DNA of 64,000 bases from the NCBI GenBank assembly GCA_963665845.2, contig OY762492.1, forward strand, positions 3,584,001 through 3,648,000. Direction: 5' to 3'. The stretch's first letter is position 1. Each line of letters starts with the position of its first letter. Below the pieces are notes generated by a model. The model saw only the letters and a program-made list of their open reading frames with translations, searched no databases and was not told the DNA's origin. The position numbers were made by a program, and so were the translations under genes. Source of the DNA: Candidatus Poribacteria bacterium (GTDB lineage: Bacteria > Poribacteria > WGA-4E > GCA-2687025). Shown here piece after piece: positions 1-64,000 of the stretch.

Positions 1-969
1 GGTGGAATACGCGAGAACGCCTTTGAAATCGAACGAGGCGACCGCCATCGTCGCGGCAAAAAGCGCCGTTGCGATGCCGACCCAAGCGACGATCCCGCCC
101 GCGCCGGACAGGTCGAACAGGACATGGGAACGCGCGACCATATAGACGCCCGCGGTGACCATCGTCGCGGCATGGATGAGCGCGCTGACAGGCGTTGGAC
201 CTTGCATGGCGTCCGGAAGCCAGACATAAAGCGGAATCTGCGCCGACTTGCCGACCGCGCCCAGAAACATGGCGACGCATGCCCACCAGAGCGGCGTTTG
301 CCCCAAGAAGAGCGGGGCGTCCGGCGCGCCCTCGGCGGCGTTGAAAACCGTATCAAAATTGAGCGAGCCGAAGGCCGCAATTAAAATGAACATTCCGATC
401 AGAAAGCCGAAGTCTCCTATGCGGTTCACGATGAACGCTTTTTTCGCCGCTTCAGCCGGCCAGGTGGAGTCGCCCTCTTTGCGCTCGCGGTCGTACCAGA
501 AACCGATGAGCAGATAGGAGCATAACCCGACCCCCTCCCAGCCCACAAACATGAGCAGAAAGCTGTTGCCCATGACCAAAATGAGCATGGAGAAGACAAA
601 CAGGTTCAGATAGGCGAAGAAACGGGAGAAGCCGCGCTCATCCTCATGGTTCATATATCCGGCGGCGTAGATGTGAATCAGCAGGCTAACGCCCGTCACA
701 ATCAGCGCCATGATCATGGAGAGAGAGTCGAACTTGAAGGCGGCTTCGACGGTCAATTCGCCGGCGGAGATCCATGTCCAGACAGCTTGATCGGGTACCT
801 GTCCGCCGTTCACTGCTGGAATCATCGCGAGCGCGCCGATGAATGCCGCCGCGATGGCGCCGACTCCGATCAGCGCGGAGACGCTTTTTTTGAACTTCGC
901 CCCGGCGATTCCGTTCAGCAGCGCGCCGAGAAGCAGCGGAAGAAACAGAAGTGAAATCGTTAGGTTCAT
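1..969 (-). CDS. nuoL: NADH-quinone oxidoreductase subunit L (3' part outside window)
   Basis: Manual translation from ATG at 969: MNLTISLLFLP...LIHIYAAGYM...RFFAYLNLF...WEGVGLCSYLLIGFW...WLPDAMQGPTPVSALIHAATMV; follows nuoK. Confidence 0.95.
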   Translation of the reverse strand, partial: MNLTISLLFLPLLLGALLNGIAGAKFKKSVSALIGVGAIAAAFIGALAMIPAVNGGQVPDQAVWTWISAGELTVEAAFKFDSLSMIMALIVTGVSLLIHIYAAGYMNHEDERGFSRFFAYLNLFVFSMLILVMGNSFLLMFVGWEGVGLCSYLLIGFWYDRERKEGDSTWPAEAAKKAFIVNRIGDFGFLIGMFILIAAFGSLNFDTVFNAAEGAPDAPLFLGQTPLWWACVAMFLGAVGKSAQIPLYVWLPDAMQGPTPVSALIHAATMVTAGVYMVARSHVLFDLSGAGGIVAWVGIATALFAATMAVASFDFKGVLAYST

Positions 970-979
970 CGCGCTCTTT

Positions 980-1291
980 CTACCGCCGCAGCAGTTTCAG
1001 CTCATCCACATTGACGCTGGAGCGCGTCCGAAAGACGGTCACAATGATGGCGAGACCGACGGCGACCTCCGCCGCGGCGACCGCCATGACAAAAAAGACG
1101 ACCGCCTGTCCGTTCAAAACCCCCAGATGACGCGAGAAGGTCACAAACGCGAGATTGGCGGCGTTCAGCATCAGCTCAATGCACATGAAGATCACAATGG
1201 CGTTTCGGCGTATCAAAACGCCGGCGACGCCGACCGTAAACAGGACGGCGCTGAGCGTCAAACAGAGCCGATAGGTCAATTCAGGCGTCAT
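980..1291 (-). CDS. nuoK: NADH-quinone oxidoreductase subunit K
   Basis: [20 protein letters not shown] and [10 protein letters not shown] motifs. Confidence 0.95.
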
Positions 1292-1826
1292 TCGATTCCT
1301 CCGTATTGTCGGACGGCGGGCGGCCGTGGAAGCGTATCAGCACAACGACCCCAATCAGCGCCGCCAGCAGAATGAGCGAGACCGCTTCAAACGGCACAAG
1401 GTGGTTTTGAAACAGCAGGCGGGCGAGGCTTTCGGTATGCCCTTCGTCTTTGAAAGTGTCCGCGGTTTGCGCGAGCAGCTCTGGCTTGAGAACCGTCCAC
1501 ATCGTGCCGGCGGCGACGCCGATAAACAGCGCGCCGAGCAATGCCCCGACAGCGGCGCGAAGTCCGAGGCTCTCTTTCAGCGGTTTCTGACTGCGCAGAT
1601 TCAGCAGCATGATGACGAACAGGAACAGAACGACGATGGCGCCCGCATACACCAGCGCCTGCGCAACAGCGACAAAATAGGCGCCCAGCATAACATAGAT
1701 CGCCGAGAGCGCAAACATCGTCAGGACGAGGCTCAAGGCGGAATAGACAGGGTTTCGGTGAAGAATCACCATGACGGCGCCGACAGCGGCCGTCAACATA
1801 AACGCAGCCATGATCCAAGCCGACAT
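1281..1826 (-). CDS. nuoJ: NADH-quinone oxidoreductase subunit J
   Basis: [30 protein letters not shown]; start ATG at 1826 overlaps the nuoH stop (TAATG). Confidence 0.93.
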
Positions 1827-2983
1827 TATGCTTGCGTCCTTTGCTGCGCGTCCGCCCGCGCGTTCAAAACGGAGGTCAACACAACCGCCCCTATCAGCGC
1901 CAGCTGTCCAGCCGCCATGACGGGCCACAGCGGCGCGTCCCACATCTCATGGACGGCGACCGCGCCCGCCGTCACAATCACATTTCCGAGAGCCAACGGC
2001 AGCGCCATCTTCCATCCAAGCCGCATCAACTGGTCAAAACGAAAGCGCGGGAACGTCCATCGAACCCACAAAAACACAAACAGAAACAGCAACACTTTGC
2101 CGAGAAAAATCAGGAATGTCAAATACCAAGGCAGCATCTCTTCAAGCCCAAACAGCGTCCATCCCCCCAAGAAAAGCGACACGTTCAGCGCCGAACTCAT
2201 CGCCATGTTGCCGTATTCGGCGAGAAAGAAGGTGGCGAAGGTCATGCCGCTGTATTCGGTATGGTAGCCGCCGACCAGCTCCTGTTCGCACTCGGCGAGG
2301 TCGAACGGGGCGCGGTTCGTCTCGGCGAGCGCCGTCACCGAAAAGAGAAACCAAGCGACCGGCTGATAGAAAATGAACCAGCCGAAGCCCGCCTGCTGCT
2401 CCACGATCTTGTCGACCTGCAGCGTTCCCGCCATCAGCAAAACCGCGAGAATGGCGAGGCCGAGGGAGAGTTCGTAGCTGATCACCTGCGCGGAGGCGCG
2501 CAATCCGCCAAGAAGCGTATATTTATTGTTGGACGCCCAGCCGGCAAGTATGACGCCGTACACGCCCAGCGAAACGATGGCGAGAAAGTAGAGCACGCCG
2601 ACATCGATCCTCGCCAGCTGAAACGGGATGCCGTCCGGCGACCAGTTTTCCGCCGACAGCAGCTTGCCGATAAAGCTGTCCGCCGGTATCGGTTTTGACC
2701 ATGGGATGATCGCGCCGCTCATCAGCGCGGGAACAAGCAGCAGCGCGGGAGCCGCAAAGTACAGCTTGCGGTCGACGCTTTTCGGCGCCAGAACCTCCTT
2801 CGCCAGAAACTTGATGCCGTCCGCGAGCGGTTGAAGCAAGCCGCCTGGACCGACGCGGTTCGGTCCGTGACGGTCTTGAATCCATCCGCTCACCTTGCGT
2901 TCGCCGAGGACGAGCATCGGCACAATTGCGAGAATGAACGCGACGATGAACACCGCCTTCGCCGCTGTCGCCGCCAGTTCCAT
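1826..2983 (-). CDS. nuoH: NADH-quinone oxidoreductase subunit H
   Basis: ERKVSGWIQDRHGPNRVG, QPLADGIK, AETNRAPFDLAECEQELVGGYHTEYSG. Confidence 0.97.
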   Translation of the reverse strand: MELAATAAKAVFIVAFILAIVPMLVLGERKVSGWIQDRHGPNRVGPGGLLQPLADGIKFLAKEVLAPKSVDRKLYFAAPALLLVPALMSGAIIPWSKPIPADSFIGKLLSAENWSPDGIPFQLARIDVGVLYFLAIVSLGVYGVILAGWASNNKYTLLGGLRASAQVISYELSLGLAILAVLLMAGTLQVDKIVEQQAGFGWFIFYQPVAWFLFSVTALAETNRAPFDLAECEQELVGGYHTEYSGMTFATFFLAEYGNMAMSSALNVSLFLGGWTLFGLEEMLPWYLTFLIFLGKVLLFLFVFLWVRWTFPRFRFDQLMRLGWKMALPLALGNVIVTAGAVAVHEMWDAPLWPVMAAGQLALIGAVVLTSVLNARADAQQRTQA

Positions 2984-3022
2984 GAGCGCGTAATCTTCTA
3001 TCGTTTGTTCCTTTCCGCCCGT

Positions 3023-4660
3023 TTACCGCCAGAAGCGGGAGGCGTACGCCCAGTTGTCGGGCGCGGTTTCTTCCGCTTCGCCGTCCGTTTTTTCTTCAAG
3101 GCAGAAGCCGCGCCAGTCGATCGCCTCGTCCGCGGCGCCGTTGAACGCGGCGGCAGTTGACGCGAGGTCGTCTGTAATCTGGGCAGCCGATTCATACTCG
3201 ATATTGGCGCCCAGCGCGTTCGCCAGATGCGCCGCAAATTGCCATTCCGCCAGCGCGTTTCCGAGGTTCGGCAGCGCCTTAGAAAGCCGCTGAACCCGTT
3301 TCGCCGAGTTCGTAAAGCAGCCCTCTTTTTCGGTAAAGGCTGTGCCGGGCGCGGCGGCGTCCGCGGCTTCGGTCAACGCGGAGGGCAAAATATCGACCAC
3401 AAGCAGATACTCCAGCGCCGTCAGCCGATCCATCAGCGCATCGTCCAGCGGCGCGTCCGGAATTCCGCCAAAGAACACCGCCGCCTTCGCGCCGTCCAGC
3501 GCCTCCGCCGCCGTTTTCAAGCCGTCTTCAAAGATCAGTTCAGCTCCCGCGCGGTTCGGATTCTTGTCGCGTTCGATGACAAACTTGGGAAAGACCTCGT
3601 CTTCCTCTTCAACCGTACCTTCAAACAGCCCGATCCGCTCCGTCCCGACGCCCTCCTCGGCGAGGCGCTTGACCGCATACAGCTCCTCGTTCGTCATCCA
3701 CGCGGAGGCGATCACGGCAGTATTATCTCCGCCGAGCGCCTGTATCTTCTCCGCCGCCGCGTCGATCAGCTCGCGCCAGCCGGCGGGAACCAGCTCGCCG
3801 TTCTTGCGCAGCGCCGGAAGCCGCAGCCGGTCGGGGCTGTTCACATATTCGTAGCCGAACCGCCCGTCGTCGCACATCCAAAAATCGTTCACGTCGGCGT
3901 GGTAACGAGGGCGCAGGCGGGCGACCTCCCCTTCGCGCGACTCCACATGGATATTGCAGCCCTTGGAGCAGCGGTTGCAGACGCTCGGCTTCTTGTCTAA
4001 AAACCAGGGACGGGAGCGGTAAAGAAAATCTTTGCTGACCAGCGCGCCGACGGGGCAGATGTCCACCACATTGCCCGACAGCTTGTTGTCCAGCGGCTTT
4101 TCGGGCGCCACATCGATCTCGTCATGAACGCCGCGATGCATCAAGCCGATCTCGGCGCCGCCGGAGATCTCCTCCGTAAAGCGAACGCAGCGGGTGCAGA
4201 CGATGCAGCGCGTCGAGAACAGATCCACCGTCGGACCGAGCGATTTCCGCGGCGGGACGTTCTTGATCTCCTGATAGACGCTGCGGTCATGTCCGAATTC
4301 GTACACATAATCTTGTAAAAAGCATTCGCCCGCTTCGTCGCATGTCGGGCAATCGAGCGGATGGTGCGCCAGGAGAAACTGCAGCGTCGTCGCCCTCGCC
4401 TGTTTGACGCGCGGCGCCTCGTTGGAGATTTCCATGCCGTCGCCGACGCGCGTTGTGCATGCGGTTGTCAGCTGACGTATTGGCCCGGGGGCGCCGGGCG
4501 GCGTCAGCTCAATGAGGCACATGCGGCAGTTGGCGGGCGCGCCCAGCGACGGATGGTAGCAGTAGTGCGGTATCGTCACGCCGACCTCCGCCGCCGCCTG
4601 CACGACGCTGATTCCGTCGCTCACCTCATACTCTTGCCCGTCCATGATGATCTTAGCCAC
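3023..4660 (-). CDS. nuoG: NADH-quinone oxidoreductase subunit G, short form (545 aa)
   Basis: CYHP...CRMC, HPLDCPTCDEAGECFLQ, RCIVCTRCVRF, CPVGAL, CNRCSKGC...C Fe-S motifs. Confidence 0.93.
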   Translation of the reverse strand: MAKIIMDGQEYEVSDGISVVQAAAEVGVTIPHYCYHPSLGAPANCRMCLIELTPPGAPGPIRQLTTACTTRVGDGMEISNEAPRVKQARATTLQFLLAHHPLDCPTCDEAGECFLQDYVYEFGHDRSVYQEIKNVPPRKSLGPTVDLFSTRCIVCTRCVRFTEEISGGAEIGLMHRGVHDEIDVAPEKPLDNKLSGNVVDICPVGALVSKDFLYRSRPWFLDKKPSVCNRCSKGCNIHVESREGEVARLRPRYHADVNDFWMCDDGRFGYEYVNSPDRLRLPALRKNGELVPAGWRELIDAAAEKIQALGGDNTAVIASAWMTNEELYAVKRLAEEGVGTERIGLFEGTVEEEDEVFPKFVIERDKNPNRAGAELIFEDGLKTAAEALDGAKAAVFFGGIPDAPLDDALMDRLTALEYLLVVDILPSALTEAADAAAPGTAFTEKEGCFTNSAKRVQRLSKALPNLGNALAEWQFAAHLANALGANIEYESAAQITDDLASTAAAFNGAADEAIDWRGFCLEEKTDGEAEETAPDNWAYASRFWR

Positions 4661-4690
4661 GCGGACATCCTCGCTTCAGGTTCAGGTCGA

Positions 4691-6097
4691 TTAATAGTCC
4701 CATGTCGGTTTCCGCTCCAGTTCAGGCAGCTCCTGCGGCCATGCGTAATTCTCTTCAGGGGGGGCGACCGCCTCGCTCACCGGGAGTATGACACATTTGC
4801 CCTGCTCAATATGCGCCTCAAATTCTGGGCGGAACTTGCGCGCAAAACTGACCGCCGGCCACGACACCGCAATGCCGAAAACGCAGATCGTGTTCCATGT
4901 AAACGTGTCGATGTTGGCGACATTGTTCGCCACTTCGATGAGATGGTCGACATCGCCCGGACGCCCCTTGCCCGCCTCAATGCGCGCGACGATGTCGCGC
5001 GTCCAGGGCGTCCCGACGCGGCATGGCGTGCATTGTCCGCACGACTCATGCGCGTAAAAATCCATCAGGTTCTCCAGCGCGCGGACCGTGCAGGTTGTCT
5101 CGTCCATGACGATAATGCCGCCGGAGCCGAGCATCGTTTTCGCCATCTGCAGGCAGGTGAAATCGACCGGGACATCCAGCTCATACGGCGTCAAGACGGG
5201 GGCGGAACTTCCGCCGGGGATGACCGCCTTCACCTCGTTTCCGCCGCGGACTCCCCCCGCCAGCTCCACCAGTTCGCGCACCGTCAGACCCATTTCCACC
5301 TCGTACACGCCCGGCTTCTCCACATGCCCGCTGACGCAGTACAGCTTCGTCCCTGTGTTCATCGGGTCGACTCCGCGCGGCGTGTCCTTATAGACGGCGC
5401 CGAGCGACTGGTACCATTCCGTTCCGTTGCTGATGATGTACGGCAGATTGGACAGCGTCTCCACATTATGCACCATCGTCGGCTGCATGAAGACGCCGAT
5501 GGCGGCGGGGAAGAACGGCGGCTTGACGCGCGGCTGCCCGCGTTTGCCCTCCAGCGATTCGATCAATCCCGTCTCTTCGCCGCAGATATACGCCCCTGCG
5601 CCCGCATGCGTGTAGATGTCCAGCGCGAAATCATGCCCCGCCACCGACTCGCCTAGAATGCCCGCCGCATACGCCTCCTGAATCGCCGCATCCAGGCGCT
5701 TCTTGCCGAGCGTGAATTCGCCCCTTATATAAACGTATGCCTTGTGAATGCCGAGCGACCATGCCGCGATGATCATTCCTTCGATGAGCATATGCGGCTT
5801 GTGCTGCAGGATATACCGGTTGCTGAACGTCCCAGGCTCCGATTCGTCCGCGTTCGCAATCAGATATTTCGGTTCGCCTTTACCCATCAGGTTCCACTTG
5901 AAGCCGGCGGAGACGCCCGCGCCGCCTCTGCCGCGCAGACCTGAATCGCGCACCTCGTTCAGCAGCTGCTCGGCGTCCATGTCGAACAGCTTTTCAAGGG
6001 ACGCATAGCCGCCATGTTGGCGGTACACATCCAGCGTGTGCATGTCGGGGGTGTCAATGTTTTCGTACAGTATGCGTCGTTCTTTAGGTTTGCCCAT
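4691..6097 (-). CDS. nuoF: NADH-quinone oxidoreductase subunit F
   Basis: GLRGRGGAG, NADESEPG, GAYICGEET, ESCGQCTPCR. Confidence 0.97.
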   Translation of the reverse strand: MGKPKERRILYENIDTPDMHTLDVYRQHGGYASLEKLFDMDAEQLLNEVRDSGLRGRGGAGVSAGFKWNLMGKGEPKYLIANADESEPGTFSNRYILQHKPHMLIEGMIIAAWSLGIHKAYVYIRGEFTLGKKRLDAAIQEAYAAGILGESVAGHDFALDIYTHAGAGAYICGEETGLIESLEGKRGQPRVKPPFFPAAIGVFMQPTMVHNVETLSNLPYIISNGTEWYQSLGAVYKDTPRGVDPMNTGTKLYCVSGHVEKPGVYEVEMGLTVRELVELAGGVRGGNEVKAVIPGGSSAPVLTPYELDVPVDFTCLQMAKTMLGSGGIIVMDETTCTVRALENLMDFYAHESCGQCTPCRVGTPWTRDIVARIEAGKGRPGDVDHLIEVANNVANIDTFTWNTICVFGIAVSWPAVSFARKFRPEFEAHIEQGKCVILPVSEAVAPPEENYAWPQELPELERKPTWDY

Positions 6098-6099
6098 GT

Positions 6100-6582
6100 T
6101 TATTCCAGCGCGTCCATCAGCTCGTCCACACGTTCAGGGGTTAGGCGTCCATGCAGGTCGTCGTTGATCATGATCACCGGGGCTTGGTCGCATGCCGCGA
6201 GGCATTCCGAACTCAACAGCGTAATGTTGCCGTCTTCGGTCGTTTCGTCGAAGTCCACCTCCAGCCGCTCCTTCAGATGCTCAATGATTTCCCCGCATCC
6301 GCACAGGTCGCACGGAAGCGTTTTGCAGACCCGCACAATATGCTTGCCGACCGGCGCATCAAAGAACATCGGGTAGAAGGTGACGACATCCAAAACCTGC
6401 GCCTCGGAGACGCCGAGCAGCCCCGCCACATAGGTTTGAACCGCCTGCGAAATGTACCCGTTCTGCTCTTGCGCCAGGTGCAGCGTCGGAAGCATGGCGG
6501 CGCGCGCATGCTCCTCCGGATAATGCGTCAACAGCTCATGAAACTGCGCAAGCCGCTCCGGCGTGAATTCAAAAGGCTCCAT
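6100..6582 (-). CDS. nuoE: NADH-quinone oxidoreductase subunit E
   Basis: CKTLPC...CLAACDQAP 2Fe-2S motif, TFYPMF. Confidence 0.95.
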   Translation of the reverse strand: MEPFEFTPERLAQFHELLTHYPEEHARAAMLPTLHLAQEQNGYISQAVQTYVAGLLGVSEAQVLDVVTFYPMFFDAPVGKHIVRVCKTLPCDLCGCGEIIEHLKERLEVDFDETTEDGNITLLSSECLAACDQAPVIMINDDLHGRLTPERVDELMDALE

Positions 6583-6584
6583 AA

Positions 6585-8381
6585 TTACCGATCTAGCTCT
6601 CCGGCGATCACATTCAAACTGCCCAGCGCCGTCACCACGTCAGACATCATATGCCCTTCCAGCAGGCGAGGCAAACTCTGATAATTGTAAAATGAGGGCG
6701 GACGGACGCGAACGCGGTAAGGCGTCCCGCTCCCGTCGCTCACAATGTAAAAACCCAGCTCCCCGTTCGGCGACTCGGTCGCGCAGTACGCCTCGCCCGC
6801 CGGAACCGGAACGCCATGCCCGTCCATGTTCACCTTGAAATGATGAATCAGCCCCTCGATGGAGCCGTACGGCTGGGTCGGGTCGTACGGATGCGTATGG
6901 TCGGGCGTTTTATACACATGCGACTTGTCCGCAAAACGCAGCTTATGGTCTTCGACGTTGACCGGCCCGTCCGGCATGTTGTCCAGCGCCTGTTCGATGA
7001 TGCCGCAGCTCTGGCGCAGCTCCTCTAGGCGGACAAGGTAGCGGTCGTAGGTGTCGCCGCTGGCGCCGACCGGGACCTCAAACTCAAACTCCTCATAGGA
7101 AGAGTACGGCTCCGTCTTGCGCAGATCGCGCCGAACGCCGCTGCCGCGCAGACATGGACCGGTCAAGCCGTAGCCGACCGCCTCCTCGGCGGAGATGACG
7201 CCGACCCCCTGCGTCCGGTCGATCCAGATGCGGTTGCGCGAGAGCAGTTTTTCAATTTCGGGCAGCGCCTCGTCAATGAACTCTTTGACGAAGGCGCGCA
7301 TCATCGGCTCAAACGAATCGGGCGTGTCATGAAAAAGCCCGCCGACGCGCGTATAGCTGACCGTCAAGCGCGCGCCTGCGCATGCTTCAAGAATCTCATA
7401 CGCCTTTTCGCGCTGCTGAAAGGCGTAAAGAAACGCCGTGAACGCGCCGATGTCCAACGCATGCGTCCCAAGCCAGACCATGTAGTCGGCGACGCGCGCC
7501 AGCTCCGCCATCGCGACGCGGATATACTGCGCCCGCTTCGGAACCTCAACCCCCATCAGCTTCTCCACCGCCAGCACATAGCCGAAGTTGTTGGAAAGCG
7601 GCGACAGGTAGTTCATCCGATCCGTCACGACGATCCACTGGTTCCAGTGCATCGCTTCCGCCAGCTTTTCAAAGCCTGTATGGAGGTATCCAAGGTGGGG
7701 CGTTGTGCGGACGATCCGCTCTCCGTCCAACTCCACCTCTAGATGCAGGGTGCCGTGCGTCGCGGGGTGCTGCGGTCCGATGTTCAACGTCATCGTTTCC
7801 GATTCGATGGCTCCCCCGCCGCCGACGGTCGCGTCTTCCTTGCCGACCAGGTTGGAGGCGGAGGTTTCAAAGTTGAAAGCGGCGCGTTCGCCCAGCCCCT
7901 TCGTCGGATAATCTTTGCGCAGCGGATGCGATGTGAAATTGTCCGGCATGAGTATGCGGCGCAGGTCGGGGTGATTCTCAAACGTTATGCCGAACATGTC
8001 GTACGCCTCGCGTTCCGCCCATGCCGCCGCCGCCCAGATGTCGGAGACGGTCGGGGCGGTCGGGTTCTCGTCCGTTACAGGCGTTTTGACGCGCACGCGC
8101 TCTTCGTTTTTGGGGGAGTAGAGATGGTACACCACCGCGTAGCGCGCGCCGTCCAATCCAGGCTCGGCGCGGTTCAGCTGGGACAGGTCGACCGCCGTCA
8201 GGTCGCTCATATGCTCATAGGCGAGATCGCTGTCCGACGCCAGAAGTTGCAGCGCCGCATGGATCGAATCCAGCGCGACAACAGCGCTCCATTCGCCCAG
8301 CGCTTCGCCTGTATGCAGGACAGCGCCGCCGAAGGCGTCTTCCAGCTTTTCGATGGTTGGAGGTTTGCCGTTTGCGCTCAT
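6585..8381 (-). CDS. nuoCD: Fused NADH-quinone oxidoreductase subunit C/D
   Basis: EREAYDMFGI..F..HPDLRRIL...HPLRKDYP (C) then GPQHPATHG, GYLHTGFEK, GELDR (D); probable ATG at 8381. Confidence 0.95.
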   Translation of the reverse strand: MSANGKPPTIEKLEDAFGGAVLHTGEALGEWSAVVALDSIHAALQLLASDSDLAYEHMSDLTAVDLSQLNRAEPGLDGARYAVVYHLYSPKNEERVRVKTPVTDENPTAPTVSDIWAAAAWAEREAYDMFGITFENHPDLRRILMPDNFTSHPLRKDYPTKGLGERAAFNFETSASNLVGKEDATVGGGGAIESETMTLNIGPQHPATHGTLHLEVELDGERIVRTTPHLGYLHTGFEKLAEAMHWNQWIVVTDRMNYLSPLSNNFGYVLAVEKLMGVEVPKRAQYIRVAMAELARVADYMVWLGTHALDIGAFTAFLYAFQQREKAYEILEACAGARLTVSYTRVGGLFHDTPDSFEPMMRAFVKEFIDEALPEIEKLLSRNRIWIDRTQGVGVISAEEAVGYGLTGPCLRGSGVRRDLRKTEPYSSYEEFEFEVPVGASGDTYDRYLVRLEELRQSCGIIEQALDNMPDGPVNVEDHKLRFADKSHVYKTPDHTHPYDPTQPYGSIEGLIHHFKVNMDGHGVPVPAGEAYCATESPNGELGFYIVSDGSGTPYRVRVRPPSFYNYQSLPRLLEGHMMSDVVTALGSLNVIAGELDR

Positions 8382-8385
8382 CTGT

Positions 8386-8769
8386 TCAGTCCCAATCGAG
8401 TCCACCCTTTCGCCAGACGTAAGCATAGCCGAGAGCGAGTATCGCCGCAAACACGATCATTTCCCAAAGGATGAACGGGCTTTCTTTCACCATGTCGCGG
8501 AAGACGACCGCCCACGGATAGAAGAAGACGATCTCAATATCGAAGATGATGAAGATCATCGCGACGAGATAAAATTTGATGGAGAAGCGCAGGCGCGCGT
8601 CTCCGAGCGGGTTGACGCCCGACTCATAGACGGTGTATTTCGCTTCGCCTTCGCGCGGCTTGATGGCAAACCGCGTGATGAGGCGGGCGATGAGAAGGAT
8701 CGCGCCCGCGAGGAGGACGGCGATCGCAAACAGCAGCAGTATCGGAAAATATGTATCAGCGGCCGGCAC
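8386..8769 (-). CDS. nuoA: NADH-quinone oxidoreductase subunit A
   Basis: YESG, FYLVAMIFIIFDIEIVFFYPWA, WRKGGLDW. Confidence 0.96.
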   Translation of the reverse strand: MPAADTYFPILLLFAIAVLLAGAILLIARLITRFAIKPREGEAKYTVYESGVNPLGDARLRFSIKFYLVAMIFIIFDIEIVFFYPWAVVFRDMVKESPFILWEMIVFAAILALGYAYVWRKGGLDWD

Positions 8770-8803
8770 AGGCGCCTTTCATGTAAATCCAACGACAGAA
8801 GCA

Positions 8804-8831
8804 ATCATAGCGCCTTTTGCAAAAAATGCAA
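8804..8831 (-). promoter_or_regulatory. Putative sigma70 promoter of the nuo operon
   Basis: TTGCAT-16 bp-TATGAT on the minus strand upstream of nuoA. Confidence 0.45.
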
Positions 8832-8889
8832 CGGCGTCAACGCCATACGATTGTTCCAAAGGTTGAGGCGGATGTCAAGCCCGATTTTC

Positions 8890-9006
8890 TGACCTCATGC
8901 GTAAAGTTGGACATCATGACGAAAACCGCGGCGATCTGCGGAAAAGCCGCCGCAGAAACTGTCCGCGTTCGCCCGCCGGCATGTCCCAACTAAAGACGTA
9001 AGGTCA
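8890..9006. mobile_element. MITE-like element, copy 1 (IS3-like ends)
   Basis: Imperfect terminal inverted repeats TGACCTCATGCGTAAAGTTGGACAT ... ATGTCCCAACTAAAGACGTAAGGTCA; homologous to 9015-9180 and 35538-35747. Confidence 0.65.
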
Positions 9007-9014
9007 GAAGGCGC

Positions 9015-9180
9015 TGACCTCATGCTGAAAGTTAGGACATTTGAACTGACGATCGCTCTATTCATGGGAAAAAGGTTTCGCCAACCAGATCGTCATTCCC
9101 GCGTAAGCGGGAATCCAGAGGCGCCGCAGAAACTGTCCGCATCCGCCCGCCGGCATGTCCCAACTAAAGATGTAAGGTCA
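9015..9180. mobile_element. MITE-like element, copy 2, with an internal REP-like palindrome
   Basis: TGACCTCATGCTGAAAGTTAGGACA ... TGTCCCAACTAAAGATGTAAGGTCA; contains GTCATTCCCGCGTAAGCGGGAATC. Confidence 0.65.
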
Positions 9181-9190
9181 GAAGGCGGGG

Positions 9191-9219
9191 TTGAACACGC
9201 GGGCGAAGGCTGGTATGCT
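9191..9219 (+). promoter_or_regulatory. Putative sigma70 promoter of the pduL cluster
   Basis: TTGAAC-17 bp-TATGCT with a TGn extended -10. Confidence 0.55.
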
Positions 9220-9259
9220 ATTCCTGTAAATATCAACATAAGCCTGCGGCCAGTCGGAA

Positions 9260-9988
9260 TTGGTGGATAAATCTCTCGTTGATCTCATCACAGCGCGCGT
9301 CAAAAGCGAGCTGAACGCCCCCGCGGTGAACGCTTCCAGGCTCAACGGCGAGCATGACCGCGTACAGTTCCGCAGTTTTGCGGAAGAGGCGGAAGCATGC
9401 CGCACAACGGCGGGGCTGCGCCTCATCCCTGTCGGCGTGTCGGCGCGCCATGCGCATGTGACGCAGGAGCATCTGGAGATCCTTTACGGATCGGGAAGCA
9501 GGCTCACCTCCTACGCGCCGCTGTATCAGCCGGGCGAATTCGCCGCCAACGAAACGGTCGCGGCGGTCGGTCCGCGCATGCGCGCCATTGAACGGGTGCG
9601 CATCCTTGGACCGACGCGCCGATACACGCAGATAGAGCTGGCCCCGACCGACTGCGTCGCGCTCGGTCTCAACCCGCCGATACGAACCTCCGGCGACCTG
9701 GACGACGCGGAACGGATCACGCTGGTCGGTCCAAAAGGCTCGCTTTATATCAAAGCCGCCATCACGCCGACGCGCCATATACATCTGAACCCGTCCGAGG
9801 CGGGTTACTACGGCGTTCAAAACCAGGATGTGGTACAAGTCCGCGTCGGCGGCGCCAGATCGTTGACGCTCGGCAATGTGCGCATACGCGTACATCCGGA
9901 TGTCATCGCGCAGGCGCATCTGGATACGGACGACGCCAACGCCGCAGGTTTGCGCGGCGGCGAAGGCATTGAGCTGATTATCTGTTGA
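9260..9988 (+). CDS. pduL: Phosphate propanoyltransferase (PduL family)
   Basis: IPVGVSARHAHVT, LYQPGEFAANE, RHIHL, HLDTDDANAAG; N-terminal amphipathic extension. Confidence 0.93.
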   Translation: MVDKSLVDLITARVKSELNAPAVNASRLNGEHDRVQFRSFAEEAEACRTTAGLRLIPVGVSARHAHVTQEHLEILYGSGSRLTSYAPLYQPGEFAANETVAAVGPRMRAIERVRILGPTRRYTQIELAPTDCVALGLNPPIRTSGDLDDAERITLVGPKGSLYIKAAITPTRHIHLNPSEAGYYGVQNQDVVQVRVGGARSLTLGNVRIRVHPDVIAQAHLDTDDANAAGLRGGEGIELIIC

Positions 9989-10016
9989 ACATGGCTAAAC
10001 ATCAAAGCGGGTATAG

Positions 10017-10763
10017 ATGAACATAGACGAACGGCTGATTCGGCGCATCATCATCGAGACGCTTGAAAAGGCGGACGCGAAAACGGAACAGGCGGAGGAG
10101 TCTGAATCGGCGCCGTCCGTCGCCGTTGCGTTGAGCGCCGCGACTCCTCCAAAAGCGGCTGAATCGGCGGTACGTCTGCTGATCCAAAACGGCTGCTCCG
10201 TTTCTGCTGTCGGCTGCGCGCATCGCGCGCCTGAAGCGCTGTACGAGGCGGTTCGGAAGCATGGTCTTGACGCCGTGTGCGGGTGCGAGCCGCGCCCGCT
10301 GCCTGACGGCGTTCAAGCGGTCGCCGCTCCGATGTTGAGCCTCGGCGACGCGGCGAAACTGGCGGGCTGCATTCTGGACGACCTGCCTGCAGAATGGATC
10401 TGGACGGCGCTTTCCAACGGGGCGGCGGTGTTTGCGTCGCCTGGGTTCGGTTTTGGCGGAGAGTCGGGTTCCTCAACCGGACGCGCCGCCGAGGAGATAC
10501 AGCGCGAATGCGAACGCCTTGGCGTTCAATGGACGGCGCCGGGCGAAATACATCTCGCGGCGTCGGCGGATCTGAACGCGGCGGGGGGAGGAACGACGCT
10601 GCATGTGCCGAACAGCAGCTCCCGCCCGCTCATCACCGAAGCGATGATCGACAATCTGCGCAGCGCGATTCAAACAATTGTGGTACCCTCGAACGCGGCG
10701 GTGACTCCGCTCGCGCGAGATCTTGCAAAAAAACGCGGCATCGTTTTACAAATGCGCTCATAA
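10017..10763 (+). CDS. Microcompartment-associated flavoprotein-like protein
   Basis: N-terminal helix DERLIRRIIIETL, central AAKLAGCILDD, C-terminal LITE...VTPLARDLAKKRGI as seen in Eut/Pdu/GRM accessory proteins. Confidence 0.6.
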   Translation: MNIDERLIRRIIIETLEKADAKTEQAEESESAPSVAVALSAATPPKAAESAVRLLIQNGCSVSAVGCAHRAPEALYEAVRKHGLDAVCGCEPRPLPDGVQAVAAPMLSLGDAAKLAGCILDDLPAEWIWTALSNGAAVFASPGFGFGGESGSSTGRAAEEIQRECERLGVQWTAPGEIHLAASADLNAAGGGTTLHVPNSSSRPLITEAMIDNLRSAIQTIVVPSNAAVTPLARDLAKKRGIVLQMRS

Positions 10764-10764
10764 A

Positions 10765-12138
10765 ATGAACCTTCCTCAAAAGATTCCTCCAAGCGATGAG
10801 ATCGATAGCCCAGAAGCGGCGGCGGCAAGGCTGTTTGACGCCTGCCAAAAACCGCTTCATCTGCCTGACGCCGCGCGCCCGATCGCGCTCTTGGCGGCAA
10901 AAGCGCGCGCCAACCCGACCGAACGCCTCGACCCACCCCCTGATATGCCGAACGAACATGCGCAAGCCGCCCTGTCCGCGGCGATACTGGGCGACCCGAA
11001 ACGCGCCGACAGCGACACGCGCATGCGCTTCGCCCAGATGAACGAAGAGGCGCAGCGGCTTGCCTTTATGGCCGCGGCGTTGTCGCGCCCCGCCGAGGCG
11101 CTGACCGAATGCGCTGTCGCGTTTGTCGATGACACCCGACCCAGGCTTCAGATTTACATCGCCGGTCCAAATGCGCAGAAGGCGGCGCCGGCGGCGAACC
11201 GAGCGGCGGCGGTATGGAACCTCTCCCTGCCGAGAGAGGCGCGCTTCGTTCATGACGACGGCTCAAAACCGTATTATCTGCGCCGCGGCGACACGATGCA
11301 GGCGGCGGCGTATAAAACGCTTCTCCTATTCCATCGAGAATGGAACGAACGCGAGAAGACGCTCCGCCAAGACAACGGCGCGCGCAGCGTGCATCAGTTT
11401 CGCGTCTGTTCGCGGCGCCTGCGGTCGATCTTGCAAACGTTCCGCTCCGTCCTCGGCAAGGAGACCGTGAAACCGTTGGAAAAAGCGGCGCGCGCCGTCT
11501 CCCGCTCTTCCAACCAGACGCGCGAACTGGACTCGCTTCAGCAGCTGATCCATGACGCGAACTGCCCGCGCCTCTCCGAATTCGCGTCGGAGGATCGGAA
11601 AAAGGCGTTTCAACAGAACCGCGGCGCCCTGGACGACGGCGCGATGGATCGGTTCAAGGCGGAGTATGCGGCGCTGCTGGACGCGCTTCATCCGACGCAT
11701 CGGCGCATAGAGCGGGTGGAGGCGCAGTCGGCGCTGCGCGTGGAGGCGCCTCGGCTCGTTCAGCGGCAGTTGCAAGACCTGATTCAGCTGGGCGAAAACA
11801 TCGATTCCGCCGATCTGGAACGGCTGCATGTGATGCGCATCGCTTCGAAGCGTCTGCGTTATTCGGTGGAGGCGCTGCGCGGGCAGCTGCCGAAAAAGGC
11901 GCGCCGCCTCATAGAGCCGCTGATCGAGTTTCAAGACCTGCTTGGAGACGACCGGGACGCGGCGCTTCAAGAGGAGTATATGGAGCGTTTTTTGAACGAC
12001 AACCCCTCTCTTTCTTTTGAAGAGAAACGCGCGCTGGAGCTGCTGTGCGCGGGGCTTCGGCGCAGGCAAACAAAAGCGCGGTCTGATTTTTTGAAACGAT
12101 GGAGATCGTTCGCCGCGCGCAACAAGGAGAACCCCTGA
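10765..12138 (+). CDS. CHAD-domain (polyphosphate-binding) protein
   Basis: VHQFRVCSRRLRS, RELD, LHVMRIASKRLRYSVE, QDLLG. Confidence 0.85.
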   Translation: MNLPQKIPPSDEIDSPEAAAARLFDACQKPLHLPDAARPIALLAAKARANPTERLDPPPDMPNEHAQAALSAAILGDPKRADSDTRMRFAQMNEEAQRLAFMAAALSRPAEALTECAVAFVDDTRPRLQIYIAGPNAQKAAPAANRAAAVWNLSLPREARFVHDDGSKPYYLRRGDTMQAAAYKTLLLFHREWNEREKTLRQDNGARSVHQFRVCSRRLRSILQTFRSVLGKETVKPLEKAARAVSRSSNQTRELDSLQQLIHDANCPRLSEFASEDRKKAFQQNRGALDDGAMDRFKAEYAALLDALHPTHRRIERVEAQSALRVEAPRLVQRQLQDLIQLGENIDSADLERLHVMRIASKRLRYSVEALRGQLPKKARRLIEPLIEFQDLLGDDRDAALQEEYMERFLNDNPSLSFEEKRALELLCAGLRRRQTKARSDFLKRWRSFAARNKENP

Positions 12139-12171
12139 ATGGGCAGATCGTCGCGCTTCCCATGGGCGCGG

Positions 12172-13095
12172 ATGAAACGGCGCGCCGTCATTGACATCGG
12201 AACGAACACCTGCCTGCTTCTGATTGGAGAAACGCGCGCGTCCGGCGATTACGAAATCGTGCGCGACGAGGCGGTCATCACGCAGCTGGGGCAGGGATTT
12301 TACGCCGCCGGGGAGCTGCGCCCCGAAGCGATGGAACGGACGCTTGGCGCCGTCGCGCGTTTTATGGAGATATGCGGCGAGGAGGAGGCGGAGGAGATTG
12401 TTGTTACAGGAACGAGCGCGCTCCGAGACGCCGAAAACGGAGCCGACTTCGTCGACGCGGCGCTGGAGGCGCATGGCGTCGAGGTGGAGATCATACCGGG
12501 CGAGGAGGAGGCGCGGCTCTCCTACCTTGCTGTCCGGCTGGACGACTCGCTGCCGATAACGCCGGAGGCGCTGCGCGTCGTCGCGGACATCGGCGGCGGC
12601 AGCACAGAGCTGACGGTCGGCGCCGACAGGATACGTCAGGTCGCCAGCCTGGATGTCGGCTCGGTGCGTTTGACGGAGATGTTTTTGAAACATGACCCGC
12701 CCGCCGCAAGCGAGACCGCCGCCTTGAGAGAGTATCTGACCGAGGCGTTTGAAGACGCCCCGCCCGCCAACGAAGCGGAGGCGCTGATTGGCGTCGGCGG
12801 AACGATCACGACGCTGGCATGCATCGCCCTGCGCGCGGAAGGCTTCGACCGTTCTCCGCATGGGTACGCTCTCACGCCCCGGAACATATCGGAGCAGATT
12901 GCGCAGTTTGCCTCAATGCCGACGGAGCGTCGAAAACAGATCGAAGGCTTGGACCCAAAGCGCGCCGACGTGATCCTCGCCGGCGCGCTCATCGCTGAAA
13001 CCGTCATGAAGAGGTTTCAAGGCGAAAAAATGATTGTGAGCGCGCGCGGCTTGCGCTACGGCGTCTTTCTGGACAGGTTCGTCAACCAGCCTTAG
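12172..13095 (+). CDS. ppx: Ppx/GppA exopolyphosphatase family protein
   Basis: IDIGTN, TSALRDAENG, EEEARLSY, DIGGGSTE, RADVILAG, GLRYG; start could be 12139. Confidence 0.9.
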   Translation: MKRRAVIDIGTNTCLLLIGETRASGDYEIVRDEAVITQLGQGFYAAGELRPEAMERTLGAVARFMEICGEEEAEEIVVTGTSALRDAENGADFVDAALEAHGVEVEIIPGEEEARLSYLAVRLDDSLPITPEALRVVADIGGGSTELTVGADRIRQVASLDVGSVRLTEMFLKHDPPAASETAALREYLTEAFEDAPPANEAEALIGVGGTITTLACIALRAEGFDRSPHGYALTPRNISEQIAQFASMPTERRKQIEGLDPKRADVILAGALIAETVMKRFQGEKMIVSARGLRYGVFLDRFVNQP

Positions 13096-13162
13096 ACGCT
13101 GGCAGTACGCGCCTTTCCTCGTTCCCCGCTTCCGCGAGGACATGCATTCCCGCCCCGCTCCT

Positions 13163-13556
13163 CGTCATTCCCGCCCTGCGGTAAAACGCGCGGGAATCCA
13201 GCGTCCAACGCCAGAAGACCATCATTCCCGCCCTTGCGGTAAAACGCGCGGGAATCCAGTGTCCAACGCCAGAAGACCGTCATTCCCGCCCTTGCGGTAA
13301 AACGCGCGGGAATCCAGCGTCCAGCGCCAGGAGACCGTCATTCCCGCCCTTGCGGTAAAACGCGCGGGAATCCAGCGTTCAACGCCAGAAGACCGTCATT
13401 CCCGCCCTTGCGGTAAAACGCGCGGGAATCCAGCGTCCAGCGCCAGGAGACCGTCATTCCCGCCCTTGCGGTAAAACGCGCGGGAATCCAGCGTCCAACG
13501 CCAGAAGACCGTCATTCCCGCGCCCCTCCTCGTCATTCCCGCGCAAGCGGGAATCT
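13163..13556. repeat. Tandem array of about six 58-bp REP-like units (BIME-like)
   Basis: Unit GTCATTCCCGCCCTTGCGGTAAAACGCGCGGGAATCCAGCGTCCAACGCCAGAAGACC between convergent genes; near-identical linkers. Confidence 0.92.
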
Positions 13557-13571
13557 TAAAAGAATCTGCGC

Positions 13572-13820
13572 TCAACGCTCCAAACGGCTGCGGCTCAAGT
13601 CGTCCATCAAGATCGTCATTTCTGCCTGCCGCTCTTTGAGTTGACTCATCTCAACCCGTATCTGCTCCAGCTGGATCTGTATCTGGACCATCTCGTTTTG
13701 GGACGAGCCGCTCCCGCCTTCCCGCCAGCGCGTCACATAATGCATGACGATTGAAAAGGCGAGCAGCAGAAAACCGCACCCTAAAACAAGCAGCAGTAAA
13801 AGGATCAGCCCCGCGCTCAT
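13572..13820 (-). CDS. Small membrane-anchored coiled-coil protein
   Basis: N-terminal hydrophobic segment, heptad-like C-terminus, GGAG RBS, directly downstream of holA. Confidence 0.7.
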   Translation of the reverse strand: MSAGLILLLLLVLGCGFLLLAFSIVMHYVTRWREGGSGSSQNEMVQIQIQLEQIRVEMSQLKERQAEMTILMDDLSRSRLER

Positions 13821-13836
13821 TGCTCCGCTCCTGTTT

Positions 13837-15249
13837 TCATGGGCGGTCCTTCAACGTTTTTTCTCCGCGCATCAGCTCCAGAACCGTATGCTGAAGAATG
13901 GAAAACTCGGACGCGCCGGTCGATTTCAGCGCCTCGTCCGCCTCCAGCAGCCGTTGATACGCCGCGTTCAGCTCCGCCAGCGTGAAACGCGCCGCCTGCG
14001 TCATGACCTTATACATCGCATACGGCGACTGCTTCAAAAGATTCAGCGACGAGTTGCTCGGAAGCCGCTGCGTCAGCGCGTCGTCCCATTTGCGGTACAC
14101 AAGGCTGGTAAAGGCGCGGTAGCTCATGCTCGGCTTGAAGTTAGAGAATTGCCCCGCCGCCTTCAACAGATGCGCCTGCTTCATGAGACGCGCCTGGCGG
14201 ATGAACATGGCGAGTATGCGCAGCGCCGGCTCGCCGTTCATGAGCAGGTTGTGAAGCGCGGACAAGCCCGCCTCCAGTTTCCGCTCGCCGACCGCGTCCA
14301 TCAGGTTGAACACCGTTTGCGTTGAGCTGTCCGTCACGACCGCTTCCGTCTCCGCGGAGGTGATTTTGCCGCCCCGTCCGACATAGGCGCTCAACTTCTC
14401 GATCTCATCCGCGATCAGCTGTAGGTTGTCGTTGGCGCGTTCGCGCAGTATTTTGACCGCGCTCGGCTCTATCGAAATTTGCTGTTTTCTGAGCTGCGAT
14501 TCGATGAATAAGGCGACCGAATCTTTTCCATACCGTTTCTGCGACAGGAGCGTGTCCACATTCGCAAGCGTCCCGCATTTGCCTAAGCGGGTCAAGACGG
14601 TTTTGGGGGGAGGCGAATCAAACCGAAGGATGAGCGTGGACGCGGAGGAGCGGTCCCCCTCCAACCATGCAAAAAAGCGGTCCTGGTCGTTGTCGGCGGA
14701 GGTTTCAGGGATCGGCGCGTCTTCAAGCCGTTCAGGCGCGGCGTCCAAAAACGGCAGCAGGTCGGGCTGACGTTCCGCCGCCTCGGCGCGCAGCGTTTCC
14801 ATCTTCGATTGAACGGCGGAGGAATCGAGCGGCGCGGGGTCGATCTCCATCGCCTTAAACAGCAGCGAAAGGGCGCGCGTTTCGTTGCCTAATGAAAGCG
14901 CCTTTTCCGCTTGGTCGACTCGCTGCATGCGCGTCGGCTGCGCGCCGCCGATCAAGAAGCCGAGGTTTTTGACCGACACGATGCGCCTGCCGCCGCCCAT
15001 CGGCGCGGTGTCAGCCATCGCCGCCAGCTCCTGAAACGCGGCGACCGACCCGTCCAGCGCGTCAAAATTGAAGTCCGCCAACGCGCCCGCGTCCGCCTGC
15101 AGCGCCTTCACTAGGCTGTCATGCAGCCTGTCCAGCAGATACTGGTCGGAGCCGTATAGGGCGTAGAGGGGCGACGTCTCGCCGTTTTTGACCGCGTTGG
15201 ACAGGTCTTGCAGGTTTCTGAGGGCGCCTTGCGTTGAAGTTTGACGCAT
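13837..15249 (-). CDS. holA: DNA polymerase III delta subunit with an internal insertion
   Basis: PLYALYGSDQY, DFNFDALDG, APMGGGRRIV, EIEKLSAY, VFNLMDA, EADEALKS. Confidence 0.85.
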   Translation of the reverse strand: MRQTSTQGALRNLQDLSNAVKNGETSPLYALYGSDQYLLDRLHDSLVKALQADAGALADFNFDALDGSVAAFQELAAMADTAPMGGGRRIVSVKNLGFLIGGAQPTRMQRVDQAEKALSLGNETRALSLLFKAMEIDPAPLDSSAVQSKMETLRAEAAERQPDLLPFLDAAPERLEDAPIPETSADNDQDRFFAWLEGDRSSASTLILRFDSPPPKTVLTRLGKCGTLANVDTLLSQKRYGKDSVALFIESQLRKQQISIEPSAVKILRERANDNLQLIADEIEKLSAYVGRGGKITSAETEAVVTDSSTQTVFNLMDAVGERKLEAGLSALHNLLMNGEPALRILAMFIRQARLMKQAHLLKAAGQFSNFKPSMSYRAFTSLVYRKWDDALTQRLPSNSSLNLLKQSPYAMYKVMTQAARFTLAELNAAYQRLLEADEALKSTGASEFSILQHTVLELMRGEKTLKDRP

Positions 15250-15252
15250 CGT

Positions 15253-16254
<1,002 letters not shown>

Positions 16255-16289
16255 TCTGTCTCCTCCATGGATGCGCTGAATTCCCCTAT

Positions 16290-16318
16290 AACATACCGCC
16301 GTTTGACGAAGAGGTCAA
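16290..16318 (-). promoter_or_regulatory. Putative sigma70 promoter of moxR-holA
   Basis: TTGACC-17 bp-TATGTT on the minus strand. Confidence 0.55.
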
Positions 16319-16391
16319 GCCTTCGTTTTCCTGAACGCATGCAGAACGTTGGGACGACGTTCTCATCGGGCAAGATTAACGCTATACTTAT

Positions 16392-16662
16392 TCCCTTGAA
16401 AAGGGGCTTCCGACGATCCCCTTTGAAAAGGGGCTTTCCGATTCCCCCCTTGAAAAGGGGGGCTAGGGGGGTTTTAAGGCGCGGACGCGCCGACTGCGAC
16501 GCCTCAAGATTCCCGCTTACGCGGGAATGACGACCGGCGGCGCGGGCGCGGCGGCTTCCGATTCCCCCCTTGAAAAGGGGGGCTAGGGGGGTTTTAGGCG
16601 CGGGCGCGGCGGCTTCCGATTCCCCCCTTGAAAAGGGGGGCTAGGGGGGTTTTAGGCGCGGA
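16392..16662. repeat. Cluster of CCCCTTGAAAAGGGG palindromic repeats plus one REP-like copy
   Basis: Five copies of CCC(C)TTGAAAAGGGG, three extended by GGCTAGGGGGGTTTT; the last two are 58 bp apart. Confidence 0.88.
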
Positions 16663-16704
16663 CGGCAAAGGCAATGTTACGGAAGGCACAGAAAGGAACG
16701 CAGC

Positions 16705-16980
16705 ATGGCTAAATACAGGCGCGCGGCAGCGGAAGCCGCGATCGACATCATCGCCTGCGGCGGAACATTACAGGAAGCGGCGGACGCGCTGGATGTAACG
16801 GTAGGGACGCTCTTCAGATGGGCAAAACGCGGCAAGGCGCCAGACGCGCCAAAACATCTACAGAGCTTCGCGGAGCTGTTTGACGAAGCGCGCGCTCTCA
16901 AGAAAGGCAAATCAAAATCGACAGCGCCGAAACCGCCCCCGTCAGACCCGGCGGAGGAACTGAACGGCAACGGCGAATAG
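16705..16980 (+). CDS. Small helix-turn-helix protein
   Basis: GTLQEAADALDVTVGTLFRW; AAGGA RBS; 25 bp upstream of the R-M gene. Confidence 0.7.
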   Translation: MAKYRRAAAEAAIDIIACGGTLQEAADALDVTVGTLFRWAKRGKAPDAPKHLQSFAELFDEARALKKGKSKSTAPKPPPSDPAEELNGNGE

Positions 16981-17005
16981 GCGCAAGGCTACGGAGAAAT
17001 CACGC

Positions 17006-20000
17006 ATGCAGACCCCCAACGGCAGCGATCAAGCCGTCCAAGCGGCTCTCGATAAACTGAATGAGAAGAGCTCTCAACAAACGGACGGCAAGTGGCTGGA
17101 AGAAATCGCCGTAAAAGCAGGACCGCATATCCGAGACTGGGACGTTTCGGAATGCTACTACTGGGGAGATTGGCCGGATCGAGAAAAACATTTTCCCGGC
17201 GTCAAACAGGTAGACATCGGCATTGACGTCGTCGCGGTAAGCGGCAGCGGCGAGCATATCGCCATCCAATGCAAGGCGCGCCAATTGGACGAACAAGGCG
17301 CCGGCGCTTCCGTATCAAAAGACGAAATGGCGAAGTTTATCAGCGCGTCGGCGCATTCGTTTTGGGCGGAGCGGTGGCTCGTCACAAACGGCAGCGTCCC
17401 GCAAAGCCCGCAGCTCAAATCCCTCCTGAACATGCAAGAGAAGCGCACCACATGGATCAACATCGCTTACGATCTGCAGCTCCAGCAGAGACCGGCAGAC
17501 GAGGACGCATGCCCCCATTGCGAACCGAACCCTGACGGCGAATTCCGCCAACAGACCAAAAACTGCATGCAGCGGGAAGCGGTCGAAAACAGCGTCCGCA
17601 TTCTAAAAGAGCATGAGCAGTCCAACAGCGGCGGACTGCCGATTGGTCAAGCGCGCGGCAGGATCATCCTCCCATGCGGAACCGGCAAAACGCGCATCTC
17701 TCTGCGCATCGTAGAGCAGCTGGCGGCGCAGGGCGAACTGGCGGTCATCCTTTGCCCCTCCATCGCTCTCGTCGCGCAGATACGGCGCGAATACCTGCAG
17801 CATGCGAACCTCCCAATGAGAGCGTTGGCGGTATGTTCCGATCAAACGGCGGGATACGATCCGAAAAAAGAGGACAGCGTCATCGCAAACGAAGACCCGA
17901 CCATCGACCGAAGCAACGTCAGCGCCTCCGAAGTGAAAGGGAAAGTGACGACGAAGCCGATGGAGATCGCCGAATGGATAACGGCGTCCGACAGCGAAAA
18001 CGCCGTCAACGTCATCTTCGGAACCTACCAGAGCGGACATCGCATCGCCGAGGCGCTGCGCCAAACCGAAACGAAAGCGGCGGTTCTCATCGCGGACGAA
18101 GCGCATCGAACCGCCGGACTAAAACGCAAACGCAGCAAGAGCAAGACCGCGTCCGAAGCGGAAAAGCGGATGCGCGACTTCACCCTGTGCCATGACAACG
18201 ACGCATTCCCGGCGACATACCGCGTCTATCAAACGGCGACGCCGCGCGTCTACAACACCAGCAAAGGCGCCGACCGAAACGCCGACTATATCGTCCGCTC
18301 CATGGACGACGAACGGGTGTTCGGGGTGGAACTGTACCGCAAAAGCTATGTCGAGGCGGTCAAAAACGAATGGCTGTCCGACTACCGAATCATCGCGCTG
18401 GCGATCAACGACCCGGACGCTTACGAAGAAGCGAACACTCTGGCAAAAAACACGAAAAGCAAAGGACGGCGCAAACTCAGCTCGGCAGACTACATGCGCG
18501 GACTCGCCTTCGCCCTGGCGATGGGCGGCGCCGCCCAAGCCGCAGGCGACGACGGCATCAAAATCGAATCATGCATCGCGTTCATGAACACGGTCGACAA
18601 ATCAAAAAACATGGCGCAAGACCTGCAAAGCAAAGCGGTCAAGCAATGGGTTCAAAAATGGCTCCATGAAAACAGCGCCAACGGAAAACGGGTCTCCGAC
18701 TACCGACTCGAACACCTGGACGCCACCAGCAACGTCACCGAACGAGACCACGCCAAATTCAAACTGGCGACCGCAAGCGAAGAGAAACCGCATGGGATCG
18801 TCAATGTCGGCATCTTCGGCGAAGGAACCGACTCCCCCTCCCTGAACGCCGTAGCGTTCCTAGAGCCGCGCAAAAGCCCCATCGATGTGATTCAAGCCGT
18901 CGGGCGCGCCATGCGAACGGCGCCCGGCAAACAGTTCGGCTACATCGTCTGCCCCGTCGTCATACCGCCCAACGCCGATCCTGAACAGTGGCTCAGCGCC
19001 AGCAATATGACGGAGGGATGGCAGGAGCTGGGGCAGATACTGCTCGCGCTGCGGGCGCATGACCAGCGCATCGAAGAAAAGCTGGCGGACCTGATGCTTC
19101 TATACATACCGCCGGCGCCAGAGGTTCAGCGCACATTGGTCGCCATCGCCATGCCTGAAAGCAAGCGCATTCAGTACCGAATACATGAAGGTAAACCGGG
19201 AGAAGCGGAGCAGGCGGTCAAGCGAGTCCTGGACGGAAAAAGCGCCATGTCGGACGAGTTCAGCCGCATTGAAAAGGAGTCTTCGAAGGAGCCTTCTGAC
19301 GCGATCGGGAGCGTCAAAGAGGAGCCGCAGCAGGAGCGGAAACCTGTTGAGCTGACCGCCATTATCGCCGGCAAGACGAACAGCGGCGGCGCGCCCGAAA
19401 TGCGGCTCGCCTCCATTCAAAGAGACAAGCCGAAATCGGACGGAACGCCAGGGAAAGTCAATATCGAGAAGTCGAAGACAAAAGCGAAAAACATGATCAA
19501 CAAAAGCGAAGGCGTCCGTACCCAGGCGCGCAAACCGAATCCGAAGCCCGCGAAACGGCGAACGAAAGAAGAGATCGCCGAAGACTCCGCCCAGCGGCTG
19601 CTGGAGCTCAGCGGCATGGGCGAATACGGCAGAGCCATCTGTATGAACCTGCTGACGAAATCGGGACTCAGAAGAAACCGCATCGAGAGAGACCTGAACA
19701 TCTTGGAAAAAAGCGTCAGCGAAGCGGCGTTCGAACTCCAAAGCGACGGACTGAACGAAATACTGGACAAGCATTTCGGCTTGGACAGATTGAAAAAGAC
19801 GCCCGGCAAAAAAGCGGCGGACGGCTGCACCATAACCTCCCTGCTCATGATGAACGCCGCCATGCTCCATCAGCGCATCAGCAACGGCGGATGGCTCTCC
19901 CAAATCAGCCCGTTGAGCGAGGTCAAACACGACACAAGGGTCGTCCAAAGAATATGCCGAGAATGGGAACGCATCATGCGCCATGACTTCCGACCCGTCC

Positions 20001-22027
20001 TGGAACCGGCGCTGGAAACGATCTACGCCATCGAAGAAACCGGCAAAACGGCAGGGCTGGAACGCGCCCTCCGACACCTCGCCGCCGAAGCGGAGCGCAT
20101 CGCCGAAACCTACGCCGACATGGGAGCCGACCATGCAGGTCCCCTCTTCAACCGCGTCATGGGCAACCAGACCAGCGACGGCGCCTTCTTCACGCGGCCG
20201 GCGGCGGCATCCATCGCCGCCCGACTCACCCTGGACGCATGCGGAGACGCGGACTGGACAGACGCAAACGTGTGGAGAGAACACAAAACGGTCGACCTGG
20301 CATGCGGAAGCGGAACGCTCCTGACCGCCATGCTGACCGACATGAAACGGCGCGCCCAAGAGCAAGGCGCCAGAGAAGCGCTGATCGCCAACCTGCAAAA
20401 AATAGCGGTCGAGGAAACGATCAAGGGGCTGGACATCAACCCCGTATCGCTGCAACTGGCGGCGGCGCAGCTCACCGCGGGGAACCAGAACATACGATAC
20501 CGACAGATGGGGCTGCATCAGATGCCCTACGGACCGCAAGACGAAAACAGCGAACGGGTGTCGGCGGGGACGCTGGAATTGCTGTCGCAGAAGGCGATCC
20601 TGCCGCGCCAAGGAGAGCTGGACATACCGGACGAGCTGATCGAGTCGCAAACGGTGTGGGATCAGCATGAGGACGCCGAGCTGGAAGACGCCGTGGACGC
20701 CGCGAAAAACTGCCGCATCGTCATCATGAATCCGCCGTTCACGAACCGAGCGAATATGGGGCAAAAGTTTCCGAAGGAGACTCAACAGAAACTGCGCGCG
20801 CAAACTGACCGGCTGGAGAAAAAACTGATATTCAACGATTCTGAAATGGAACGTTTTGTCGATAAGAATTCCATCGCCCCTCTGTTCGTCGCTTTGGCAG
20901 ATTGCTGCTTGAATTCGGACGCGGCTGTGTTGTCCATGATACATCCGACAATAGCCTTGACGAATCCGTCGGGATTGAATGAACGACTGATTCTTGCTCA
21001 ACGCTACCATATTCACACCGTGGTTACCTGCCATCAGCCGGGACAGGTGAACATGAGTCAGAATACTGGAATCAATGAGAGCATCATCATCGCAACGCGG
21101 CATGAAGGTGCCGCCCCTTCTACAAGGTTCATCAATCTAGACAGAATGCCGCTTCAAGAAAGCGATGTAGACGATCTGCATCGCTGTCTGCTTGAATGCA
21201 AGGAAGGCGAAATCGGCAACGGATGGGGCGCGGCGTCCTACTGGAATGCAGACCGCATAAAAGCGGGCGACTGGACGCCTGCGATATGGAGGTCGCCTGA
21301 ATTGGCGGAGGCGGCTCATACATTCGCCAATCTTACTGGCATGGAAACGATCGAAAGCACACCCGGCCTATCGCCTGTGGAGACAGGCCGGGTGTTGCGC
21401 GGATCTTTCGAGAGCGCAATGCCCGACGAAGATGGCAGTTTTCTGATACTGAAATCGAAAAGCGCCGACGCTCAAACGCGGATTCAAAGTCAGCCTGACG
21501 AGCATTATATTTCGAAGAAACGCAGCGCCGCCGACACTAAAAAATTGTTGAATAAAGCGGGACATCTACTGATGACTGCAGGTCAAAATACATCAACTGG
21601 CCGTCTCACAGCGATCGCAAATGACAAGAGTTACGTGGGCAACGGCTGGATGCCGGTAACAGGATTGTCGGCGAAAGAAGCGAAAGCGCTAGCCGTGTTC
21701 ATTAACTCAACGCCAGGTCGACTGCAGCTGATGCGTAACCCTGGTCGTCTGCTGATATTTCCTACCTACAGCGTCGCGGAAGCCGGTAAGATCCGCATCC
21801 CCGACATCCAAGACGCGCGCGTCTGCGGCGTCTTAGCGGACTGCTGGGAAGCGACGCAAGCGATGGAGGTTCCTCAGTTCCGCGACGGTGAATGCGATGT
21901 TCGCGTTTTATGGGATGAGGCGGTCGCTTCGGCTCTGGGCTGGGATGCCGCCGAGTTGTCCCGCCTCCGCCGCCTTCTTCACAAGGAGCCGCATGTCCGC
22001 GGCCTCGGCTATAACCAATACGCCTGA
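17006..22027 (+). CDS. Type ISP-like single-chain restriction-modification enzyme (Mrr nuclease, SF2 helicase, N6-adenine methyltransferase, TRD)
   Basis: GIDVVA...IAIQCK (Mrr); PCGTGKT, DEAH, TATPR, QAVGRAMR (helicase); GAFFT, DLACGSG, NPPF (MTase). Confidence 0.9.
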   Translation: MQTPNGSDQAVQAALDKLNEKSSQQTDGKWLEEIAVKAGPHIRDWDVSECYYWGDWPDREKHFPGVKQVDIGIDVVAVSGSGEHIAIQCKARQLDEQGAGASVSKDEMAKFISASAHSFWAERWLVTNGSVPQSPQLKSLLNMQEKRTTWINIAYDLQLQQRPADEDACPHCEPNPDGEFRQQTKNCMQREAVENSVRILKEHEQSNSGGLPIGQARGRIILPCGTGKTRISLRIVEQLAAQGELAVILCPSIALVAQIRREYLQHANLPMRALAVCSDQTAGYDPKKEDSVIANEDPTIDRSNVSASEVKGKVTTKPMEIAEWITASDSENAVNVIFGTYQSGHRIAEALRQTETKAAVLIADEAHRTAGLKRKRSKSKTASEAEKRMRDFTLCHDNDAFPATYRVYQTATPRVYNTSKGADRNADYIVRSMDDERVFGVELYRKSYVEAVKNEWLSDYRIIALAINDPDAYEEANTLAKNTKSKGRRKLSSADYMRGLAFALAMGGAAQAAGDDGIKIESCIAFMNTVDKSKNMAQDLQSKAVKQWVQKWLHENSANGKRVSDYRLEHLDATSNVTERDHAKFKLATASEEKPHGIVNVGIFGEGTDSPSLNAVAFLEPRKSPIDVIQAVGRAMRTAPGKQFGYIVCPVVIPPNADPEQWLSASNMTEGWQELGQILLALRAHDQRIEEKLADLMLLYIPPAPEVQRTLVAIAMPESKRIQYRIHEGKPGEAEQAVKRVLDGKSAMSDEFSRIEKESSKEPSDAIGSVKEEPQQERKPVELTAIIAGKTNSGGAPEMRLASIQRDKPKSDGTPGKVNIEKSKTKAKNMINKSEGVRTQARKPNPKPAKRRTKEEIAEDSAQRLLELSGMGEYGRAICMNLLTKSGLRRNRIERDLNILEKSVSEAAFELQSDGLNEILDKHFGLDRLKKTPGKKAADGCTITSLLMMNAAMLHQRISNGGWLSQISPLSEVKHDTRVVQRICREWERIMRHDFRPVLEPALETIYAIEETGKTAGLERALRHLAAEAERIAETYADMGADHAGPLFNRVMGNQTSDGAFFTRPAAASIAARLTLDACGDADWTDANVWREHKTVDLACGSGTLLTAMLTDMKRRAQEQGAREALIANLQKIAVEETIKGLDINPVSLQLAAAQLTAGNQNIRYRQMGLHQMPYGPQDENSERVSAGTLELLSQKAILPRQGELDIPDELIESQTVWDQHEDAELEDAVDAAKNCRIVIMNPPFTNRANMGQKFPKETQQKLRAQTDRLEKKLIFNDSEMERFVDKNSIAPLFVALADCCLNSDAAVLSMIHPTIALTNPSGLNERLILAQRYHIHTVVTCHQPGQVNMSQNTGINESIIIATRHEGAAPSTRFINLDRMPLQESDVDDLHRCLLECKEGEIGNGWGAASYWNADRIKAGDWTPAIWRSPELAEAAHTFANLTGMETIESTPGLSPVETGRVLRGSFESAMPDEDGSFLILKSKSADAQTRIQSQPDEHYISKKRSAADTKKLLNKAGHLLMTAGQNTSTGRLTAIANDKSYVGNGWMPVTGLSAKEAKALAVFINSTPGRLQLMRNPGRLLIFPTYSVAEAGKIRIPDIQDARVCGVLADCWEATQAMEVPQFRDGECDVRVLWDEAVASALGWDAAELSRLRRLLHKEPHVRGLGYNQYA

Positions 22028-22057
22028 ATGACTCCCTCCCCACAGGGGGGTTTTCAG

Positions 22058-22885
22058 GACTCCCCCCTTGAAAAGGGGGGCTGGGGAGGTTTTCCGCGTC
22101 CGGCCCCGGCTACGTCATTCCCGCGCCCCCTCCTCGTCATTCCCGCGTAAGCGGGAATCTTAGGCGCCGCAAGGCGCCGTCCGCGTCCGGCCCCGGTACG
22201 TCATTCCCGCGTAAGCGGGAATCCAGAGTCATGCCCGACCCCGCCCGCGTCCGGCAATCACCGCCATCCCGCCCGCCGTTGTCTGAACTAGGATTGCCAA
22301 GATTGAAAAGATTGCCAAGAAATTCCCGAAATCGCTATCTTGGCAATCTTAATAATCCTTCCATCCTAGTTCAAAACCCTGACGCCGCGCGCCGCGCTGT
22401 CATGCGCGCGTCCGGCAATCACCGCCATCCCGCCCGCCGTCATTCCCGCGCCCCCAATGCGTCATTCCCGCGTAAGCGGGAATCCAGAGTCATGCCCGAC
22501 CCCGCCCGCGTCCGTCCGCCTCCTCCTCTGTCTGAACTAGGATTGCCAAGATTGAAAAGATTGCCAAGAAATTCCCGAAATCGCTGTCTTGGCAATCTTA
22601 ATAATCCTTCCATCCTAGTTCAAAACCCTGACGCCGCGCGCCGCGCTGTCATGCGCGCGTCCGGCAATCACCGCCATCCTACCCGCCGTCATTCCCGCGC
22701 CCCCAATGCGTCATTCCCGCGTAAGCGGGAATCCAGAGTATGCGCCGCCCCCGCCCGCGTCCGGACGCCATGCCTGCATCCCCAGCCCGTCATTCCCGCG
22801 TAAGCGGGAATCCAGAGGCATGCCCGACCCCGCCCGCGTCCGTCCGGACGCCATGCCCGCGCCCCCTACCAGTCGTCATTCCCGA
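22058..22885. repeat. Composite repeat cluster: REP-like palindromes and a 249-bp duplication carrying a ~90-bp palindromic element
   Basis: Many GTCATTCCCGCG(TAAGCGGGAATC) copies; TGAACTAGGAT...ATCCTAGTTCA at ~22284 and ~22533. Confidence 0.88.
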
Positions 22886-23930
22886 CAGAATAAACCTCGT
22901 CAAGAAAAAACGCGGGATAAAAAAGCGGCTTCTTGCCCTCGTTTAACGCCTTCACCGCCTGCTCTTTACTGCTGCAGTTTTCAACGGTAAACGGCAAAAC
23001 CTGCTTATTTTCACTACCCTCCCATGGTGAATAGTGGGATAGATTGCCATAATTATAGTAGTCAGATGCGGTGTCGTCCATGTTGTAGCTGTAATTTTTC
23101 ACGAAAAAATACTCTTCAACGCCTTGTACATACCTGCTACGGAAAGACGCATTCGCCTTGCGTTTCGGCTCATGCGCTATCAATATGCAATTTCCTTGCT
23201 CATCAGCGTATTTTTCTGTGGAATCATCTCCTTTAACTATATCGATGATGGAATCTGTGTGTAGGCTTGAAGCGTCTATCGATCCCGACATAGAAGGCGC
23301 CCACCTCTTAACGGAATAATTGTACATGCGATTGAATACGTCAAAGATGGTCTTGAAATCATAGCAGCATCGGTGTATTATATTATGCTGATAGCTATAT
23401 CGCTGCGTGTATGTTTTAATATCATCCAAACGTGATAAAAACCATTCAAACGTATTGGGGAAATATATTAGCTCCCGTTCCTGCACATTTACAGGGTCTT
23501 TACGCATCATTGCAAAACGTAAGAATTCCTGTTCCTGCACATATACTGCTACTGCTGGGTCTTTATATTCTATTTTAAGTCTTAGTTTCACCAATTCGCC
23601 AGCATAGAGCTTGGACAAGTCCCTGCGACTTGTTTCTAGTAGTTTAGCATAAATGTCATATAATTTATGACCGCCTGTTATTTTTGTGGTGTCTATAAAC
23701 TCTAACCCCTTTAGGATTTGTTCGAATGCATTATGCACATCAAAGATTATGCATGCGTCGTCAATGCGTCCATGAGTTAAAGTTAACCCTTGAACTATCG
23801 GTTCGGATTTGATCTTAAAGAGTATTTTCATATTGTTAGCAAACCCCGTTTCAGCTTTATTGTTGAAGCTGAGTGCCATGTCGTGCAACTTCACAGGATC
23901 GCATGTTTTCACAGGTTTTATCGGCGCCAT
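22866..23930 (-). CDS. Low-GC HEPN-like domain protein
   Basis: 354-aa ORF in a visibly AT-rich segment; AFEQILKG, GHKLYDIY and RYSYQH (RxxxxH) motifs. Confidence 0.55.
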   Translation of the reverse strand: MAPIKPVKTCDPVKLHDMALSFNNKAETGFANNMKILFKIKSEPIVQGLTLTHGRIDDACIIFDVHNAFEQILKGLEFIDTTKITGGHKLYDIYAKLLETSRRDLSKLYAGELVKLRLKIEYKDPAVAVYVQEQEFLRFAMMRKDPVNVQERELIYFPNTFEWFLSRLDDIKTYTQRYSYQHNIIHRCCYDFKTIFDVFNRMYNYSVKRWAPSMSGSIDASSLHTDSIIDIVKGDDSTEKYADEQGNCILIAHEPKRKANASFRSRYVQGVEEYFFVKNYSYNMDDTASDYYNYGNLSHYSPWEGSENKQVLPFTVENCSSKEQAVKALNEGKKPLFYPAFFLDEVYSVGNDDW

Positions 23931-24158
23931 ATCGTAGCCCTTTCAGGGTGAGCGGTCAATGCGCTGGCGACAAGCTTGCCCTGCCACCATGTCGTTAATG
24001 AGTATACGCTGTTCGGCGCGAAAAGGTTACCGCTTTTTTCAACGGCGACGGGCGCAGCAATTTCCCTGTCGCGCCCGCCGCTTGACAAACCCCTCCATCG
24101 TGTATCATCCTTTAACAGCCCATCATAAGGGCGTCGTCGGCATCGATTGGAGCAAAGC

Positions 24159-24656
24159 ATGGTTAAACGAATCGAACTTGAACGCGATCGGTTTTTAGCG
24201 CATCTAACATCGAAGAGTCTTGCTGCGGGCGGCGAATCGGTTGAATGCTGCCTTAAAGCGGTTGAGGTCAATCCTGAAAACGAAGGCGCGCATTATCGCT
24301 TAGCCGTTGCGTATGCGCGAGCCGGCGACCTTGAAGCCGCCCTGGAAAGCAGCGCTCAAGCGATCCGAATCCAGCCCGACTTCGCTGAAGCATATCTTCT
24401 GCGCGGGCTTGTGTATGAGCAGAAAGGCGAGCTGGAGCTTGCCCATGAGGACATCGCTACTGCTGTCCTCCTGAAGCCTGAACTTTACGATGAGCGGTTT
24501 GAACCGATCATGGAAAGCATCCGCGAAGAGGAAGCGGAGTGGGACGAACTCACCAGCCGGCCGGAAGCGAAGGCGCTGTTTGAGAAATGGGAAGCGGAAG
24601 CGATGGAGGAGTATCGAGCGGGGAAAACGAAGCCTTTGGATCCTGAGGATCTATGA
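24159..24656 (+). CDS. TPR-repeat protein with an antitoxin-like C-terminus
   Basis: TPRs (NPENEGAHYRLA, QPDFAEAYLLRG); tail EAEWDEL...EAMEEYRAGKTKPLDPEDL; ATGA overlap with the toxin. Confidence 0.8.
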   Translation: MVKRIELERDRFLAHLTSKSLAAGGESVECCLKAVEVNPENEGAHYRLAVAYARAGDLEAALESSAQAIRIQPDFAEAYLLRGLVYEQKGELELAHEDIATAVLLKPELYDERFEPIMESIREEEAEWDELTSRPEAKALFEKWEAEAMEEYRAGKTKPLDPEDL

Positions 24657-24925
24657 TGCGCTCGCGCATATGTTCTCGGTTTCGAAAGCAATTCAGGCGT
24701 CTTCCAAAGGAAGTCCGGCAACGGGCAAGGGAGGCATACCGACTATTTAAAACGAGCGAACGCTACCGCAACTTACGATTTAAAAAATTACAGGGTAGCA
24801 GCCGCAAATATTCGGTTCGTTTTTATAAAAAATACCGCGCTCTCGCCAGAAAAACGGATGAGGGCGACCTCGTATGGTATTCGATTGGATCGCATGCGAC
24901 ATACGACAAGGATATAAAAAGATAA
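24653..24925 (+). CDS. RelE/ParE-superfamily toxin
   Basis: Basic 90 aa: FRKQFRRLP.EVR..A..AY.LF, LRFKKL, YSVR...YRAL, WYSIGSHATYD. Confidence 0.85.
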   Translation: MMRSRICSRFRKQFRRLPKEVRQRAREAYRLFKTSERYRNLRFKKLQGSSRKYSVRFYKKYRALARKTDEGDLVWYSIGSHATYDKDIKR

Positions 24926-25021
24926 AAAGCTGTAGCGCCGCATGGTTTCCGCGCATCGAAAGTAGGCGATTGCGAGCGGGATCGTGTAGACTATGAGCGT
25001 CGGCAGCGATGGGAGGCGGAC

Positions 25022-25567
25022 ATGAGCGAACGAAGCGGAACGGAACGAAAACAGCATCGAGACCCTTGGAACGAACTGCGCGCCGCTCTCATCCAGGCGC
25101 AGGCGCAGCTGGCGCAGTTGGACGTTGAGCCTGAGCGGCGGGAGAACTGGACGCCTCTTCTCGATGGCGCATTGGAGGCGGTCAACAGGTTCAAGGCGCG
25201 TCAAAAAGAGATACCCGGTCTCCGCCGCGCCGCGGAGCGTCTGGCGGTGGAGGAATGCCGCGATGTCCGGACAGCTCTTGGATACGCGCTGAACGAGGCG
25301 CTGGAGCGTTTAGGCGATCTGGCAGTATTTCGGCGCGACATGCGCCGTCATGCCCTTTCGATAGAGGCGTCGGGCGAAGAAAAAAGCGGCTTTGCGGCGG
25401 CGCTGCTCTGTGTCAGTCGGTCGCTGGAGGCGTTGAAGATTGAGGCGATCAACGATGTTCTTCTGAAAATTCGGGCGGAGAATTCGATCCATGCCCTCCG
25501 CTATCTGCAGACTCGTATCAAAACCGGCGGGCGGACTTTCACTCGGGATGAAATGAATGAGCGTTGA
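25022..25567 (+). CDS. Extended VapB-like antitoxin, array unit 1
   Basis: 181 aa, helical; C-terminal GGRTFTRDEMNER overlaps the PIN start; GGAGG RBS. Confidence 0.75.
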   Translation: MSERSGTERKQHRDPWNELRAALIQAQAQLAQLDVEPERRENWTPLLDGALEAVNRFKARQKEIPGLRRAAERLAVEECRDVRTALGYALNEALERLGDLAVFRRDMRRHALSIEASGEEKSGFAAALLCVSRSLEALKIEAINDVLLKIRAENSIHALRYLQTRIKTGGRTFTRDEMNER

Positions 25568-26020
25568 GTATTTTTTGGATACGAATGTAATCATATACGT
25601 GTACGATGAGAAAGAAAATCAAAACAAAAGACAAAAGCGGAGGAATTAGTTATAACCGCGCTCACGCATCAGACGGGATGCGTCAGCTATCAGGTTGTGT
25701 TGGAGACGCTGCATGTCATGAAAACGAAACTAGGAACCGACGATAGGGATGCGAAGACCGCGCTGATTGAGGTTTTGATTCCGCTATGGAGAATCAACCC
25801 TGTCATGCAAAACCAGCAAACCGAACAGGTATTCATGGATTCGCAAATTTATGTGCGCGCTCTGGATATTTTCACCAGTCATGGCGTCCGTAACTACTAC
25901 GACTGCGTCGTCGCCGTAAACGCCATGGACGCCGGATGCGCGACGCTTTATACGGAAGACCGCCACCTGCTGCGCGTCCAGCGGATCGAAGATATGGACA
26001 TCGTCAACCCGTTCACCTAA
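25557..26020 (+). pseudogene. PIN/VapC toxin, unit 1, frameshifted (-1) near 25626
   Basis: MSVEYFLDTNVIIY stops at 25649; the -1 frame continues ...SYQVVLE...YDCVVA...LYTED...NPF. Confidence 0.85.
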
Positions 26021-26103
26021 AATAGGGGCTGAACTCAAAACAGGGAGCGGCGCAACTTGACAGCGCGTCATAAGGGCGTTGTCGGCAGCGATGGGAGGCG
26101 GAC

Positions 26104-26649
26104 ATGACCGAACGAAGCGGAACGGAACGAAAACAGCATCGAGACCCTTGGAACGAGCTGCGCGCCGCTCTCATCCAGGCGCAGGCGCAGCTGGCGCAAT
26201 TGGACGCGGCGCCTGAGCGTCGGGAGAACTGGACGCCTCTTCTCGATGGCGCGTTGGAGGCGGTCGACAGGTTCAAGGCGCGTCAAAAAGAGATACCCGG
26301 TCTCCGCCGCGCCGCGGAGCGTCTGGCGGTGGAGGAATGCCGCGACGCTCGGATGGCGTTCGGACGCGCCCTGAGAGAGTCGCTGGATCAATTGAGAACC
26401 CTGACCAAATTTAGAGGCGAAATGCGCCGTCACGCGCTCGCTTTAGAATCGTCGGGCGGAGAAAAAAACGGCTTTGCGGCGGCGCTGCTCCGAGTCAGTC
26501 GGTCGCTGGAAGCGGCGCCGATGGAAGACGCCGACAAGGCTCTTAATAAACTTCTGGGGGAGAATTCTGTCCAAATCGCCCGCTATCTGGGGACCCGAAT
26601 CAAAACGGGCGGACGTACCTTCACACGGGATGAAATGAATGAGCGTTGA
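26104..26649 (+). CDS. Extended VapB-like antitoxin, array unit 2
   Basis: Paralog of 25022..25567 with the same C-terminal tail. Confidence 0.75.
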   Translation: MTERSGTERKQHRDPWNELRAALIQAQAQLAQLDAAPERRENWTPLLDGALEAVDRFKARQKEIPGLRRAAERLAVEECRDARMAFGRALRESLDQLRTLTKFRGEMRRHALALESSGGEKNGFAAALLRVSRSLEAAPMEDADKALNKLLGENSVQIARYLGTRIKTGGRTFTRDEMNER

Positions 26650-27081
26650 CCATTTTTTGGACTCCAACATCGTCATTTACTACTACGACGATCAAAGTCC
26701 AAAAAAGAAAGCAAAAGCGAGGCGCATGGTGGACAGCGCGCTCAATAATCAAAACGGCTGCATCAGCTTCCAGGTCGTTCAAGAAACAATGTATGTCATC
26801 AGGAAAAGCTGCGGGTGGACGATAAAGACGCTGAAGCCATGCTGAATGACATACTGCTGCGACTTTGGCAAGCGAATCCTGTGCGGGAGACCGACCCGAC
26901 GCCGGAAATGTACAAGCGCGCTTTCGATCTCCATAAACGGGGCGGAATCGCCAATTTCTACGATTGCGTCATCGCCGTAAACGCTCTCGACGCCGGATGC
27001 GCCGCGCTCTACACCGAAGACGCGGGTCTGCTCCACGCCCAGCGGGTTGAGGATGTGGACATCGTCAACCCGTTCAACTAA
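26639..27081 (+). pseudogene. PIN/VapC toxin, unit 2, frameshifted (-1) at 26804-26807
   Basis: FLDSNIVIY...SFQVVQE in one frame; FYDCVIA...LYTED...NPF in the -1 frame. Confidence 0.85.
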
Positions 27082-27161
27082 AATTAGGCTGACTCAAACG
27101 GGGAGCGGCGCCATTTGACAGCGCGTCATAAGGGCGTCGTCGGCAGCAATAGGAGGCGGAC

Positions 27162-27698
27162 ATGACCGAACGAAGCGGAACGGAACGAAAACAGCATCGA
27201 GACCCTTGGAACGAACTGCGCGCCGCTCTCATCCAGGCGCAGGCGCAGCTGGACGCCGAGCATGAATGGCGGGAGGGCTGGGCGGACCTCCTCAATGGCG
27301 CATTGGAGGCGGTTGATAGGTTCACGGCGCGTCAAAAAGAGATACGCCGCCTCAACCCCATCGCTGAGCGTCTGGCGGTGGAGGAGTGCCGCGATGCCCG
27401 GCTAGAGCTTGGATACGCCCTGAACGAAGCGCTGGATCGATTGAGGTCCTTGACCAAATTTCGGAGCGAAATGCGCCGTCATGCGCTCGCTCTAGAATCG
27501 TCGGGCGGAGAAAAAAGCGGCTTTGCGGCGGCGCTGCTCCGCGTCAGTCGGTCGCTGGAAGCGGCGAAGATCGAAGACGCCTACAAGGTTGTTGATGAAA
27601 TTCAGAGGGAGAATTCGCTCCAGAGCCTTCGGTATCTGGAGACCCAAATCAAAACGGGCGGACGTACCTTCACACGGGATGAAATGAATGAGCGTTGA
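27162..27698 (+). CDS. Extended VapB-like antitoxin, array unit 3
   Basis: Paralog, 178 aa, same tail. Confidence 0.75.
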   Translation: MTERSGTERKQHRDPWNELRAALIQAQAQLDAEHEWREGWADLLNGALEAVDRFTARQKEIRRLNPIAERLAVEECRDARLELGYALNEALDRLRSLTKFRSEMRRHALALESSGGEKSGFAAALLRVSRSLEAAKIEDAYKVVDEIQRENSLQSLRYLETQIKTGGRTFTRDEMNER

Positions 27699-28130
27699 CC
27701 ATTTTTTGGACTCCAACATCGTCCTCTACTACTATGACGATCAAAGTCCAAAAAAGAAAGAAACAGCGAGGCGCATGGTGGACAGCGCGCTCAATAATCA
27801 AAACGGCTGCGTCAGCTATCAGATCGTTCAAGAAACAATGTATGTCGTCCGGAAAAGCTGCGGGTGGACGATACGACCGCCGACTTCATGCTGAATAACA
27901 TACTGCTGCGGCTTTGGCAAGCGAATCCCGTGTGGGAAACCGACCCGACGCCGGAAATGTACAAGCGCGCTTTTGATCTCCACAAACGGCGCGGAATCGC
28001 CAATTTCTACGATTGCGTCATCGCCGTAAACGCTCTCGACGCCGGATGCGCCGCGCTCTATACCGAAGACGCGGGTCTGCTCCATGCCCAGCGTATCGAG
28101 GATGTGGACGTCGTCAACCCGTTCACTTAA
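27688..28130 (+). pseudogene. PIN/VapC toxin, unit 3, frameshifted (-1) at 27853-27856
   Basis: Same split position as unit 2. Confidence 0.85.
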
Positions 28131-28151
28131 AATAGAGGCTGAACAAAGCGG

Positions 28152-28251
28152 CATAAGGGCGTTGTCGGCAGCGATAGGAGGCGGACATGACCGAACGAAG
28201 CGGAACGGAACGAAAACAGCATCGAGACCCTTGGAACGAACTGCGCGCCGC
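28152..28251 (+). pseudogene. Truncated fourth array unit (leader and first ~21 codons of the antitoxin)
   Basis: CATAAGGGCGTTGTCGGCAGCGATAGGAGGCGGACATGACCGAACGAAGC...GAACTGCGCGCCGC, then similarity ends. Confidence 0.85.
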
Positions 28252-28477
28252 GCAAGACGCCTGAACGCCCGCGCCGTCCGCGCCCTCATCGCCTGCCCTG
28301 TGAAACGGGGTCATTCCGGCTCCCGTCCTTTAAACCCCCTACCCCCTTTTCAAGGGGAATCGAACGCGCCGCGCCGCGAATATCCCCGTATGAGCGTACT
28401 GCCGTCAAAAGCGGGCGGTTGCAATTAAACCGCATCCGACATACCATGTAGGCGTATGAAAATGCGAAAGGCGAATT

Positions 28478-30310
28478 ATGAGCTCCAATATCCATTACGA
28501 CGCCCCCGATTCCTTTTTTGCAATGGACGAATCCGCCCTCGGCGAGCTGGACGAAGAGCGAACCTACCACCCGCTCTGCCGCGCCGACGAGTTTGAAGAA
28601 GGCGAAGGCAAGCCGTTCCATGTGGACGGGTTCCATATCGCCGTGTTTCGATATGCCGACAAATACTACGCTGTCGACAACCGCTGCCCGCATATGGGTT
28701 ATCCGATGTCGGAAGGCAGCGTGCGGGACGGCGTTCTGATCTGCCACTGGCACCACTGGGAATTCGACCTGCGCACCGGCGGCTGCTTCCTCTCCTTCGG
28801 CGATGACCTCAAAGCGTTTCCGGTCAAGGTGGAAGACGGCATCGTCTCGGTCGGGCTGTCGAGCGGAGAAAAAGAAGCGGCGCGCCAACGGCTCATCCAC
28901 CGCGGAAAACGGCAGCTGGTTCAGGGTCTCAAAGACCGCAGCCCGTTTCTGATTGCGAAAGCGGTTGCCGCTCTGCGCGACGCCGGCGCCTCCGCCAAGG
29001 AGATCATCCATCAGGGTCTCTACTACGGCGCCAACAAAACGAACGACGGCTGGTCATCCGGCGTCGCCATACTCGCCATCGCCGCGAATATGTGGGACGA
29101 GATCGACCCTGCCGACCAGAACCTGTTCTTGGTGCATGGCTTGACGCAGACAAGCCGCCGCACAACGGGAAGCTCGCGCCGCCCCCGCTCCCCCTTCCCC
29201 AGAACCGAAAACGAGCATGAAAAAAAGCAGCTGTTCCGCTGGTTCCGCTACTTCATCCGCAAGCGCGATGTCGGCGCGGCGGAACGCATTTTAATCACCA
29301 TCTTTGACCGCGGATACTCCAAAGAGGAGATCGCGCATTTTGTGTATTCCGCGGCGACCGACTACTACTTCACAGGCGACGGGCATGCGCTTGACTTTGC
29401 GAACAAATGCTTCGAATCGCTGCATTATCTGGACTGGGCGGGCGCGCAGGAGATTCTGCGCCCCATTGTGGTTGATCTCGCCCGGCGGACGCGGCATGAG
29501 GAGACCTCGCGCTGGGCGGAAGCCGTCCCTGTTATGAGAAACGTCTTCGGGCGCCTGGACGAGATTTGGAAGGAAAATCAAGCGAACCGCGCCGATCTGG
29601 ACATACCCGCCTTCGCGCAGCGGATGCTCCAGGACGACTTCCGCGACATCGTCGGCGAGGTGGAAGAAAAGCTGCGCGAGGGCGTTGAGCCGACCGACCT
29701 GTGCCGCGCGATGACCTACGCGGGCGCCGTTCGCATCGTCCGTTTTCACCTGAAAAACGAAGGCGACTGGCATGATGTCGCCAACCTGTACTCCTACGCC
29801 CATGCGCTTTACCGCGCGTTCCATGACGCCCCAAGCAAAGAGCTGCTGCGCGGCGTCTTCCACGGGGCGGTCTATTTGACGATGCTGCGCTGGTTGAACA
29901 TGCCGTCCGCGCGCGTCCCGAAACAAGGGCAGCGGCTGGATGAAACCTTCGAAAACCCGAAGCAGATGCTGGACCGTCTGCAGGAGTTTGCCGATTTTCA
30001 AAAGGTGCTGGACGCCGAAATTCTGGTGAGCCAATACCTGGACGAGGGGCTGGATGCCGGTGCCTTGAAACGCGCCCTGGCGCACATCACTCTGCGGGAG
30101 GACGCTGAACTTCACATGTTCCAGGTTCTGGAGGTGGCGTTCCGGCATTACGATTTCGCGGAAACCTTTGAAGAAAAGCGGACGCATCTGCTGGCGGCGA
30201 CGCGCTATATCGCGGCTCAAAAGGCGATGAAGAACATTCTCTGGTCAACCGAAAACGCGGAGCGGCTGCAGCGGGGCGAACTGTTGAGCGAGCGGAACGA
30301 CGATGAATAA
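28478..30310 (+). CDS. Rieske 2Fe-2S domain fused to a large helical domain
   Basis: CPHMGYP...CHWHHWEFDL Rieske motif; TTGCAA-17-TACCAT upstream at 28419. Confidence 0.85.
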   Translation: MSSNIHYDAPDSFFAMDESALGELDEERTYHPLCRADEFEEGEGKPFHVDGFHIAVFRYADKYYAVDNRCPHMGYPMSEGSVRDGVLICHWHHWEFDLRTGGCFLSFGDDLKAFPVKVEDGIVSVGLSSGEKEAARQRLIHRGKRQLVQGLKDRSPFLIAKAVAALRDAGASAKEIIHQGLYYGANKTNDGWSSGVAILAIAANMWDEIDPADQNLFLVHGLTQTSRRTTGSSRRPRSPFPRTENEHEKKQLFRWFRYFIRKRDVGAAERILITIFDRGYSKEEIAHFVYSAATDYYFTGDGHALDFANKCFESLHYLDWAGAQEILRPIVVDLARRTRHEETSRWAEAVPVMRNVFGRLDEIWKENQANRADLDIPAFAQRMLQDDFRDIVGEVEEKLREGVEPTDLCRAMTYAGAVRIVRFHLKNEGDWHDVANLYSYAHALYRAFHDAPSKELLRGVFHGAVYLTMLRWLNMPSARVPKQGQRLDETFENPKQMLDRLQEFADFQKVLDAEILVSQYLDEGLDAGALKRALAHITLREDAELHMFQVLEVAFRHYDFAETFEEKRTHLLAATRYIAAQKAMKNILWSTENAERLQRGELLSERNDDE

Positions 30311-30345
30311 ACGCTTTTTGAACACATGAGCAGCCGCCGACTGCG

Positions 30346-31371
30346 ATGCTGACAATCGCCGCCATCACGGGAATCATCGCGCTGACGGGCAGCTACGCCG
30401 CTCTGAAGCTCGCGCGTCGAATGGGCTGGTTTGCGCAGGAGAACTCGCGCACCATTCACCGCCTGCCGACGCCGCAGCTGGGCGGAGCCGCTGTCGCCGC
30501 GGCGTTCCTCATGGGGACTGCCGCATACGGCGTCTATGCGGACAGATTTTCCGTCTTTCTGATTGGTCTCATGGTCGGTTTTGCGTTGATGACAGCGGTC
30601 GGCTTGATCGACGACGCGCGCGGTCTCGCCCCTTGGCAGAAGCTGGCGGGTCAAACGGCCGCCGCCGCGGTCATCGCCGCCGCGCATGGAGGAGTCGCCC
30701 TGCCGGAGCCGATCGCCCGCGCGTTGCCCGCCTTCATGGAAACGCCGCTTCAGTACGGGTTGGCGCTGTTCTGGATCGTCGGCGCGACGAACGCTTTGAA
30801 CCTGATCGACGGCGCGGACGGACTCGCGTCGGGCGCGGCGCTGGCGGCTTCGGCGGCGCTGGCGGCTGCAGCCGCGGGCGTCTCGAATATGGGAGCTGAA
30901 GCGTTCATCGCCGTTCTGCTGTTTGCCGCCGCCCTCGGCTTTTTGCCGTTCAATTTGCCGCCCGCGAAAATGTTTCTGGGAGACGCCGGGGCGCTCTCCA
31001 TCGGCTGCGCGCTCGGCGCGATTGCGTTAAAAGTATGCTTTCAGCAAACGGAAAACATGGCTCTTTACATCTTTCCGCTCACTGCGCTAAGCCTACCGAT
31101 CTTCGACACGGCTGCGGCGATTGTTCGGCGGCGCGGGCGATGGGCGGAGGCGGACAAGTCGCATATTCACCACCGCCTTTTCAAGCTCGGCTGGTCGCCC
31201 GCCAAGACGGCCGGGTCGCTCGCGCTGTTGAGCGCCGTATTCGCAGCGGCGGGGGCTGTCGCGGCTCGACTTCAAAGCGCGCCCTTGGCGCTTGCCGCGG
31301 CCGCGGTCAGTTTCGGCTCCTGGCTGTTTCTGTATCATGCCCCAAGCCGACAATCGAGACCCGCGCGTTAA
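30346..31371 (+). CDS. WecA/MraY-family polyprenyl-phosphate GlcNAc-1-phosphate transferase
   Basis: PQLGG, GLIDD, NALNLIDGADGL, FLGDAG, DKSHIHH. Confidence 0.92.
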   Translation: MLTIAAITGIIALTGSYAALKLARRMGWFAQENSRTIHRLPTPQLGGAAVAAAFLMGTAAYGVYADRFSVFLIGLMVGFALMTAVGLIDDARGLAPWQKLAGQTAAAAVIAAAHGGVALPEPIARALPAFMETPLQYGLALFWIVGATNALNLIDGADGLASGAALAASAALAAAAAGVSNMGAEAFIAVLLFAAALGFLPFNLPPAKMFLGDAGALSIGCALGAIALKVCFQQTENMALYIFPLTALSLPIFDTAAAIVRRRGRWAEADKSHIHHRLFKLGWSPAKTAGSLALLSAVFAAAGAVAARLQSAPLALAAAAVSFGSWLFLYHAPSRQSRPAR

Positions 31372-31372
31372 C

Positions 31373-32554
31373 ATGAAACGCATCCGAGCGCTGCGCATCA
31401 TCACACGTTATATAAAAGGCGGCGCCGACCGAAACGTTTGCCACTCCATCAACGCGCTCTTAAAAACAGGCAGGTATGAGATTGACCTGATTGCCGGGCG
31501 CGATTCGGACCGCGACTTTCTAAAACAATTCAACAATGTGCGCATACACCTGCTCGACAGCCTTGTGCGCGACATCTCCCCGATGAACGACCTGAAAGCG
31601 CTCTGGCAGATCTACCGCATCGTCAAACGGAACCGATACCGCATTGTGCATACGCATACCGCAAAGGCGGGTTTTCTCGGCAGAATCGCCGCGCAGAAAG
31701 CGAACGCGCCGTGCGTCATCCATGGCGTCCATGGCGTCACGTTCCATTCAAACCTCCCATGGATGCGCAACCAGCTTTACACGGCGCTGGAGCGATGGGC
31801 GGGAAGGCGCACCGACTGCTTCGTCTCGGTCGGCGAGGAGCTGACGCAGGTTTATCTGGAAGCGGGCGTCGGACGCCCGGAGCAATACCGCCTCATACGC
31901 AGCGGCATGGAGCTGGAGCGGTTCCTTGAAGCGGGGCAAAACCGAGCGCAGATACGTTCGGAAATGCGCCGACATCTAGGCTTTCAGGACAACCATATCG
32001 TCATCGGACTTGTCGGCAGGCTTGAACCGCCGAAAGGGTGTCATGCGTTTCTAGACGCCGCGGCGAAGCTGTCGCAGACGCGACCCAACGCGCGATTCTT
32101 GATTGCAGGCGACGGGTCATTGCGCGGACAGCTCCAGGAACGCGCGCGGCGAAACGGCTTAAACAATACCGTCCGCTTCGCCGGCTACCGTAACGACATT
32201 CATCATGTCATGGCGTCTTTAGACGCGCTCGCCATCTGCTCAACGATAGAAGGCTTGCCGCAGGTTGCCGTTCAAGCGGCGGCGGTCGGAATACCGATTG
32301 CGGCGTTCCGCGCGGTCGGCGTCTCGGAGGTGGTGAAGGACGGCGTCAACGGCTACACCGTCGACATCGGCGACACGGAGGCGTTAACCGAAAGGCTCTC
32401 GGAGTTCGCAGCCGATCTGGAAACGGCTCAACAGATGGGCTTAAAAGGGCGCCAAATCGTCGGCGGCGAATGGACAATCGCCTGCCAGCAAGCGAAGACG
32501 GTGGAGCTGTATGAAGAGATGGAGCGTCGGTTCCTCGCCGCAGACGACGCATAA
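31373..32554 (+). CDS. Glycosyltransferase family 4
   Basis: HTHTAKAG, GRLEPPKG, EGLPQV. Confidence 0.9.
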   Translation: MKRIRALRIITRYIKGGADRNVCHSINALLKTGRYEIDLIAGRDSDRDFLKQFNNVRIHLLDSLVRDISPMNDLKALWQIYRIVKRNRYRIVHTHTAKAGFLGRIAAQKANAPCVIHGVHGVTFHSNLPWMRNQLYTALERWAGRRTDCFVSVGEELTQVYLEAGVGRPEQYRLIRSGMELERFLEAGQNRAQIRSEMRRHLGFQDNHIVIGLVGRLEPPKGCHAFLDAAAKLSQTRPNARFLIAGDGSLRGQLQERARRNGLNNTVRFAGYRNDIHHVMASLDALAICSTIEGLPQVAVQAAAVGIPIAAFRAVGVSEVVKDGVNGYTVDIGDTEALTERLSEFAADLETAQQMGLKGRQIVGGEWTIACQQAKTVELYEEMERRFLAADDA

Positions 32555-34046
32555 AACGTTCATTCTTTTTTTAATCGGATGGACGCTCTTGAACATCGCC
32601 CCGCCGTCGAACGCCCGCCCTCTTCCGCTCGCGGAGGACGCATGGCGGCTGCTGCGTTCGGCGTCTGTTCAGCAGCCCGAACTGCGCATGTTCATTCAGC
32701 CGCAGTTTGAGGAGGCGTTTCTCAAGATCAACCCGATCGGAAACGAAGCCCGCGCCGAACGAATCCGCCAGTATCAACGCCGCTTTAAAGAGCCGAACCG
32801 CGGCGTTGTTTCGGTTAAAACAGAGCAGGCAGACCTGTTCGCCGACATCGGCTTCCAAACGGACCTCCTCCTCCTCCGAGACGGAGACAGCGAAGATAAA
32901 CGGCTCGCCGTCCTGTCGCTGCGCGCGTTGGCAGGCGCCGACTTTCAAAACGGATGGACGGCATCCGTCGAGATCGACTCCCGCATAGAGAGGGGCGCCG
33001 CCGACATCAGCCCCTACCTCCATGAAAACGACACGGGAAGATACGGCGCATCCCGTACGCCGAACGTCCTGCGCTCCGATCTGAGCTGGCGGCGCGGCGC
33101 CTTTCGGATCGCTGTCGGACGGCAGGAGGCGAACTGGGGTCCAGGGCTGCGGCATGGCATGCTTCTGTCAAAGAACGCCGGACCCGCGCCGATGTTGAAA
33201 GGCGAGGCGCGGATTGGCAAGGCGCGTTTCACGGCGCTGATCGCGTCTCTCATCGGACCGGAAACGGAGGACGGCAGTCGTACCCCAAAATATCTCGCGG
33301 CGCATCGCGTCCAGTTTTCCCCGACGCCATGGCTGACGGCGGCCGTCTCCGAATCGGTCGTTTGGATCCACCAGTTCGATCTGAAATACCTGAACCCGCT
33401 CGACATTTTTTATTTGGACACAAAGCCTGTCCATCCCGACAACCGAAACATAGGCATCGAGTTGAGCATTTTCCCGGCGCGGAATTTGCAATTGTACGCC
33501 GAAGCGTTGATCGACGATTTTCAGCCCCAGGAGGGAGCCAACGCTTTCAAGGCATGGGGAACGAAAGGCGGCGCGCGAATCGGAGCGTTCTGGACGGCGC
33601 CGTTTCAGCTGAAAAACGCGGATGTCTGGGCGGAAGCGCTTTTCATCAACCAATACGCCTACACCCACAAACGCGCGGGAGCCGAATACGCCCACCGCGG
33701 CTTGCATCTAGGGCATCCCGCCGGGCCGGATGTTCTGGAGTCGTCGGTCCGCGCTTCGTACTGGTGGACGGCGCGCGTCAAAAGCGAAGCGGAATGGACG
33801 CATACCCGTAAAGGAGAAGGCGCCCTCCTGAAGCCGCATGACCCGAAGGGGCAGGACGAATGGGAGTTTTTGTCGGGCGTTACAGAAACGGCAAACCGAT
33901 GGAGCGGCGCGCTGGAATACAGCGCTGTCGAAGGTTTTTTGGCGCGGCTGGAGTTCGACAGCGTTCATCGTCAAAACGCCGACCATACGCCTCAAAAACA
34001 AGCGCATTCAACGCAGGCGCGCCTCGTCTTGGGGTATAATCATTAA
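32511..34046 (+). CDS. Capsule assembly Wzi-like outer-membrane protein
   Basis: Signal-like N-terminus, GRQEANWGPG..GMLLS.NA, AAHR, YLNPL, YAEALIDD. Confidence 0.7.
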   Translation: MKRWSVGSSPQTTHKTFILFLIGWTLLNIAPPSNARPLPLAEDAWRLLRSASVQQPELRMFIQPQFEEAFLKINPIGNEARAERIRQYQRRFKEPNRGVVSVKTEQADLFADIGFQTDLLLLRDGDSEDKRLAVLSLRALAGADFQNGWTASVEIDSRIERGAADISPYLHENDTGRYGASRTPNVLRSDLSWRRGAFRIAVGRQEANWGPGLRHGMLLSKNAGPAPMLKGEARIGKARFTALIASLIGPETEDGSRTPKYLAAHRVQFSPTPWLTAAVSESVVWIHQFDLKYLNPLDIFYLDTKPVHPDNRNIGIELSIFPARNLQLYAEALIDDFQPQEGANAFKAWGTKGGARIGAFWTAPFQLKNADVWAEALFINQYAYTHKRAGAEYAHRGLHLGHPAGPDVLESSVRASYWWTARVKSEAEWTHTRKGEGALLKPHDPKGQDEWEFLSGVTETANRWSGALEYSAVEGFLARLEFDSVHRQNADHTPQKQAHSTQARLVLGYNH

Positions 34047-34078
34047 TTGCGGCGTTGTTTTGAGGGAGCCTGTACGAT

Positions 34079-35065
34079 ATGCGAACATTGACCTACGAAC
34101 CTGAATGCGTTCTCATCACAGGGGGGGCGGGCTTCATCGGCTCCCACACCGCCGAGAGGCTGCTGTCGGACGGGCGCGCCGTTGTGATTGTGGACAACTT
34201 CGACCCGTTCTATTCTCAAAAACAAAAATACGCCAACCTGCGGGCGATCCAGAAACGCGGCAAGATCGAGTTTTACGAGGCGGACATCCGCGACAAAAAC
34301 CAGATCGAAAAGGCGTTCCGCGAACAGCCCATCGACGCGGTGATCCACATGGCGGCGCGCCCTGGGCCGCGTCCGTCGGTCGGGAACGCGCGGGAATACC
34401 ATGACATCAACGTCGTCGGAACGCTCAACATGCTGGAGCTGTCCGCGCAGGCGGGCGTCGGCAACTTCATCTTCGCCGGCTCTTCGTCTGTTTATACGGA
34501 GATGCCGACGCCGTTCCATGAGAGCGCGCCCGCCGACCGCCCCTATTCTCCCTACGCCGCCACGAAACGCGCCTGCGAAATGCTTGCCTTCACCTACTCG
34601 CGCCTCCATAGCCTTCCCGTATCAAGCCTCCGTTTTTTCACGGTTTACGGACCAAGGCTGCGCCCCGACCTGATGATTCACAAGTTCACGCGGCTCATTG
34701 ACGCCGGGCAGACACTTCCGATCTACGGGGACGGCTCCGCCCAGCGCGACTACACCTACATTGACGACATCGTTTCAGGCGTCGCGGCGGCGCTCTCCTC
34801 CCCGTCGCCGTTTGAGATCTACAACCTCGGCAATTCCAAAACGGTTCCGCTCATGCGCGTCGTCCGGCTGCTAGAGCGGCTCATCGGGAAAAAGGCGAAT
34901 TGCCGTTTTTTGCCGGTCAACCCAAGCGACGCGCCCATCACTTACGCGGACATCGGCAAGGCAAAAGACGCTCTCGGCTACAACCCGACCACCTCCATAG
35001 AAGAGGGGTTAAAGCATTTTGTGAAATGGTACCGCCAAAGCGCCCGCCGACCTGAACCAAAATGA
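34079..35065 (+). CDS. NAD-dependent nucleotide-sugar epimerase (UDP-glucuronate 4-epimerase-like)
   Basis: TGGAGFIG, SSSVY, YAATK, RFFTVYGP..RPD. Confidence 0.92.
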   Translation: MRTLTYEPECVLITGGAGFIGSHTAERLLSDGRAVVIVDNFDPFYSQKQKYANLRAIQKRGKIEFYEADIRDKNQIEKAFREQPIDAVIHMAARPGPRPSVGNAREYHDINVVGTLNMLELSAQAGVGNFIFAGSSSVYTEMPTPFHESAPADRPYSPYAATKRACEMLAFTYSRLHSLPVSSLRFFTVYGPRLRPDLMIHKFTRLIDAGQTLPIYGDGSAQRDYTYIDDIVSGVAAALSSPSPFEIYNLGNSKTVPLMRVVRLLERLIGKKANCRFLPVNPSDAPITYADIGKAKDALGYNPTTSIEEGLKHFVKWYRQSARRPEPK

Positions 35066-35072
35066 ATGCGGC

Positions 35073-35462
35073 TTATTCTGAATGCGGCTCTAGATCCAGC
35101 GCCTTCAGATACGCCTCAATCTCCCTAGCCGCCTCGGCGGCGTATTCGGCGGGGACATAGATGATCCCCCATGCGTCCTCGTTCCATGAGCTCGGTATGG
35201 CGCCGTATGCCGGGATGGAGCGTTCCTCTAGCCGCGCGGGGATCTCCGCCGCCTCCAGAACGCCCATCAGCATGACGCCGGCGACCGGATGCGGCGCGCC
35301 GACCGCCCTCACCCAGTCGATCCGCTCCACCATGACGGGGGCGCCTTCATGCCGCGTCTGTTCCAGCGCGCCGCCGCATTCGCCGCAGGTTGAGGCGCCG
35401 CCTGCAGAGATGAGCGCGCTGAACTTTTTAACGTTGGCGCCGCAATGGGGGCATCGGTTCAT
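35073..35462 (-). CDS. Zinc-ribbon plus DUF2007-like protein
   Basis: CPHC...CGEC; LEAAEIP...IYVP....EA; TTGACG-17-TATCCT upstream (35526-35498). Confidence 0.65.
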   Translation of the reverse strand: MNRCPHCGANVKKFSALISAGGASTCGECGGALEQTRHEGAPVMVERIDWVRAVGAPHPVAGVMLMGVLEAAEIPARLEERSIPAYGAIPSSWNEDAWGIIYVPAEYAAEAAREIEAYLKALDLEPHSE

Positions 35463-35537
35463 GTTTCAACCCTTCAATCTAGGCGTCTTCTGTTGAGAGG
35501 ATAGTATGTTGGGGCGTCTGCGTCAAGCGGAGCTGTA

Positions 35538-35747
35538 TGACCTCACGCCGAAAGTTGGGACAGATGAACGACCAAAGCCTTTATTCATGGGAAAAGGCGC
35601 CGCCAACCAGACCCTCATTCCCGCGCCTCTCTCCTCGTCATTCCCGCGCCTCTCTCCTCGTCATTCCCGCGTAAGCGGGAATCTAGAGGCGCCGAAGAAG
35701 ACGCCCGCGTTCGCAAGCAGAATGTCCCAACTAAAGACGTAAGGTCA
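35538..35747. mobile_element. MITE-like element, copy 3, with internal REP-like repeats
   Basis: TGACCTCACGCCGAAAGTTGGGACA ... TGTCCCAACTAAAGACGTAAGGTCA; shares internal TATTCATGGGAAAA..CGCCAACCAGA with copy 2. Confidence 0.7.
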
Positions 35748-35807
35748 GGATTCCTGCTTGCGTCTTGCCGCCAAATGGCGTACACTATAGAGAAGAGAGG
35801 GCGGAGT

Positions 35808-36029
35808 ATGCGTAAACTGAACGTCTCGGTCATTCCGCGCGCGTCGCGGCAGCGCATTCAATGGCTGTCGCCGACTGAAGCGAAGGTGTGGGTTTGCGCC
35901 GCCCCTGAACGCGGAAAAGCGAACAAAGCGGTCGTGAAACTGATTGCGTCGCAGCTCGGCGTCCGCCCCTCCAAAACCCGCATCGCGCGCGGATGGACAT
36001 CGTCTAAAAAAGTGATTGTGATTGAATGA
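35808..36029 (+). CDS. DUF167/YggU family protein
   Basis: V.PRA, AAPERGKANKAV, GWTSSKK; TTGCGT-17-TACACT at 35758-35786 favours the 35808 start. Confidence 0.85.
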   Translation: MRKLNVSVIPRASRQRIQWLSPTEAKVWVCAAPERGKANKAVVKLIASQLGVRPSKTRIARGWTSSKKVIVIE

Positions 36030-36041
36030 AAGGCGCGCCTT

Positions 36042-36608
36042 ATGGCACAGATAGAATCGACGAACGAACTTGAAAACGCACTGACGCAACTGCGCGACCC
36101 GGACTGGAACATACGCCACACCGCCGCGCGCGATCTGATCGAAATCGGGCAGCCGGCGGTGGAGCCGCTCATCCTTCTGCTGGAAGAGGAGGACAGCTTT
36201 TTGCGCGGACAGGCGGCCGTCTGTCTTGGGCGCATCGCCGATTCGACCGCCATCGCGCCGCTCATTGAGCGTTTCAGCGACTCCTATTCGGCGGTTCGGG
36301 AGGAGGCGGTGCGCGCGGTCGGGTTCATCGGCGCGGAGGCGGTGGAGCCGCTCATGGGCAAGATCAACCACAAGATTTCGTACGTCCGCAAATGCGCGAT
36401 CCAGGCGCTTGCCGCCATTCAGGACGCGAGCGCGAGAGACGCCCTTCAACAGATCGCCGACGACATGGACGCCTACCCCGCCGTGCGCTGGGAAGCGAAG
36501 TTGGCGGTGAACAGGTTCCGCGAAGGCGATCAGAAGCCGGTCCACACGAGCGATCAGTTTCGGAATACGGCGTACCATGTTCCGACGGTCGTCGGCCGCA
36601 AGCCGTAA
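36042..36608 (+). CDS. HEAT-repeat protein
   Basis: Repeated AVEPL...VR..A..ALG pattern. Confidence 0.85.
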   Translation: MAQIESTNELENALTQLRDPDWNIRHTAARDLIEIGQPAVEPLILLLEEEDSFLRGQAAVCLGRIADSTAIAPLIERFSDSYSAVREEAVRAVGFIGAEAVEPLMGKINHKISYVRKCAIQALAAIQDASARDALQQIADDMDAYPAVRWEAKLAVNRFREGDQKPVHTSDQFRNTAYHVPTVVGRKP

Positions 36609-37799
36609 GTGGAAACGCCGGCGGAGCGCGTTCAAACGGCGGCGGCTTTGAAAGAGCCTGACCGCGTCCCTGTCGACATTGGGTTGACGGGGCTGACGGG
36701 TCTGCGGACGGAGGCGCATGATCAGCTGTTGCGCCATCTGAACATCGACGACGCTTCGGAACGGCGGTTGAATGAGCCGATGCGCATCGCCGAGCCGCGC
36801 GCGTCGCTGCTGGAGCGTTTTCCGACCGACATTGCGGGCGAGTTGGCGGTCGCCCGCGCGGAAAACGGCGGCAACGAAATGGAGGACGCGGAGGAAGAAG
36901 AGCGGCTGGTCGGCTGGCGCGTTGAAACGGACGCCGAAACGCAGGCGGAACGGGCGGAAGACGCCTGGGGCGTTGAGTGGACGCGGGAGGCGGACGCGCC
37001 GCGCTTTCAACAAGCGGGCTTGCCTCTTGAGGGGGAGCTTCAGGACGGATGGATGGAGAGCCGCGATTGGCCCGAACCTGCGCAGGCGGAAACGCTCAAG
37101 GCGCCTGAAGACCCTGAAGACAGAGACGGGCTGGCGCGGCTGGTCGGTCCGTTCGGATACGGGCTGATGGAAACGGCGCTGCTGCTGCGCGGGCGGTCGG
37201 ATGTGAACCGCGACATCGCGCTGGGGACAGGACCGACCTTTCCGCTGCTGGAAAAGATCGCCGATTTAAAGGCGGAGTATTGGGAGCGGCGGCTGTCGGA
37301 GATGGAAACCCCGCCCATGTTGTTGATGGAGCGGGAGCGGTTAGACCTGCTGCCGGGGCTGCCGATGGAGCCGACGCTGTTTCGCGCCGTTTTAAAACCG
37401 CGCTGGGAACGTTTGTTTCAAGCGGTTCGGCGTTGGTCGCCGTCTTCGTTATTGCTCTTTTTTTGCCGAGGTTATGCGTCGGAGACGGTTCAGGATTTCA
37501 TCGAAATGGGCGTTCAGGCGGTCTGTTTAGACCCTCTCAGCGTTCGATATTCGAAGCCGTCTTTTTTGAAGCGGGAGTACGGCGGGTCGCTCGCGTTTTG
37601 GGGCGGCGGCGTTCGTTCCAAAGACGATTTTTTAAAAGGAACGGAGGAGCAGGCGAAAGATTGCGTCAAAGAGGCGCTAGACCTGTTCGCGCCGGGCGGC
37701 GGCTTTATCTGGAGCCTCTACCCGGCGGTTGACGCGGACATTCCGCCGCAAAATATCGAAGCGGCGCTAGACACAGCATACGAGTACGGTTTATATTAA
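36609..37799 (+). CDS. Uroporphyrinogen decarboxylase/MtaA-like family protein, divergent
   Basis: EPDRVP, DAWGVEW, LKREYG..LAFWGG, APGGGF, PPQNI. Confidence 0.7.
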   Translation: METPAERVQTAAALKEPDRVPVDIGLTGLTGLRTEAHDQLLRHLNIDDASERRLNEPMRIAEPRASLLERFPTDIAGELAVARAENGGNEMEDAEEEERLVGWRVETDAETQAERAEDAWGVEWTREADAPRFQQAGLPLEGELQDGWMESRDWPEPAQAETLKAPEDPEDRDGLARLVGPFGYGLMETALLLRGRSDVNRDIALGTGPTFPLLEKIADLKAEYWERRLSEMETPPMLLMERERLDLLPGLPMEPTLFRAVLKPRWERLFQAVRRWSPSSLLLFFCRGYASETVQDFIEMGVQAVCLDPLSVRYSKPSFLKREYGGSLAFWGGGVRSKDDFLKGTEEQAKDCVKEALDLFAPGGGFIWSLYPAVDADIPPQNIEAALDTAYEYGLY

Positions 37800-37817
37800 T
37801 AGAGAGACGCGCAAAAG

Positions 37818-38354
37818 ATGGAGAGCGACATGGAGCAGAAAGACGATCCGAAACTGACCCACAACATGACCTGGTGGGAGCGGATGTACGTGCCGGAGGT
37901 GTTTAAAGGGATGGCGGCGACGCTTCGGCATATCCCGCGCAAGAAAAAAACGGTGCTGTACCCGGAGGCGCGCCCTGAACATCTGCGCCCCGAGCCGGAG
38001 CGTTACCGCGGAATGCATCGGTTGACGAAAGACCCGGAGGGGCGCGTCAAGTGCGTCGCCTGCTTCATGTGTTCAACCGCATGCCCCGCCGACTGCATCA
38101 CGATTGTGGCGCAGGCGACGCCCGAAGAGTGGACAGACCGCGAAAAGATGCCCGCCGTGTTTGAAATCAACCAATTACGGTGCATCTTCTGCGGATACTG
38201 CGTCGAGGCATGCCCAGAAGACGCCATCCGCATGGACACGAACATCACCGTGCCGGTCTTCGGGCGGCGCGAGGACTTTATCTTTGACAAAGAGCAGCTG
38301 TTGAGCCATGAACCGAGAATGGACCTCGACGCCGACTACATGTCGCGGCGGTAA
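37818..38354 (+). CDS. nuoI: NADH-quinone oxidoreductase subunit I
   Basis: YPE...RYRGMH, CVACFMCSTACP, RCIFCGYCVEACP. Confidence 0.9.
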   Translation: MESDMEQKDDPKLTHNMTWWERMYVPEVFKGMAATLRHIPRKKKTVLYPEARPEHLRPEPERYRGMHRLTKDPEGRVKCVACFMCSTACPADCITIVAQATPEEWTDREKMPAVFEINQLRCIFCGYCVEACPEDAIRMDTNITVPVFGRREDFIFDKEQLLSHEPRMDLDADYMSRR

Positions 38355-39333
38355 CCGCTTCATCGACCGGTTTGGACGAGTCGTGCGCAGCTTGCGCGTT
38401 TCCGTCACTGACCGCTGCAACTTCCGCTGCGTCTACTGCATGGCGGAGGAGATGATTTTTCTGCCGCGCGCCGAGATTCTCACCTTTGAGGAGATCGAGC
38501 GTTTTGTCCGAATCGCTGCGGACAGGGGCGTACATAAAATCCGCGTCACGGGCGGCGAACCGCTGGTGCGGCGCGGCGTCCCCGACCTGATACGCAAACT
38601 GGCGGCGATACCGGGGATTGACGATATCGCGCTGACGACGAACGGCGTTTATCTGCCGCAATTGGCGGTTCCGCTTCGGGAAGCGGGGCTGGACCGCCTG
38701 AATGTGAGCCTCGACTCGCTGGACAGGGAGACGTTTGAGCGGCTCGCGCGGCGGGACGGTCTGCGTCAGACGCTGGACGGCATCGACGCGGCGCTGGAGG
38801 CGGGGTTTTCGCCCTTGAAAGTGAACGCCGTTGCAATGCGCGGATCAACGGAGCGGGAACTGCTGGACTTTGCCCGTCTGGCGCGGGAGAAGCCTGTCAT
38901 CGTCCGTTTCATTGAGTTCATGCCGCTGGACGCGGACGGCGCTTGGAAACGGGAGAACATCTTGACGCGGCGCGAAATCGTGGAGCGGATTCATGCCGAA
39001 TATCCGCTGGAGCCTGTTGATGGGCGCGGCAGTTCGCCGGCGGAGCGTTTTCGTTTTAAAGACGGAAACGGCGAAATCGGCGTCATCGCGTCGGTGACCG
39101 ACCCGTTCTGCGATCAGTGCGACCGCATCCGCATCACCGCGGAGGGGAAACTGCGCAACTGCCTCTTCGCCGTTGAAGAGACCGACATACGCGCTCTCCT
39201 GCGCGGCGGCGCTTCGGACGATGAGATTGCGGAGGCGGTCGCCGACAATGTCGCGCAAAAATGGCGCGGGCATCTCATCAACCATGCCGATTTTGTAAAG
39301 CCTGAACGCGCCATGTCGCAGATTGGCGGGTGA
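38308..39333 (+). CDS. moaA: GTP 3',8-cyclase
   Basis: SVTDRCNFRCVYC, TGGEPL, RFIEFMP, FCDQCDRIR...C, MSQIGG; start uncertain. Confidence 0.95.
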   Translation: MNREWTSTPTTCRGGNRFIDRFGRVVRSLRVSVTDRCNFRCVYCMAEEMIFLPRAEILTFEEIERFVRIAADRGVHKIRVTGGEPLVRRGVPDLIRKLAAIPGIDDIALTTNGVYLPQLAVPLREAGLDRLNVSLDSLDRETFERLARRDGLRQTLDGIDAALEAGFSPLKVNAVAMRGSTERELLDFARLAREKPVIVRFIEFMPLDADGAWKRENILTRREIVERIHAEYPLEPVDGRGSSPAERFRFKDGNGEIGVIASVTDPFCDQCDRIRITAEGKLRNCLFAVEETDIRALLRGGASDDEIAEAVADNVAQKWRGHLINHADFVKPERAMSQIGG

Positions 39334-39440
39334 AGACAGAACATGCAGATTTCGTCGCCTAAGATTCCCGCGCGTTTTACCGCAGGGGCGGGAATGACGA
39401 CAACCAAAACCATAAACCAAAACAAACGAAGCGGAACCCT

Positions 39441-42404
39441 ATGACGCTCCAAGAGATGATCGAAGCGCTGAACCGATACTGGTCTGAACATGGCTGCATA
39501 CTCCAGCAGCCGTGCGATCTGGAGGTGGGCGCCGGAACCTTTAACCCTGCAACCTCGCTGCGCTGCCTCGGTCCGGAGCCGTTCGATGTCGCCTATGTGG
39601 AGCCGTCGCGCCGCCCTGCTGACGGGCGTTACGGCGAGAATCCGTATAAGATGGGGCATTATTATCAGTATCAGGTGATTTTGAAACCTGAACCTGAAAA
39701 CAGCCAGGAGCTGTACCTGAACAGCCTAGAAGCGCTGGGGCTGAACCTGCAGAGCAACGACATCCGCTTCGTGGAGGATGACTGGGAATCGCCGACGCTG
39801 GGCGCGTCCGGTCTGGGCTGGGAAATCTGGTGCAACGGCGCCGAAGTGACCCAGTACACCTACTTTCAGCAGATGGGCGGAATGGAGCTGGACCCGATCT
39901 GCGTTGAGCTGACCTACGGGCTAGAGCGGGTCGCCATGTATCTCCAGGAGGTGGACAGCGTCTTCGACATCCGCTGGAACGATGAGACGATCTACCATGA
40001 GATTCATCATCAGACGGAGGCGGAGTACACCGCCTATTATAAGGAGAAGGCGTCCGCAGAGATGCTGACGCGCTGGTTCAACGACTGCGAACGCGAGGGG
40101 CGCATGTGCGTTGAGGCGGGTCTTGTATGGCCCGCGATGGACTACACGCTCAAGGCGTCCCACATCTTTAATGTGCTGGACGCGCGGGGCGCCATCAGCG
40201 TTTCGGAGCGGGTCGGGTATATTGCGCGGGTGCGCGCGTTGGCGCGGAAATCGGCGCAGGCGTATCTTGCCAAGCGGGAGGAGATGGGCTACCCGTTGAT
40301 GAAAAAAACGCCCGCCCCTGCGAAACAGGCGGCGCCGAAACCCGCCCCTGAACCGACCGCGCCGACTGCAGACATGCTGTTTGAAATCGGATGCGAGGAG
40401 CTGCCCGCCAGTTATATTGAGCCTGCCCTTCAGCAGATGCGGGAGCAGACGGAGGCTTGGTTAAAAGAGAATCGGCTTGAAAGCGGCGGGATTTCCACCT
40501 TGGCGACGCCGCGCCGTCTCGCGCTTCATATCGAGAATCTGGCAACGGTTCAGGAGGATATGGAGGCGGAGGTAGGCGGACCGCCGGCGGCCGCCGCGTA
40601 CGGCGCGGACGGCATGCCGACGCGCGCCGCGGAAGGTTTTGCCCGAAGCCAAGGCGTCAACGTCTCCGACCTGACAATCAAAGAGACGGAGAAGGGGCGG
40701 TATGTGTTCGCGCGCAAACAGGTGAAGGGGCTGCGGGCGGCGGATCTGCTGGCGGAGTATCTGCCGCGCCTCGCCTCGGAGCTGCGTTTTCCAAAATCGA
40801 TGCGCTGGGGAGAGCCGGGGCATGGGCTGCGCTTCGCCCGCCCGATACGCTGGATGGCGGCGCTTCTCGGAGAGCATGCGATCGATTTTCCGTTCGGATC
40901 GTTTCGTTCCGGGCGCGAGACGCAGGGGCATCGGTTCCTTTCAAAAGAAACCGTCCGGCTGCCGAACGCAAGCCTGGAAGATTACAAGGCGGCGCTGAAA
41001 AAGGCGCGCGTCATCGTCGACCAGACGGAGCGGAGGCAGATCATCCGCGAGGGGGTGGAGGGTGTCTTGAAGGAGAACGGAAGCGAAGCGCAGATCGACG
41101 AGGCGCTGCTGGACGAGGTTTTATACCTAGTGGAGAGTCCAGAGTTTGTCGTCGGGGAGTTTAACGAAGCGCTGCTGGAGATTCCGCAGGAAGCGTTGAC
41201 AGCGGCGATGAAGAAAGATCAGCGGTATTTTCCGATGTATCAGGAGGACGGGTCGCTGCTGCCGCGGTTCGTAGCCGTGTCGAACGGGACGGCGGGCGAA
41301 AGCGGTCCAGAGAACGCTCGGCGCGGCAACGAACGGGTGCTGCGCGCCCGGCTTGAGAACGCCGGCTTTTTCTGGAGAGAGGACCTGAAGCGCCCTCTCG
41401 GCGACAGGGTGGAGGATCTGAAGCGCGTCGCGTTTCAAGAGTCGCTCGGCTCGCTCTACGACAAGATGATTCGGCGGCGCAGCCTCGCCGATTGGCTCGC
41501 GCCGCAATTCAACCTTTCGACGGAAGAAACCGAGGACCTGCAGCGGGCGGCGGAGCTGGCGGACGCGGATTTGACAACGCTGATGGTGTCCGAATTTGCG
41601 TCGCTGCAGGGCGTCATCGGGCGGCGTTATGCGCTGGAGGCGGGCGAATGCAGCGTGGCGGCGGACGCGCTGCGGGATCGCTACGCCGCGCGTCCAGAAA
41701 CGAAGGTCGGCGCGGCGCTCGCGGTCGCGGACAAGATCGACACCATCGCCGGTTATTTTGGCATCGGACTGACGCCGACGGGGTCCCAAGACCCGTATTC
41801 GCTGCGGCGCCATGCGATCGACATCTGCCGCATCTTGATGGAGCGCGGTTCTGCAGTGTCGCTGTCGGCGCTGATTGAGCGGGCGTGCGGCGCGTATGAG
41901 GAGGAGTCGCCGGCGGAGCAGATTCGCGCGTTTTTCTTGGCGCGGCTGGAGGGCATTCTGTATGAGAGCGGGTATGCGCGGGACGAGATCGCGGCGGTTC
42001 TATCGGTCGATTCTGACCGCCTCTCGCGGATGACGCCCCGTTTGGACGCCCTGCGCGCTTTTCGCGGTTCCGCTCTGTTTGAAGAGGCGTACCCGGCGTT
42101 CAATCGTCTGCTGCGCATTTTGCCGAATCGTCCAACCGACGCCGTTCCCGACCCTGCGAAGTATCTGGAAGAAGAGGAGCGGGTTTTGGACGCGCATTTC
42201 CGCCAGCTCAAAACGGACGGAAATTACGCGGAGGCGCTGGAGGCGCTGGCGGGTATCGCGCCGCATATCAACCGCTTTTTCGACAACATTTTGGTCATGG
42301 ACAAGGACAAGGCGGTTCGGCGCAACCGTCTCGCGCTGGTGGAATGGATCGCCGGGAGCATGCTGCGCATCGGCGACTTCACCAAGCTGGAGGCGCCGAA
42401 ATAG
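39441..42404 (+). CDS. glyQS: Glycine-tRNA ligase, fused alpha and beta subunits
   Basis: [23 protein letters not shown] (alpha); [28 protein letters not shown] (beta). Confidence 0.95.
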
Positions 42405-42496
42405 ACGCGGCGCATGCATGTCCGCCCTTGACAACCCATTTCGCCGCCCCCTTAAACTGCCCAAAGCGCCGCCTTCAGGCGTCGCCTGCAAAAAGT

Positions 42497-42525
42497 TTGC
42501 CTATCGATGTTCGGGGCGCTACGAT
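42497..42525 (+). promoter_or_regulatory. Putative sigma70 promoter of rpsO-pnp
   Basis: TTGCCT-17 bp-TACGAT. Confidence 0.45.
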
Positions 42526-42585
42526 ATATTTGAAAGAGAAATGGAACACGCGAACGTTAGACGGATGAAGTGAAAGGATTCCGCC

Positions 42586-42876
42586 TTGTCGCTCACGAAA
42601 GAAGAAACGGCCAACATCATTGCGGAGCATCGGCGAGGCGACAACGACACGGGAAGCCCCGAAGCGCAGATCGCCCTGCTCAACGCCCGGATCAAGCATC
42701 TCACGCAGCATTTTCAGACGCACAAACGCGACCACCACTCCCGCAGGGGGCTTTACAAGCTGGTCGGTCAACAGCGGCGCATACTGCGTTACCTTTACCG
42801 AAAAGACATTGAGCGGTATCGAGACATCATTGCGAAGCTCGGGCTTCGAGACCGCATCTCGCCGCGCAGTTCCTGA
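42586..42876 (+). CDS. rpsO: 30S ribosomal protein S15
   Basis: [20 protein letters not shown]; TTG start. Confidence 0.97.
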
Positions 42877-42939
42877 CATCTCTGGAAAAGAGAGTCCGGC
42901 CGAACATCATTCACAAGACGCACCTGGAGAAACCGCATC

Positions 42940-45264
42940 GTGAAGAGCGTTGAAATCCCTCTCGGAGACCCCTCACACAACAAAACGATCGTCATTGAAA
43001 CTGGAAAAATTGCGAAGCAAGCGCACGGATCCGTATGGGTCCGGCAGGGCGAAACCGCCGTATTGACAGCGGCGGTCGCCGACACCAAAGGACGGGAAGG
43101 GATTGACTTCTTCCCTCTCACCGTCGATTACCGCGAACGAATGTACGCCTCCGGCAAAATCCCCCAAATCTACGGCAGGCGGGAACCGAGGCCGGGCGTG
43201 GACGAAACCCTGACGGCTCGGCTCATTGACCACTGCATCCGCCCGCTTTTTCCGAAAGCGTTTCGAAACGAAACGCAGGTTCAGACGCTGGTCGTTTCCG
43301 CCGACCTCGTCCATCCCGCAAACAACCTGGCGCTCATCGGCTCCTCGGCGGCGCTGTCCATCTCGGACATACCTTTTAATGGTCCCATCGGCGGCTTGAC
43401 CGTCGCGCGCGTCAGCGGCGAATGGGTCGCCCTCCCAACCTATGAGGAGATGGAGGAGGCGGATCTAGAGTTTCTCGTCACGGGCGGCAAGAACGGCATC
43501 ATGTCGGTCGAAGGTTCTGCCCATGAGGCGGACGAAGAAACGATCGTGGAGGCGCTCGCCTTCGCGCAGGAGCAGATACAGACGATCATCGAGGCGCAGG
43601 AACAGCTTGTAGCGGAAGCGGGCAAGCCGAAGCGCGAGGTCGCGCCGAAGAGCGAATCGGAAACGCTGAAAACGCGCATCCGCGAGCTTGCGGCGACGCG
43701 CATCCGCGAGTCGATCGGCATGGAGTCGCTGGACGAGCGCGGCGCGCATCTGGACGGGATGCGGGAGGAGATCGCGGGCGAAATCTCCGAAGAGTTTGCC
43801 GAGGAGTTTGTGGACGACGAGGACGCCTTCCATAAGCAGACCGCGGACGCTTTCCGCCTTGTGGAAAAGGAGGAGATGCGCCGCTCCATCTTGGAGGAAG
43901 GCAAGCGGCTGGACGGGCGCGCCGTGGACGAGCTGCGCAAGATCGATTGCGACATCGGCATTTTGCCGCGGGCGCATGGGTCGGCTCTGTTCACGCGCGG
44001 GCAGACGCAGTCGCTCGCGGCGGTGACGCTCGGCACCGCGCTGGACGCGAACACGTCGCGCGGCTTGCGCGGCGAAACGACGCAGCGGTTCTTCCTGCAT
44101 TACAACTTCCCAAGTTACAGCGTCGGCGAGGTGCGCCGCATCACCGGTCCTGGGCGGCGCGAAATCGGGCATGGCGCCCTTGCCGAAAAAGCGATCGCCC
44201 CGCTCATTCCAAGCGCCGAAGAGTTTCCGTACACAATTCGCGCCGTCTCCGAGATCACCGAGTCGAGCGCGTCGTCATCGATGGCGAGCGTCTGCAGCGC
44301 ATGCTTGGCGCTGATGGACGCGGGCGTTCCGCTGCATAAGCCGGTGGCGGGCGTCGGCGTCGGCCTCATCAAGGATGGGGATCAGGAGTCGATCCTGACC
44401 GACATGATCGGCGAAGAGGATTTTCTGGGCGATATGGACTTCAAGGTGGCGGGAACGGCGGACGGCGTCACCGCGATTCAGCTGGACATCAAGATCGATG
44501 GCGTCTCGATTGAGCTGATGGCGCGGGCGCTTCAACAGGCGAAAGAGGCGCGGCTGCGCGTCCTGGAGCTGATGGCGGCTGCCATCGCCGAGCCGCGCGC
44601 CGACCTTGCCCCGCATGCGCCGCGCATTCAGATCACGCAGATCGATCCGGAGCGCATCGGCGAGCTGATCGGACCTGGCGGAAAAGTGATACGCGGGCTG
44701 CAGGACGAGTTCGGCGTCACGATCAATGTCGAAGAGGACGGCACGGTCCAGGTCGCCACGGCGGACGGCGAGGCGGCGGAAAAGGCGCTGGGCGCCATCG
44801 CCGACCTGTTTTACGAGGCGCAGCCGGGCGACGAGATTCACGGCAAGGTGACGCGCGTCGCTCCGTTCGGCGCCTTTGTGTCGGTGAAGCCGGGGCAGGA
44901 CGGGCTGATTCATATCTCCGATCTGGCGTCGGGTTATCTCCGCCGGGTGGAAGATGTGGTCAACGTCGGGGATGAAATATCCGTTCGCGTGACGAAGGTG
45001 GATGAGCGCGGGCGCGTTGACCTGGAGCCGATTGAGAAGTTTGAAGGCTCCGAAGAGGAGCCTGATGATCGGCGCGGCAGCGGACCCTACCGCAAATCCG
45101 GCGGCGGTCAGTCAGAACGGCGCGGCAGCGGACCCTACCGCAAATCCGGCGGCGGTCAGTCAGAACGGCGCGGAAGCGGACCCTACCGCAAAAACTCGGA
45201 CAGACGAAACAACCGCGGCAACGACGAACGCAGCGCTCCGAGAGTACCGAAAGCGCGCTTCTAA
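42940..45264 (+). CDS. pnp: Polyribonucleotide nucleotidyltransferase
   Basis: FFPLTVDY, RREIGHG, GDMDFKVAG, KH and S1 domains; follows rpsO. Confidence 0.97.
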   Translation: MKSVEIPLGDPSHNKTIVIETGKIAKQAHGSVWVRQGETAVLTAAVADTKGREGIDFFPLTVDYRERMYASGKIPQIYGRREPRPGVDETLTARLIDHCIRPLFPKAFRNETQVQTLVVSADLVHPANNLALIGSSAALSISDIPFNGPIGGLTVARVSGEWVALPTYEEMEEADLEFLVTGGKNGIMSVEGSAHEADEETIVEALAFAQEQIQTIIEAQEQLVAEAGKPKREVAPKSESETLKTRIRELAATRIRESIGMESLDERGAHLDGMREEIAGEISEEFAEEFVDDEDAFHKQTADAFRLVEKEEMRRSILEEGKRLDGRAVDELRKIDCDIGILPRAHGSALFTRGQTQSLAAVTLGTALDANTSRGLRGETTQRFFLHYNFPSYSVGEVRRITGPGRREIGHGALAEKAIAPLIPSAEEFPYTIRAVSEITESSASSSMASVCSACLALMDAGVPLHKPVAGVGVGLIKDGDQESILTDMIGEEDFLGDMDFKVAGTADGVTAIQLDIKIDGVSIELMARALQQAKEARLRVLELMAAAIAEPRADLAPHAPRIQITQIDPERIGELIGPGGKVIRGLQDEFGVTINVEEDGTVQVATADGEAAEKALGAIADLFYEAQPGDEIHGKVTRVAPFGAFVSVKPGQDGLIHISDLASGYLRRVEDVVNVGDEISVRVTKVDERGRVDLEPIEKFEGSEEEPDDRRGSGPYRKSGGGQSERRGSGPYRKSGGGQSERRGSGPYRKNSDRRNNRGNDERSAPRVPKARF
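45070..45193 (+). repeat. 48-bp coding tandem repeat (~2.6 copies) in the pnp tail
   Basis: RRGSGPYRKSGGGQSE repeated. Confidence 0.9.
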
Positions 45265-45313
45265 CGGCGGACGGGCGGGGCAGCGCATAGGCGATGGCGT
45301 TCATTTTGACACA

Positions 45314-45488
45314 AAAGCGGTCGCTTCGCGCCCCCGTCGTCATTCCCGTGAAAACGGGAATCTTAGGCGCCCAAAGCGGTCGCTTCGCGCCCCGTCGTCA
45401 TTCCCGTGAAAACGGGAATCTTAGGCGCCCAAAGCGGTCGCTTCGCGCCCCGTCGTCATTCCCGTGAAAACGGGAATCTTAGGCGCCC
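45314..45488. repeat. Three tandem 58-59 bp REP-like units
   Basis: AAAGCGGTCGCTTCGCGCCCCGTCGTCATTCCCGTGAAAACGGGAATCTTAGGCGCCC x3. Confidence 0.92.
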
Positions 45489-45843
45489 ATGAAATATAGA
45501 GCGGCGGCTGCCGCGGTTCTTGCGGCGGCTGCGCTTCTCTCTGGATGCGGGGGCAAAGAGAAGCCCGATTCGATCGCATGGCGCCATATATCGCCGGACG
45601 GAAAATTCGCTGTTACCGCCCATCGCACAAGCGAGTCGATTCAGATATGGAATCTCGAAACGGGAAAGCGCATCTGAATCATCAAAAAGCTGCGCGGTAT
45701 ACCAAGATGTAAAAACAGGCAAGATTGTCAAAACGCTGCCGCGCTCCGACCGCGTCTTGAGCGTTGCGTTCACGGAGGACGGGAGCGAAATCGTCGGCAT
45801 GTCCGCCGACCTGGCGATACAGCGCTGGGATCTCAAGAAGTGA
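45489..45843 (+). pseudogene. Remnant of a WD40-repeat lipoprotein
   Basis: Lipobox LLSGC, ISPDG...IQIWNLETGK then stop; another frame has VAFTEDG...IQRWD. Confidence 0.65.
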
Positions 45844-46071
45844 GCGGTTTGGCGGCGACTGCGATGCCTTAAGATTCCCGCTTGCGCGGGAATGACCGTC
45901 AGCGGCGGCGCGGGTTTCTGGACTCCCCCTTGAAAAGGGGGGGTTTTCCACGGACGCGGGCATGACAGCCAAACGCGGACGTTATGCGTTCGCCTCTGGA
46001 TTCCCGCTTGCGCGGGAATGACGGCCGGCGGCGCTTGCGCGCAGGGCGTTCAGGCGCTATGCTAGTCGCAT

Positions 46072-46590
46072 ATGAGCCTTAAGGAGCCGCCCAAAATGAG
46101 CGTCATGCGCATCGCGTCTGTTCTGTTAGCGGTGTCGGTTTGCGTCGGGTGCGGTTATCAATCGCCCGCGCTTTCCTCCTATCTGAAACATATCAAGACG
46201 ATACGCATTCCGCCGATTGTCAACCAAACCGCCTCTTTTGAATTGGGCGACGAGATGACGAGCGAGCTGCAGAGCCGCTTCAGGTCCAAGTGGCGCGCTG
46301 GGGACGATTCGACGCTGCTTTTGACGGCGCTGGATTATGAAATACGCGCCCGAACATACGATGTGAACAACCTGCCGGAGCAGTACCGCATGTCGATCAG
46401 CGTTCAGTACGAGTTCATCGACAATGTGAAGCGCAAGTTGATCAAGAAAGAGAACGGCTTTCAGTACCATCGAGACTTTTACGCCGTTGAGGGCGCGCCG
46501 GAGCCGATGGAAACCGAAGAGCAGGCGCGGACAAAATTGATCGACGAGATCGCCCGCGCGTTGTACAGCCAGCTTGCTGAGCAGTGGTGA
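46072..46590 (+). CDS. LptE-like lipoprotein
   Basis: Lipobox VGCGY, IKTIRIP...NQT, C-terminal E.QAR..LI..IA...W. Confidence 0.7.
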   Translation: MSLKEPPKMSVMRIASVLLAVSVCVGCGYQSPALSSYLKHIKTIRIPPIVNQTASFELGDEMTSELQSRFRSKWRAGDDSTLLLTALDYEIRARTYDVNNLPEQYRMSISVQYEFIDNVKRKLIKKENGFQYHRDFYAVEGAPEPMETEEQARTKLIDEIARALYSQLAEQW

Positions 46591-47558
46591 CGTTGAAAAC
46601 GGCCGCCGCGGCTCTTCTGGCGCTGGCGCTTGCCGGATGCGGGTCGTCAGAGCCGACAACCTACGCCGCTGTCCACAAGCGTACCGTGACGGCTGTTTGG
46701 AACGCTGTCGACAGGCGCGCCGCGCTGGAGGTCTTGAAGCAGTGGACGGCGGACGCCCCGCCGGACGCGCCCGAACCGGCGCGCCATTCCGCGGCGGATA
46801 TAGACAGGCTGATGCCGGCAAGCGGCGCCGTCAACGGATGGGAGCGGGTTGAAGAGCCGCAGCCGTTGAAACCCGCAGAGCTGGAAACGATCCGCGGACT
46901 TGACCCAGCGCGGCTGAACGCCTTCCATTTCCAGAGCGGGCTGATCTGCGACTATAGAAACCCTAGCGTCTTTCCGCGCCCGCTTCTTCGCTGCATCCTT
47001 TTGGATATGGGAACGCCTGAAAACGCTTTTGCGTATTACGCCAGCAAGCGCCGCCCGGACGCCGACTATGAGCTGTTCGGATCGGAAGGTTTTATGGAGG
47101 CGGATTTGGCGGTTTTTTGGGAGGATCGGTTCTGCGTTGAGACGAGCATTTACGCCTACGCCACCGACACGGTCAAGGCGATGCGCCAGTTTTCCGAGCA
47201 TCTCAGCGGGCGGATACGCGGTTCAGGTTCGGAGCCGGCGCCCATCGAATCGCTGCCGCTGTTGACAATGAACCCGCGGACGCCGCGCTGGTTTCGGACG
47301 CCTGAACAGATGCGCTACGCGACGCCCGGCTTATCCGGCTTCGAGGCGTTTGAAGGCGCGGCGAGGGGCTTCACCGCATGGCTGCATTTCGGCGGGGATG
47401 AAAAGGCGCCGGTTTTATGGGCGGAATTCGCGTCTGAAGAGCAGGCGCAAAAGGCGTTTGAAGATTTTAAAAAAACGCATGGCGGAGCCGCCTTTAACCT
47501 CAGAAAAAAGGGCGTTGAGGCGTTTAAAGCAAAAAAGAAAGCGGGGGACGGCAAATGA
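46584..47558 (+). CDS. Lipoprotein, DUF6599-like
   Basis: Lipobox LAGC; DMGTPENAFAYY motif. Confidence 0.55.
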   Translation: MVTLKTAAAALLALALAGCGSSEPTTYAAVHKRTVTAVWNAVDRRAALEVLKQWTADAPPDAPEPARHSAADIDRLMPASGAVNGWERVEEPQPLKPAELETIRGLDPARLNAFHFQSGLICDYRNPSVFPRPLLRCILLDMGTPENAFAYYASKRRPDADYELFGSEGFMEADLAVFWEDRFCVETSIYAYATDTVKAMRQFSEHLSGRIRGSGSEPAPIESLPLLTMNPRTPRWFRTPEQMRYATPGLSGFEAFEGAARGFTAWLHFGGDEKAPVLWAEFASEEQAQKAFEDFKKTHGGAAFNLRKKGVEAFKAKKKAGDGK

Positions 47559-48937
47559 AACCGAACATCCTTTTTGTGTTTTCTGATCAGCACCGGGCGA
47601 CCGATCTGGGATGCTACGGCAACGGCGCGATACAAACCCCGCATTTTGACCGCCTCGCCGAAGAAGGCGTCCGCGCGCGGACATGCGTCTCCAATACCCC
47701 CGTCTGCGGACCCTACCGCGCGAGCCTCATGACCGGCATGTATACCAGCCGATGCCGGTATCTCACGAACTATGTCCCGTTCAACCCGACCCGTCCATGC
47801 GTCGGCGACTGGTTTCAACAAAACGGGTATTCAACGGGTTATATCGGAAAGTGGCACCTGCATTTCCCGAAAGGCAAATCTGGGCAGGGGGGCAGGGGTT
47901 ATGTTCCGCCCGACAAGCGCGGCGGATTTCGCGATTACTGGCGCGGCTTCAACGGCGGACACCGCTATTATCAGTGGACATACTACAAGGACGATGACAC
48001 GGAGCCGACGCAAAGCCGCAGCTATCAGCCCGAAACGCAGGTTGATCAGGCGCTGGAGTTTATCGGGCGGAAGCATGAGAAGCCGTGGGTTCTGTTTTTG
48101 TCATGGGGACCGCCGCATACGCCGTTCAATCCGCCGCCGGGATACGCCGAGACCTATCAGGACGCGCCGCTCCCGCCGAATGTGCCGACAGGGCGGGCGT
48201 CGGAATACGCGCGGCGCAACCTTGCCCGGTATTACGGGCTGATTCATTCGCTGGACGACGCTTTCGGGCGGCTCATGGAAGGGCTGGACAAGTTGAGCGC
48301 GCCTGAAAACACGATCGTTGTGTATACCTCCGACCATGGGGAAATGCTTGGATGCCACGGCTATAAGGGAAACAAGCGTTGGCCGTATGACGCTTCGCTG
48401 CGCGTTCCGTTCATAATACGCCAGACGGATCGGCTGCCGGCGGGGGGCGAGCTGCGCCGTCCGCTTGGGACGCCCGACCTGTATCCGACGCTGGCGGAGC
48501 TGGCGGGCTTGCCGATTCCCGCGGGCTTGGACGGCAAGAGCGCCGCGCCGGCGCTTCTCAACGGCGACGAGAGCGGGCGCGGCGCGTACGCCTACTGCTC
48601 CATGCCGTATGCGTATGTGCCGTGGCCGGGCTGGCGCGCCCTGCGCGGAGAGCGTTGGATGTACGCCCGAACGAAAGACGCCCCATGGCTGCTGTTCGAT
48701 TTGGAGAACGACCCGTATGAGCTGCGCAATCTTGTGGAAGAGGCGGAGCATGCGCCGCTTGTCAAGGAGCTGGACGCCGAGATGACGCGCCGCATGGCGC
48801 AGGCGGGCGACTCCTGGAACGACGCGCTGGAAGAAGGCGATTGGCAGCTTTGGTCTAGAGCCGGGACGGGCAAGATGCGCGCCAACTCGCTCGGCGTCCC
48901 ATGGCCAGGTTCCGGCGGAATTGAGAAGGCGGATTGA
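47555..48937 (+). CDS. Formylglycine-dependent sulfatase
   Basis: PNILFVFSDQH, CGPYRASLMTG (CxPxR), GKWHL, PPHTP, SDHG. Confidence 0.95.
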   Translation: MKPNILFVFSDQHRATDLGCYGNGAIQTPHFDRLAEEGVRARTCVSNTPVCGPYRASLMTGMYTSRCRYLTNYVPFNPTRPCVGDWFQQNGYSTGYIGKWHLHFPKGKSGQGGRGYVPPDKRGGFRDYWRGFNGGHRYYQWTYYKDDDTEPTQSRSYQPETQVDQALEFIGRKHEKPWVLFLSWGPPHTPFNPPPGYAETYQDAPLPPNVPTGRASEYARRNLARYYGLIHSLDDAFGRLMEGLDKLSAPENTIVVYTSDHGEMLGCHGYKGNKRWPYDASLRVPFIIRQTDRLPAGGELRRPLGTPDLYPTLAELAGLPIPAGLDGKSAAPALLNGDESGRGAYAYCSMPYAYVPWPGWRALRGERWMYARTKDAPWLLFDLENDPYELRNLVEEAEHAPLVKELDAEMTRRMAQAGDSWNDALEEGDWQLWSRAGTGKMRANSLGVPWPGSGGIEKAD

Positions 48938-48944
48938 CGCTCCC

Positions 48945-50120
48945 TTATGACGCCGTCTGGAACCGCTCCCAGTTGCCGCCGGAGTCTGCCGCTTGCCGCT
49001 CCAGCTCGGTTCGCCAACCGACGAAGGCGCCCTCTTTGATCTGCTGAATGTCGAACCCGGAGTAGCGGTCTTCGAGTGTATCGCCGAGGCGGTGACGCTC
49101 CGCCCATCGGTCCCACGCCGTTTTCATCCATTCATGCGGCAGCGCTTCGCGAACGGCGGGATCCAGCATCCATGCGAAGCGCGCGTCCGCAACAGACGGC
49201 TCGCCCTCAAAGGGTCCGCCCCATTTTGACCAGCCGATAGAAAGCGTGTTGCGTTCGCGTTCAGGGACGGTATGCCCCGTGTGGATGGCGGCGCCGTTGC
49301 GTATGAGCGCTTCGCCCGGCTTGAGGCGGATGGCGGTCTGACCGGGCAGCGGGTCTTTGCCGTTCCAGCTCGGCGTGTGGGGGACGCCCTGATCCTTCAT
49401 CGATTTCGGCAGCAGGACATCATGCTCAAACGGCGTCCGCCAGCGATGGTGGCTTCCAGGGATCATCTCGTGGCATTCGTCGTCCGTGAGCGCCAGGAAC
49501 ATGCTGACCCCGCTTCGGCTCTCAATGGAGCGTTCGTTGCGTTCCTGTATCTCTTTCCAGCGGATGCGTTCCACCTCTTCAGAGTAATCTTCGGACGTTT
49601 CGCCGCGCACTTCGCGCTGGGAGAAGTACCCCTTGCCGGTACCCCACCATGTGACGTCTCGATGCCAGCTGAGCTGGTTCTCGTTTTTTCGCGGATTGCA
49701 CCAGAGCAGCATGTTGGTCAGCGCCAGCTCCTCTTTTTGGACGCCGCACCATGCGTCCACAAACTTGAGCATTTCGTCCGACCCGTGAAATTCGGCGAAG
49801 GACGGCTCCTTGAAGGCGGGGTGAATCAGCCCGCGGATCGCCCAGGGTTCGTTTTCGCCGGCTCGGTGGACATACCCTTTTGAGCAGTCGATGATGTCGT
49901 ACACGTTTTCGGGCGCGCATGCCTGCGTCACCCGACGCCCCGCCTCGCGCAGTATCGGTATCCATGGGCTGCCGACAAAGTCGGTGATAATGACAAATCC
50001 ATGCTCGCGCAGATGTTCAAGGCGTTCGGGGGTGGCGCCTGGGGCGGAAAGCTCCGGTTTGGAATCGGCAAACGCGGGGGCGCGGTAGGTTTCTTTTTCG
50101 GGGGACGTTTCGATGGACAT
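48945..50120 (-). CDS. PhyH-like Fe(II)/2-oxoglutarate dioxygenase
   Basis: WHRD, IPGSH, LKPGE......IH.G......R. Confidence 0.8.
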   Translation of the reverse strand: MSIETSPEKETYRAPAFADSKPELSAPGATPERLEHLREHGFVIITDFVGSPWIPILREAGRRVTQACAPENVYDIIDCSKGYVHRAGENEPWAIRGLIHPAFKEPSFAEFHGSDEMLKFVDAWCGVQKEELALTNMLLWCNPRKNENQLSWHRDVTWWGTGKGYFSQREVRGETSEDYSEEVERIRWKEIQERNERSIESRSGVSMFLALTDDECHEMIPGSHHRWRTPFEHDVLLPKSMKDQGVPHTPSWNGKDPLPGQTAIRLKPGEALIRNGAAIHTGHTVPERERNTLSIGWSKWGGPFEGEPSVADARFAWMLDPAVREALPHEWMKTAWDRWAERHRLGDTLEDRYSGFDIQQIKEGAFVGWRTELERQAADSGGNWERFQTAS

Positions 50121-50192
50121 CGCCGTTCTCCATTCGCGTTGATTATGGGCGTCAACCCTCGCCGCCCAGCATGCCTTCTTTGTGAGCGCGCG

Positions 50193-50957
50193 TCAAGCGC
50201 TGACGGTCAGCTGTCTGGAGGCGGCGCGCCATTGATGAATATGCTTTGCGATCTCGATGACGGGCGCCGTCCAGATGCGCTCGCGGTGTCGGTTCAGCGC
50301 CTCGCACAGCTCTCTAAAGTCGGACGCGCCGACGGAGAGATGCCCAGAGCCGACGCCGTGAAAGGTCATGATCGCCCAGCGCCCCTGCGCGGCGGCTTGA
50401 TCGGCGAGTCCAAACATCTCCGCGCCGGACATGCGCCTGCAGTCGTACGAGGACAGGCAATGCAGGTCGCACAACAGCGGATGGTTCGCCCATTCGCCGA
50501 TTCCGCGCGACGCGATAAAATGGCGCGCCGCGACCGGCACATAGCTTTGGCGCGTCTCCCCCTCGCCGACGAAGGTTTGCGCGCATGGGTAGCAAAAGGT
50601 GCATTCGGTCTGTTCAGGTATGCCTTCGCGCAGGCGCGCCTGGGCGTCCAGGATGTCCGCCTCGATAGTCTCCAGCGTGACCGTTTCCAGTCCGCCGCCG
50701 TCCGCGCGGAAACCGAAGTTGCGCGAGCAGATATGCTGAACCGTATGGTTCCCAATCTCATGCCCTTGGCGGTACGCCTCGCGCCAAGGTTTGAGCCATT
50801 CGACATAGTCGGCGGGCGGATTCACATAGAAGGTTCCCGCCATGTCAAGCCCGTTCATCATCGGTATGGCAGTCTCCAGCTGGGAGGGGTGTCCGTCGTC
50901 AAAAGTGAGAGAGACGGCGCCCGCGCGTCCGTCCGGCCATTCAAATGCCCCGCTCAT
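50193..50957 (-). CDS. Polysaccharide deacetylase family protein
   Basis: SLTFDDG, GHEIGNHT..H, F.YP. Confidence 0.88.
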   Translation of the reverse strand: MSGAFEWPDGRAGAVSLTFDDGHPSQLETAIPMMNGLDMAGTFYVNPPADYVEWLKPWREAYRQGHEIGNHTVQHICSRNFGFRADGGGLETVTLETIEADILDAQARLREGIPEQTECTFCYPCAQTFVGEGETRQSYVPVAARHFIASRGIGEWANHPLLCDLHCLSSYDCRRMSGAEMFGLADQAAAQGRWAIMTFHGVGSGHLSVGASDFRELCEALNRHRERIWTAPVIEIAKHIHQWRAASRQLTVSA

Positions 50958-50966
50958 GATTCTCTC

Positions 50967-51218
50967 CTATTCGATATGGATCATCTCGGCGCGAATCGTT
51001 TCGGCGCCGCTTGGCAGGCTTACGTTGGATTTCGTCTTCGTATAAAAGATGAAGCCGTTGTATTTTGCCGCGTATATCGATTTCATAAGCCCCCGCGCTT
51101 CCTGCACAATCACGAACGGCTTTTCGATCTTTCGAACGATCTGCTCAAACTCGTCTTCTTTAACCCTGACAAATCCGATTCCGCCCGATCCTGAGGATGT
51201 CGGTACCACTACTACCAT
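50967..51218 (-). CDS. Small hypothetical protein, paralog of the adjacent gene
   Basis: V.V..DEFE.I..K.EKPFV...Y...GF.F.T....LP shared with 51276..51554. Confidence 0.7.
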   Translation of the reverse strand: MVVVVPTSSGSGGIGFVRVKEDEFEQIVRKIEKPFVIVQEARGLMKSIYAAKYNGFIFYTKTKSNVSLPSGAETIRAEMIHIE

Positions 51219-51275
51219 CTTACGCCTTCCTTGCCCGTTTGCCCGCTTTCACGATAACGCTGTTGGGCGGCTGCG

Positions 51276-51554
51276 TCAACGAAAAAGGGCATAAAAGCTG
51301 GTTAACTTCACCGACAACGGTATCAATACTTTTTGAGCGCGCATGACTTGAGCCTCATCAGGCAGGTTGACATGATTAGAAACAGTGAAGAAGAGAAAAC
51401 CGCTGCAGCTGATGAGATAAAGCGGTTTGACTCTCTTTTTTTGAAGAACAACGACGAACGGCTTCTCCATCTTGGCGGCAATGCGCTCAAATTCGTCGCT
51501 GTCCACCATGACCATTGCGAACGTTCCTGTCGGAAAAATGGTTGATGCGTCCAT
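51276..51554 (-). CDS. Small hypothetical protein, paralog of the adjacent gene
   Basis: Same motif; probable ATG at 51554. Confidence 0.7.
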   Translation of the reverse strand: MDASTIFPTGTFAMVMVDSDEFERIAAKMEKPFVVVLQKKRVKPLYLISCSGFLFFTVSNHVNLPDEAQVMRAQKVLIPLSVKLTSFYALFR

Positions 51555-51728
51555 GTTTATGCCGCGCCTCGTCTGTATGTTGTTATGGGCTACGATACCG
51601 CTTTTGGGCGTTTGCGTCAATAGGGGCGCAATGGGGCAGTCTCTATAGATACGAGTTGCCGCCGTCTCCGCCAAGCGTTATACTGCCTGCGTCTAATCGA
51701 TACGGCGACGCATCTGGAGAAAGAAACG

Positions 51729-52754
51729 ATGCCGCAATTTGTGCGATTTATGGGAGACAACGGCTTGCCCGCATGGGGCGAAGTCGAACGTTCCGACGCC
51801 GCCGGGCGCGCCTCCGGCGGACTGCTCGCAGAACTCCCCCCTGAACATGACCCCAGCTATTATCCGTCGCTCATGAGAGCGTTAGAAGACGGCGGAGGCG
51901 GCGACCCGTTCCAAGCGGAACCGGGCATGATACTGCCGCCCGTCAGCCGACCGCCTGTCATCCTCGCCATCGGTATGAACTACCAAGACCATCTGGACGA
52001 GGTGAACGAGAAAAACGCGGCGGACGGCAAACCGACCATGCCGCAGCCGACCGAGCCGACCGTCTTTGTGAAGTTTCCCTCCTCCGTCGTTGGACATGAG
52101 GACGCGATCGTGCTGCCGCATATGGCGCCGAGCCGCGTCGACTACGAGGCGGAGCTGGCGGTTGTCATCGGGCGGAAGGTTGTCAACGCGTCGCCCGCCA
52201 ACGCGCTCGACAGCGTCGCCTATTACACCTGCGCGCATGATGTGAGCGCGCGCGACGCGCAGCTGGAAGGTCCCAGCGGGCAATGGTCGCGCGGCAAATC
52301 GTTCGACTCCTTTTGTCCGCTCGGTCCGTATGCGGCGGTCGGCATCAACCCGAATTCGCTTGACATCTCATTCGTCTTGAACGGCGAAGCGGTTCAGTCC
52401 TCCAACACGCAGAATCTCATCTTTGACGTCCCGACGCTCATCTCGTATCTGTCGCACAGCATGACGCTGCTGCCGGGGACGGTCATTTTGACGGGGACGC
52501 CGGGCGGAGTCGGCGCCTTCAAAGATCCGCCCCGTTATCTGCGCCCCGACGACATGTGCCAGGTGACGATTGAGGGGATCGGAACGCTGCGCAACGAGGT
52601 CGCCGCGGACGATTATACGGGCTACACGCCCCCGTCCGCGTTCAAGGGCGAGCCGCCTGCGCCGATTCCGTCGGAGACTCCTCCTCCTGTTGAGGACGAT
52701 CCTGACTTTGATCTGGAGACGGACCTGGATCTTGACCCGGATGAGGATCTGTAG
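51729..52754 (+). CDS. Fumarylacetoacetate hydrolase family protein
   Basis: IGMNY..H, DYEAEL, DVSARD, GKSFD.F.PLGP, TGTPGGVG; TTGCCG-17-TATACT at 51656. Confidence 0.93.
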   Translation: MPQFVRFMGDNGLPAWGEVERSDAAGRASGGLLAELPPEHDPSYYPSLMRALEDGGGGDPFQAEPGMILPPVSRPPVILAIGMNYQDHLDEVNEKNAADGKPTMPQPTEPTVFVKFPSSVVGHEDAIVLPHMAPSRVDYEAELAVVIGRKVVNASPANALDSVAYYTCAHDVSARDAQLEGPSGQWSRGKSFDSFCPLGPYAAVGINPNSLDISFVLNGEAVQSSNTQNLIFDVPTLISYLSHSMTLLPGTVILTGTPGGVGAFKDPPRYLRPDDMCQVTIEGIGTLRNEVAADDYTGYTPPSAFKGEPPAPIPSETPPPVEDDPDFDLETDLDLDPDEDL

Positions 52755-53946
52755 CGCGGTTTTTTAAAAGGAGCGCCAGCCCAACCGCCGACGCCGCCGC
52801 GATGCAGCCCGCTGTCAAAAACACAACGGAAAGCCCCTGCCTGTCGGCGAGATAACCGCCGATGGGCGGGCCAATCGAATAGCCCAACGCCCATGAAAGC
52901 TGCAACAGCCCCAGCGCGCTTCCCCGCGCGCTGGGAGCCGCATGGTCGGCGATGAGCGCGACGCCGACCGTGAACCCAGAAAAGCTAAGACCCCATAGGG
53001 TCTGCGCGGCGACGATCCACGCGGGCGAATTTGCCCAGCCTATCAAAATCCAGCGAACGGCGCCGGCAAGGGTCGCGCCAATCAAAATCGGTTTGCGCCC
53101 CCATTTGTCAGAGAACCACCCGAGCAGGATGAGCGGCGGAATTTCAAAAGCCGCCTGCAGCGAGACGATGCGCCCGATGGACGCTTTCGTCATCCCGAAC
53201 GTCTCTTCCAGATGGTTCGTAAAAAACTCCATACCCATCGAAGAGCCGACGCTTCCAAACGCAAAGCACACATACAGCGCGACCAGGTTGCGCTGTTTCA
53301 ACACATCGCGCCATGCGCTCCATCCGCGCGTTTCGTTTTCGTTTACGGGCGGATCGCGCAGCGCGCCTCCCGCGCCGATAGCGCAGATCAGATACAGCCC
53401 CGCGATGCAGATGAACGCAACAGCGTAGCTCGGATCGCGCATGACAAGCGGGATCAGAAGCGAACTTCCGAGCGCGTATCCGACGCTCCCGCTGATGCGG
53501 TATTGCCCAAATTGGCGTCCGCGCGCCTTTTCGTCCAGCGTCATTGTAACAAGCGCATTGATGTTCAGATGATAGGCGACGAAACTGGCGGTACCCAAAA
53601 ACACGATGACCGCGAATGTCCAGAACCCGCGCGCGAGCATATACTGAAGCGCGACGGCGCAGGACATCGCAAACCCGGCGAGAACCCATGGGCGCCGCCT
53701 TCCCTGTTTATCGGTTGCCGCGCCAAAAATCGGCGGACAAACAATCATCGCGCTGGCGCGGATAAAGCCGAGCCATCCGATCTGCTCAAAACGCAGGTTG
53801 ATCCAGGACTCGCGGAAGTACAGGCTGCGCAGCGGCATGAGAACGCCCCATGCGAGGTTGTAGACGGCGGTCAAACCCCAGCACACTCGGAAAGCGGCGC
53901 GCCGCCATTCCGATTGAGGCGGGTCTGTTTCAGTCGCGCCGCGCAT
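52642..53946 (-). CDS. MFS transporter
   Basis: About 12 hydrophobic segments; G...DKQGRRR and G..SDKWGRK motifs. Confidence 0.88.
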   Translation of the reverse strand: MRGATETDPPQSEWRRAAFRVCWGLTAVYNLAWGVLMPLRSLYFRESWINLRFEQIGWLGFIRASAMIVCPPIFGAATDKQGRRRPWVLAGFAMSCAVALQYMLARGFWTFAVIVFLGTASFVAYHLNINALVTMTLDEKARGRQFGQYRISGSVGYALGSSLLIPLVMRDPSYAVAFICIAGLYLICAIGAGGALRDPPVNENETRGWSAWRDVLKQRNLVALYVCFAFGSVGSSMGMEFFTNHLEETFGMTKASIGRIVSLQAAFEIPPLILLGWFSDKWGRKPILIGATLAGAVRWILIGWANSPAWIVAAQTLWGLSFSGFTVGVALIADHAAPSARGSALGLLQLSWALGYSIGPPIGGYLADRQGLSVVFLTAGCIAAASAVGLALLLKNRATDPHPGQDPGPSPDQSQDRPQQEEESPTESAQAARP

Positions 53947-54922
53947 CAGCCGCTCCTTTTTTTAATGCGGGCGGTCTCCAACGGGAGACGCCCGTGTGAA
54001 TATACCGCGCAAAATGGGCGTTTTTGGGAACCTTGTAGACGCAAACGTCCGCAAAGCCGGCGGCGCGCATCCACGGGCGTATGTCGGCGCCGGCGGCAAT
54101 GACGGCAAACGGGGCGAGCCGCGCCGCGTTCGCCGCAATCGCTTGAAGATTCGCCGCGTCCGCCTGAAGATTCTTGCCGTACGGCAGGTCGGTTACGACA
54201 ACGTCCGCGCGTTGTTGAAGCGTTCGCGCGTCCGCCTGAAACGCCTCCATTTCATACCCGAAATGGCGCGCGTTTTCAAGCGTCATGCCGACCATCTTCG
54301 GGTTCAGGTCGCAGCCGACGGCGCGCATGCCCAGCGACGCCGCCTCCAGCAGTATGGAGCCGGAGCCGCAGCACGGGTCGATGAGCGTCCGCGCGTCCGG
54401 CGCCAGGTTCGCCATCGCCCGCGCCAATCGAGGCGGCAGCGAGCTGGACATGCTGCGCGGCTTCTGTTGATGCGTTTCATAGGATCGATTCGGCTCCGTT
54501 TCAATGCGTCCAAATAAAACCGACCCGCCCATCGCCGCAAGCAGAAACCGTTCAGACGGGTTGGAAAGATGAGGACTGCCGTCGATGGCGTTCGCGGCGG
54601 CGGAGACCGCTTCCATTGTTTTTAAAGGCGCGTCAGGATTCAGCCGTCGAAACTCGATACGGAACCTGTCCGCGCGAAAGGAGCAGGCGCGCAGATGTCG
54701 GCACAGCGCGTCCATATCGTCCGCTTCAGCGACGACGCGAACGCCGTAGCGCAAATAGGCGGCGCGCGTCAGACGGCTGATGTCCGCGTTTCGGGCGACC
54801 GCATGCGTTAAGGCGCGGTCGGGCATGGCGCCGGTCAAAGCGGCGCATTCGGCGGCGACCAGCTCATTGTCCCGCTCGCCGACGCATACGGCGGCGCATT
54901 CCGACTCAACAGACGAATTCAA
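53930..54922 (-). CDS. Trm11/THUMP-like SAM-dependent RNA methyltransferase
   Basis: LPPRLARAMAN, DPCCGSGSILLE, TDLPYG. Confidence 0.75.
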   Translation of the reverse strand: MNSSVESECAAVCVGERDNELVAAECAALTGAMPDRALTHAVARNADISRLTRAAYLRYGVRVVAEADDMDALCRHLRACSFRADRFRIEFRRLNPDAPLKTMEAVSAAANAIDGSPHLSNPSERFLLAAMGGSVLFGRIETEPNRSYETHQQKPRSMSSSLPPRLARAMANLAPDARTLIDPCCGSGSILLEAASLGMRAVGCDLNPKMVGMTLENARHFGYEMEAFQADARTLQQRADVVVTDLPYGKNLQADAANLQAIAANAARLAPFAVIAAGADIRPWMRAAGFADVCVYKVPKNAHFARYIHTGVSRWRPPALKKGAADARRD

Positions 54923-54940
54923 TCGGCTCTATCGATCTCG

Positions 54941-55873
54941 TCAAAAGCTCATCACAAGCGAGATGCGGTGCGCGTCGCCGACCCCGTCCTCCGGCACAAA
55001 GGCGTAATCGATCTGCAGCCCCGCGTTCTCCAGCGGCGCGGAGCCGACCGACTTCAGTCCGATGCCGGCGCTGAATCCTTTTGCGGGATTTTCACCCTCT
55101 ACAATGCGGTATCCGCCGCGCAGCGCGATCTGATCAAAAAACCAGTGTTCAATGCCGAGGCGCACGCTTGTATAGTCGCCGCTCGGAACGGCGATGTCCG
55201 CCGCCAATGTGGGTCCTTCCGGGGAGATCATGGCGGATATGCCCGCTCGGAATGTTGTCGGCAGGTCGGCGTCGCCGAGAGCCGGTCCGAGGCTCAACGC
55301 GCTGGCGCCGATCGAGACGCGATGGATGCGGTACACGGCGCCGAAGTCGAAGGCGGGGCCGGCATTCGTTTCAACATCGAACCGCTGCTGAATGCCTTTC
55401 GCTGTCGCCCCGACGGAGAGGTTGCCAAACGCATGCGCATAACCGACGCTGAACGCAAATTCGCCGGGCGTGAATCTGGAGTCAGGCTCAATGGTGTCGC
55501 CGGCGCGCCGTTCGATCTCTCCAAAGACGCCTTGAAAGGCGACCCCGAAAGCGCCCCCGTTCGACAACTTTTGCGCATAGGCGGCGGAGCTGTGGTTGAC
55601 GCCGCCGAACGACATATTGTAGGTGGCGGCGAGCTGCTTGTTCTCGATCATGGACAGACCGCCGGGGTTCCAGAACATGCCGTCGACATCGTCCGCGAGA
55701 CCTGTATAGGCTCCCGCGAGCGCGGCGGCGCGTCCGCCCGATTCCATATTCAAAAAGGCGGCGGCGCGCGTCCCGGCGTCGTCATGCGCCGCGGATTGAG
55801 CGCCCGCTGTCGACGCGGCGCAGAATACCGCAGCGGCGGCAAGGAGCGCCAGCGGGGCTTGGTAAAGTTTCAT
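54941..55873 (-). CDS. PorV/PorQ (UPF0164)-like outer-membrane protein
   Basis: Signal peptide, FL....GRAAALAGA, FWNPGGL, LRGGY, DYAF......HRIS. Confidence 0.8.
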   Translation of the reverse strand: MKLYQAPLALLAAAAVFCAASTAGAQSAAHDDAGTRAAAFLNMESGGRAAALAGAYTGLADDVDGMFWNPGGLSMIENKQLAATYNMSFGGVNHSSAAYAQKLSNGGAFGVAFQGVFGEIERRAGDTIEPDSRFTPGEFAFSVGYAHAFGNLSVGATAKGIQQRFDVETNAGPAFDFGAVYRIHRVSIGASALSLGPALGDADLPTTFRAGISAMISPEGPTLAADIAVPSGDYTSVRLGIEHWFFDQIALRGGYRIVEGENPAKGFSAGIGLKSVGSAPLENAGLQIDYAFVPEDGVGDAHRISLVMSF

Positions 55874-57156
55874 TTCGTGTCGTCTCCGTTGCGTTTAGAG
55901 TTTGAAGAAGATTGTTCATTGCGCCGCTGTTGATCCAGCGCGTCCTTCATCGCGCGCCATCTTTCAGGTTCACTGGGGCGGAAGACCCTGCCGGACGCTT
56001 CCCAATCAGAATGCTGATGCCGGCTGTCGGCGTCAAGGCTGCAGTATCGAAACGCTTCGCCGCAGGTTTTCCCTAGGATGCCGACGCTTTCTTGGCAGAT
56101 GCGCTCTCGATGCCATTCAATATGACGCATACCGTCCGGCCAGCAGCGGTAGATCGCCACCCCGCACCCTGGGATCGTTCCGTCGTTCGGACATACGGCG
56201 GACTGCAGGCTGCCGTCGCTAAGGCGGATGTTCACCGTGTGATCTGTGTACGCTTTCAACGTACTGTCGCAACCGGGACAGGCGACAAATGCATCGGGCT
56301 TTTTCGGCGCTAACTTGTCCGACACAACGATCGGTTCCAGCAGAGTCACTTTAAAGGAGCCGCTTAGTTTCGCCTCAACATCCTCGACGCGCTCCTCCGA
56401 CAAGTAATGCCATGCCCATTTGACGGCTTCTGTTTCGCCGTAACCTTGATGCGTCCCCCATACTCCCCACACGGTCGGCCAGCGTTTCGATTCGAATTCC
56501 TCTTCCAACTGCTTTTTGGAACCGTAGGCAAAGCGTATAGCCGCCGTACGAACAACTCCATCGCCTGCTAATTCCACAGTCCCGGAACGAATCTGCGATT
56601 CAAGCCCGCTGTTTTGAACGGGATGATAGGTTTCAAGAGAGGACGCCCGATAACCCTTCGGAAACGAATAGATCGCCGTATTCATAGTCGCTGTGGAAAC
56701 CGGAGCCTCAACCGGTTCCGTAACGGCCGTAGGCTTCTTTTTTTGATGTCGGAATTCGCCCACCTCCCATGTTTTGGTGGTCCCTCCGCTTGTTGCGGGT
56801 TGCATCTTCAGGCGGACTTTGCCCATCCCTGTTGCCAGCGCTTTCAACGTGTAGCGGGTTACTCTCGGCGGAGCGTCGCTTTCCTCCCATGGGTCTTCGG
56901 GGGTTTTTCGATACTCCCACCGCTCGGCGTGGATCGGGCGTTTTCCGACCGGCGCGCCGTTGTCGATGACGGTCAATTGCCCGCGGAATTCGCTCCCGGC
57001 GGGGGGATTCGTTTCGATCCAGAGTTTTGAGATATTCACCTTCTCGGTCTTGCGCTCTAGATCGCCGTCGTAACCCTCGCCCCCGCCGATGATCCGCCAA
57101 ACCGCCAGGCTCAATACGACCGCCGCAGCGATGCCGCCGTACATCTTTTTTCTCAT
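55870..57156 (-). CDS. Exported hypothetical protein with a Cys/His-rich C-terminus
   Basis: N-terminal hydrophobic segment; CPGC...H...C...GC....RC...H..WH...C...CG...YC...H.H; ATGA overlap with the PorV-like gene. Confidence 0.75.
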   Translation of the reverse strand: MRKKMYGGIAAAVVLSLAVWRIIGGGEGYDGDLERKTEKVNISKLWIETNPPAGSEFRGQLTVIDNGAPVGKRPIHAERWEYRKTPEDPWEESDAPPRVTRYTLKALATGMGKVRLKMQPATSGGTTKTWEVGEFRHQKKKPTAVTEPVEAPVSTATMNTAIYSFPKGYRASSLETYHPVQNSGLESQIRSGTVELAGDGVVRTAAIRFAYGSKKQLEEEFESKRWPTVWGVWGTHQGYGETEAVKWAWHYLSEERVEDVEAKLSGSFKVTLLEPIVVSDKLAPKKPDAFVACPGCDSTLKAYTDHTVNIRLSDGSLQSAVCPNDGTIPGCGVAIYRCWPDGMRHIEWHRERICQESVGILGKTCGEAFRYCSLDADSRHQHSDWEASGRVFRPSEPERWRAMKDALDQQRRNEQSSSNSKRNGDDTK

Positions 57157-57174
57157 GGCAGCTCTCTCGCCATG

Positions 57175-60100
57175 TTATTTCACCACCAGCATGCGCCCCA
57201 TCTTGCGGAAGACGCTCTGCCCGTCGTCGATTTCCAGCCTGAACACATAGAGACCGCTGGCGACCGCCTGCCCCCCGTCGTTGCGCAGATTCCATGTGGC
57301 AGACTGGCTGTTCGCCTGCCGCTCCCGCTCCGCCTGACCCGACGCGCGGTACACCAACGCCCCCGCGACGGTATAGACGCTCAACCGCCATTCCGCCTGG
57401 TCCGCTTGGTTCGTTTCAAACGAGAAATGCGCCGTGTCGCCTCGGCTTCGGCTCAACGGGTTCGGCCAAACATAGACAGGACCCTTGAACGCGAGCGCCG
57501 TTGTGAACTCATACATCCCCGCGTCCACGACGGCGGAATTCCCCGCCCTGTCGGTCACGCGCACCAGAACGCGGTAGGTTCCCGAACGGCTCGGCAGGAA
57601 GTCGGACGACCATTGCGACCACGGGTTCTGCGCGTCGGGGCTGTCATCCTCCGCCGCTTCCCATTCCAGCTCTTCGCCGTCCGGCCCGACGCCTCCAATC
57701 TCCACCAGCGCGACGCCGGACGCCGGCACAGGCGGGCTGCCTTCGCCGCCCTGCTGCGGCTCGTCCAGCGCGGTTCCGGTCAGATGCGCAGGCTCGCTTT
57801 CAAAAATAGCGTTCCCAGGCGAACTGGTCACCGCCGCCGTCGGCGCCGTCTTTTCATACAGGAACGACGCGCCCAAAACGCTCTCCGGCTGAACGCCTAG
57901 ACTGCTGAAATCGATGCCGACCGCCGTGACGGAGACGGCGTACACCCCCTCCCGCGTCAGCGGACCCGATTCAAACACCAGCCTGTCCAGATTGTTCTGT
58001 CGAAGCGTCCCGTCCACCTGCGAGCCGTCCGGCGCTGTAACAACGATGCCGGAACGCGCCAGGTCGACCCCGGCGCTCTCGTCCGTTACGGTGACCGCGA
58101 TTTCAACGCCCGTCTCTGAATTGACGCTGGTTGGATAACCCATTTCGTTCGCGTCCGTGACGATCGTCAAGCCGTTCACCGTGAGCGAACCTGCGTCGAT
58201 CGCAGGCGCCGTCAAATCCACAAGGAACTGGTACGAGACATCCGCTTCGTTCCCTGCCTTGTCAACCGCGCGGATGTTCAGCGTATAGATCCCGTCCTCC
58301 GACCCGTCGCTCGCAAGCGGCGTCAGGAAGACCAGCTGCAGAGTTTGAAGCAGGCTGCTTCCGGTCACGGTACCAGCCACCGTCTCGCCGTCTGCGTTTT
58401 CAAGCGACATCCATGTCTCGTCCACATTCTCCCAGTCGACCCCGGCGGTATCGTCCAGGACATTCACATAGAAGCCGGCGATGGCGTCGCCCGACTGCTG
58501 AAACTCGCTCTGCGGGAAGTAGGTGCCGATGGAGGAGAGTATCTCCGGCGGCTGCGAATCGTAGACAAAGGCGAAGGTCTGCGTCGTCCCTTGAATGCCC
58601 GCCGCGTTCGCCGGCGTGACCTCAATCTGATAGGTTCCGTCGTCGGAGCCGTCGTCGCGCAAAGCTCGCCCCAGCGTCAGAACCAGCGTGTTGCCGCCGC
58701 GCGAACTTTGAACCCCTGAAACGGGGTTGCCCTGCGGATCGATCAGCCGTATCGTGGAGACTCCAGGGGCGGTGGAGATGCCGCTGCCGGGCGCCTCGCG
58801 CAGAAGCGCCGACACCTCGGCCAGCCCGATCTCGGCGTACGCCGTCTCCGCAAGCCGCGTGTCTGGAACCGTCTGAATGACGGTCGGCGTGTTTGAGGCG
58901 TTGTAGAACCGCAGCTCAATGAGCCGCCGGTTGCCCGCCCTGTCAACCAGCTCCGCCGACAAGACATAGTCGCCGACCTCGGTCAAGATTTTTTCAAACG
59001 TGAATTGAACGGTCGAATTCTCGCCGTCGATGGAGACGCCTGTCGTTCCCGGTATCGACGCGCCGCTGGGCGATGTGAGCGTCATTGAGGCCGCGGCGGG
59101 ATCGATCCCGCTCACCGAATCGCGCACTTGAAGCGCGATCTGGCGCGCCGTCGGGTCGATAACGGAGCCGTCGGCGGGGGTAGAAGCGGTCAGCGCAGGC
59201 GGCTGCGTGTCATACACAACGGCGCTGCCCATGCGCAGCGCGTTCCCCGCCCGGTCCGCCGCTTCGATCTCCAGCGTATAGACGCCGTCGCCGCTTCCGT
59301 TGGTCGGCAGCGGATTGTTCAGCTGCAGGCGCATGACGCCGTTTTCGTTGTAGGAGGCTTCGCTTGGAACTTCGCCGCCGCTTGGAGCCATCAACCGAAT
59401 CGCCATCGCTCCCGCCTCCAAGCCGGCAGGTCCGACATCGACAACAGACGCTTCCAGAACGGAGAAGGATGCGCTCACATAGTTGGTCGGCAGCGCCGCA
59501 TCCACCGGGCTGGACGAGGCAACGCGCGGCGCCTGCGTGTCCAATATAAACGTATGGGTCAAGGCGGGGCTGGCGCGTCCGCCCATGTCGACCGCCGCGG
59601 CGGAGACGGTGTAGGTTCCGTCGTCGGAGCCGTCTGTTCGGAGCGGTATCGCCGGCGTCCAGATGAGCGCGTTCCCGTCCGTTGTTAAGACGCCGCTGAC
59701 GCCGCCGCGCGGTCCGGTTACCTGTAGACTGGAGCCTTCGTCGGTGAAGTCCAGTCCGACGCCGCCGCGGTCTTCAAAGTCGGCGCGCGCTTCGGTCAAC
59801 GCGCTCGCATACGGCGGAGGCGCCGCGCCGTTGACGCTCAACCCGACCACAGACGGACCGCTCAACCGGACGGTGAACGGCGTCAACGCCGCCTCCGACA
59901 TGACATTCCCCGCCTTGTCCGCCAAAACTGCGGAAAGGGTGTAGACGCCGTTCGTTTTCAGCGCGGGAAATACCAGTTCAACCGAGTTCCCGTCCTCCGT
60001 TTTTTGTAAAGGTATGGAGCCGCCCGGACCGCTCAACGCGAACGACGACGCGGACATATCCACCCCGACCCCCTCCCCGTCGGTCAAGGTCAACTGAATG

Positions 60101-63100
60101 CTGTTGATGGGCGCGTTCAGCTCCTCGTCAAACGCGACCGACGAGGACGCGACCGTCGGATGCTGCGTGTCCAGCGTGAACGGACGCGCCAGCGCGAAAG
60201 TATGCCCTGCCCGGTCGGCGGCCGTCATCTGCGCTACATAGGCGCCGTCGCTGGAGCCGTCGTCTGCGAAAGGCTCGGCGGCCGTCCAGATGATCGTCCC
60301 GGAGCCGTCGTCTGTGCGGACGCCTGCCACTTCCGCTCCGTCGCTGTCAAAAACGGCGATGGAGGAGGCGCTGAGGTCGACGCCGGAGGCAGCGTCCGCA
60401 AGCGTGACGCTGATGACCGTCAGCGGCGAGTTCAGATAGCCTAAGCTGGTCAACAGCTCCAGCGGCAGCGCCGATGTAACGCGCGGCGCCTGCGTGTCCA
60501 GTATAAACGTGTACGATTCGGTCGGGCTGGTTTGCCCCGTTAGATCGACCGCCAAGGCGGAGACGGTGTAGGTTCCGTCGTCAAGACCGTTCTCGCGGAT
60601 CGGAACGTCGGGCGTCCATGTGAGCGCGTCGCCGTTCTGGGTTAAGGTTCCGTTCACCTCGCCGCGCGGGCCGGCCGCCTGTATGCGCGTCGCGCCGTCT
60701 GAAAAGTCCAGCCCCGCGCCGCTTCGGTCGGCGAAGACGGCGCCGACTTCAGTTAAAGAAGTTGCGTAGGATGAAGGCGCCGCCCCGTTCACCGTGACGC
60801 TGACGACAACGGGACCATCCAAGGTCACTGTAAAGGGCGTCAGCTCCGCTTCGGACATCGCATTGCCCGCCTCGTCGCTCAACCGAACCGAAAGCGTGTA
60901 GCCGCCGTTCTCATTGATTTCTGGGAAAACAAGCGTCAAGGTTTCGCCATCGAACGACTTCTGAAGCGGAATGGAACCGCCCGGACCGCTCAACGCAATC
61001 TGCGATGCGGACAGATCGACTCCGACGCCTTCGCCGTCGCTCAAGGTCAGCTGAACGCTGTTGATCGGAGAGGTCAGCTCCTCATCAAACGCAAGAGACG
61101 AGGAGACGACGGACGGCGCCTGCGTGTCCAGTATAAACGTATGGGACAAGATCGCGCTGGTTCGTCCGCGCTTGTCTACAGCCGAGGCGGAAACCGTATA
61201 AGAGCCGTCCGCGTCGATAATGCCGGTCGGCCGCCAGACGAGTCCCGAACCTTCCTCCTGGATAAAGCCGGTCACTGCGCCGTTCGGACCGTTGACAACA
61301 AGGCTGCTGCCGCCGTCGGTGAAGTCCAGCCCGACGCCGCCGCGGTCCGCAAACTGCGCCTGCGCTTCTGTTAAAGAGGAAACATACGCCGAGGGCGGCG
61401 CGCCGTTGATCGTCAAGCTGACCACCGCCGGACCGTCCAGCGTTACCGTAAAGGGCGTCAGCGCGGCTTCAGACATCGCATTGCCCGCCTCGTCGCTCAA
61501 CTGAACAGAAAGCGTGTAGCTGCCGTTCTCATTGATCTCTGGGAAAACAAGCGTCAAGGTTTCGCCGTCGAACGACTTCTGCAGCGGAATGGAACCGCCC
61601 GGACCGCTCAACGCAATCTGCGACGCCGACAAGTCAACCCCGACGCCGTCGCCGTCGCTCAAGGTCAACTGAACGCTGTTGATGGGGGAGGTCAGCTCTT
61701 CATCGAACGCGATAGACGAGGCGACGACGGACGGCGTCTGCGTGTCAAGCGCGAAAGGGCGCCTCATGGAGGCGGTAAGTCCGGCGCGGTCAACCGTGTT
61801 GACATGAAGAGTATAACGCCCGTCCGGAAGCGGCGCCGCCGCCGTCCACACAAGACCGCCGACTCCGTCGTCCGTTTGGACGCCCCGCATAGATTTGCCT
61901 TCGCTGTTGAAGACGCGAATCGATGAGGCGGACAGGTCAACTCCGGAGGAGGCGTCGCTGATCTGGACGGAGGCTTCTATGAACTCGAAGCTCACATAGC
62001 CGCCCGCGCTGAAAACGTTTGCGGGCTGAAGTCCGCTGATGCGCGGCGCCTGCGTGTCCATCGTGAACGAGTATTGCAGCGTCGGACCGGCGACGCCCCC
62101 TGGATACACAGGGGTTATGCGCACAGTATAGTCGCCGTCGTCTCGTCCGTCCGACGCCAGCGGCGTTTCAAGGGTCAGCGTCAACCTGTCAAAGGCAAAA
62201 GAATCGGAGCCGGCGACCGGCTCTCCGTTCGGCCCGATCAGCTCCATGGTGGAATCGTAGGTGGCGCCGCTCAGCTCTGCGACTACCGAAGAGAGCGAAC
62301 GCACATAGCTGCGGTGCGCAGGCTGAACGTTGGTGACGATCTTTTCCGCCTGCCGTATTTCAAAGACGGTTTGGGTCGGCGCGCTCACGTTGCCGGCTCG
62401 GTCGCGCAGCGTTGTTTCGATGCGGTATCGTCCATAGGCGGTGAGCCGATCCGTTGAAAGAGTAAAGATGCCCGATCCGTCATACTGTACCAGAGCCGGC
62501 AGGACCGCGTCGCCCGGCCCGATCACCTGTATTGTTGAGGCGTCAAAGTCGATGCCGCTGCCCTCGTCTAAAACGGAGATCGAAGCAATCAGCGGATACG
62601 ATATGTCCAAGATCGCTCCGTGCGCCAGCGACACCGACAGGATCGACGGCGCCGTGGTGTCCAGCGTGAAGCTTGTCTCGATGACGGAGGCTACGCCCTG
62701 TTTGTTTTCAACGTAAATAGAGACCGCATAGACGCCGTCGGCGGAGCCGTTGTTGGGAGCGGGGGCGTCCGCGGTGAACGCAATCGTCTGCGCGTTGTCA
62801 TGCGAGGCGCGCCCTGCCGCCGGCTGCCCATTGGGGTCGGCGACCGATATTTGAAGCGTGTCGAAGTTGATGCCGGAGCCGCTGTCGTCGCCCAGCTGCG
62901 CGGTGAACTGCGACCAGCGGTTCACATACGCCCCGTCGGCCGGTTCCGAAAGCGCCAAATACGGCTTTCGATTAGCGAGAGTGAACTCGCGCGTTTCGCT
63001 GACCGAATTCCCAGCGCGATCCACCAAGTCCCACACAACACGGTAGGTTCCGTCGTCCGTTCCGTCCGCGCGCAGAGGGGCAAACTCAAGCCGAAGCGAC

Positions 63101-64000
63101 TCGTCCGAGTCGACGCGCAGCGAAGACGGCACGACAGAGCCGGACGGCGACAGAAGCGCCGCAGTAGTAGCAGAAGTGTCCAGCCCCGATGCGTCTGGAG
63201 CGAGGGATAGAACGATCTGTTCAATGCCCCCGGTCAACATCGAGTTGGGCGCAGGCGTCATCGATAAAATGCGCGGAGCCTGCGTGTCCAATAGAAACGT
63301 ATGGGACAAGGTCGCGCTGGTTCGTCCGCGCTTGTCGACCGCCGAGGCGGAAACCGTATAAGAGCCGTCCGCGTCGATAATGCCGGTCGGGCGCCAGACG
63401 AGACCGGAGCCTTCCTCTTGAATAAACCCGTCCACCGCGCCGTCCGGACCCGTGACGGCGAGGCTGCTGCCGCCGTCGGTGAAGTCCAGCCCAACGCCGC
63501 CGCGGTCCGCAAACTGCGCACGCGCCTCCGTCAAGGAAGATACATACGCCGAGGGCGGCGCGCCGTTGATCGTCAAGCTGACAACCGCCGGACCGTCCAG
63601 CGTTACCGTAAAGGGCGTTAGCGCCGCTTCGGACATCGCATTGCCCGCCTCGTCGCTCAACTGAACCGAAAGCGTATAGCTGCCGTTCTCATTGATTTCG
63701 GGGAAAACAAGCGTCAAGGTTTCGCCATCGAACGACTTCTGCAGCGGAATAGAGCCGCCCGGACCGCTCAACGAAATCGCGGACGCCGACAGATCAACTC
63801 CGACGCCTTCCCCGTCGCTCAAGGTCAACTGAACGCTGTTGATGGGGGAGGTCAACTCCTCGTCAAAAGCAAGAGAAGACGAAACAACCGACGGAGCCTG
63901 CGTGTCCAATATAAACGTATGGGACAAGGTCGCGCTGGTTCGCCCGCGCTTGTCTACAGCCGAGGCGGAAACCGTGTAAGAGCCGTCTGCGTCAATAATG
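57175..64000 (-). CDS. Giant Ig-like repeat surface protein with a T9SS/FlgD-like C-terminal domain (5' end outside window)
   Basis: >2250 aa of ~100-aa LDTQAP...DG.Y...D.AGN modules; tail YVWPNP...VYTVAG.LV...WNLRND.G..VASGLYV. Confidence 0.88.
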   Translation of the reverse strand, partial: IIDADGSYTVSASAVDKRGRTSATLSHTFILDTQAPSVVSSSLAFDEELTSPINSVQLTLSDGEGVGVDLSASAISLSGPGGSIPLQKSFDGETLTLVFPEINENGSYTLSVQLSDEAGNAMSEAALTPFTVTLDGPAVVSLTINGAPPSAYVSSLTEARAQFADRGGVGLDFTDGGSSLAVTGPDGAVDGFIQEEGSGLVWRPTGIIDADGSYTVSASAVDKRGRTSATLSHTFLLDTQAPRILSMTPAPNSMLTGGIEQIVLSLAPDASGLDTSATTAALLSPSGSVVPSSLRVDSDESLRLEFAPLRADGTDDGTYRVVWDLVDRAGNSVSETREFTLANRKPYLALSEPADGAYVNRWSQFTAQLGDDSGSGINFDTLQISVADPNGQPAAGRASHDNAQTIAFTADAPAPNNGSADGVYAVSIYVENKQGVASVIETSFTLDTTAPSILSVSLAHGAILDISYPLIASISVLDEGSGIDFDASTIQVIGPGDAVLPALVQYDGSGIFTLSTDRLTAYGRYRIETTLRDRAGNVSAPTQTVFEIRQAEKIVTNVQPAHRSYVRSLSSVVAELSGATYDSTMELIGPNGEPVAGSDSFAFDRLTLTLETPLASDGRDDGDYTVRITPVYPGGVAGPTLQYSFTMDTQAPRISGLQPANVFSAGGYVSFEFIEASVQISDASSGVDLSASSIRVFNSEGKSMRGVQTDDGVGGLVWTAAAPLPDGRYTLHVNTVDRAGLTASMRRPFALDTQTPSVVASSIAFDEELTSPINSVQLTLSDGDGVGVDLSASQIALSGPGGSIPLQKSFDGETLTLVFPEINENGSYTLSVQLSDEAGNAMSEAALTPFTVTLDGPAVVSLTINGAPPSAYVSSLTEAQAQFADRGGVGLDFTDGGSSLVVNGPNGAVTGFIQEEGSGLVWRPTGIIDADGSYTVSASAVDKRGRTSAILSHTFILDTQAPSVVSSSLAFDEELTSPINSVQLTLSDGEGVGVDLSASQIALSGPGGSIPLQKSFDGETLTLVFPEINENGGYTLSVRLSDEAGNAMSEAELTPFTVTLDGPVVVSVTVNGAAPSSYATSLTEVGAVFADRSGAGLDFSDGATRIQAAGPRGEVNGTLTQNGDALTWTPDVPIRENGLDDGTYTVSALAVDLTGQTSPTESYTFILDTQAPRVTSALPLELLTSLGYLNSPLTVISVTLADAASGVDLSASSIAVFDSDGAEVAGVRTDDGSGTIIWTAAEPFADDGSSDGAYVAQMTAADRAGHTFALARPFTLDTQHPTVASSSVAFDEELNAPINSIQLTLTDGEGVGVDMSASSFALSGPGGSIPLQKTEDGNSVELVFPALKTNGVYTLSAVLADKAGNVMSEAALTPFTVRLSGPSVVGLSVNGAAPPPYASALTEARADFEDRGGVGLDFTDEGSSLQVTGPRGGVSGVLTTDGNALIWTPAIPLRTDGSDDGTYTVSAAAVDMGGRASPALTHTFILDTQAPRVASSSPVDAALPTNYVSASFSVLEASVVDVGPAGLEAGAMAIRLMAPSGGEVPSEASYNENGVMRLQLNNPLPTNGSGDGVYTLEIEAADRAGNALRMGSAVVYDTQPPALTASTPADGSVIDPTARQIALQVRDSVSGIDPAAASMTLTSPSGASIPGTTGVSIDGENSTVQFTFEKILTEVGDYVLSAELVDRAGNRRLIELRFYNASNTPTVIQTVPDTRLAETAYAEIGLAEVSALLREAPGSGISTAPGVSTIRLIDPQGNPVSGVQSSRGGNTLVLTLGRALRDDGSDDGTYQIEVTPANAAGIQGTTQTFAFVYDSQPPEILSSIGTYFPQSEFQQSGDAIAGFYVNVLDDTAGVDWENVDETWMSLENADGETVAGTVTGSSLLQTLQLVFLTPLASDGSEDGIYTLNIRAVDKAGNEADVSYQFLVDLTAPAIDAGSLTVNGLTIVTDANEMGYPTSVNSETGVEIAVTVTDESAGVDLARSGIVVTAPDGSQVDGTLRQNNLDRLVFESGPLTREGVYAVSVTAVGIDFSSLGVQPESVLGASFLYEKTAPTAAVTSSPGNAIFESEPAHLTGTALDEPQQGGEGSPPVPASGVALVEIGGVGPDGEELEWEAAEDDSPDAQNPWSQWSSDFLPSRSGTYRVLVRVTDRAGNSAVVDAGMYEFTTALAFKGPVYVWPNPLSRSRGDTAHFSFETNQADQAEWRLSVYTVAGALVYRASGQAERERQANSQSATWNLRNDGGQAVASGLYVFRLEIDDGQSVFRKMGRMLVVK

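What the first reader, a model, noticed from the sequence alone, without database searches (positions are those of the whole stretch)
24990..28251. Tandem array of VapBC-like modules whose antitoxins carry an unrecognised ~150-aa helical domain
Seen: three ~1.05-kb units plus the stub of a fourth. Each encodes a 178-181 aa helical protein ending in the invariant GGRTFTRDEMNER, overlapping the ATG of a PIN gene. Known: short (~70-90 aa) VapB-type antitoxins of this PIN subfamily end in a similar (F/W)TRDE..ER tail and start with a small DNA-binding domain. Inference: here that domain is replaced by a large diversified helical bundle that could act as a sensor, for example of phage proteins, releasing the RNase. 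The array lies in an island with R-M and HEPN-like genes, so it may be an undescribed multi-specificity abortive-infection system.
Basis: partly seen in the sequence, partly recalled or inferred. Interest (0 to 1): 0.82.

Follow-up and report, generated by a model that had tools for sequence, protein, structure and literature searches.

The report
Bundle-capped antitoxins beside frameshifted PIN toxins
Three tandem toxin-antitoxin gene pairs in a genome whose same-genus relative is a Poribacteria bacterium keep intact antitoxin genes, in which an unrecognised, predicted four-helix bundle replaces the usual short, likely DNA-binding front end, but all three toxin genes are frameshifted, so this array is likely a recently disarmed store of spare antitoxins rather than a working phage-sensing defence.

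Summary
The array is real: three intact 178-181 aa genes ending GGRTFTRDEMNER, each overlapping a PIN gene by 11 nt, plus a 25-aa stub. Only residues 150-181 match the ordinary ~74-aa antitoxin of this PIN subfamily (tail present in 80 of 80 loci). That tail is predicted to plug the active site of an intact paralogous PIN. Residues 15-149 form a predicted four-helix bundle with no family or significant fold match. It occurs in 1 of 176 genomes of the phylum, and its long forms follow TPR arrays shared with this genus's ParE-type antitoxins. All three PIN genes are frameshifted; contigs from three runs of one study confirm this, and a 95%-identical intact copy exists in another assembly. The bundle shows dN/dS below 1 in all 21 pairs. 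Verdict: a new, lineage-restricted VapBC variant built by domain swapping, here with recently inactivated toxins. The multi-specificity abortive-infection reading is not supported for this array. A sensor role stays open for the three intact modules elsewhere in the genome.

The parts
24082..24108 (+). Promoter-like site (TTGACA, 15 nt, TATCAT). It heads a leader cassette shared with three other modules of the genome; a possible start of a transcript across the cluster (inferred)
   Evidence: not reported by the consensus scan, which needs a 16-18 nt spacer
24159..24656 (+). TPR-fused antitoxin-like gene (165 aa from ATG). It shares its N-terminus, TPRs and W-x-E-L junction with the long TPR forms of the bundle antitoxins
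   Evidence: TPR_1 E 1.1e-13; 49% identity over 146 aa to P0011
24653..24925 (+). Intact ParE-like toxin gene (90 aa)
   Evidence: PF24732 E 1.1e-10
25022..25567 (+). Antitoxin 1 (181 aa): predicted four-helix bundle (residues 15-149) plus VapB-type tail (150-181)
25557..26020 (+). PIN/VapC pseudogene 1: frameshift in the A-rich stretch 25611-25630, stop after 30 codons; acidic catalytic residues retained
   Evidence: contigs of runs X1-X3 match 25379-26110 with no difference or gap
26104..26649 (+). Antitoxin 2 (181 aa)
26639..27081 (+). PIN/VapC pseudogene 2: frameshift at the A-run 26804-26807, stop after 68 codons; 139 of 147 residues identical to intact P0083 from another assembly
   Evidence: contigs of X1-X3 match 26764-26919 exactly
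27162..27698 (+). Antitoxin 3 (178 aa)
27688..28130 (+). PIN/VapC pseudogene 3: frameshift at the A-run 27853-27856 (same position as in copy 2), stop after 68 codons
   Evidence: contigs of X1-X3 match 27781-27930 exactly
28187..28264 (+). Stub of a fourth antitoxin (25 aa), followed by a genome-wide repeat sequence
17006..22027 (+). Context: single-chain restriction-modification enzyme (1673 aa)
   Evidence: PADLOC REase_MTase_IIG E 2.4e-94; Pfam ResIII, Mrr_cat_2, Eco57I

Best explanation
These are tandemly amplified VapBC-type toxin-antitoxin modules whose three PIN toxin genes are frameshifted and whose intact antitoxins likely act as spare neutralisers: the conserved 32-residue tail is predicted to plug the PIN active site, while the predicted four-helix bundle likely serves only as a folded carrier that stabilises the tail in place of the lost, likely DNA-binding domain. 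Shown: gene layout, tail homology, frameshifts, TPR-bundle-tail long forms and mosaic copies. Predicted: tail helix 150-168 packs on the toxin, and Arg175 of the R-DEMNE-R motif contacts catalytic Glu49 and Asp109. Inferred history: a TPR-antitoxin gene of the ParE type had everything after its W-x-E-L junction replaced by bundle plus VapB tail; loss of the TPRs gave the 178-181 aa form; it spread with its leader into three restriction-modification or TA clusters; redundant toxin copies were then lost recently. The orphan antitoxins would still neutralise the three intact PINs of this genome and incoming relatives.
For: Profile comparison with the short antitoxins aligns only residues 150-181 (probability 97.3, E 1.8e-11). 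The tail precedes the PIN in 80 of 80 loci, the best 80 of 510 confirmed. Complex model of antitoxin 1 with the intact, non-cognate paralogous PIN: score 0.75, best of 3 controls 0.00; 116 of 157 solved and 2 of 215 mismatched pairs reached the mark; runs share at least 97% of contacts; partner pLDDT at least 85. The interface is residues 151-180 plus only 80, 83, 84 and 87 of the bundle. Arg insertion by an R...R motif is the known VapB mechanism (PMC5389673, passages), and a neutralising tail works on an inert carrier such as SUMO (PMC10440598, passages). All 7 full antitoxin genes in the genome are open, but only 3 of 7 partner PINs are. The frameshifts are confirmed in 3 runs, and two paralogues keep the longer A-run in a near-identical context. 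The broken PINs keep D8, E49, D109 and D128, and copies 2 and 3 show dN/dS 0.17-0.39, so the loss is recent. TPR swap: P0010 is 81% identical over 125 aa to a ParE-linked TPR antitoxin and then continues into the bundle. All 4 long homologues carry TPRs.
Against: No experiment shows neutralisation or that the bundle is passive. The bundle is conserved (dN/dS below 1), which fits any function. The complex score may come from likeness to solved VapBC complexes, and close cousins of a true partner also pass. VapB antitoxins are usually specific to their own toxin (PMC7354431, passages), so cross-neutralisation by copy 1, whose PIN is only 53-56% identical to the others, is not assured. The three runs come from one study, and one may be the source of the assembly. 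The count of 4 of 7 broken toxins is small, and copies 2 and 3 are not independent. The order of fusion events is inferred, not tested with a rooted tree. No RNA data.
Confidence: 0.6

Rival explanations
1. Sensor-gated defence TA: the bundle (and the TPR array in long forms) binds a phage or stress cue and releases the PIN RNase, as proposed for Panacea antitoxins and shown for CapRel. The window's array would be a dead copy of a system that works at the intact loci.
For: The modules sit beside restriction-modification and SNF2/HKD genes at two loci. The same TPR front end is fused to neutralising tails of two unrelated toxin classes. TPR number varies widely (proteins of 165-668 aa). Four bundle residues touch the toxin in the model. 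Accessory domains on antitoxins are hypothesised to be sensors (PMC10440598, passages).
Against: No working effector in this array. No excess of amino-acid change in the bundle (dN/dS 0.13-0.58; most variable stretch 0.27-0.78). The window's proteins lack the TPRs. Nearness to R-M genes is common for TA modules of sponge symbionts (PMC5649159, passages).
Confidence: 0.2
2. The bundle replaces the lost domain functionally, as an oligomerisation or DNA-binding module that autoregulates the shared promoter and leader.
For: A conserved leader precedes the modules. VapB proteins normally dimerise and repress their own promoter (PMC5389673, passages).
Against: The bundle is about charge-neutral (K+R 21-24, D+E 21-24) and the model is a plain up-down bundle with no strand. 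The same leader also precedes a TPR antitoxin with no bundle.
Confidence: 0.1
3. The frameshifts are reversible switches (slippage, phase variation or programmed frameshifting) that allow low or conditional toxin output.
For: All three breaks lie in A-runs, two at the same position, and the downstream halves stay conserved (dN/dS 0.28 after the break between copies 2 and 3).
Against: The runs are only four A's long with no canonical slippery heptamer (read from the sequence; the criteria are recalled). No indel variant was listed at these sites in the contigs (contigs drop rare variants). Close relatives are simply intact.
Confidence: 0.07
4. The frameshifts are sequencing or assembly errors and the toxins are intact.
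For: Homopolymer deletions are the typical long-read error, and the library type of the runs is not on record.
Against: Contigs from three runs match all three sites with no gaps. The same assembly reads the longer run correctly in two near-identical paralogues.
Confidence: 0.03

Closest known systems
Short (~74 aa) antitoxin plus PIN (PF01850) modules of the same PIN subfamily; partner likely ribbon-helix-helix (only sub-threshold DUF6364, ParD_like and VapB_antitoxin hits)
   Same: PIN toxin 35-46% identical, same gene order and overlap, homologous last 32 residues. Also present in 6 genomes of another genus of the phylum.
   Different: The first ~42 residues are replaced by a ~135-residue bundle, with or without TPRs. 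This genome holds no short form: its 7 matches cover the tail only.
VapBC1 of Caulobacter crescentus and VapBC of Shigella flexneri (PMC5389673, passages)
   Same: C-terminal pseudo-palindromic R...R motif (here RD-EMN-ER) whose Arg is predicted to enter the acidic active site.
   Different: Those have an N-terminal AbrB DNA-binding domain; here there is a helical bundle, and the toxins in this array are broken.
Multidomain PanA (Panacea) antitoxins and CapRel (PMC10440598; bioRxiv 2023.12.08.570793; passages)
   Same: A folded accessory domain joined to a short neutralising segment and swapped between toxin families.
   Different: No Panacea or other Pfam hit. Sensing is shown for CapRel, hypothesised for Panacea, untested here.
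PcrIIC1 (PDB 8WMM), a Cas9-associated PIN protein
   Same: Only solved structure matching the toxin profile at E 0.001 or better (E 6.9e-14).
   Different: PcrIIC1 is an accessory factor of type II-C loci (PMC12669027, passages). Here the PIN is paired with an antitoxin; cas9 was not searched for in this genome.
Orphan antitoxins and degraded TA modules (PMC7354431, passages)
   Same: Intact antitoxin beside a lost toxin; proposed there as remnants or anti-addiction modules.
   Different: Here three lie in tandem, with an unusual antitoxin architecture and intact cognate-type toxins elsewhere in the genome.

Membership tests
VapBC type II TA | Antitoxin gene directly upstream of and overlapping a PIN gene | tested here: met
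   11-nt overlap in 3 of 3 units and at the four other copies in the genome
VapBC type II TA | PIN domain with acidic catalytic residues | tested here: met
   PF01850 E 1.7e-11 on the intact paralogue; D8, E49, D109, D128 kept in all three window copies
VapBC type II TA | Intact toxin reading frame | tested here: not met
   0 of 3 in the window; 3 of 7 in the genome
VapBC type II TA | C-terminal neutralising segment with an Arg motif that enters the active site | tested here: met
   Homology and complex model with Arg175 at Glu49 and Asp109; a prediction, possibly from likeness to solved complexes
Short-antitoxin modules of this PIN subfamily | N-terminal strand-helix-helix domain of the ~74-aa partner | tested here: not met
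   Profile alignment covers only the tail; the short-antitoxin profile matches only positions 41-74 in this genome; the model has no strand
VapBC type II TA | Any DNA-binding domain for autoregulation | tested here: inconclusive
   Fold searches gave only generic bundles; an unlisted fold is not excluded
VapBC type II TA | Toxicity and its rescue in cells; RNase activity | not testable with these tools
   Needs expression assays
Phage-sensing TA / abortive infection (CapRel-like) | Functional effector in the module | tested here: not met
   All three toxins frameshifted; met only at three other loci of the genome
Phage-sensing TA / abortive infection (CapRel-like) | Sensor region diversifying faster than neutral | tested here: inconclusive
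   Bundle dN/dS 0.13-0.58 in 21 of 21 pairs; pairwise averages on 7 recombining copies cannot exclude a few selected sites
Phage-sensing TA / abortive infection (CapRel-like) | Trigger binding and phage protection | not testable with these tools
   Needs phage challenge
HEPN (neighbour 22866-23930) | HEPN profile or fold match | tested here: inconclusive
   No profile hit in four libraries; model pLDDT 29

The most novel reading that the evidence does not exclude
One genus of Poribacteria has rebuilt its type II TA systems as a modular sensor kit: the usual front end of the antitoxin is dropped, and interchangeable TPR arrays and a new four-helix bundle are grafted onto the neutralising tails of two unrelated toxin classes (ParE-like and PIN), so that toxin release is gated by binding of a phage or host ligand. 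The window's array is a disarmed reservoir that feeds bundle variants to the live modules by gene conversion.
Probability: 0.2. Interest if true: 0.78.

Novelty: new variant of a known kind. Interest (0 to 1): 0.45.

Why it matters
It is a natural case of the 'neutralising tail on any carrier' model of antitoxin evolution, with the intermediates present in one genome and its close relatives: TPR-ParE antitoxin, TPR-bundle-tail, bundle-tail and orphan antitoxin. It adds an unrecognised domain and, by my searches, an undescribed TPR-fused antitoxin family of about a dozen copies per genome in this genus. The three intact modules give a small, direct test of whether accessory domains on antitoxins are sensors or just stabilisers. 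As a defence system the window's array itself is probably inactive.

Tried and rejected
Family scans of the bundle antitoxin: Pfam gave only a sub-threshold poxvirus B3R hit on the tail (E 0.0055); nothing in PADLOC, NCBIfam or PHROGs. A weak PADLOC type IV REase hit on the TPR-bundle junction of the 668-aa form (E 0.0011) was not followed. ESM Atlas: no usable hit twice; this shows neither absence nor novelty. Foldseek: no match at E 0.001 or better, best 0.043. VIA-align: best Z 11.8, rmsd 4.1, 149 aligned, a de novo maquette, within the range common for bundles. Pattern scans of metagenome and genome contigs with the antitoxin alignment confirmed none of 107 and 88 candidates. A bundle-only profile over all six-frame ORFs of the genome found only the 7 known copies, next best E 0.45 (the script then failed on a later step, redone). 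Three of the four weaker hits of the exhaustive search are repetitive: two were seen to be tandem-repeat junk, one (P0072) was not viewed. An Rx4-6H-like string in the bundle suggested HEPN (recalled motif), but no profile or fold hit backed it. No RNA holder listed. The promoter scan found 6 sites against 2.3 +/- 1.7 expected, three of them repeats at the PIN ends; not used. The 354-aa neighbour has no plasmid match. My first tail count, 65 of 80, missed cases through frame picking and a narrow pattern, and was redone as 80 of 80. One tail-only pair gave dN/dS 1.66 on very few sites and is not taken as selection. Literature searches for TPR-fused antitoxins returned 0, 0, 3 and 9 papers; none describes them by listing or passages. 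Subscription journals are not covered, and no supplements were read; the NetFlax tables could show whether its validated PIN D59 pairs are this subfamily.
Full report
Setting. The window is G000:C1:3584001-3648000 of a 3.98-Mb, 3-contig genome. A protein of its same-genus relative G001 is named Candidatus Poribacteria by its source, so I treat the organism as Poribacteria. Sponge-symbiont genomes are known to be enriched in R-M and TA genes (PMC5649159, passages).

Observation. The three units and the stub are as described. The upstream proteins are 181, 181 and 178 aa, end in GGRTFTRDEMNER and overlap the PIN start by 11 nt. The cluster follows a 1673-aa type IIG-like R-M gene, an unassigned 354-aa gene and a TPR-antitoxin/ParE-like pair. 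The 'HEPN-like' label for the 354-aa gene could not be confirmed.

The toxins are broken. The PIN frames stop after 30, 68 and 68 codons. I first suspected long-read homopolymer errors. However, contigs of three public runs (three samples, one study) match across all three breaks with no difference or gap, and two paralogues in the same assembly keep the longer A-run in a near-identical context. The loss is recent: the catalytic residues D8, E49, D109 and D128 are kept in all three, dN/dS among copies 2, 3 and the two intact close paralogues is 0.17-0.39, and an intact protein from another assembly matches copy 2 at 139 of 147 residues. Genome-wide there are 7 full antitoxin genes, all open. 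Their partner PINs are intact in 3, frameshifted in these 3, and replaced by an abundant repeat in 1.

The tail. In the best 80 of 510 confirmed loci of this PIN subfamily in other genomes, the upstream gene ends in the same tail in 80 of 80. In 75 of 80 my pattern found the KNITLSA-like first strand 73-84 residues from the end, and the other five look similar by eye. That this short partner is a ribbon-helix-helix protein is inferred from its pattern (recalled) and sub-threshold hits only. Profile comparison aligns just 32 columns, residues 150-181 of the long proteins (probability 97.3). The end of the tail, R175-DEMNE-R181, fits the pseudo-palindromic R...R motif by which VapB proteins insert Arg into the VapC active site (PMC5389673, passages). 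A complex model of antitoxin 1 with the intact paralogous PIN (L001:8917-9357; not its own partner) scored 0.75 against a best control of 0.00. The mark was reached by 116 of 157 solved complexes and 2 of 215 mismatched pairs, the runs agree in at least 97% of contacts, and partner pLDDT is at least 85. Arg175 touches Glu49 and Asp109, and only four bundle residues touch the toxin. The pass may reflect likeness to solved VapBC complexes.

The bundle. AlphaFold2 on a 14-row alignment gives an all-helical model (pLDDT 83.5). Fold searches find only generic four-helix bundles. The domain is very rare. It has 13 near-length hits among 7,999 scored candidates, 5 of them from this genome's contig; 4 longer hits among 7,993; 4 clusters at E 1e-30 or better among 1.84 billion representatives; and full-length matches in 1 of 176 genomes of the phylum, with three others matching the tail only. 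It is absent from the search of G001 (91% complete). Three of the 13, all 4 long hits and 3 of the 4 clusters carry TPRs in front of the bundle. Equal contig lengths in the tool tables suggest that the outside homologues share contigs with PIN genes; I could not fetch those contigs.

Origin. This genome has 12 genes with TPRs followed by a ParE-type antitoxin end, 8 of them directly before a ParE-like gene, one of which is split. G001 has 12 matches to that query, 11 reaching past the TPRs, and the 6 other genomes of the family have none at E 1e-10. G001 has three such pairs in tandem behind the homologous R-M gene. A profile of the C-terminal part matches 11 of 26 ordinary ParE-like partners from other genomes at E below 0.01 in a 30-sequence search. 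The TPR parts are interchangeable: P0010 is 81% identical over 125 aa to a ParE-linked TPR antitoxin and then runs into bundle and tail; P0011 is 49% identical over 146 aa to the window's TPR antitoxin up to the shared W-x-E-L junction; and the promoter-leader region is shared. The short forms look like TPR-less derivatives that keep the leader and the first few residues. This order of events is inferred; no rooted tree was made.

Is it a diversified sensor array? Bundle identity among six copies is 57-92%, against 42-90% for their PINs. Among the four closest modules the bundle is somewhat more divergent than the PIN in 4 of 6 pairs. dN/dS is 0.13-0.58 in 21 of 21 pairs, and 0.27-0.78 in the most variable stretch. 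Sliding identity shows patchwork exchange between copies (for example 99% between units 2 and b3 in one 100-nt window, 82% in another). This is conservation with recombination, not clear diversifying selection, though pairwise averages can hide a few selected sites. With no intact effector, this array cannot itself be the proposed abortive-infection system.

Mechanism, committed. Antitoxin and PIN are co-translated through the overlap. The tail helix and Arg motif bind and silence the RNase (predicted). The bundle likely stabilises the otherwise unstable tail, as SUMO did for Phd-C (PMC10440598, passages), and transcription is likely not autoregulated in the usual way (inferred). After tandem amplification the surplus toxins were lost, leaving orphan antitoxins that would guard against the remaining PINs (inferred; compare PMC7354431, passages, which also notes that VapB specificity is usually narrow). 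Confidence 0.6. Sensor rival 0.2, regulatory bundle 0.1, programmed or reversible frameshift 0.07, artefact 0.03.

Known relatives and novelty. It works like VapBC, but it fails two features of the family in this window: an intact toxin, and the short partner's N-terminal domain. The closest solved toxin is PcrIIC1 (8WMM, E 6.9e-14; described in PMC12669027, passages). Validated PIN-RHH pairs exist (PMC10440598), but I did not test whether they are this subfamily. Searches for TPR-fused antitoxins found no description (listings, plus passages of bioRxiv 2023.12.08.570793); subscription papers and supplements were not seen. Earlier scan notes had nothing on this sequence. Unchecked notes on other Poribacteria TPR fusions are leads only. 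Verdict: new variant of a known kind, interest 0.45.

Noticed in passing
window 24159-24925; G000:C1 at 317484, 1107485, 1238961, 1680506, 1692037, 1905434, 2348001, 2465365, 2774211, 2788765, 3471148; L112 11504-14242: Genus-restricted family of TPR-fused antitoxins in front of ParE-like toxins: 12 genes in this genome, about 11 in G001, none found at E 1e-10 in 6 other genomes of the family. Probably the more rewarding target than the window's array.
   Followed up: partly
L003 5642-8586 (G000:C1:3493641-3496585): A 668-aa TPR-bundle-tail protein followed by an intact PIN and a second PIN (176 aa) in which the first, third and fourth acidic positions appear replaced; a similar protein exists elsewhere (P0039). 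A possible pseudo-toxin partner.
   Followed up: no
L001 5321-18636 (G000:C1:1671320-1684635): Bundle-antitoxin/PIN modules inserted between and after type III R-M res and mod genes, followed by a TPR-antitoxin/ParE pair and an HKD-SNF2 gene, at the dapB site. In G001 the same site holds the single-chain R-M gene found in this window.
   Followed up: partly
window 22108-22884 and 28335-28357; genome-wide: Very abundant short palindromic repeats: one 12-mer occurs 861 times and one 15-mer 409 times on C1. One such insertion replaced the middle of a PIN gene at C1:1675951.
   Followed up: no
window 22866-23930, minus strand: Low-GC (about 41%) 354-aa ORF with no family, plasmid or usable fold match.
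   Followed up: partly
L001 8917-9360: The only solved structure matching this widespread PIN subfamily is the Cas9 accessory protein PcrIIC1, which hints that PcrIIC1 came from this TA toxin group.
   Followed up: no
window 28478-30310: 610-aa protein with an N-terminal Rieske domain and a long unassigned helical remainder.
   Followed up: no

Follow-up and report, generated by a model that had tools for sequence, protein, structure and literature searches.

Why should three neighboring toxin genes each lack a single nucleotide when the partner gene of each is whole? The question is raised by positions 25022-28130 of the window, by which we mean the whole 64,000-nt stretch analyzed here (C1:3584001-3648000 of a 3.98-Mb genome in three contigs). 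A first-pass annotation of this DNA had left three answers side by side: programmed slippage or frameshifting that limits the toxin dose, a toxin made of two chains, and repeated toxin inactivation.

A tandem array of PIN genes and their partners

The region consists of three head-to-tail units of ~1.05-1.08 kb each (spacing 1082 and 1049 nt), all on the plus strand. Each unit is composed of a common leader, an intact ORF of 178-181 aa ending in GGRTFTRDEMNER, and a PIN gene. The antitoxin-like partners are found at 25022-25567 (unit 1, 181 aa), 26104-26649 (unit 2, 181 aa), and 27162-27698 (unit 3, 178 aa), which bears out the earlier reading that they are intact. The PIN genes lie at 25557-26020 (464 nt), 26639-27081 (443 nt), and 27688-28130 (443 nt), and are all 1 nt short, their lengths leaving a remainder of two when divided by three. 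Read in frame 0, they end after 30 aa in unit 1 (stop at 25649) and after 68 aa in units 2 and 3 (stops at 26845 and 27894). As had been claimed, the halves are otherwise open, with no second stop or indel in any of them (3/3 units), and the acidic residues D8/E49 and D109/D128 are present, split over two frames. The frame-0 products, which keep at most two of these four residues, are predicted to be inactive. Below the array, a fourth-unit stub (28139-28255) retains the leader and the first 22 partner codons, the remainder being lost. Above it, a pair with a leader common to the array (24147-24925) encodes a TPR protein (24147-24656; TPR_1) and an intact ParE-like toxin (24653-24925; ParE_like, 41.8 bits for a cut-off of 24.4). 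Rfam gave no matches within the window.

An intact paralog of the PIN genes matches PIN (PF01850) with 45.2 bits (cut-off 23.6), yields a structural model with a pLDDT of 94.7, and contains the four acidic residues of PIN domains, D8/E49/D109/D128, which are conserved to 90% or more across 96 sequences. Its model superposes on FitB and VapC11 with TM scores of 0.62-0.65 and, as in VapBC/FitAB toxin-antitoxin (TA) systems of type II, the PIN genes overlap an upstream partner, by 11 nt in all units. The nearest relatives pair with partners of 73-98 aa, which share their tail (GGRxFTRDEMNER) with the 178-181-aa partners of the array; two of these small partners have weak DUF6364 or VapB_antitoxin matches, below cut-off. 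The common tail and the PIN fold thus suggest that the units work like VapBC. The difference lies in the array partner, a larger protein that is predicted to form a helical bundle, whereas the nearest neighbors have a DUF6364-like partner or an AbrB-like VapB. The unit 1 partner has no Pfam family over cut-off, and for the array partner, in which a VapBC-type pair would have an RHH, AbrB, or Phd DNA-binding domain, searches of Pfam, NCBIfam, and Atlas returned no usable match. Its model is all-helical (pLDDT 72), and the best hits of the fold search (Z of up to 10.0) are generic, unrelated helical bundles. The 181-aa partner can be described as a predicted helical bundle, unclassified, with a VapB-type tail. 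In some copies the partner is fused to TPR, as in a 448-aa copy.

The closest solved structure, by both profile (E 1.4e-19) and fold (TM 0.73), is PcrIIC1 (PDB 8wmm), a PIN-domain Cas9 accessory defined as encoded with a type II-C Cas9 (PMC12669027). A Cas9-accessory role was rejected because no Cas9 was found, TIGR01865 having no match over cut-off in this 90%-complete genome. The array genes also differ from PcrIIC1 in being organized in two-gene TA-like units.

Position and authenticity of the breaks

All three PIN genes had been described as split at an AAAAG motif. The 1-nt deficit is indeed common to the three, and the sites in units 2 and 3 (26804 and 27853) stand, but the site in unit 1 does not. 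Frame 0 across the breaks reads CAA AAG CGG in unit 1, AGG AAA AGC in unit 2, and CGG AAA AGC in unit 3. Unit 1 is co-linear with P0027, a 154-aa full-length relative found in the cluster of the unit 1 C-terminal piece, which reads K-R-Q-K-A-E-E-L at the break. Since frame 0 of unit 1 matches P0027 through K-R-Q, the break falls in the next A4 run at 25633-25636 (CAA AAG CG, hence A_AAG in frame 0), 7 nt downstream of the AAC AAA AGA (25626) named previously. When an X is placed at codon 27, unit 1 aligns to P0027 without gaps and with 15 substitutions. At the corresponding K-A, the paralogs read AAA GCG, from which we infer an A5 ancestor for unit 1. A +2 insertion in unit 1 (41 nt as against 39 in the family) was considered and rejected, because P0027 has one extra codon there. 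In units 2 and 3, the breaks (26804-26807 and 27853-27856) affect the same codons, K56-K57, with an A4 where the intact paralogs have A5.

The AAAAG motif at the breaks says little, being present in 2105 of the 2865 called C1 ORFs and two to three times in each PIN gene of the array. Longer A-runs are whole, as previously noted for other genes of the window, in which 71 runs of at least five A are unbroken in 48 called ORFs. Within units 2 and 3 themselves, A6 runs at 26701-26706 and 27750-27755 are unbroken, and the called C1 ORFs together contain 3027 unbroken A5, 1034 A6, and 332 longer runs.

The breaks might be sequencing or assembly errors, i.e., homopolymer deletions that escaped correction in a repetitive part of a long-read assembly. 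This three-contig assembly is able to hold indel errors, since two of its contigs, C2 and C3, repeat C1 in noisy form, with gaps at 43 and 35 positions. A raw-read check had been proposed earlier, and contigs from sequencing runs X1-X4 (at most three samples from one study, with no library type on record, and possibly including the source of the assembly) reproduce the breaks of units 1 and 3. In unit 1, 25379-26110 is covered by contigs of X1, X2, and X3 (732 nt; depth 21-31); in unit 3, 27781-27948 is covered by those of X1, X2, and X4 (168 nt; depth 6-36). There are 0 differences and 0 gaps in both cases, which makes six gapless contigs in four runs among the matches listed. The unit 2 break is spanned by none of the contigs among the matches listed. 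All four runs contain a separate contig with one extra base at the unit 2/3 site (joint 26804>27853). Such a distinct five-A form is expected from the intact paralog, and C1:1679993 does have A5 in the unit 2 context. A 151-nt record from another study is identical to 25509-25659 from end to end, although it ends 23 nt beyond the run, short of the tool's 31-nt rule. The unit 1 break is thus seen in three samples, and probably also in a second study (X5), and is not a one-off. The thousands of A5-A10 runs that are whole in C1 ORFs argue in the same direction. The breaks are therefore real and in the DNA; for units 1 and 3, an error in the assembly can largely be dismissed, and as an explanation for the array it is highly improbable.

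Intact copies, relatives, and the alternatives to decay

There are eight copies of the family in the genome, three of which are frameshifted and three intact (1674916, 1679993, and 3495637), while a repeat element interrupts one (1675921) and another is without the acidic residues (3496151). The intact copies C1:1674916 and C1:1679993 are 88-92% identical to units 2 and 3 at the DNA level and have kept A5, which in C1:1679993 is flanked by the same bases as the unit 2 run (5 on the left and 18 on the right). Full-length relatives are also present in the protein collection, P0027 for unit 1 and P0033 and P0034 (147 aa). Since these three and the partners P0003 and P0007 have one and the same longest-contig figure (47,954 nt), they appear to come from one sister array. 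Two runs from two other studies, X6 and X7, are one base longer at the unit 2 site, at depths of 37.3 and 24.5 out of 121.1 in X6 (where the remaining depth carries no allele call) and 13.1 out of 13.1 in X7.

Among 70 GTDB loci of the family, 63 are apparently whole, 6 are lesioned, and 1 (L068) runs off its contig, with the proviso that the profile scan may overlook lesions in the outermost 12 positions at each end and that some of the lesions may be sequencing errors. The scan had scored 64 loci as whole and 6 as partial; five were read by eye, and L048, scored as whole, was moved to the lesioned loci. The lesions differ in kind and place. By eye, they are a +1 at codon 10 (L048), a stop at codon 14 (L036), a +1 near codon 14 (L057), a shift near codon 20 (L056), and an in-frame deletion (L063), and from profile pieces a large deletion (L091). 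Some of the 28 representatives listed out of 150 show early, scattered frame departures, which were left out of the lesion count because they are known from protein only. Searching 40 related genomes at the DNA level brought up a single 39-nt match, a protein search of seven other genomes of the organism's family gave no match, and a scan of GTDB genomes for the partner family gave no loci. A pattern scan of metagenomes recovered three loci, all distant and intact.

In a recoding scenario, a few ribosomes would slip -1 (at A_AAG in unit 1) or RNA polymerase would add an A, so that full-length toxin is made at a low, selected dose. The true unit 1 break does read C AA_AAG in frame 0, and A_AAG is described as a known minimal -1 site (PMC5009743). 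There are no second lesions, dN/dS is below 1 in both halves, and the change is alike in all three units. As in the programmed -1 frameshifting or transcriptional slippage of dnaX, IS3/IS1222, and mxiE, there is a -1 transition at an A-run. Unlike in these systems, the break is not conserved, heptamer and stimulator are missing, and the run has only 4 A. The rule stated for GeneTack is at least five genes with a conserved frame-break site (PMC3711429), whereas here two close paralogs and three relatives are intact at the break and 0/70 GTDB loci are lesioned at the array's sites. None of the three breaks has an X_XXY_YYZ heptamer, and a Z_ZZN tetramer (A_AAG) is found only at that of unit 1, the G_AAA_AGC of units 2 and 3 fitting neither pattern. 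The A_AAG downstream in unit 2 (codon 63) is missing from unit 3, and an in-frame A_AAG is present in 1982 of the 2865 called C1 ORFs. No 3' stimulator was found at any unit. The 80 nt downstream of the breaks fold no better than shuffled sequences, with z of -0.76, +0.86, and +1.17 (pseudoknots being outside the model) as compared to -0.05 and +0.19 for intact copies, and the sequence 9-14 nt upstream contains no Shine-Dalgarno-like word.

Transcriptional slippage would call for a longer run. In the accounts consulted, slippage-prone runs are ~9 nt in many genomes, depending on the organism, although shorter ones may slip in some bacteria (PMC1088944), and insertion rates climb exponentially with run length (PMC5574713). 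The array has no A/T run of ~9 nt at its breaks, and A4 is far below the usual length. RNA contigs (X10) are from a diverged strain and uninformative on slippage. The programmed slippage or frameshifting offered earlier is thus unlikely, given an unconserved break, no 3' stimulator, and a short run. So is the evolutionary scenario it implies, in which this strain convergently made three array toxins dependent on recoding, with a low amount of full-length PIN serving as a selected dose dimmer and full-dose paralogs elsewhere. If true, this would be a TA system tuned by recoding. A literature search for TA systems with programmed frameshifting of the toxin gene found no paper.

Reversible phase variation, with A5 and A4 alleles changing back and forth within the population to turn the toxins on and off, would account for lesions that are all within A-runs and for the presence of both alleles among related strains. 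However, a run of four to five bases is very short for a contingency locus, and with 3027 A5 runs in C1 ORFs, such a run is unremarkable. The mismatch repair genes are intact. Among the matches listed in the four runs, no +1 contig has the unit 1 or unit 3 flanks, although contigs drop rare variants. We regard a switch of this kind as very unlikely.

The third alternative is a split toxin, in which the 68-aa N-terminal piece and an 88-aa piece restarting at a GTG would together form an active PIN. Each piece would have two acidic residues, and the break is placed by the model at the end of helix 44-57, adjoining a loop. A GTG preceded by (A)GGA just after the break, as pointed out in the first-pass annotation, is indeed present in units 2 and 3 (GTG 26815 and GTG 27864, each 9 nt downstream of AGGA/CGGA), but the two intact paralogs have it just as well, coding for R55-K56...V60, and it is thus inherited coding sequence. 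Moreover, the N-terminal piece carries 12 out-of-frame residues, and unit 1 breaks elsewhere, its next starts (25697 and 25718) losing ~20 residues or more. In a search for shorter forms, the one candidate (1/1) was this genome's own 68-aa piece, with no fragment from any other genome. A two-chain toxin, once an open option, is on this evidence extremely improbable.

Probable toxin-first decay in a recombining array

The first-pass annotation had coupled intact relatives with neutral evolution of the downstream halves. We found intact relatives and paralogs, but halves that do not look neutral. Between the PIN genes of units 2 and 3 there are 35 differences in 443 nt (dS 0.19), with dN/dS of 0.37 in the 5' half and 0.28 in the 3' half. 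Taken alone, these low values would favor function after the break. The history of the copies suggests otherwise. For units 2 and 3 and the two paralogs, each of the three possible trees is favored by some of the informative sites (6, 7, and 5), and the partner genes likewise have a patchwork make-up. Over its 55-residue N-half, unit 2 has 0 differences from the intact P0034 and 7 from unit 3. Counted over both halves, the differences are 0 + 7 with the intact P0034 and 7 + 10 with the broken unit 3. Since unit 2 equals P0034 in its N-half yet is unlike unit 3, and the copies are mosaic, the break is probably younger than the divergence of units 2 and 3. The low dN/dS was then probably inherited from intact ancestors, before the breaks. 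The break common to units 2 and 3 lies inside a 23-nt tract that is identical in both, which fits a short conversion or a second hit.

A mutator state was rejected since mutS and mutL are intact. Losses in short runs occur in other genes, though. A paralog-based scan yielded 68 frame-switch clusters (48 in C1 and 20 in C2/C3) for ~485 intact paralog loci, and 16 of the 48 C1 clusters were aligned, those with noisy, repeat-derived, or already-broken queries being excluded. Other clear C1 cases include G4>G3 (1397854), A6>A5 (2898984), and, at 2051904, a CG repeat that has lost 2 nt. Such losses in other duplicated C1 genes make short-run loss a background process in this genome.

Together, these findings argue strongly that the three PIN genes lost their function recently and are pseudogenes of a duplicated, VapBC-like array whose partners are intact. 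Repeated toxin inactivation, the last of the options raised at the outset, is thus the one supported by the intact paralogs and relatives and by a break that is not conserved. The lesions are restricted to a strain or to certain copies, with intact homologs and partners, as in toxin pseudogenes. Replication slippage from A5 to A4 would have hit unit 1 a single time and units 2 and 3 one or two times between them; the break of the latter two was likely moved between neighbors by short gene conversion, or else recurred at the run. The mutants would persist because a redundant toxin can be given up at no cost or even to advantage; loss of the antitoxin before the toxin would, by contrast, do harm as long as there are intact toxin paralogs.

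Several observations do not sit easily with decay. All three toxins of the array (3/3) have a like lesion and no second one, and units 2 and 3 share their break. The corrected unit 1 site is an in-frame A_AAG, at which a -1 slip gives exactly the Q-K-A-E-E-L of P0027. The unit 1 break is not private to one sample, recurring in three and probably in X5, and there is no mutator state to account for the lesions.

Toxin-first TA decay is documented (PMC13617665, PMC7167474). In the Photorhabdus TA counts, 185 copies have toxin-only pseudogenization as compared to 8 with antitoxin-only (PMC13617665). The array resembles such erosion in its broken toxins, intact partners, clustered copies, and strain-patchy distribution. 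It differs in that its lesions are three 1-nt losses in A-runs, in a single tandem array, and in that its intact copies are putatively active. Under this reading the locus is ordinary, a further case of toxin-first chromosomal TA decay, which gives a clear view of recombining tandem copies that may share a lesion. The array would matter beyond this only if full-length toxin passes the breaks, in which case recoding would set the toxin dose. The unclassified partners, helical and in some copies fused to TPR, hold more promise for follow-up than the frameshifts do.

The antitoxin-like partner and its relatives

The partner genes of the three tandem units (window 25022-25567, 26104-26649, and 27162-27698) encode proteins that retain a VapB-type C-terminal tail. 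Structural prediction places a helical bundle without a family match in the partner, where its relatives are predicted to carry a small DNA-binding domain. TPR-fused forms occur in the same assembly (448 aa; ~3494300-3495647 of the main contig, C1) and as P0010 and P0011, two relatives from the protein collection. Only 11 partner homologs were found. The partner is possibly a sensor-fused antitoxin.

PIN paralogs and other features of the assembly

Among the PIN paralogs elsewhere on C1, one (3496151-3496582) lacks most of the acidic active-site residues and lies directly behind an intact PIN gene. Another is broken up after 11 codons by a copy of the short palindromic GTCATTCCCGC repeat, which forms a family (window 22060-22880 and C1 ~1675950).

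The two small contigs, C2 and C3, duplicate C1 regions (1159054-1171431 and 1286347-1300671) at about 97.4% identity, with many 1-nt insertions relative to C1; they probably represent a second strain at low depth. ARAGORN predicted two overlapping tmRNAs, one of them permuted (C1:2106884-2107678), and a tRNA-Sec (C1:523705-523800).

Fourteen ORFs of 435-541 aa (C1:2850112-2851404, 3767017-3768453, 384580-386013, and 11 more) match the Cas9 model in its HNH part only. Since all three of those read start with DPPF, a DNA-methyltransferase motif, these ORFs are likely to be methyltransferase-HNH fusions.

Surroundings of the array

A sigma70-like site (TGGACA/TGGACG-17-TAAAAT) overlaps the stop and last codons of each array PIN gene (window 25995-26023, 27056-27084, and 28105-28133) and is oriented toward the next unit; the array region holds six such sites, whereas 2.3 are expected. 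Upstream, at window 24111-24925, an intact ParE-like toxin gene is overlapped by a TPR protein gene. This is a second TPR-plus-toxin pair, and its leader is that of the PIN units. Farther upstream lies a 1673-aa ORF (window 17006-22027) with what are presumably helicase-like and methyltransferase-like motifs, which suggests that the array sits in a defence-island setting.
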